Below, piece after piece: positions 1-4,764 of a stretch of 4,764 nucleotides of DNA. Where the stretch lies: the IMG/VR virus record IMGVR_UViG_2663762945_000003, one strand, 5' to 3'. Under the pieces are notes generated by a model, which had not been told where the DNA came from, made no database searches, and saw nothing but the letters and a program-made list of their open reading frames with translations. Each line of letters begins with the position of its first letter. Positions within the stretch are counted from its first letter, which is position 1. This DNA comes from a virus. Its lineage: Duplodnaviria > Heunggongvirae > Uroviricota > Caudoviricetes. The position numbers and the translations under genes were made by a program.

Positions 1-849
1 CTTTTTGCAAGTTACTGTCAGCTTTCCATCTGATTTTTTAATGCCTTCAATTTCAACTTCTTCTGTAAGTTCTTTGTTGGAAAGTTTCTCACGTGGGTTT
101 CTTATCATTTCGGCAATATCACGCTTATCTAATTCGATCTTTGCCATACCATTAAACTCTACTCTGTCAGCATCTGAGACGCCTTTCAACACCCCAACCA
201 CAGCATTTGAAGTATGGGATTGAATTCCCTCTGAAATCTCCCTCGCAGCTGCTGTGGCAGTATGAGCAGAAAGAACTTCAACCATGCCATCTTTAAGCAG
301 TCTCATTTGCTCAGTTTGGCTGTTGGTGTCGTTGAGGCCTTCATCAATCTCAAGTTGCTTCATTTTTTCTATATGGCGATCTTTTTGTCTCGACTTTATC
401 AGCCAAGCCCCAGTAAGGATCAGCGATATGAGAACGAGACATATAGCTTTCTCTGTTCCAGTCATACCTTGTGTTGACCTCTCAAATGCAACACCAAATG
501 AATCAATTACATCCTTTATAGCAACAAGTAGGTCAGTACAGCCAGGCTCAACTTTAAAAATTATCTCAAGCTCTTTTCTATCACTGTCTTTCAAATGCTT
601 GAGATTATCCGTTCCTCGCCTTACAAGCATAAACGCTTTATAAAGTTCGGTCTGAAACTCGCACATACCTTGAGCTAAAGAGGACGGTATCGTCCCATTA
701 TACCGGTCTGGATCACCATAAATCTTGAAACTTACGTGGTTAACAAAATCAATTTTAATGTCATTGATAGATATTTGCTGACCTTTCTGAACTCTTTCTA
801 AAAACTCTGAAACGTCGCTTAATGATGAGATATCAATTTGATTGTCCAT
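1..849 (-). CDS. Hypothetical protein, N-terminal 283 codons (3' end lies beyond window start); non-Rex gene at the rexA/rexB position immediately downstream of cI; one predicted transmembrane helix
   Basis: Own translation of the reverse complement: ATG at 849..847, then 283 sense codons with no stop down to nt 1 (MDNQIDISSLSDVSEFLERVQKGQQISINDIKIDFVNHVSFKIYGDPDRYNGTIPSSLAQGMCEF...). It is absent from the supplied ORF track only because it has no in-window stop. Possible weak SD (GAGAA) 5-9 nt upstream of the ATG. Only 22 bp separate it from the cI stop, same strand, so it is probably co-transcribed with cI. Hydrophobic stretch AICLVLISLILTGAWLI (about residues 152-168) followed by a basic cluster KSRQKDRH. 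Does not match RexA as I recall it. The three + strand ORFs in the track (5..223, 262..477, 284..643) overlap it antisense and are taken as spurious. Confidence 0.75.
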   Translation of the reverse strand, partial: MDNQIDISSLSDVSEFLERVQKGQQISINDIKIDFVNHVSFKIYGDPDRYNGTIPSSLAQGMCEFQTELYKAFMLVRRGTDNLKHLKDSDRKELEIIFKVEPGCTDLLVAIKDVIDSFGVAFERSTQGMTGTEKAICLVLISLILTGAWLIKSRQKDRHIEKMKQLEIDEGLNDTNSQTEQMRLLKDGMVEVLSAHTATAAAREISEGIQSHTSNAVVGVLKGVSDADRVEFNGMAKIELDKRDIAEMIRNPREKLSNKELTEEVEIEGIKKSDGKLTVTCKK

Positions 850-871
850 ATCTTTTCTCAATGTTATTGTG

Positions 872-1588
<717 letters not shown>

Positions 1589-1591
1589 TTA

Positions 1592-1620
1592 AATCTATCA
1601 CCGCAAGGGATAAATATCTA
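1592..1620 (-). promoter_or_regulatory. PRM promoter (cI maintenance promoter); -10 TAGATT (1597..1592), -35 TAGATA (1620..1615)
   Basis: Hexamers read directly on the minus strand at the positions expected from lambda; the -10 lies 7 nt upstream of the cI ATG (leaderless mRNA). Confidence 0.8.
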
Positions 1621-1659
1621 ACACCGTGCGTGTTGACTGCTTTACCTCTAGCGGTGATA
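1596..1659. promoter_or_regulatory. Right operator OR: OR3 1596..1612 (TATCACCGCAAGGGATA), OR2 1619..1635 (TAACACCGTGCGTGTTG), OR1 1643..1659 (TACCTCTAGCGGTGATA)
   Basis: Three 17-bp partially palindromic sites between the divergent cI and cro starts. OR3 and OR2 match the lambda operators as I recall them; OR1 differs at one position (A at 1650 where lambda has G). Confidence 0.88.
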
Positions 1660-1661
1660 AT
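1633..1661 (+). promoter_or_regulatory. PR promoter; -35 TTGACT (1633..1638), 17-bp spacer, -10 GATAAT (1656..1661)
   Basis: Near-consensus sigma-70 hexamers with 17-bp spacing overlapping OR2/OR1, followed by SD AAGGAGG (1675..1681) and the cro ATG at 1686. Confidence 0.88.
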
Positions 1662-1676
1662 AATTGCATGTACTAA

Positions 1677-1886
<210 letters not shown>

Positions 1887-1893
1887 ATAACAC

Positions 1894-1925
1894 CGCTCTT
1901 ACACATCACAGCCCTGAAAAAGGGC
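1894..1925 (+). promoter_or_regulatory. nutR N-utilisation site: boxA CGCTCTTA (1894..1901) and boxB hairpin GCCCTGAAAAAGGGC (1911..1925); Rho-dependent tR1 region follows (about 1926..1990)
   Basis: boxB is a perfect 5-bp stem (GCCCT/AGGGC) around a GAAAA loop, as in lambda nutR; boxA lies 9 nt upstream. tR1 is inferred from position only, since Rho-dependent terminators lack a crisp motif. Confidence 0.8.
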
Positions 1926-1994
1926 ATCCAATTAAACCACACCTATGGTGTATGCATTTATTTTCATACATTCAATCAATTGTTATCTAAGGAA

Positions 1995-2027
1995 ATACTT
2001 ACATATGGTTCGTGCAAACAAACGCAA
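1995..2027 (-). promoter_or_regulatory. PRE (promoter for repressor establishment) with CII-binding direct repeats TTGC-N6-TTGC (2027..2024 and 2017..2014, minus strand) and -10 AAGTAT (2000..1995)
   Basis: Minus strand reads TTGCGTTTGTTTGC flanking the -35 position, the classic CII recognition tetrads, with a -10-like hexamer downstream; the element overlaps the 5' end of cII on the opposite strand as in lambda. Confidence 0.75.
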
Positions 2028-2298
2028 CGAGGCACTACGAATCGAGAGTGCGTTGCTTAACAAAATCGCAATGCTTGGAACTGAGAAGACAGCGGAAGCT
2101 GTGGGAGTTGATAAGTCGCAGATCAGCAGGTGGAAGAGGGACTGGATTCCAAAGTTCTCAATGCTGCTTGCTGTTCTTGAATGGGGGGTCGTTGACGACG
2201 ACATGGCTCGATTGGCGCGACAAGTTGCTGCGATTCTCACCAATAAAAAACGCCCGGCGGCAACCGAGCGTTCTGAACAAATCCAGATGGAGTTCTGA
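2005..2298 (+). CDS. cII: CII transcriptional activator, 97 aa
   Basis: Track ORF 1945..2298 contains MVRANKRNEALRIESALLNKIAMLGTEKTAEAVGVDKSQISRWKRDWIPKFSMLLAVLEWGVVDDDMARLARQVAAILTNKKRPAATERSEQIQMEF. The true start is the internal ATG at 2005, preceded by SD AAGGAAAT (1990..1997); the 20 extra upstream codons of the track ORF are read-through of the intergenic region. Confidence 0.95.
   Translation: MVRANKRNEALRIESALLNKIAMLGTEKTAEAVGVDKSQISRWKRDWIPKFSMLLAVLEWGVVDDDMARLARQVAAILTNKKRPAATERSEQIQMEF
2244..2270 (-). terminator. Intrinsic terminator of oop RNA (7-bp stem CGCUCGG/CCGGGCG with one G-U pair, 6-nt loop, then U6)
   Basis: Read on the minus strand: CGCTCGG-TTGCCG-CCGGGCG-TTTTTT (plus-strand A-run 2245..2250). 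It lies inside the 3' end of cII on the opposite strand, where the oop terminator is expected. Confidence 0.7.
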
Positions 2299-2321
2299 GG
2301 TCATTACTGGATCTATCAACA
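2244..2321 (-). ncRNA. oop: oop antisense RNA (about 77 nt), antisense to the 3' end of cII
   Basis: Bounded by the PO promoter (predicted start near 2321) and the intrinsic terminator at 2244..2270; length and position match lambda oop. Ends are inferred, not mapped. Confidence 0.6.
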
Positions 2322-2328
2322 GGAGTCA

Positions 2329-2357
2329 TTATGACAAATACAGCAAAAATACTCAAC
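2329..2357 (-). promoter_or_regulatory. PO promoter for oop; -35 TTGAGT (2357..2352), 17-bp spacer, -10 CATAAT (2334..2329)
   Basis: Hexamers read on the minus strand; the -10 overlaps the O start codon on the opposite strand. Confidence 0.6.
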
Positions 2358-3230
2358 TTCGGCAGAGGTAACTTTGCCGGACAGGAGCGTAATGTGGCAG
2401 ATCTCGATGATGGTTACGCCAGACTATCAAATATGCTGCTTGAGGCTTATTCGGGCGCAGATCTGACCAAGCGACAGTTTAAAGTGCTGCTTGCCATTCT
2501 GCGTAAAACCTATGGGTGGAATAAACCAATGGACAGAATCACCGATTCTCAACTTAGCGAGATTACAAAGTTACCCGTCAAACGGTGCAATGAAGCCAAG
2601 TTAGAACTCGTCAGAATGAATATTATCAAGCAGCAAGGCGGCATGTTTGGACCAAATAAAAACATCTCAGAATGGTGCATCCCTCAAAACGAGGGAAAAT
2701 CCCCTAAAACGAGGGATAAAACATCCCTCAAATTGGGGGATTGCTATCCCTCAAAACAGGGGGACACAAAAGACACTATTACAAAAGAAAAAAGAAAAGA
2801 TTATTCGTCAGAGAATTCTGGCGAATCCTCTGACCAGCCAGAAAACGACCTTTCTGTGGTGAAACCGGATGCTGCAATTCAGAGCGGCAGCAAGTGGGGG
2901 ACAGCAGAAGACCTGACCGCCGCAGAGTGGATGTTTGACATGGTGAAGACTATCGCACCATCAGCCAGAAAACCGAATTTTGCTGGGTGGGCTAACGATA
3001 TCCGCCTGATGCGTGAACGTGACGGACGTAACCACCGCGACATGTGCGTGCTGTTCCGCTGGGCATGCCAGGACAACTTCTGGTCCGGTAACGTGCTGAG
3101 CCCGGCCAAACTCCGCGATAAGTGGACCCAACTCGAAATCAACCGTAACAAGCAACAGGCAGGCGTGACAGCCAGCAAACCAAAACTCGACCTGACAAAC
3201 ACAGACTGGATTTACGGGGTGGATCTATGA
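2331..3230 (+). CDS. O: Replication initiator protein O, 299 aa
   Basis: ORF track protein MTNTAKILNFGRGNFAGQERNVADLDDGYARLSNMLLEAYSGADLTKRQFKVLLAILRKTYGWNKPMDRITDSQ... matches lambda O as recalled; it contains the origin iterons in its middle and overlaps P by ATGA. Confidence 0.96.
   Translation: MTNTAKILNFGRGNFAGQERNVADLDDGYARLSNMLLEAYSGADLTKRQFKVLLAILRKTYGWNKPMDRITDSQLSEITKLPVKRCNEAKLELVRMNIIKQQGGMFGPNKNISEWCIPQNEGKSPKTRDKTSLKLGDCYPSKQGDTKDTITKEKRKDYSSENSGESSDQPENDLSVVKPDAAIQSGSKWGTAEDLTAAEWMFDMVKTIAPSARKPNFAGWANDIRLMRERDGRNHRDMCVLFRWACQDNFWSGNVLSPAKLRDKWTQLEINRNKQQAGVTASKPKLDLTNTDWIYGVDL
2679..2806. repeat. ori-lambda: four about 18-bp iterons (2679..2696 ATCCCTCAAAACGAGGGA; 2699..2716 ATCCCCTAAAACGAGGGA; 2723..2740 ATCCCTCAAATTGGGGGA; 2746..2764 ATCCCTCAAAACAGGGGGA) followed by an AT-rich unwinding region (about 2766..2806)
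   Basis: Direct repeats with internal dyad symmetry (TCCCTC...GAGGGA) are visible in the sequence, followed by an A-rich tract (ACAAAAGAAAAAAGAAAAGATTATT), all inside the O reading frame as in lambda. Confidence 0.9.
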
Positions 3231-3928
3231 AAAACATCGCCGCACAGATGGTTAACTTTGACCGTGAGCAGATGCGTCGGATCGCCAACAACATGCCGGA
3301 ACAGTACGACGAAAAGCCGCAGGTACAGCAGGTAGCGCAGATCATCAACGGTGTGTTCAGCCAGTTACTGGCAACTTTCCCGGCGAGCCTGGCTAACCGT
3401 GACCAGAACGAAGTGAACGAAATCCGTCGCCAGTGGGTTCTGGCTTTTCGGGAAAACGGGATCACCACGATGGAACAGGTTAACGCAGGAATGCGCGTAG
3501 CCCGTCGGCAGAATCGACCATTTCTGCCATCACCCGGGCAGTTTGTTGCATGGTGCCGGGAAGAAGCATCCGTTACCGCCGGACTGCCAAACGTCAGCGA
3601 GCTGGTTGATATGGTTTACGAGTATTGCCGGAAGCGAGGCCTGTATCCGGATGCGGAGTCTTATCCGTGGAAATCAAACGCGCACTACTGGCTGGTTACC
3701 AACCTGTATCAGAACATGCGGGCCAATGCGCTTACTGATGCGGAATTACGCCGTAAGGCCGCAGATGAGCTTGTCCATATGACTGCGAGAATTAACCGTG
3801 GTGAGGCGATCCCTGAACCAGTAAAACAACTTCCTGTCATGGGCGGTAGACCTCTAAATCGTGCACAGGCTCTGGCGAAGATCGCAGAAATCAAAGCTAA
3901 GTTCGGACTGAAAGGAGCAAGTGTATGA
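3227..3928 (+). CDS. P: Replication protein P (DnaB helicase loader), 233 aa
   Basis: ORF track protein MKNIAAQMVNFDREQMRRIANNMPEQYDEKPQVQQVAQIINGVFSQLLATFPASLANRDQNEVNEIRRQW... matches lambda P as recalled; start overlaps the O stop (ATGA). Confidence 0.96.
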   Translation: MKNIAAQMVNFDREQMRRIANNMPEQYDEKPQVQQVAQIINGVFSQLLATFPASLANRDQNEVNEIRRQWVLAFRENGITTMEQVNAGMRVARRQNRPFLPSPGQFVAWCREEASVTAGLPNVSELVDMVYEYCRKRGLYPDAESYPWKSNAHYWLVTNLYQNMRANALTDAELRRKAADELVHMTARINRGEAIPEPVKQLPVMGGRPLNRAQALAKIAEIKAKFGLKGASV

Positions 3929-4215
3929 CGGGCAAAGAGGCAATTATTCATTACCTGGGGACGCATAATAGCTTCTGTGCGCCGGACGTTGCCGCGCTAA
4001 CAGGCGCAACAGTAACCAGCATAAATCAGGCCGCGGCTAAAATGGCACGGGCAGGTCTTCTGGTTATCGAAGGTAAGGTCTGGCGAACGGTGTATTACCG
4101 GTTTGCTACCAAGGAAGAACGGGAAGGAAAGATGAGCACGAACCTGATTTTTAAGGAGTGTCACCAGAGTGCCGCGATGAAACGGGTATTGGCAGTATAT
4201 GGAGTTAAAAGATGA
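3925..4215 (+). CDS. ren: Ren protein (Rex-exclusion endurance), 96 aa
   Basis: ORF track protein MTGKEAIIHYLGTHNSFCAPDVAALTGATVTSINQAAAKMARAGLLVIEGKVWRTVYYRFATKEEREGKMSTNLIFKECHQSAAMKRVLAVYGVKR matches lambda Ren as recalled; ATGA overlap with the P stop. Confidence 0.93.
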   Translation: MTGKEAIIHYLGTHNSFCAPDVAALTGATVTSINQAAAKMARAGLLVIEGKVWRTVYYRFATKEEREGKMSTNLIFKECHQSAAMKRVLAVYGVKR

Positions 4216-4240
4216 CCATCTACATCACTGAGCTAATAAC

Positions 4241-4273
4241 AGGCCTGCTGGTAATCGCAGGCCTTTTTATTTG
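4241..4273 (+). terminator. tR2-like intrinsic terminator (8-bp stem AGGCCTGC/GCAGGCCT, 8-nt loop, T-rich tail TTTTTATTT)
   Basis: Perfect inverted repeat 4241..4248 / 4257..4264 followed directly by a T-run, in the ren-ninB intergenic region where lambda tR2 lies. Confidence 0.75.
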
Positions 4274-4288
4274 GGGGAGAGGGAAGTC

Positions 4289-4764
4289 ATGAAAAAACTA
4301 ACCTTTGAAATTCGATCTCCAGCACATCAGCAAAACGCTATTCACGCAGTACAGCAAATCCTTCCAGACCCAACCAAACCAATCGTAGTAACCATTCAGG
4401 AACGCAACCGCAGCTTAGACCAAAACAGGAAGCTATGGGCCTGCTTAGGTGACGTCTCTCGTCAGGTTGAATGGCATGGTCGCTGGCTGGATGCAGAAAG
4501 CTGGAAGTGTGTGTTTACCGCAGCATTAAAGCAGCAGGATGTTGTTCCTAACCTTGCCCAGCAGGACAGCTACGTGCTGGCAGATGTGCTGGCAACGTTG
4601 CGCGCGGCAGGTGTTCCAGCGTTAACCGATGACAACTATGCGGTGATGAAGGTGGCTCGAATCGGCTGTGAATGCGGCGCGAATGTCTCGACATTTTCCT
4701 GCTTCAAGCTATTTGGGCCAGAGGGTGTTGGTGCAGTGGTCGGCGATGCTGATGTTATCAACCG
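4289..4764 (+). CDS. ninB: NinB (Orf-family recombination mediator) N-terminal about 90 codons, continuing in frame into non-lambda sequence; no stop before the window end (chimeric or fused ORF)
   Basis: Own translation from the ATG at 4289 (SD GAGGGAAG upstream): MKKLTFEIRSPAHQQNAIHAVQQILPDPTKPIVVTIQERNRSLDQNRKLWACLGDVSRQVEWHGRWLDAESWKCVFTAALKQQDVVPNLA, which matches lambda NinB as recalled. From about nt 4559 the frame continues QQDSYVLADVLATLRAAGVPALTDDNYAVMKVARIGCECGANVSTFSCFKLFGPEGVGAVVGDADVIN, which is not NinB-like. Lambda NinB is 146 aa and would have ended before the window end, yet this frame is open for 158+ codons. Not in the ORF track because it has no in-window stop. Confidence 0.7.
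   Translation, partial: MKKLTFEIRSPAHQQNAIHAVQQILPDPTKPIVVTIQERNRSLDQNRKLWACLGDVSRQVEWHGRWLDAESWKCVFTAALKQQDVVPNLAQQDSYVLADVLATLRAAGVPALTDDNYAVMKVARIGCECGANVSTFSCFKLFGPEGVGAVVGDADVIN

Follow-up and report, generated by a model that had tools for sequence, protein, structure and literature searches.

Introduction

The cI-N region is a recognized hotspot, which houses the abortive-infection systems RexAB and BstA (PMC8585504). BstA, encoded by prophage BTP1 and its relatives, acts at phage DNA replication sites, and it shows a synteny that is preserved in diverse hosts (PMC8585504). RexA has also been discussed as affecting prophage induction (PMC12315714). In lambda, rexA and rexB follow the repressor gene cI and precede the Timm terminator, in an operon transcribed from PRM and PRE. 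The Rex module pairs a sensor with RexB, which crosses the membrane several times, and lysogens carrying it exclude T4 rII and other phages.

Injection-blocking exclusion membrane proteins include lactococcal Sie2009, Ltp of S. thermophilus, SieA of P22, gp15 of HK97 and Imm of T4; the genes of Sie2009 and Ltp adjoin a repressor gene. These blockers, like SNIPE, are lysogen- or host-expressed envelope proteins that act at genome entry; the Sie-type proteins stop DNA entry and leave adsorption unaffected. SNIPE is a membrane nuclease, and it sets a precedent for membrane-level defence during genome injection (PMC13190303). In AbiP of Lactococcus and PdpSau of S. aureus prophages, a transmembrane (TM) anchor and an OB-fold are combined in one polypeptide; PdpSau, the product of a prophage accessory gene, is reported to have a positively charged OB/cytoplasmic domain and to depolarize the membrane on Kayvirus infection (PMC10127798). 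The pdpSau gene is placed after the lysis genes and not after the repressor. Here we describe a gene that takes the place of rexA and rexB in a lambdoid prophage with lambda immunity, and compare it with these systems.

Results

A single-gene cassette between cI and Timm

The window, that is, the whole 4,764-nucleotide stretch of DNA analyzed, is 99.7% identical to phage mEp332. On its minus strand, an open reading frame starts with an ATG at position 849 and is open to position 1, giving 283 codons with no stop in the translation. A 22-bp spacer (850–871, minus strand), with a weak Shine-Dalgarno-like GAGAAAAG read before the ATG, separates it from the stop of cI at 872. The cI gene itself (872–1585, minus strand) encodes a 237-aa repressor of lambda immunity and is the first gene of the operon, as judged from its open frame, its annotation and its 96% nucleotide identity to lambda cI. 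Translation thus reproduced what an earlier, sequence-only reading of this DNA had reported: a frame of at least 283 codons on the same strand, 22 bp past the cI stop. In mEp332 the full gene has 345 codons (mEp33204; WP_001507092), of which 62, together with the stop, fall to the left of the window, so that positions 1–849 hold the first 283; this part shows 100% identity to the copies in mEp332 and E. coli prophages. The copies in mEp332 and E. coli prophages are 99.9–100% identical and supply the missing codons, the terminator and oL/pL/N. The gene is 99.8–100% conserved in 18 of 5,426 complete E. coli genomes.

Homology to lambda breaks exactly at the cI stop, with megablast matches to lambda and HK97 starting at 872–876, as the sequence-only reading had placed the end of the lambda-like backbone. 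In the alignment with lambda, homology returns exactly at the Timm hairpin. In mEp332 and the E. coli prophages, only one gene lies between these two points: its stop is followed by 22 nt, then by Timm (hairpin dG of -18 kcal/mol by folding), and then by oL, pL and N. The annotation of mEp332 (EF120456) gives the same order of PRM, cI, ORF, Timm and oL. A consensus terminator scan missed Timm, which was confirmed by folding and by the lambda alignment. No terminator was found in the 22-bp gap between cI and the gene, and Timm is common to both, consistent with the operonic linkage proposed earlier. Since a single gene is followed directly by Timm and oL/pL/N, the 345-codon gene is a single-gene cassette standing exactly in place of rexA-rexB, from the cI stop to Timm. 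The rexB-like partner that the sequence-only reading had expected to the left of the window does not exist in this arrangement.

The rex replacement in mEp332 is not new. It was annotated earlier in GenBank EF120456, a record from the immunity-region study by Degnan et al. 2007 (cited in PMC8585504), in which mEp33204 bears the label “conserved hypothetical protein”.

The gene is AT-richer than the backbone, with a GC content of 39.5% for positions 1–849 compared with 48.1% for 872–4558 (cI, 45.4%). Its first 60 nt reach 31.7%, close to the value of about 33% given before. Lambda rexA (40.2%) and rexB (42.5%) are comparably AT-rich, and therefore a low GC content is normal for cargo in the cI-Timm slot.

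The positions of promoters and operators were taken over from the annotation of EF120456, whose coordinates exceed those of the window by 1946. They place the OR region, including PR, at 1592–1661, with oR3 at 1596–1612, oR2 at 1619–1635 and oR1 at 1643–1659; at the position of oR3, TATCACCGCAAGGGATA is readable. PRM has its -10 element at 1592–1597 and its -35 element at 1615–1620, and the CII-activated promoter PRE lies at 1995–2023 on the minus strand. In a lysogen, PRM would transcribe cI and the gene, and by analogy with lambda biology a transcript from PRE would also reach through both when lysogeny is established. Because the cassette sits between cI and Timm, transcripts that start at PRM (and PRE) would cover the gene together with cI, and the gene product would be expected in every lysogen.

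A large family under purifying selection

The protein matches PHROG 6191 over its full length, with residues 1–344 aligned to profile positions 4–337 of 338 (E 6.3e-116). This family is without assigned function, so membership gives no mechanism. An exhaustive HMM search (E<=1e-3) identified 808 family representatives, each standing for a cluster at 50% identity, with conserved length and architecture. Full-length homologues are 34–76% identical to the protein. Compared with the copy from Pantoea, pN was 0.17 and pS 0.72; amino acid changes are thus far rarer than silent ones, which indicates that the gene is under purifying selection.

The gene is not a Rex gene, as the sequence-only reading had stated: hhalign of a 140-sequence family profile gave probabilities of 0.5% against lambda RexA and 0.2% against RexB. 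The same method gave 0.2% against PdpSau (phage 53 ORF016). The earlier reading had also been unable to assign the protein to a family, and Pfam, NCBIfam and PADLOC scans of it likewise returned no match (PADLOC-DB v2, none at E<=10). When 140 relatives were scanned against Pfam and PADLOC, only scattered single weak matches appeared, with no PADLOC model found in more than two members, and the Pfam scans of the protein and these relatives detected no DNA-binding or regulatory domain. In a profile search of PDB sequences, all matches were insignificant and were driven by the TM helix or coiled regions (e.g., MotB, E 0.016), while Foldseek against viral predicted structures returned uncharacterized proteins only. 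All family names in the databases read “hypothetical protein”, and our literature searches found no functional or experimental study of the family. A label of “T2SS GspM” is attached to GenBank PV340541 and related records; neither the Pfam T2SSM match nor a GspM/EpsM fold was reproduced. The family shows neither a catalytic nor a pore-forming signature; its most conserved residues are G, L, M, Q and Y.

Repeated association with repressor genes

To describe the genomic context of the family, loci were sampled mostly from Enterobacterales relatives with at least 34% identity. A cI-type gene was found upstream on the same strand in 38 out of 45 related loci, within 150 bp in 30 of them, and these upstream repressors fall into 20 clusters at 70% identity. 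Homologues with 27–76% identity lie directly behind cI genes of other immunity types, in PhiR12_2, phi458 and prophages of Yersinia, Pantoea and Morganella; a distant member (P0022) also directly follows a cI gene. The repeated placement behind about 20 repressor sequence types suggests that selection kept the gene co-expressed with the repressor.

Some relatives are found elsewhere. One adjoins dinI and tail-fibre genes (L011), two are near Arc repressor and KilA-N genes (L017 and L021), and another sits in a chromosome (L015). A scan of genome contigs with close relatives as the query found one locus only. No conserved partner gene was seen across the related loci; a DUF3024 gene lies upstream of the family gene in some of them and is absent here. 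Genes neighbouring the family in the same slot match the candidate defence genes PDC-S43 (E 1e-30) and PDC-M66B.

Predicted architecture and membrane topology

An AF2 model of the protein was obtained with a pLDDT of 90.8 and a pTM of 0.85; an earlier model, built from 11 sequences (pLDDT 59), is usable for the OB-fold part only. The model comprises a conserved acidic N-terminal domain, one TM helix, a helical stalk and a C-terminal OB-fold. The alpha/beta N-terminal domain (residues 1–128; 466–849, minus strand; pLDDT 83–96) is the most conserved part of the family. Its net charge is -6, and it is net positive in only 2% of the family. It is followed by a single hydrophobic TM helix (residues 134–151, AICLVLISLILTGAWLIK; 397–450, minus strand), which AF2 models as a helix over residues 131–148. 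Of 162 family members inspected, nearly all have a hydrophobic peak at residues 125–150. The stalk consists of three helices and is the least conserved segment (residues 152–225; 175–396, minus strand), and a beta-hairpin with a short helix joins it to the OB domain (residues 226–256; 82–174, minus strand). Of the C-terminal OB-fold, which spans residues 257–340, the window holds the first strands (residues 257–283; 1–81, minus strand), and the remainder lies off it.

Structural matches of the OB-fold include periplasmic and secreted OB domains, namely pertussis toxin S4/S5, SilF and YgiW. The domain has a net charge of -5 (family mean, -1.7) and is net positive in 21% of the members. Among 145 members, 32 have a C-terminal module that has either been replaced or diverged so far that it does not align. 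The N-terminal domain and the TM helix form an invariant core, and the variability of the C-terminal part is as expected for a target-recognition module.

The topology signals conflict. Cysteine makes up 0.8% of the N-terminal domain and 0.2% of the C-terminal part. This content, together with the lack of a signal peptide in the 128-residue N-terminal domain, hints weakly at an N-in, C-out orientation. In contrast, the positive-inside rule mildly prefers the opposite orientation: lysine and arginine residues flanking the TM helix average 2.46 on the C-side and 1.57 on the N-side across the family, and number 6 and 1, respectively, in the protein itself. Ten relatives of unusual length or with a diverged C-terminal part were also scanned against Pfam, which revealed nothing to fix the topology. 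A pTM of 0.85 would be unusual for independent halves on opposite sides of a membrane.

Discussion

Comparison with described systems

The gene shares with lambda rexA and rexB an identical slot and the character of AT-rich cargo, and both systems include a membrane component. It differs from them in being one gene instead of two, and its product has one predicted TM helix, an OB-fold and an unrelated N-terminal domain. From BstA it differs in that its product is predicted to be membrane-anchored and has no domain detected by Pfam or PADLOC. The combination of TM anchor and OB-fold recalls AbiP and PdpSau; however, in our protein the TM helix is central rather than N-terminal and follows a conserved domain of 128 residues that has no counterpart in AbiP or PdpSau. 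With the Sie-type blockers, the protein shares a predicted membrane helix and an operon position in the lysogeny region. Unlike these blockers and SNIPE, to which it has no homology, it is larger, carries folded domains flanking the TM helix on both sides, and has no nuclease motif.

Possible functions of the gene product

We tentatively propose that the gene encodes a lysogen-expressed, membrane-anchored anti-phage protein that replaces rexAB with a single gene, a reading to which we give slightly less than an even chance. A role in defence or exclusion is suggested by the position of the gene, the membrane architecture of its product and the matches of neighbouring genes to candidate defence genes. 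The product would be a single-pass inner-membrane protein, with its N-terminal domain probably in the cytoplasm and the stalk and OB module, which vary more, probably in the periplasm. There, the stalk and OB-fold could meet the incoming injection machinery, whether tape measure, tail tip proteins or inner-membrane entry factors. As a result, genome entry might be blocked, or the conserved core of N-terminal domain and TM helix might be triggered. Through such action at the cytoplasmic membrane, the lysogen would be protected against other phages. A bolder version strikes us as decidedly improbable: that the family, with at least 808 clusters at 50% identity, represents a new and widespread type of single-protein prophage immunity acting by transmembrane signalling, in which the variable stalk and OB-fold, exposed in the periplasm, would detect the injection apparatus of an infecting phage from outside the cytoplasm, and the conserved cytoplasmic domain and TM core would execute the block, making it a one-polypeptide replacement of RexAB with an unrelated mechanism.

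The protein may instead serve no anti-phage function. It could be a moron membrane protein, expressed in the lysogen, that alters the host envelope or fitness, or it could modulate the lysis-lysogeny decision or induction of its own prophage, as has been discussed for RexA. Position implies expression in the lysogen and nothing more, no known defence family in PADLOC matches the protein, and some relatives lie outside immunity regions. In our view, moreover, the predicted layout of cytoplasmic domain, TM helix and periplasmic domain may recall generic transmembrane signalling or anti-sigma-type proteins. The tight linkage to 20 repressor clusters and the presence of candidate defence genes in this slot agree with the known role of the hotspot as a site of exclusion genes, and the lack of a detected DNA-binding or regulatory domain also speaks against a non-defence role, which we consider rather unlikely. 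Abortive infection in the manner of AbiP and PdpSau is, in our view, unlikely. Under this explanation a cytoplasmic OB-fold would bind phage nucleic acid or a phage protein once injection has occurred, and the TM helix would compromise the membrane, killing the cell before progeny are released. The reported architecture of membrane anchor and OB-fold (PMC10127798), the K/R-rich C-side flank, which points to C-in, and a slot that is usually home to abortive-infection systems all agree with it. Yet the profile comparison revealed no sequence relation to PdpSau, and the OB domain is acidic where that of PdpSau is reported as positive. A C-in orientation would also require a folded 128-residue N-terminal domain to be exported with no signal peptide, and the C-terminal part, which would then be cytoplasmic, is cysteine-depleted.

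The two other explanations fail on the evidence of the locus and the family. By analogy with the lambda cI-rexA-rexB layout, the gene might belong to a Rex-like module of two genes and have its rexB-like partner immediately to the left of the window. The full-length mEp332 locus, identical in this respect to the E. coli prophages, refutes this by placing Timm, oL, pL and N directly after the gene, and the related loci share no conserved partner; we regard such a module as very improbable. That the frame is spurious or decaying and has no function is suggested by its lack of annotation and by nothing else. The number of representatives, the low pN relative to pS, the confident AF2 model and the near-identity of the gene in complete E. 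coli genomes refute it, leaving a negligible probability. Thus, of the interpretation offered by the sequence-only reading, the non-Rex identity, the occupied slot, the operon, the AT-rich cargo and the link to the repressor all held, the last proving stronger than the sequence alone could reveal, while the left-hand partner was lost.

Significance

The family is uncharacterized and is experimentally tractable in a K-12 lysogen: mEp332, a phage of lambda immunity, can be grown on E. coli K-12 and has been maintained as an MG1655 lysogen (PMC3442831). The gene is a member of a family of hundreds of clusters and not an orphan. The cI-N stretch, historically the home of RexAB and lately of BstA, here holds a third, unrelated cargo, and the product of the gene is a promising, if unproven, candidate for a new protein active against phages. 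Should it play no part in defence, it would still be an unannotated, conserved membrane protein, presumably expressed in lysogens, of those complete E. coli genomes that carry it. If it is a defence protein, it would bring a new fold architecture, with a cytoplasmic domain, one TM helix, a stalk and an OB-fold, into prophage immunity, and it may represent a new mode of sensing infection at the membrane.

A one-gene cassette in place of rexA and rexB

Translation of the minus strand from an ATG at window position 849 gave 283 open codons up to the window edge. This ORF (1-849) begins 22 bp past the cI stop and is preceded by a weak ribosome-binding motif, GAGAAAAG. The sequence-only reading had described a same-strand frame of at least 283 codons at this spacing, and had placed the end of the lambda-like backbone at the cI stop; both descriptions hold, and megablast matches to lambda, HK97 and other lambda-immunity phages begin at 872-876. 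The ORF is also AT-richer than the backbone, as claimed, with 39.5% GC versus 48.1% for positions 872-4558 (cI, 45.4%) and 31.7% in the first 60 nt of the gene, where about 33% had been stated. Lambda rexA (40.2% GC) and rexB (42.5% GC) are similarly AT-rich.

The whole gene is found in mEp332, a lambdoid phage nearly identical to the window, where it comprises 345 codons (mEp332 locus L001:5812-6849, minus strand) and its residues 1-283 are identical to those of the window. Record EF120456 (2007) labels it mEp33204, “conserved hypothetical protein”, and gives the order cI, mEp33204, “Timm”, oL3-oL1, pL, nutL, N; the rexB-like partner predicted to lie left of the window is absent. In the mEp332-lambda alignment, homology restarts exactly at the Timm hairpin (AAAAGCCCGGC-CUCAGC-GCCGGGUUUU, then CUUUGCC), which lies 22 nt past the stop codon and has a folding energy of -18.2 kcal/mol. 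Since homology is bounded by the cI stop and Timm, and a single gene lies between them, a one-gene cassette of ~1.06 kb precisely substitutes for rexA-rexB, with lambda PRM, PRE and the terminator retained. A two-gene Rex-like module is effectively refuted. No terminator-like site was found on the coding strand of the cI-to-gene interval, and cassette architecture and lambda biology suggest that the gene would be co-transcribed with cI in the lysogen.

The same lambda-immunity cI and cargo gene are present in the E. coli SY3626 chromosome (locus L023) within a different prophage backbone, which has a DnaB-type helicase replication module and Rad52, SSB and anti-RecBCD recombination genes; mEp332 has O/P and exo/bet/gam. 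The immunity-plus-cargo unit is thus mosaic and moves between lambdoid backbones. The cI-N region is a mosaic hotspot according to the authors of the BstA study, citing Degnan et al. 2007 (PMC8585504).

The window as a whole reads as a lambdoid immunity and replication region: cI (872-1585, minus strand), OR operators between cI and cro, cro (1686-1886), cII (2005-2298), O (2331-3230), P (3227-3928), ren (3925-4215) and the start only of ninB (from 4289). Identity to mEp332 is 99.7% over positions 1-4558. Over positions 1-1600 it reaches 99.9% with each of the two records of this phage (EF120456 and PV340541), the sole difference being a G at 1061, inside cI, for an A in mEp332; the two copies of the cargo gene are identical. 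Four ori iterons (ATCCCTCAAAACGAGGGA-like repeats) lie at 2690-2770 inside O, like those of lambda, and the replication origin is of the ordinary lambda type. At 4558, ninB ends abruptly after ...CCTAACCTTGCC. Within the last segment (4559-4764), the sequence from 4561 is 100% identical to yhfS, an E. coli core gene; microhomology at the joint is ≤2 bp, and no spanning sequence was found among complete E. coli genomes. This makes the right end of the window a chimeric joint, produced by illegitimate recombination or by an artefact of assembly.

A large family linked to prophage repressors

Among the complete E. coli genomes (5,426), 18 contain the cargo gene at 99.8-100% identity, SY3626 being one of them; a 286-aa partial E. 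coli copy of the protein also exists (P0175, EIG1887978.1). Homologues with 34-76% identity, all named “hypothetical protein”, occur in Yersinia, Pantoea, Cronobacter, Leclercia, Morganella, Providencia, Proteus and Arsenophonus. Comparison with the Pantoea copy gave pN 0.17, pS 0.72 and a dN/dS of ~0.08, a rough value with synonymous sites near saturation. The gene is real and under selection, and a spurious ORF is effectively refuted.

That the gene is non-Rex was borne out (hhalign probability 0.5% for RexA and 0.2% for RexB). The statement that no family could be assigned stands for Pfam, NCBIfam and PADLOC, with zero matches even at E ≤ 10; a full-length match was obtained to PHROG 6191, a family of unknown function (E 6e-116). 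A word-indexed protein search returned just 11-12 clusters; an exhaustive HMM search returned 808 representatives with a cutoff of E ≤ 1e-3, and 339 with one of E ≤ 1e-10, almost all of them 310-360 residues in length. Searching 140 representatives against Pfam and PADLOC revealed no recurrent family.

Homologues lie directly behind cI-type genes (HTH plus S24 peptidase) in PhiR12_2, phi458, Yersinia, Pantoea and Morganella, and these repressors have specificities other than the window's. Even the gene of a distant member, P0022, directly follows a cI-type repressor gene, with a 33-bp gap. Linkage was counted over the named homologue loci and 36 IMG/VR loci, and only where the upstream DNA extended for at least 900 bp. 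In this sample, which is biased to Enterobacterales relatives, 38 of 45 loci had a same-strand cI-like gene upstream (30 at ≤150 bp, 8 at 150-800 bp). At 70% identity the upstream repressors fall into 20 clusters; in one locus additional to the 38 (L054), the gene is preceded by a short repressor-like ORF with an HTH only. The exceptions are a Yersinia copy adjoining dinI genes and a tail-fibre gene, the copy of Pasteurella phage Pmp14, two copies in phages that have Arc and KilA-N genes nearby, and a single chromosomal copy with DUF2726 and TIR genes in its vicinity. The gene thus belongs to a large uncharacterised family that is persistently linked to prophage repressor genes.

In most loci where a gene stands between cI and the family gene, it is a DUF3024 gene of 111-113 aa (Morganella loci L006-L009, 4566-4907; L056, 3445-3780; L059, 3599-3940). 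The copy scanned, from Morganella, hits PDC-S43, a candidate single-gene system in PADLOC (E 1e-30). The DUF3024 gene is a recurrent second cargo of this slot in Morganella/Providencia-type prophages. At the locus of P0022 (L018), the second gene after it (5388-5756) encodes a DUF3037 protein matching the PADLOC candidate PDC-M66B (E 9e-9), and is followed by a DUF4325 gene.

Predicted structure and function

AlphaFold with 11 sequences gave a poor model (pLDDT 59); with 140 sequences, pLDDT was 90.8 and pTM 0.85. The latter model has an alpha/beta N-domain (residues 1-128), a hydrophobic helix (131-148), a stalk of three helices (150-223), a beta-hairpin with a short helix (229-250), and five strands, the third and fourth of which are separated by a helix (257-339). 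Because a hydrophobic segment at residues 125-150 recurs in almost all family members, we read it as a transmembrane (TM) helix. The product is predicted to cross the membrane once and to carry an OB-fold; with its single gene and one TM helix it differs from the rexA-rexB pair.

Conservation is highest in the N-domain and TM helix and lowest in the stalk. The most conserved residues are G45, L86, G103, M129, Q66 and Y50, and no recognisable catalytic motif was found among the best-conserved positions. End-to-end alignment was obtained for 101 of 145 full-size members. In 32 others, similarity is confined to the N-domain, the TM helix and some of the helices, and none shares the C-terminal part alone. 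The N-domain and TM helix are therefore the core of a modular family whose C-terminal module is replaceable. The phi458 homologue (Orf11, locus L005 3857-4903) matches the cargo protein in the N-domain, in the TM helix and over part of the stalk, and its C-terminal part is unalignable.

By the principles of membrane insertion, a folded 128-residue N-domain with no signal peptide favours an N-in, C-out orientation. Cysteine distribution would favour it as well (0.8% in the N-domain, 0.2% in the C-terminal part, which has none in 96 of 140 members). The charge of the TM flanks would count against it, K+R being in excess on the C-side (2.46 vs 1.57 on the N-side across the family; 6 vs 1 in the cargo protein), as would the high pTM, which suggests that the model fixes the two halves relative to each other. 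A cytoplasmic OB domain would belong to an abortive-infection protein resembling AbiP and PdpSau, which have a TM anchor plus OB-fold in common with the cargo protein (PMC10127798). The cargo protein differs from these in that its anchor is central and not N-terminal, it has an additional conserved domain, and its OB domain is acidic. The net charge of this domain is -5 (mean across the family -1.7, with 21% of members net positive), which argues mildly against canonical nucleic-acid binding. We regard such a protein as unlikely here. The family has no sequence similarity to PdpSau.

Our leading explanation, held tentatively, is a lysogen-expressed membrane anti-phage protein. The gene would be expressed alongside cI, and its product would guard the lysogen against other phages by acting at the membrane; the variable stalk and OB module would most likely be periplasmic, and the conserved N-domain/TM core would serve as anchor or effector. 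Position in the slot and a single-gene nature are common to the cargo gene and BstA. A membrane protein outside defence, acting in lysogenic conversion or modulating the switch, is rather unlikely; in its favour, the family matches no known defence family.

The rex replacement in mEp332 was already recorded in 2007, and exclusion cassettes behind the prophage repressor are already known. New here are the size and fold of the family, its quantified linkage to ~20 repressor types, and its lack of relationship to known defence families. mEp332 is maintained as an MG1655 lysogen (PMC3442831). The cargo gene is a solid lead that is amenable to direct test.

What the first reader, a model, noticed from the sequence alone, without database searches (positions are those of the whole stretch)
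346..396. Single predicted transmembrane helix in the middle of the cI-linked protein
Residues about 152-168 (AICLVLISLILTGAWLI) form a roughly 17-residue uncharged hydrophobic stretch, flanked on the C-terminal side by a basic cluster (KSRQKDRHIEKMK) and then a charged, probably helical region. The N-terminal 150 residues are soluble-looking with no signal peptide. This resembles membrane-anchored abortive-infection or superinfection-exclusion effectors more than a cytoplasmic enzyme, and differs from both RexA (soluble) and RexB (polytopic).
Basis: seen in the sequence. Interest (0 to 1): 0.5.

Follow-up and report, generated by a model that had tools for sequence, protein, structure and literature searches.

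The report
Membrane-type helix in rex-slot prophage protein
In phage mEp332, the slot where lambda carries its rexAB exclusion genes holds a 345-residue protein from a widespread, uncharacterised phage family; it has one conserved membrane-type helix between a new N-terminal domain and a C-terminal OB-fold, which makes it a plausible but untested new prophage defence protein.

Summary
The hydrophobic run is real, but the coordinates are wrong. AICLVLISLILTGAWLI is residues 135-151, window 397-447 on the minus strand. The stated 346-396 encodes the basic and charged stretch that follows it. The window is the immunity region of lambdoid phage mEp332. The gene follows a 97%-lambda cI by 22 nt, replaces rexAB, and ends at the Timm terminator. 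The protein is 345 aa, of which 283 codons lie in the window.

It matches no Pfam, NCBIfam or PADLOC family, only PHROG 6191 (function unknown). An exhaustive profile search found 754 relatives at the 50%-identity cluster level. In 140 of 141 full-length relatives the most hydrophobic 19-mer sits at this same place. Those columns are under 1% charged and vary more in identity and size than core columns, which looks lipid-facing.

AlphaFold (pLDDT 89) gives a new alpha/beta N-domain, this helix, a helical region and a C-terminal OB-fold.

Topology is unresolved. A pTM of 0.84 and a recurrent Tyr swap between columns 70 and 217 suggest the two halves touch. Positive-inside counts across the family give no verdict.

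Close relatives lie just downstream of diverse repressors in 26 of 28 loci. Distant relatives are moron-like inserts. The best reading is a lysogen-expressed, membrane-associated exclusion or defence protein. That function is inferred, not shown.

The parts
1..849 (-). First 283 codons of the 345-codon gene (mEp33204; ABO40672.1, XSB41013.1, WP_001507092.1). The last 62 codons and the Timm terminator lie beyond the left end of the window.
   Evidence: Translation. 100% match to EF120456 and a match to PV340541. PHROG 6191 at E=6e-116. GC 38.5-39.5% against 45% for cI.
397..447 (-). The hydrophobic helix itself, residues 135-151 (AICLVLISLILTGAWLI).
   Evidence: Family-wide hydrophobicity. Freer identity and side-chain volume than core columns. 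AF2 helix 131-148 with pLDDT 84-95.
346..396 (-). The basic cluster 152-164 is at 358-396. This is a charged helix of low model confidence that follows the hydrophobic helix.
   Evidence: pLDDT 54-58 for residues 151-170. The basic character is not conserved in distant relatives.
448..468 (-). Conserved motif G-M-T-G-T-E-K (residues 128-134) just before the helix. Met129 (codon 463-465) is 97% conserved in the family, and Lys134 57%.
478..483 (-). GAGAGG, a Shine-Dalgarno-like run 12 nt upstream of the Met129 codon. It marks a possible internal start, which is speculative.
   Evidence: Predicted anti-SD duplex of -6.5 kcal/mol, in the top 2.9% of positions in the gene and stronger than at the annotated start (-2.7). 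Similar runs occur in 10 of 15 homologous genes.
469..849 (-). N-terminal alpha/beta domain, residues 1-127. It is the most conserved part of the family (G45, Q66, Y78, L86, G103, S/C104). No fold match was seen, and it has no signal peptide.
   Evidence: AF2 pLDDT mostly 87-95, dipping to 78 for residues 101-110. Conservation. No Pfam or PDB sequence match.
100..342 (-). Post-helix region: helices 170-194 and 200-223, then a small beta-hairpin and helix at 229-250.
   Evidence: AF2 secondary structure. Tyr swap between column 217 and column 70.
1..81 (-). Start of the C-terminal OB-fold (residues 257-283 of 257-339). The rest lies outside the window.
850..871 (-). 22-nt spacer between the cI stop codon and the gene's ATG, with a weak GAG ribosome-binding motif. 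No promoter-like or terminator-like site was found here.
   Evidence: Sequence. Scan.
872..1585 (-). The cI repressor, 97% identical to lambda CI. It is the upstream gene of the same operon.
   Evidence: Annotation.
1592..1620 (-). pRM, with oR3 at 1596-1612. This is the lysogenic promoter expected to drive cI and the gene.
   Evidence: Annotation of EF120456 mapped to the window by subtracting 1946 from EF coordinates. The sequence was read.

Best explanation
The segment is a genuine hydrophobic helix conserved across the family (residues 135-151). It most likely ties the protein to the inner membrane.

The protein is the product of a cassette gene that replaces rexAB in a lambda-immunity phage. 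It is read from the same transcript as cI (pRM or pRE, then cI, a 22-nt gap, the gene, then Timm), so it should be made in lysogens. It consists of a conserved new N-terminal alpha/beta domain, the hydrophobic helix, a helical region and a more variable C-terminal OB-fold.

The most likely job is protecting the lysogen against other phages, by superinfection exclusion or abortive infection. In this model the OB-fold or helical part acts as a binding or sensing module and the helix provides membrane localisation or membrane action.

Shown: the helix and its conservation, the operon position, the family size, the domain layout, and the absence of known families.

Inferred: membrane association (about 0.75), expression in lysogens, and a defence function (about 0.5).

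Not resolved: topology. A bitopic N-in/C-out arrangement gets about 0.35. Both halves on one side, with a monotopic or latent helix, gets about 0.4.
For: Helix:
- KD19 of 2.09, Eisenberg mean hydrophobicity 0.85 and moment 0.15.
- Same position in 140 of 141 relatives, and KD19 of at least 1.6 in 102 of 141.
- Under 1% charged residues in columns 135-151 of 52 relatives.
- Column entropy of 2.75 against 2.16 bits, and side-chain volume SD of 34 against 23 cubic angstroms, compared with 65 other hydrophobic columns (p about 4e-4). This fits lipid-facing residues, not tightly packed ones.
- Conserved Gly147, aromatic residues at 149 and 154, and Lys134 at the two ends.

Operon:
- 22-nt gap after cI with no promoter-like or terminator-like site between them.
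- A strong terminator hairpin about 20 nt after the stop codon (-20.4 kcal/mol, z = -2.9), annotated as Timm.

Slot:
- 26 of 28 related loci with enough upstream DNA carry an S24-type repressor ORF just upstream on the same strand. The repressors best match seven different reference repressors.
- A Marinobacter relative follows CI plus a WYL-domain gene, and another relative sits beside GmrSD.
- Distant members are single-gene inserts in tail or baseplate modules or at prophage ends.
- A CI protein with the same RefSeq accession is followed by other cargo in another E. coli genome, and the mosaic joint lies at the cI stop.
- GC is low, 38.5%.

Precedent: the cI-N region is a known mosaic hotspot that holds RexAB and BstA (PMC8585504).

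No enzyme-like conserved polar set is present.
Against: - No experiment or annotation links any family member to exclusion or defence. There are no PADLOC hits for the query or for 52 relatives beyond weak single hits.
- pTM of 0.84 and the Tyr swap between columns 70 and 217 suggest the N and C parts pack together, which does not fit a simple transmembrane span.
- Positive-inside counts are neutral across the family.
- With a position-independent Hessa scale, the best 19-mer has a median of +2.3 kcal/mol, so some members are only marginally hydrophobic.
- The rex slot also holds genes that act on the lysis-lysogeny switch, such as 434 hex (PMC3564112) and RexA (bioRxiv 10.1101/2021.04.19.439022). 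Both papers were seen only as abstracts. Position alone therefore does not prove defence.
Confidence: 0.5

Rival explanations
1. The helix is sequestered in a compact soluble fold. In this view the hydrophobic helix is packed against the N-domain helix 56-78 and helices 170-223. It would then be either simply the core of the fold or a latent insertion helix released on a trigger, as in colicin-type or Bcl-2-type pore formers. The resting protein would be cytoplasmic.
For: pTM of 0.84 with pLDDT 84-95 on the helix is too high for two domains held apart by a membrane; that reading of pTM is my inference. The Tyr swap between column 70 and column 217 gives Fisher p = 5e-9 and appears in 14 of 45 clades. 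There is no positive-inside bias. Many members have only marginal predicted insertion energy.
Against: The columns of the helix vary more in identity and side-chain volume than the 65 other hydrophobic columns, the opposite of a tightly packed core. All faces are hydrophobic, with moment 0.15. Aromatic, Gly and Lys residues sit at the two ends, as at membrane interfaces. Neither the coordinates nor the PAE matrix could be inspected. My mean-field DCA failed to recover the known OB strand pairs, so it gives no support.
Confidence: 0.25
2. The protein is membrane-anchored but is not a defence protein. It could act on the prophage's own switch, as 434 Hex or RexA do, or alter host envelope physiology or virulence as a lysogenic-conversion gene.
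For: The same slot holds Hex and RexA, which act on repressor cleavage or the switch (abstracts of PMC3564112 and bioRxiv 10.1101/2021.04.19.439022, listed). The UTI89 homologue appeared among prophage genes induced in bladder cells (PMC5404293). There are no defence-family hits.
Against: Family members also occur as inserts in tail and baseplate modules and at prophage ends, in phages with unrelated repressors and lifestyles. That fits a portable host-protecting cargo gene better than a switch component. The C-terminal half varies more than the N-terminal domain, as expected of a module that tracks changing targets.
Confidence: 0.2
3. It is a type II secretion GspM-like protein, as annotated in PV340541 ('T2SS GspM containing protein').
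For: Only the database label and the presence of one hydrophobic helix.
Confidence: 0.02
4. It is a chance hydrophobic stretch with no special role.
For: 5.3% of composition shuffles of the single sequence reach the same KD maximum.
Against: The position is conserved in 140 of 141 relatives with a median pairwise identity of 20%.
Confidence: 0.01

Closest known systems
Lambda RexA/RexB (abortive infection, cI-rexA-rexB operon)
   Same: Same genomic slot and the same transcription logic: downstream of a 97%-identical cI, ending at Timm, and so expected in lysogens. A membrane component is involved in both.
   Different: No sequence similarity to either protein (E above 1). One gene instead of two. 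One hydrophobic helix instead of RexB's several membrane segments (RexB from general knowledge). An OB-fold is present. No exclusion phenotype is known.
BstA of Salmonella prophage BTP1 (single-gene abortive infection downstream of cI)
   Same: A single gene of about 300-350 aa immediately downstream of prophage repressors of varied type, with conserved synteny across genera (PMC8585504; here).
   Different: No PADLOC hit. Here there is a hydrophobic helix and an OB-fold. BstA is described as localising to phage DNA replication sites (PMC8585504 abstract, seen) and, from memory, carries a KilA-N-type domain.
Inner-membrane superinfection-exclusion proteins (P22 SieA, HK97 gp15, lactococcal Sie2009, T4 Imm)
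   Same: Prophage- or phage-expressed membrane proteins that protect the cell. SieA is an inner-membrane protein that blocks DNA entry (PMC10883804 abstract).
   Different: Those proteins are smaller, with N-terminal or multiple membrane segments (from memory). The only PHROG matched here is 6191. Here a 134-residue domain precedes the helix and about 190 residues follow it.
Membrane-anchored or periplasmic OB-fold proteins (CcmE, YgiW/BOF family, SilF/CusF, AB5 toxin B subunits) and cytoplasmic OB-folds (SSB, RPA, PriB, AsnRS anticodon domain)
   Different: Sequence identity is 2-20%, with no sequence-level match. The fold does not say which compartment or which ligand (nucleic acid, sugar, metal or protein).
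P22/lambda SieB with its in-frame internal product Esc (recalled from memory, not checked here)
   Same: A possible in-frame internal start at the 97%-conserved Met129, preceded by a Shine-Dalgarno-like run. It would yield a shorter isoform from an exclusion-type gene.
   Different: This is purely a lead. The run is missing in 5 of 15 genes, it may follow from the conserved Lys/Gly codons, and there is no protein evidence.

Membership tests
PHROG 6191 (phage protein family, unknown function) | Full-length match to the family profile | tested here: met
   E=6e-116 over residues 1-344. All 52 diverse relatives match the same profile.
Single-pass (bitopic) inner-membrane proteins | One segment of about 17-23 uncharged residues with hydrophobicity above accepted thresholds | tested here: met
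   17 uncharged residues; KD19 of 2.09; Eisenberg mean hydrophobicity 0.85 and moment 0.15. Median uncharged core of 19 residues across 140 relatives.
Single-pass (bitopic) inner-membrane proteins | Flanking charge bias (positive-inside) that defines an orientation | tested here: inconclusive
   The query has 2 K/R on the N flank and 6 on the C flank. Family means are 2.5 and 2.8, with N>C in 54 sequences and N<C in 57.
Single-pass (bitopic) inner-membrane proteins | Domains before and after the helix lie on opposite sides and do not contact each other | tested here: inconclusive
   pTM of 0.84 and the Tyr swap between columns 70 and 217 argue for contact. Cys density of 0.78 per 100 residues before the helix against 0.22 after it weakly argues for different compartments.
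Single-pass (bitopic) inner-membrane proteins | Experimental membrane integration and topology | not testable with these tools
   Needs fractionation and PhoA, LacZ or GFP fusions.
Lambda RexA / RexB | Sequence homology to RexA or RexB | tested here: not met
   BLASTP E=1.1 for RexA and E=32 for RexB. No PADLOC hit.
Lambda RexA / RexB | Position downstream of cI in the pRM transcript | tested here: met
GspM (type II secretion protein M) | Match to the T2SSM profiles, a ferredoxin-like periplasmic domain, an N-terminal anchor, and a gsp operon context | tested here: not met
Known anti-phage defence families (PADLOC-DB 2.0.0) | Significant match to any defence protein model | tested here: not met
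   No hit for the query at E up to 10. Among 52 relatives only three single weak hits, the best at E=5e-4.
OB-fold superfamily (structural) | Five-stranded beta-barrel with a helix between strands 3 and 4 | tested here: met
Prophage morons / lysogeny-expressed accessory genes | Cassette-like presence or absence at the same site, atypical base composition, own or shared lysogenic promoter and terminator | tested here: met
   Present in 18 of 5426 E. coli genomes. A CI with the same accession is followed by other cargo elsewhere. Mosaic joint at about window 875. GC of 38.5% against 45-49%. Terminator present. Expression itself was not tested.

The most novel reading that the evidence does not exclude
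The gene would be a self-contained, single-gene replacement for RexAB that works through a conformational or isoform switch. The full-length protein would keep its hydrophobic helix sequestered against the N-terminal domain. On sensing an infecting phage, the helix would be released into the membrane. Alternatively, the same result would come from translation starting at the 97%-conserved Met129, which would give a 217-residue product carrying the helix at its N-terminus and the OB-fold. Either route would cause exclusion or abortive infection. This would be a new class of latent membrane effector, spread through proteobacterial phages (754 family clusters at 50% identity).
Probability: 0.12. 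Interest if true: 0.8.

Novelty: new variant of a known kind. Interest (0 to 1): 0.45.

Why it matters
The stretch between cI and N in lambdoid phages is where RexAB, the oldest known abortive-infection system, and BstA were found. This protein fills the same slot behind a repressor that is essentially lambda's own, so it can be tested directly in lambda genetics by swapping rexAB for it.

Its family is large and entirely unannotated. It has 754 clusters at 50% identity, spans gamma- and beta-proteobacteria, and has no Pfam entry. It keeps its link to repressors across many immunity types.

If it proves to be a defence or exclusion protein, it would add a new single-gene family with an unusual layout: a new domain, one hydrophobic helix and an OB-fold. 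It would also give function to hundreds of 'hypothetical' prophage genes. The unresolved question of whether the helix spans the membrane or is held in reserve is of mechanistic interest in its own right.

Tried and rejected
- Pfam, NCBIfam and PADLOC scans of the query, and Pfam and PADLOC scans of 52 relatives, found nothing.
- PDB sequence searches with two profiles gave only noise, including membrane-segment look-alikes such as Tom20 and MotB at E of 0.2-0.5.
- The Tai (PMC11364771) and HepS (PMC13043305) papers were checked as possible identities. Neither described a membrane protein or this cI-linked slot, so I did not pursue them.
- The second homologous-protein search, with a 52-sequence profile, was limited by its candidate cap and added few proteins. 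The alignment was too diverse for the search for related loci. The scan with Aeromonas protein P0016 found nothing.
- My mean-field DCA on 143 sequences was mostly noise: the domain-pair distribution of top pairs matched chance, and the known OB strand pairs were not recovered. Only the Tyr swap between columns 70 and 217 was kept as a lead.
- The count of Cys residues after the helix showed no even-number bias (1 Cys in 33 sequences, 2 in 9), so only the lower density is cited, and only weakly.
- Scans of longer family members for fused domains that might reveal the compartment found none.
- Literature searches for mEp332, UTI89_C5141, phrog_6191 and accession numbers found no functional study. 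Degnan et al. 2007 is not held in the library.

Full report
**Where the window comes from.** Bases 1-4558 match the immunity and replication region of lambdoid phage mEp332. The first 900 bases are 100% identical to EF120456, and 1-4558 are 99.7% identical to PV340541. The gene order on the window is: the target gene (minus strand, ATG at 849, running off the left end), cI (872-1585, minus), cro, cII, O, P, ren, and the start of ninB. The CI protein is 97% identical to lambda CI, and mEp332 is reported to share lambda's immunity group (PMC3442831). In lambda the stretch after cI holds rexA and rexB. Here it holds one 1038-nt gene (mEp33204; ABO40672.1 'conserved hypothetical protein'; XSB41013.1 'T2SS GspM containing protein'; WP_001507092.1 'hypothetical protein').

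**Checking the observation.** Translation from 849 downward gives 283 codons in the window, and the full protein is 345 aa. The run AICLVLISLILTGAWLI is present, but at residues 135-151, window 397-447.
- The Kyte-Doolittle 19-residue maximum is 2.09, and the second-best segment scores 1.29.
- Eisenberg mean hydrophobicity is 0.85 with moment 0.15. The other predicted helices have a mean near 0 and moments of 0.23-0.55.
- From this one sequence the case is not overwhelming: 5.3% of composition shuffles reach the same maximum.

**Family and conservation.** The word-indexed search found only 11 clusters. The exhaustive profile search found 754 representatives at 50% identity (327 at E of 1e-10 or better), nearly all 310-360 aa and matched end to end.
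- In 140 of 141 full-length members the most hydrophobic 19-mer lies at the same place. KD19 is at least 1.6 in 102 of them.
- In a 52-sequence alignment with about 20% median identity, columns 135-151 hold under 1% charged residues against 27% overall, and every column from 135 to 145 has a mean KD above 2.
- These columns vary more than the other 65 hydrophobic columns. Entropy is 2.75 against 2.16 bits, and side-chain volume SD is 34 against 23 cubic angstroms (both p about 4e-4). That is what lipid-facing positions look like, not tightly packed core positions.
- The ends are marked by a conserved G-M-(T/S)-G-x-x-K motif (Met129 97%, Lys134 57%) on one side, and by Gly147 (77%) plus aromatic residues at 149 and 154 on the other.

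**Structure.** With eight sequences AlphaFold gave a weak model (pLDDT 66.5). With 52 sequences it gave pLDDT 89.2 and pTM 0.84. The layout is:
- an alpha/beta N-domain at residues 1-125;
- helix 131-148;
- a low-confidence charged helix at 150-165;
- helices 170-194 and 200-223;
- a small hairpin plus helix at 229-250;
- a beta-beta-beta-alpha-beta-beta barrel at 257-339.

**Topology is not settled.** A 134-residue N-domain without a signal peptide would normally stay in the cytoplasm, which would put the C-terminal half outside. Cysteine is 3.6-fold rarer after the helix than before it, which weakly fits that arrangement. Three results point the other way:
- Flank charges give no orientation across the family: 2.5 against 2.8 K+R. 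In the query they point the opposite way.
- A pTM of 0.84 is, in my judgement, too high unless the N and C parts are placed confidently against each other.
- Tyr alternates between column 70 (N-domain helix) and column 217 (helix after the hydrophobic segment). The counts are 73 Y/x, 35 x/Y, 10 Y/Y and 25 x/x, with Fisher p = 5e-9. The x/Y state appears in 14 of 45 clades.

My DCA was otherwise noise and is not used. I therefore keep three states open: a bitopic span, a monotopic anchor with both halves cytoplasmic, and a sequestered helix that may be released.

**Genomic logic.** The gene starts 22 nt after the cI stop codon, with only a weak ribosome-binding motif and no promoter-like or terminator-like site between them. 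A strong hairpin terminator follows its stop codon and is annotated as Timm. Expression with cI in lysogens is thus expected, not shown.
- GC is 38.5% against 45% for cI and 49% further right.
- Only 18 of 5426 complete E. coli genomes carry the gene.
- Many genomes share window 876-4558 at 99.3% identity but not 1-875. One of them has a CI with the same protein accession followed by two other small ORFs and IS1.
- Among relatives of at least 34% identity, 26 of 28 loci with enough upstream DNA have an S24-type repressor ORF just upstream on the same strand. The repressors best match seven different reference repressors and range from 149 to 262 aa.
- One of the two exceptions, L049, follows a short HTH_3 regulator on the same strand, with a divergent YdaT-like gene beside it.
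- A Marinobacter relative follows CI and a WYL-domain gene, and another relative lies between a lysis gene and GmrSD.
- Members of about 21-28% identity are single-gene inserts between tail genes K and I, in a myovirus baseplate cluster, or at a prophage edge; a 25%-identical copy lies near the end of the Pasteurella phage Pmp14 genome.
- Named hosts are gamma- and beta-proteobacteria, and every source name is 'hypothetical protein'.

**Interpretation.** The cI-N interval is a recognised mosaic hotspot that holds RexAB and BstA (PMC8585504). A portable, low-GC, single-gene cassette that keeps company with repressors and other cargo is most simply a lysogen-protecting gene. The variable OB-fold half would be the natural recognition module, and the helix the means of membrane localisation or action. 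This reading is an inference from context, and I put it at about 0.5. The same slot also holds genes that tune the switch (Hex and RexA, seen as abstracts), so a regulatory or lysogenic-conversion role is the main functional rival.

**Side lead.** Met129 is 97% conserved five residues before the helix. A purine-rich Shine-Dalgarno-like run lies 9-12 nt upstream in 10 of 15 genes. In the query it is -6.5 kcal/mol, in the top 3% of positions and stronger than at the annotated start. Three database representatives begin at or within four residues of this Met. It may mark an internal start, as for sieB/esc (from memory), or it may simply follow from the conserved Lys/Gly codons.

**Verdict.** The protein belongs to a large, unannotated phage family with an architecture not seen in known defence proteins. 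Its function and topology remain to be tested.

Noticed in passing
window 4559-4764: The last 206 bases are a fragment of the E. coli core gene yhfS (100% identity in many genomes), joined in the middle of phage ninB. The match to mEp332 stops at 4558. This is a chimeric contig or a deletion junction and is unrelated to the finding.
   Followed up: partly
window 463-465 and 478-483 (minus strand): Met129 is 97% conserved in the family and sits five residues before the hydrophobic helix. A Shine-Dalgarno-like GAGAGG lies 12 nt upstream, and similar runs occur in 10 of 15 homologous genes. This could be an in-frame internal start giving a 217-aa isoform.
   Followed up: partly
window about 875; L027 2602-3446: There is a mosaic joint at the cI stop codon. 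Many E. coli prophages share 876-4558 at 99.3% identity but not 1-875. In strain CFSAN064035 a CI with the same protein accession (WP_001274762.1) is followed by two other small hypothetical ORFs and IS1.
   Followed up: partly
P0010 (E. coli, 245 aa, on 53 contigs): This is an internally deleted allele of a 41%-identical relative. It lacks roughly residues 72-166, including the hydrophobic helix, and is probably a decayed copy.
   Followed up: no
L003 5566-5907; L062 2977-3909; L060 7171-8277: Extra genes accompany some relatives: a DUF3024 gene between the repressor and the gene in Morganella, a WYL-domain gene in the same position in a Marinobacter prophage, and a GmrSD restriction gene near another relative at a prophage end.
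   Followed up: no
window 1945-2298 versus 2005-2298: The two public records disagree on the cII start. PV340541 annotates a longer ORF starting at window 1945, and EF120456 annotates the 97-aa lambda-like cII starting at 2005.
   Followed up: no
P0069, P0140, P0152 (412-413 aa relatives): Three relatives carry an insert of about 70 residues, acidic and rich in Pro and Asn, between the post-helix helices and the OB-fold. No known domain was found in it.
   Followed up: no
L002 433-984 (outside the window, left of N): mEp332 also carries sieB and ral in the pL operon, so the prophage has other exclusion-type genes besides the rex-slot gene.
   Followed up: no

Follow-up and report, generated by a model that had tools for sequence, protein, structure and literature searches.

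An in-frame junction between ninB and yhfS at the end of a lambdoid prophage contig is probably an assembly join

INTRODUCTION

Can a phage recombination gene acquire a new C-terminal half from DNA that does not belong to any phage? This question is raised by the 4764-nt window described here (the whole stretch of DNA that was analysed), in which the lambda-like gene ninB loses its resemblance to lambda in the middle of the coding sequence and the reading frame nevertheless stays open to the last nucleotide. The original prediction, which was made from the sequence alone, offered two readings of this arrangement. The first was a natural chimera in which the N-terminal part of NinB carries a new C-terminal domain, and the second was a scar that fuses the prophage to unrelated cargo or host DNA. 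A chimeric assembly and a divergent but homologous NinB C-terminus were named as the findings that would overturn both.

We assign a probability of about 80% to the reading that the junction between ninB and yhfS arose as an artefact of draft assembly, through scaffolding, gap filling, or chimeric extension, and is not a gene fusion. The evidence comes from the identity of the tail, from the composition of the deposited record at the seam, and from the same phage and host loci in other genomes.

RESULTS

A lambdoid immunity and replication region

The window is the entire 4764-bp contig CDRC01000328.1, which is entry 328 of the whole-genome shotgun (WGS) set of draft assembly GCA_000939695.1. 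The source assembly of this contig is a fragmented short-read E. coli draft. The contig consists of three parts: 4558 nt of prophage, a 2-nt seam that holds the sole N, and 204 nt of the host gene yhfS. Its features are as follows.

1..849, minus strand: codons 1-283 of a 345-aa ORF that the contig start truncates; collinear with L003:5812-6849 (minus strand), WP_001507092.1, "hypothetical protein"
872..1585, minus strand: cI repressor of the lambda type, 237 aa, a natural variant; from the ORF list, and annotated as LexA family protein or cI in PCP06101 and mEp332
1686..1886, plus strand: cro; from the ORF list and the PCP06101 annotation
2005..2298, plus strand: cII; matches the coding sequence at L003 8005-8298
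2331..3230, plus strand: replication protein O; from the ORF list and PF04492
3227..3928, plus strand: replication protein P; from the ORF list and PF06992
3925..4215, plus strand: ren, the rare R80H allele (A at 4163); from comparison with PCP06101 and a protein look-up
4241..4264, plus strand: hairpin with a T-run, resembling a terminator, in the ren-ninB interval; a terminator is annotated there in phage 434 records
4289..4558, plus strand: ninB (orf) codons 1-90, the last phage-derived sequence; from identity to 434, ev099, and lambda and from Pfam NinB
4559..4560, no strand: the join; 4559 is C (yhfS-like, where the phage has G) and 4560 is N as deposited, A in the window
4561..4764, plus strand: internal yhfS fragment, 100% identical to K-12 MG1655; together with 4559-4560 it makes up codons 147-214 plus 2 nt

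Positions 1-4558 belong to a lambdoid prophage that has lambda immunity and is of the same type as mEp332 and PCP06101. They are collinear with the prophage of E. coli PCP06101 at 99.9% identity, with 4 mismatches and none at all over 1-1424, and with phage mEp332 at 99.7% identity. From position 876 onward, lambda itself is 98.6% identical at the DNA level. The order of genes is that of lambda, running from the ORF of unknown function and cI, both on the minus strand, through cro, cII, O, P, and ren to the hairpin and ninB. We take the position of the hairpin to be that of lambda tR2. The phage part of the window is an ordinary immunity and replication region, in which cro, cII, O, and P are all of the lambda type.

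Several smaller observations concern this region. The 345-aa ORF, which lacks its last 63 codons in the window, directly adjoins cI, in the place that rexA/rexB have in lambda. It has no match to a Pfam or PADLOC family at E <= 0.01, and in mEp332 it is labelled "T2SS GspM containing protein". We regard it as a candidate lysogen-expressed exclusion or moron gene. The cI of the window probably differs from that of laboratory lambda at several places, for example near residues 3, 70, 125-129, 138, 160, and 178.

Two of the differences from PCP06101 are as follows. Position 1640 (C here, T there) falls inside the cI-cro intergenic region at 1586-1685, which in lambda holds the OR operators along with PR and PRM. 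The R80H substitution in Ren, which is another of only four differences, is rare: it occurs in 27 blocks of a public assembly collection, versus 15,208 for the O protein of the window. Among the contigs that encode it is CDRC01000328.1, whose final gene is a product of 158 codons that reaches the contig edge. This allele comes from E. coli and marks a small group of near-identical prophages.

Phage identity ends after codon 90 of ninB

The ninB gene starts at 4289, and the DNA of its codons 1-90 (4289-4558, 270 nt) matches phages 434 and ev099 with 100% identity and lambda with 99.7%. All 413 phage records that match here, together with all prophage matches, end at 4558. The Pfam NinB family (PF05772) gives a significant match (E = 5e-35; score 120.6 bits, cut-off 23.8), which covers only residues 3-91 and therefore profile positions 2-95 of 131. 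A full-length domain takes up about 131 profile positions in proteins of 146 aa in lambda-type phages, and the ORF of the window falls short of this. The gene resembles that of the lambda NinB/Orf recombination mediator in its place after ren and the tR2-like terminator, but compared with its 146-aa relatives the contig lacks the C-terminal 56 residues.

In these respects the original prediction described the sequence accurately. It had stated that roughly 90 lambda-like codons precede a break at about nt 4558, and identity indeed ends after codon 90. The frame does stay open to the end of the window, giving 158 codons, and the GC content does rise, from 47.8% at 4289-4558 to 56.3% at 4559-4764. 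The other two plus-strand frames close soon after the junction, as had been noted, with stops 22 and 24 codons past it, and the minus-strand frame that is open at the window edge is the 42-codon fragment reported. ORFs on the minus strand of the tail are noise, antisense to a coding region.

A breakpoint hot spot near residue 90 of NinB was considered and rejected. The relevant NinB variants in the database (P0013, P0015, P0017, and others) show 100% identity for about the first 90 aa before diverging, but they continue as ...PNLAGNG..., and their frameshifts or truncations lie further downstream.

The tail is an internal piece of yhfS

Positions 4561-4764 are identical at 204 of 204 nt to an internal part of yhfS from E. 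coli K-12 MG1655, read on the same strand as ninB. This stretch is present in 5050 of the 5426 complete E. coli genomes. YhfS is a PLP-dependent aminotransferase-like protein of class I/II fold whose gene belongs to the php-yhfSTUVWX region. The expectation that unrelated host DNA might follow the prophage is therefore borne out as a description of the sequence.

The yhfS coding sequence starts at 2561 in L001 and the match at 3001, which makes window position 4559 the first base of codon 147. Translation of the tail yields YhfS residues 148-214 exactly, including the FSCFKLF stretch, and residue 147 as well if the N is read as C. Because ninB codon 90 ends at 4558, the join falls on codon boundaries of both genes and is in frame. 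Past 4558 the frame remains open only because it is that of yhfS itself. That the two frames agree is a coincidence, for which the chance is one in three.

Compared with E. coli YhfS, the window holds only 68 internal codons. It lacks the N-terminal half, the C-terminus, and the neighbouring genes. No complete yhfS is present, nor is its native context (yhfT upstream and frlR downstream), and phage DNA precedes the fragment. What the tail encodes is not a domain but an inner portion of a PLP enzyme of fold type I.

Truncated forms of YhfS do occur in the database. A 209-aa cluster from Logan assemblies (P0121, 132 member sequences) breaks after residue 204, where ...GPEGVG is followed by QLNRC, and may represent a lineage-specific disruption of yhfS. 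Its break is not the yhfS boundary seen in the window. An IS-bounded yhfS fragment was also entertained as the source of the tail and set aside: among database records of truncated YhfS none starts or ends at 147 or 214, and P0121 is the nearest.

The only ambiguous base of the contig marks the seam

In the deposited record CDRC01000328.1, position 4560 is N, whereas the window shows A. The ambiguity code appears to have been replaced during preparation of the window. This is the sole difference between the two over 1425-4764, and it is the only ambiguity in the contig because 1-1424 is identical to PCP06101 and the remainder is otherwise the same as the window. At the join the deposited record reads ...AACCTTGCCCNGCAGGACAGC..., and K-12 yhfS reads CCGCAGGAC at the corresponding position. 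The glutamine codon 91 (CAG) is accordingly a product of the A at 4560, not of a real base call.

The breakpoint and the ambiguous base are no more than 2 nt apart. For a single N placed independently of the break in a contig of 4764 nt, the probability of such proximity is about 0.1%. Position 4559 is C, which fits yhfS and not the phage, and so the N lies 1 nt inside the yhfS side. When the N is taken as C, the match to yhfS extends from 4559, and ...TTGCC of the phage is followed directly by C[N]GCAGG... of yhfS. Such a join is blunt: the two sequences have no base in common at the seam, and nothing is inserted between them. The words that span the breakpoints are CCTTGCCGGGAATGG for intact ninB, CAGCAGCCGCAGGAC for intact yhfS, and CCTTGCCCCGCAGGAC for the junction with N as C.

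An isolated N in a short-read WGS contig is either a placeholder left by a scaffolder or gap-closer or a position at which mapped reads conflict. A literature search for a written statement of a single-N convention in SSPACE or GapFiller turned up nothing usable. Whichever meaning the N has, the seam is without support from an unambiguous base call.

The original prediction had proposed that microhomology be sought at the junction. None is present when N is C. Microhomology or a double template switch through "CAGCAGGA" (4559-4566), which also occurs in lambda ninB both 32 nt downstream and 27 nt upstream of the break, had appeared to be a candidate mechanism and was dropped, because the A at 4560 is N and the join is blunt. 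Furthermore, the longest word common to both the yhfS tail and the prophage is 12 nt, which is the level expected by chance. For this reason neither homologous recombination nor a repeat-induced join accounts for the junction, and the repeat-induced misjoin that we had considered is ruled out.

ninB is intact in other samples, and the junction is not found elsewhere

Three other samples represented among Logan assemblies, L019 (ERR8571716), L020 (ERR738837), and L022 (ERR11438194), are 100% identical to the window over their phage overlap. In each, the sequence reads on through a complete ninB of 146 aa to dam. The same holds for the PCP06101 prophage and for mEp332, where ninE, ninX, rusA, ylcG, Q, and the lysis genes come next. 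With 99.9% identity, the prophage closest to the window resides at the lambda attachment site next to bioA/ybhB. The roughly 58 kb examined around the related prophage, in L003 and L015 together, contain no match to yhfS.

The junction itself is absent from the 5,426 complete E. coli genomes, in which the best coverage of 4540-4764 is 91% and comes from yhfS only. A 31-mer spanning it has zero matches in GTDB representative genomes, IMG/VR, and JGI metagenomes, and a plasmid collection holds one half or the other and never the junction. At the protein level, no NinB-into-YhfS fusion is found among 5.8 billion protein clusters, which include those from NCBI, ENA, and Logan assemblies. The best cluster matches at 100% identity cover at most 57% (the NinB half) or 42% (the YhfS half). 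The same 5.8 billion clusters do not contain the reciprocal product, YhfS(1-146)-NinB(91-146), that is expected from an inversion, and a direct look-up of the 158-aa partial product returned no record.

DISCUSSION

A join made during assembly

The possibility of a chimeric assembly, which the original prediction had named as a way in which it could fail, is the one that the evidence favours. An N stands at the join in the deposited record; the join is situated at the edge of a short contig from a fragmented draft, 205 nt from the contig end and inside a single-copy gene; the junction is absent elsewhere; and ninB is intact elsewhere. Known seams and chimeric ends in short-read drafts look much the same. 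They too show an ambiguous base at a blunt discontinuity between unrelated loci near a contig end, and they too occur in one assembly only. With such a seam both loci would be intact elsewhere, as ninB is in the three other samples, which may come from different isolates. One difference is that the N here sits one base inside the yhfS side and not between the two parts.

The events that would produce this structure can be outlined. Most likely, a scaffolder, a gap-filler, or the extension of a contig end would have added to the prophage contig, at its end, a short piece of yhfS or else a read or fragment that was chimeric. The joining step would have left a one-base placeholder N at the seam, and the later display of this N as A would have created an ORF that looks seamless. 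In the real genome, ninB would then be intact and followed by dam-ninE-ninX-rusA-Q, and yhfS would be intact at its own locus. Since the contig ends after the yhfS piece, it permits no inference about missing nin, Q, or lysis genes, which the original prediction had thought might be lost.

There are counterpoints to an assembly artefact. A join usually needs several concordant read pairs, and these may have come from a PCR-duplicated chimeric fragment or from a real molecule. The artefact reading does not by itself account for a yhfS piece of about 204 nt that forms a unit of its own. In addition, the assembly graph would break at the same two points if the isolate carried a real short patch of yhfS or had been rearranged subclonally.

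A real rearrangement in the isolate

The strongest competitor, though an unlikely one, is a real rearrangement in the isolate or in a subpopulation of it, by which illegitimate recombination linked ninB codon 90 to yhfS codon 147. It could have taken the form of a large inversion between the prophage and yhfS, of a translocation, or of the capture of a short yhfS patch in ninB, and it would leave a truncated NinB, without function, that carries part of YhfS. Some features of the data are compatible with such an event. A scaffolder requires read-pair links before it makes a join, and a short repeated patch of yhfS would account both for the unit of about 204 nt and for the end of the contig at 4764. 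The strand logic also fits an inversion. On the K-12 map, attB-lambda and yhfS are about 2.7 Mb apart, and the ninB of a prophage at attB-lambda and yhfS are on opposite strands, while the window joins sense to sense.

Against this proposal, replichore balance leads one to expect strong counter-selection of a 2.7-Mb inversion (an approximate size) that lies asymmetrically with respect to the axis of replication. The N at the seam and the lack of microhomology also speak against a rearrangement, as does the fact that neither the junction nor the reciprocal fusion is on any record searched. Moreover, three other samples carry the identical phage genotype with ninB intact. Finally, in a genome that carried only the junction, the contig should continue through unique sequence from yhfS to frlR, but it stops after 205 nt.

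A more specific version of this proposal is that the join is physically real and that a non-homologous rearrangement between prophage and chromosome places NinB(1-90) in frame with YhfS(147-361), for a product of about 305 aa, either through a megabase inversion that involves a prophage at the lambda site or through capture of a short yhfS patch. This we judge to be slightly less likely than a real rearrangement of any form. If it did occur, both genes would be inactivated and the immunity and replication region of the prophage would be separated from its late genes.

Mosaic joints, transduction, and a selected fusion

Two well-known routes to novel phage joints were compared with the junction. 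Like the boundaries between modules of mosaic lambdoid phages, it shows an abrupt loss of identity within the nin region. Mosaic joints have phage DNA on both sides and recur in many genomes, whereas here the DNA beyond 4558 is that of a host core gene and the joint is unique: no phage record extends past 4558, and the joint is found in 0 of 5426 E. coli genomes. Specialised transducing phages and other products of aberrant excision, such as lambda gal and lambda bio, also combine phage and host DNA by non-homologous joining. In those cases the host DNA is adjacent to the attachment site and the joints usually have short homology, but yhfS is not near attB-lambda, and the roughly 58 kb examined around the related prophage do not include it.

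It is very improbable that the ORF is a selected, in-frame natural chimera, that is, a functional phage protein made of an N-terminal NinB domain and a new C-terminal domain. This idea, which was the first reading in the original prediction, drew on the open frame and is helped by the placement of the join on codon boundaries of both genes, but two frames agree by chance in one joining of three. It goes unsupported by the nature of the tail, which is an internal piece of yhfS in its own frame. Its DNA is 100% identical to that of a host housekeeping-type gene, so that it is not a diverged domain, and it begins in the middle of a PLP-enzyme fold, at residue 147 of 361. On the other side of the join, the NinB profile breaks off at position 95 of 131, and the 5.8 billion protein clusters contain no homologous fusion.

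That the tail might be a divergent but homologous NinB C-terminus is refuted, because it is 100% yhfS, the Pfam NinB match ends at residue 91, and the true C-terminus of the closest relatives, GNGFVVIGQSTSRMRV..., is unrelated to it.

Implications and related prophages

An assembly join makes this mainly a quality-control result: what appears to be an in-frame chimera is a join at a contig end whose warning N was hidden by an A. Windows taken from draft assemblies should retain their Ns and information on contig ends, since seams will otherwise be misread again and again as mosaic breakpoints or gene fusions. Were the join real, it would be a rearrangement confined to one isolate and lethal to its prophage, and its interest would be modest.

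Other prophages with the same O protein are rearranged just after ren or ninB, and genuine breakpoints therefore do occur in this region elsewhere. In L014 (11838-15746), a gene for a 1302-aa intimin/invasin-like protein takes the place of ren-ninB. In L009 (CP125919.1, 11959-12914), ninB is followed by a hybrid Dam/minor-tail ORF and then by tail genes, an arrangement that suggests a large internal deletion.

Follow-up and report, generated by a model that had tools for sequence, protein, structure and literature searches.

The locus described here joins parts of two known proteins. The first is NinB of phage lambda (Orf, a recombination mediator; PF05772), whose intact gene spans 146 codons in relatives. 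The second, E. coli YhfS (b3376; WP_000847144.1), has a solved structure (PDB 4J8L) that was deposited as 'Uncharacterized protein YhfS'. A literature search found neither a functional characterisation of YhfS nor any papers citing 4J8L, and a 2024 paper still counts it among the uncharacterised proteins (PMC11227560).

By profile, the nearest solved relatives of YhfS are the PLP enzymes of Cys/Met metabolism (PF01053; 1gc0, the cystathionine gamma-synthase 9gj9, and 3ndn). YhfS has the D-x-x-Y spacing of methionine gamma-lyase (DNTY in the lyase, DDNY in YhfS), but overall similarity to this group is just ~20-25%, the S-x-T-K of these enzymes reads S-C-F-K in YhfS, and YhfS differs further in having its own C-terminal domain (PF22475). 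The class V enzymes and cysteine desulfurases (PF00266; SufS/CsdB 1i29, IscS 1p3w and 4w91) form the second group for comparison. Here, the YhfS segment FSCFKLFGPEGVGAV aligns gap-free with F(T/S)GHK(V/I)YGP(S/K)G(I/V)G, with the Asp further upstream likewise aligned. In contrast, the class V His that precedes the PLP-lysine (S-x-H-K) is replaced by Phe (F195) in YhfS, and the Gln found three residues after the Asp (D-x-x-Q; D-G-S-Q in 4w91) is replaced by Tyr (Y173).

The window, by which we mean the whole stretch of 4,764 nucleotides analysed, has in common with lambda NinB the first 90 residues, at 99-100% identity, whereas the last 56 residues are absent and host sequence stands in their place. 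With YhfS it has in common residues 148-214, identical and in the same frame, so that 67 of the 361 residues are present; NinB 1-90 and a Gln take the place of residues 1-147, and the window stops short of residues 215-361, to which the YhfS-like_C domain belongs. We read the window as a phage/chromosome chimera, the last 206 bases of which should be annotated neither as a phage PLP domain nor as a NinB fusion.

The phage part of the window

ORF listing and reading of the sequence identify positions 1-4558 as a lambda-like prophage, covering its immunity and replication region (Table 1). This part is 99.9% identical to the prophage of E. coli PCP06101/PCP06102 and 99.7% identical to phage mEp332, and lambda itself matches positions 876-4558 at 98.6% identity. 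Across phages, E. coli genomes and plasmids, every phage or prophage alignment to the window ends at 4558. The O protein is the common lambda-type O, and its exact sequence is listed in 15,208 blocks. The operator region appears lambda-like by eye.

Table 1 Features of the 4,764-nt window; positions are counted from its first base.
Feature	Position	Strand	Basis or remark
ORF, first 283 of 345 codons	1-849	-	occupies the place of lambda rexA/rexB; phrog_6191
cI	872-1585	-	Peptidase_S24 (4.6e-29), HTH_3 (2.6e-11); annotations of records H61 and H76
cro	1686-1886	+	annotations of records H61 and H76
cII	2005-2298	+	annotations of records H61 and H76
O	2331-3230	+	ORF, matching-record annotation, Pfam Phage_rep_O; four ori iterons visible inside
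P	3227-3928	+	ORF, matching-record annotation, Pfam Phage_lambda_P on the same protein
ren	3925-4215	+	called Ren in matching phages and prophages
ninB (orf), codons 1-90, truncated	4289-4558	+	Pfam NinB; lambda and relatives
Junction dinucleotide CA, from neither parent	4559-4560	+	lambda-type ninB has GG, yhfS has CC
yhfS fragment: last base of codon 147, codons 148-214, two bases of codon 215	4561-4764	+	204/204 nt
YhfS Asp170 (D170, first Asp of TDDNY), GAT, predicted partner of the PLP pyridine nitrogen	4628-4630	+	aligned with Asp186 of 1gc0
YhfS Lys196 (K196, FSCFK), AAG, predicted Schiff-base (internal aldimine) Lys	4706-4708	+	aligned with Lys211 of 1gc0

The CI protein of the window is taken by us to differ from lambda CI by a handful of residue changes, for instance MSAKKK for MSTKKK and KSDAEKW for KGDAERW; compared by eye in this way, the window cI belongs, as a natural allele, to the lambda immunity type and is not that of a laboratory phage. 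A laboratory lambda vector was also considered as the source of the phage part and rejected, given the mere 98.6% identity to lambda and the non-lambda gene that replaces rexAB. A full-length copy of this 345-codon gene is found at 19812-20849 of L003, between cI and N. It matches phrog_6191, of 'unknown function', with E=6e-116, and searches of Pfam and PADLOC returned no match to it in either. Its position suggests a candidate lysogen-expressed exclusion or defence gene. In mEp332, the annotation in the stretch that corresponds to window 1-849 is 'T2SS GspM containing protein'.

At the right-hand end of the phage part, window 4289-4558 matches ninB of lambda and of lambda relatives at 99-100% identity as far as its final base, where the gene breaks at codon 90. 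Pfam NinB scores 120.6 bits on the window product over profile positions 2-95 of 131, so that the window holds less than the full-length NinB/Orf domain (PF05772). After the break point, ninB in every relative reads GGGAATGG..., and the DNA of the phage and prophage relatives beyond 4558 continues with GGGAATGGCTTTG....

The tail and its parent gene

Megablast matched window 4561-4764 to yhfS of E. coli K-12 over 204 of 204 nt (E=1e-101), and yhfS of PCP06101 is identical as well. The tail was recovered from 5,053 of the 5,426 complete E. coli genomes, always within yhfS, and many strains besides K-12 match it over 204 of 204 nt. The native yhfS frame is both the frame of the tail and that of ninB, with Q92 of the fusion corresponding to Q148 of YhfS. 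The translation that begins at the ninB start consists of residues 1-90 of NinB followed by QQDSYVLADVLATLRAAGVPALTDDNYAVMKVARIGCECGANVSTFSCFKLFGPEGVGAVVGDADVIN, and the ninB-frame translation of 4289-4764 as a whole (...VVPNLAQQDSYVLADVLATLRAAGVPALTDDNYAVMKVARIGCECGANVSTFSCFKLFGPEGVGAVVGDADVIN) contains the very peptide in which the first-pass annotation had recognised a PLP-lysine region. The 67 residues from Q92 onwards are those of PDB 4J8L residues 148-214 (67/67 aa, E=7.6e-40). The hybrid ORF consists of NinB 1-90, one Gln and YhfS from residue 148, and runs off at YhfS residue 214, as the window end (4764) falls inside yhfS.

The motif reported in the tail is therefore real because of the identity to yhfS and to the 4J8L chain; by itself it carried no statistical proof. 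In the proposed Pfam search, the tail alone (68 aa) remains sub-threshold on Aminotran_5, at 16.6 bits (E=0.004) where 21.5 are required; full-length YhfS passes the cut-offs of Aminotran_1_2 and Cys_Met_Meta_PP. Position 4559, from which the first-pass annotation dated the change of sequence, is the true junction. It had also remarked that the N-terminal half of the enzyme would be missing, and YhfS residues 1-147 are indeed absent from the window, where phage ninB lies upstream of 4559. Its description of the tail as the 3' part of a truncated PLP-enzyme gene was correct as to truncation; more exactly, the tail is an internal fragment of yhfS beginning at codon 148.

These identities make it highly probable that the tail is a verbatim fragment of a known E. 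coli chromosomal gene, as opposed to an evolved or functional fusion. The PLP-lysine motif is accordingly that of a widespread gene with a solved structure, and was already known. We expect that the fusion ORF should have neither YhfS nor NinB activity, since it is without YhfS 1-147, which includes the GAGTGA loop (nearly invariant in the YhfS family) and other conserved positions, and without the last 56 residues of NinB. The biological weight of the tail is correspondingly small, as a fragment of a known and widespread E. coli gene that is unable to work alone.

The other possibility raised at first is effectively excluded, namely a PLP-like domain, diverged or degenerate, that NinB would have gained in evolution as an extension of its C-terminus. 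The ninB ORF does continue in frame, and Phe does stand where His would be expected before the Lys, but the DNA is 100% identical to an intact chromosomal gene, and no other ninB in the E. coli genomes, phages and plasmids searched carries a C-terminal PLP-like extension, the junction itself being found nowhere else. Moreover, the Phe in question (F195) is no sign of decay: it is a family trait, since it is invariant across all YhfS orthologues compared. The substitution of Phe for His was thus correctly seen, but does not mark the domain as degenerate.

Predicted active site and fold of YhfS

To place the parent protein, we aligned K-12 YhfS with 32 orthologues and the window tail (alignment A4). 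The orthologues were chosen from relatives in 80 species obtained with a genome scan; they extend from Escherichia to Clostridia and Erysipelotrichaceae (Firmicutes) and are 54-96% identical to K-12 YhfS. A family profile built from K-12 YhfS and the 32 orthologues returned structures of cystathionine gamma-synthase and methionine gamma-lyase first (E 9e-10 to 2e-7), followed by the SufS/CsdB cysteine desulfurases (E 1e-6 to 1e-5). Full-length YhfS (361 aa) matches Pfam YhfS-like_C with 7.5e-44 (PF22475, residues 255-354 of the parental protein), and passes Aminotran_1_2 (39.8 bits against a cut-off of 19.7, 4.2e-10) and Cys_Met_Meta_PP (28.7 bits against 27, 6.6e-7), whereas Aminotran_5 (PF00266) is narrowly missed (21.2 bits against 21.5). 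A significant profile match to fold-type I PLP enzymes is thereby obtained with the parent protein, while the 68-aa tail alone gives none.

Searches with NCBIfam yielded weak matches of YhfS to models of methionine gamma-lyase, sulfhydrylase and SufS/CsdA, none of which comes near its cut-off; the SufS and CsdA models, for example, scored 14-23 bits against cut-offs of 475-661. The reaction of none of these enzymes can be transferred to YhfS, because the scores fall far below every equivalog cut-off.

In methionine gamma-lyase, Asp186 is the partner of the pyridine nitrogen and Lys211 is the Schiff-base lysine. A phmmer alignment with the P. putida enzyme (1gc0) places D170 of YhfS on Asp186 and K196 on Lys211. 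The Lys of the SGTK motif of O-succinylhomoserine sulfhydrylase 3ndn falls in the K196 column too, as does, in an ungapped 56-residue alignment, the Lys of FTGHK/SSNK in the SufS-like chain 4w91 and the IscS-like chain 4r5f; D170 is aligned with the Asp of LVDGSQ in 4w91. The check proposed by the first-pass annotation, that the Lys and Asp should fall on catalytic positions, thus came out in its favour with both 1gc0 and 4w91. From these alignments, K196 would form the internal aldimine with PLP in the intact enzyme, and D170 is predicted to hydrogen-bond the pyridine nitrogen.

Both a Schiff-base Lys homologous to that of fold-type I enzymes and an Asp ~25 residues before it are found in the alignment. 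The profile matches place YhfS among the fold-type I PLP enzymes, between the gamma-family and class V. Its likeness to cysteine desulfurases is genuine homology, although cysteine desulfurases are not its nearest relatives. The first-pass annotation had assigned the tail to the PLP-lysine region of class-V aminotransferase-fold enzymes. The tail is a PLP-Lys/Asp segment of fold type I, as that reading implied; class V as the family is not supported and is at best an approximation, with YhfS remaining under the Pfam gathering threshold and lacking both the His before the Lys and the Gln three residues after the Asp.

Within alignment A4, which reaches down to 54% identity, D170, D171, N172, Y173, K177, F192 and S193 are invariant, as are F195, K196, L197, G199, P200, G202 and G204. 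YhfS, an enzyme of uncharacterised reaction, has in these residues an invariant S-x-F-K / D-D-N-Y active-site signature between those of the gamma-family and class V. Written out, the invariant signature is DDNYAVMK...FSxFKLxGPxGxG (170-177, 192-204), in which K177 is a second invariant Lys. It occurs in Enterobacterales and, at 54-58% identity, in Firmicutes, which suggests a conserved reaction of the YhfS family and, perhaps, that the yhf cluster has spread horizontally.

The ninB-yhfS joint and its origin

The match to phage runs as far as 4558 (...CCTAACCTTGCC) and that to yhfS starts at 4561 (GCAGGACAGC...), with the two bases CA in between. Alignments to both parents revealed a joint free of microhomology. 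The CAG allele (CCG to CAG) of yhfS codon 147 occurs in none of the E. coli genomes: a query edited accordingly reached 99.5% at best, equivalent to the single engineered mismatch. Junction-centred megablast against 5,426 complete E. coli genomes, 50,697 phage records and 72,556 plasmids did not find the joint, and the junction 33-mer and 24-mer were absent from viral, genome and metagenome contig collections. In the 50,697 phage records, yhfS DNA of any part was likewise absent. A chimera formed at a restriction site or by proximity ligation was considered and rejected: ninB breaks at CCGG, but the yhfS side is without CCGG and the site is not regenerated, so we regard the CCGG as coincidence.

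The joint is non-homologous, with two unmatched bases (CA), and connects ninB codon 90 of an mEp332/PCP06101-type prophage to the yhfS fragment. It happens to keep the reading frame, the likelihood of an in-frame fusion being ~1 in 3 given the orientation.

PCP06101 contains both parents in their normal places. Its prophage occupies the lambda attB site (3.15 Mb), adjoining ybhC, and carries ninB on the minus strand; its yhfS, of an allele identical to the window tail, has yhfT and frlR as neighbours and is found on the plus strand, at 0.39 Mb. The two genes are 2.76 Mb apart on opposite strands, and a deletion joining them cannot occur in a viable cell. Specialised transduction or aberrant excision was rejected, as the prophage sits at attB 2.76 Mb from yhfS and ninB is mid-prophage, not near an end.

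A simple inversion in a PCP06101-like lysogen, with the two loci as its end points, would account for the sense-to-sense orientation of the joint. Illegitimate recombination would in that case have inverted ~2.76 Mb of chromosome from ninB of the attB prophage to yhfS, with a reciprocal product in which yhfS codons 1-147 (...CGCCAGCAGCC) are followed by ninB codons 91-146 (GGGAATGGCTTTG...). The opposite strands of ninB and yhfS in PCP06101 are the arrangement needed for a sense-sense joint, and for each half of the window that one genome contains a counterpart of 99.9-100% identity. However, chance alone would put the two genes on opposite strands half the time, the joint is without microhomology and it occurs in 0 of 5,426 complete genomes. 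Such an inversion would also span the terminus asymmetrically, and the organisation of the E. coli chromosome leads us to expect that the resulting very unequal replichores would normally be strongly counter-selected. We hold this origin to be quite improbable.

We consider it most likely, with a probability somewhat better than even, that the join is a chimeric molecule or assembly formed in vitro or in silico. This origin is favoured because the joint is unique, lacks homology and links two loci that are intact together in one genome type, where any other route would require a costly rearrangement. The CA filler is unlike a simple in-silico concatenation of the known parents, and points to physical joining, which is equally possible in vivo; the two untemplated bases mildly favour an event in vivo. 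Rare illegitimate recombination in vivo, whether by capture or by inversion, is less likely than an artefact, and we would give it only a minor share of the probability. A genuine and very recent event of this kind, either replacement of part of the nin region by a yhfS fragment or rearrangement of a lysogen chromosome, is likewise unlikely; both would produce an in-frame NinB-YhfS hybrid ORF. What probability remains is left to engineering or to some other origin.

Capture of host DNA by the phage is the second form that an in vivo event might have taken. Part of the dispensable nin region would have been replaced by a piece of the yhfS locus through two illegitimate recombinations during replication in an E. 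coli cell; the window would then show the left joint alone, and a new host-derived passenger gene (moron) would have been caught at its start. The lambda nin region is dispensable, the nin5 deletion being viable, and real prophages have breakpoints just after ninB. The CA filler suggests a physical join, and the 100% identity between the host part and the host gene is what an event of very recent date should leave. Against this, yhfS DNA is present in 0/50,697 phage records, the junction is missing from viral contigs and from all other collections, and the right-hand joint lies outside the window. We therefore view capture as improbable. Were it true, the window would offer a snapshot of the first step in host-gene acquisition by a phage; and a join that is real, by whatever route, would illustrate modestly but cleanly how a lambdoid prophage can recombine illegitimately with a distant host gene.

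An E. coli prophage (L010 8378-8914; CP125919.1) provides the example of such a breakpoint. Here, ninB is followed by an ORF with Pfam matches to Dam and Phage_min_tail, after which come the tail genes L, K, I and J. The arrangement resembles the product of a deletion within the prophage that joined the nin region to the tail module, and shows that real genomes do have breakpoints just after ninB.

The sequence CAGCAGGA occurs in ninB 32 nt downstream of the break and agrees with window 4559-4566 at 8 of 8 positions, of which GCAGGA is common with yhfS. A two-step template switch could explain CA on this basis, yet it needs an extra 32-bp deletion without homology, and we mention it as a remark only. 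ninB also contains a 10-bp direct repeat, CAGCAGGATG, at window 4531-4540 and at L003 24592-24601, with starts ~61 bp apart. The junction sequence CAGCAGGA matches the second copy of this repeat, the copy that is missing from the window; this match may be a hint of template switching, or a coincidence.
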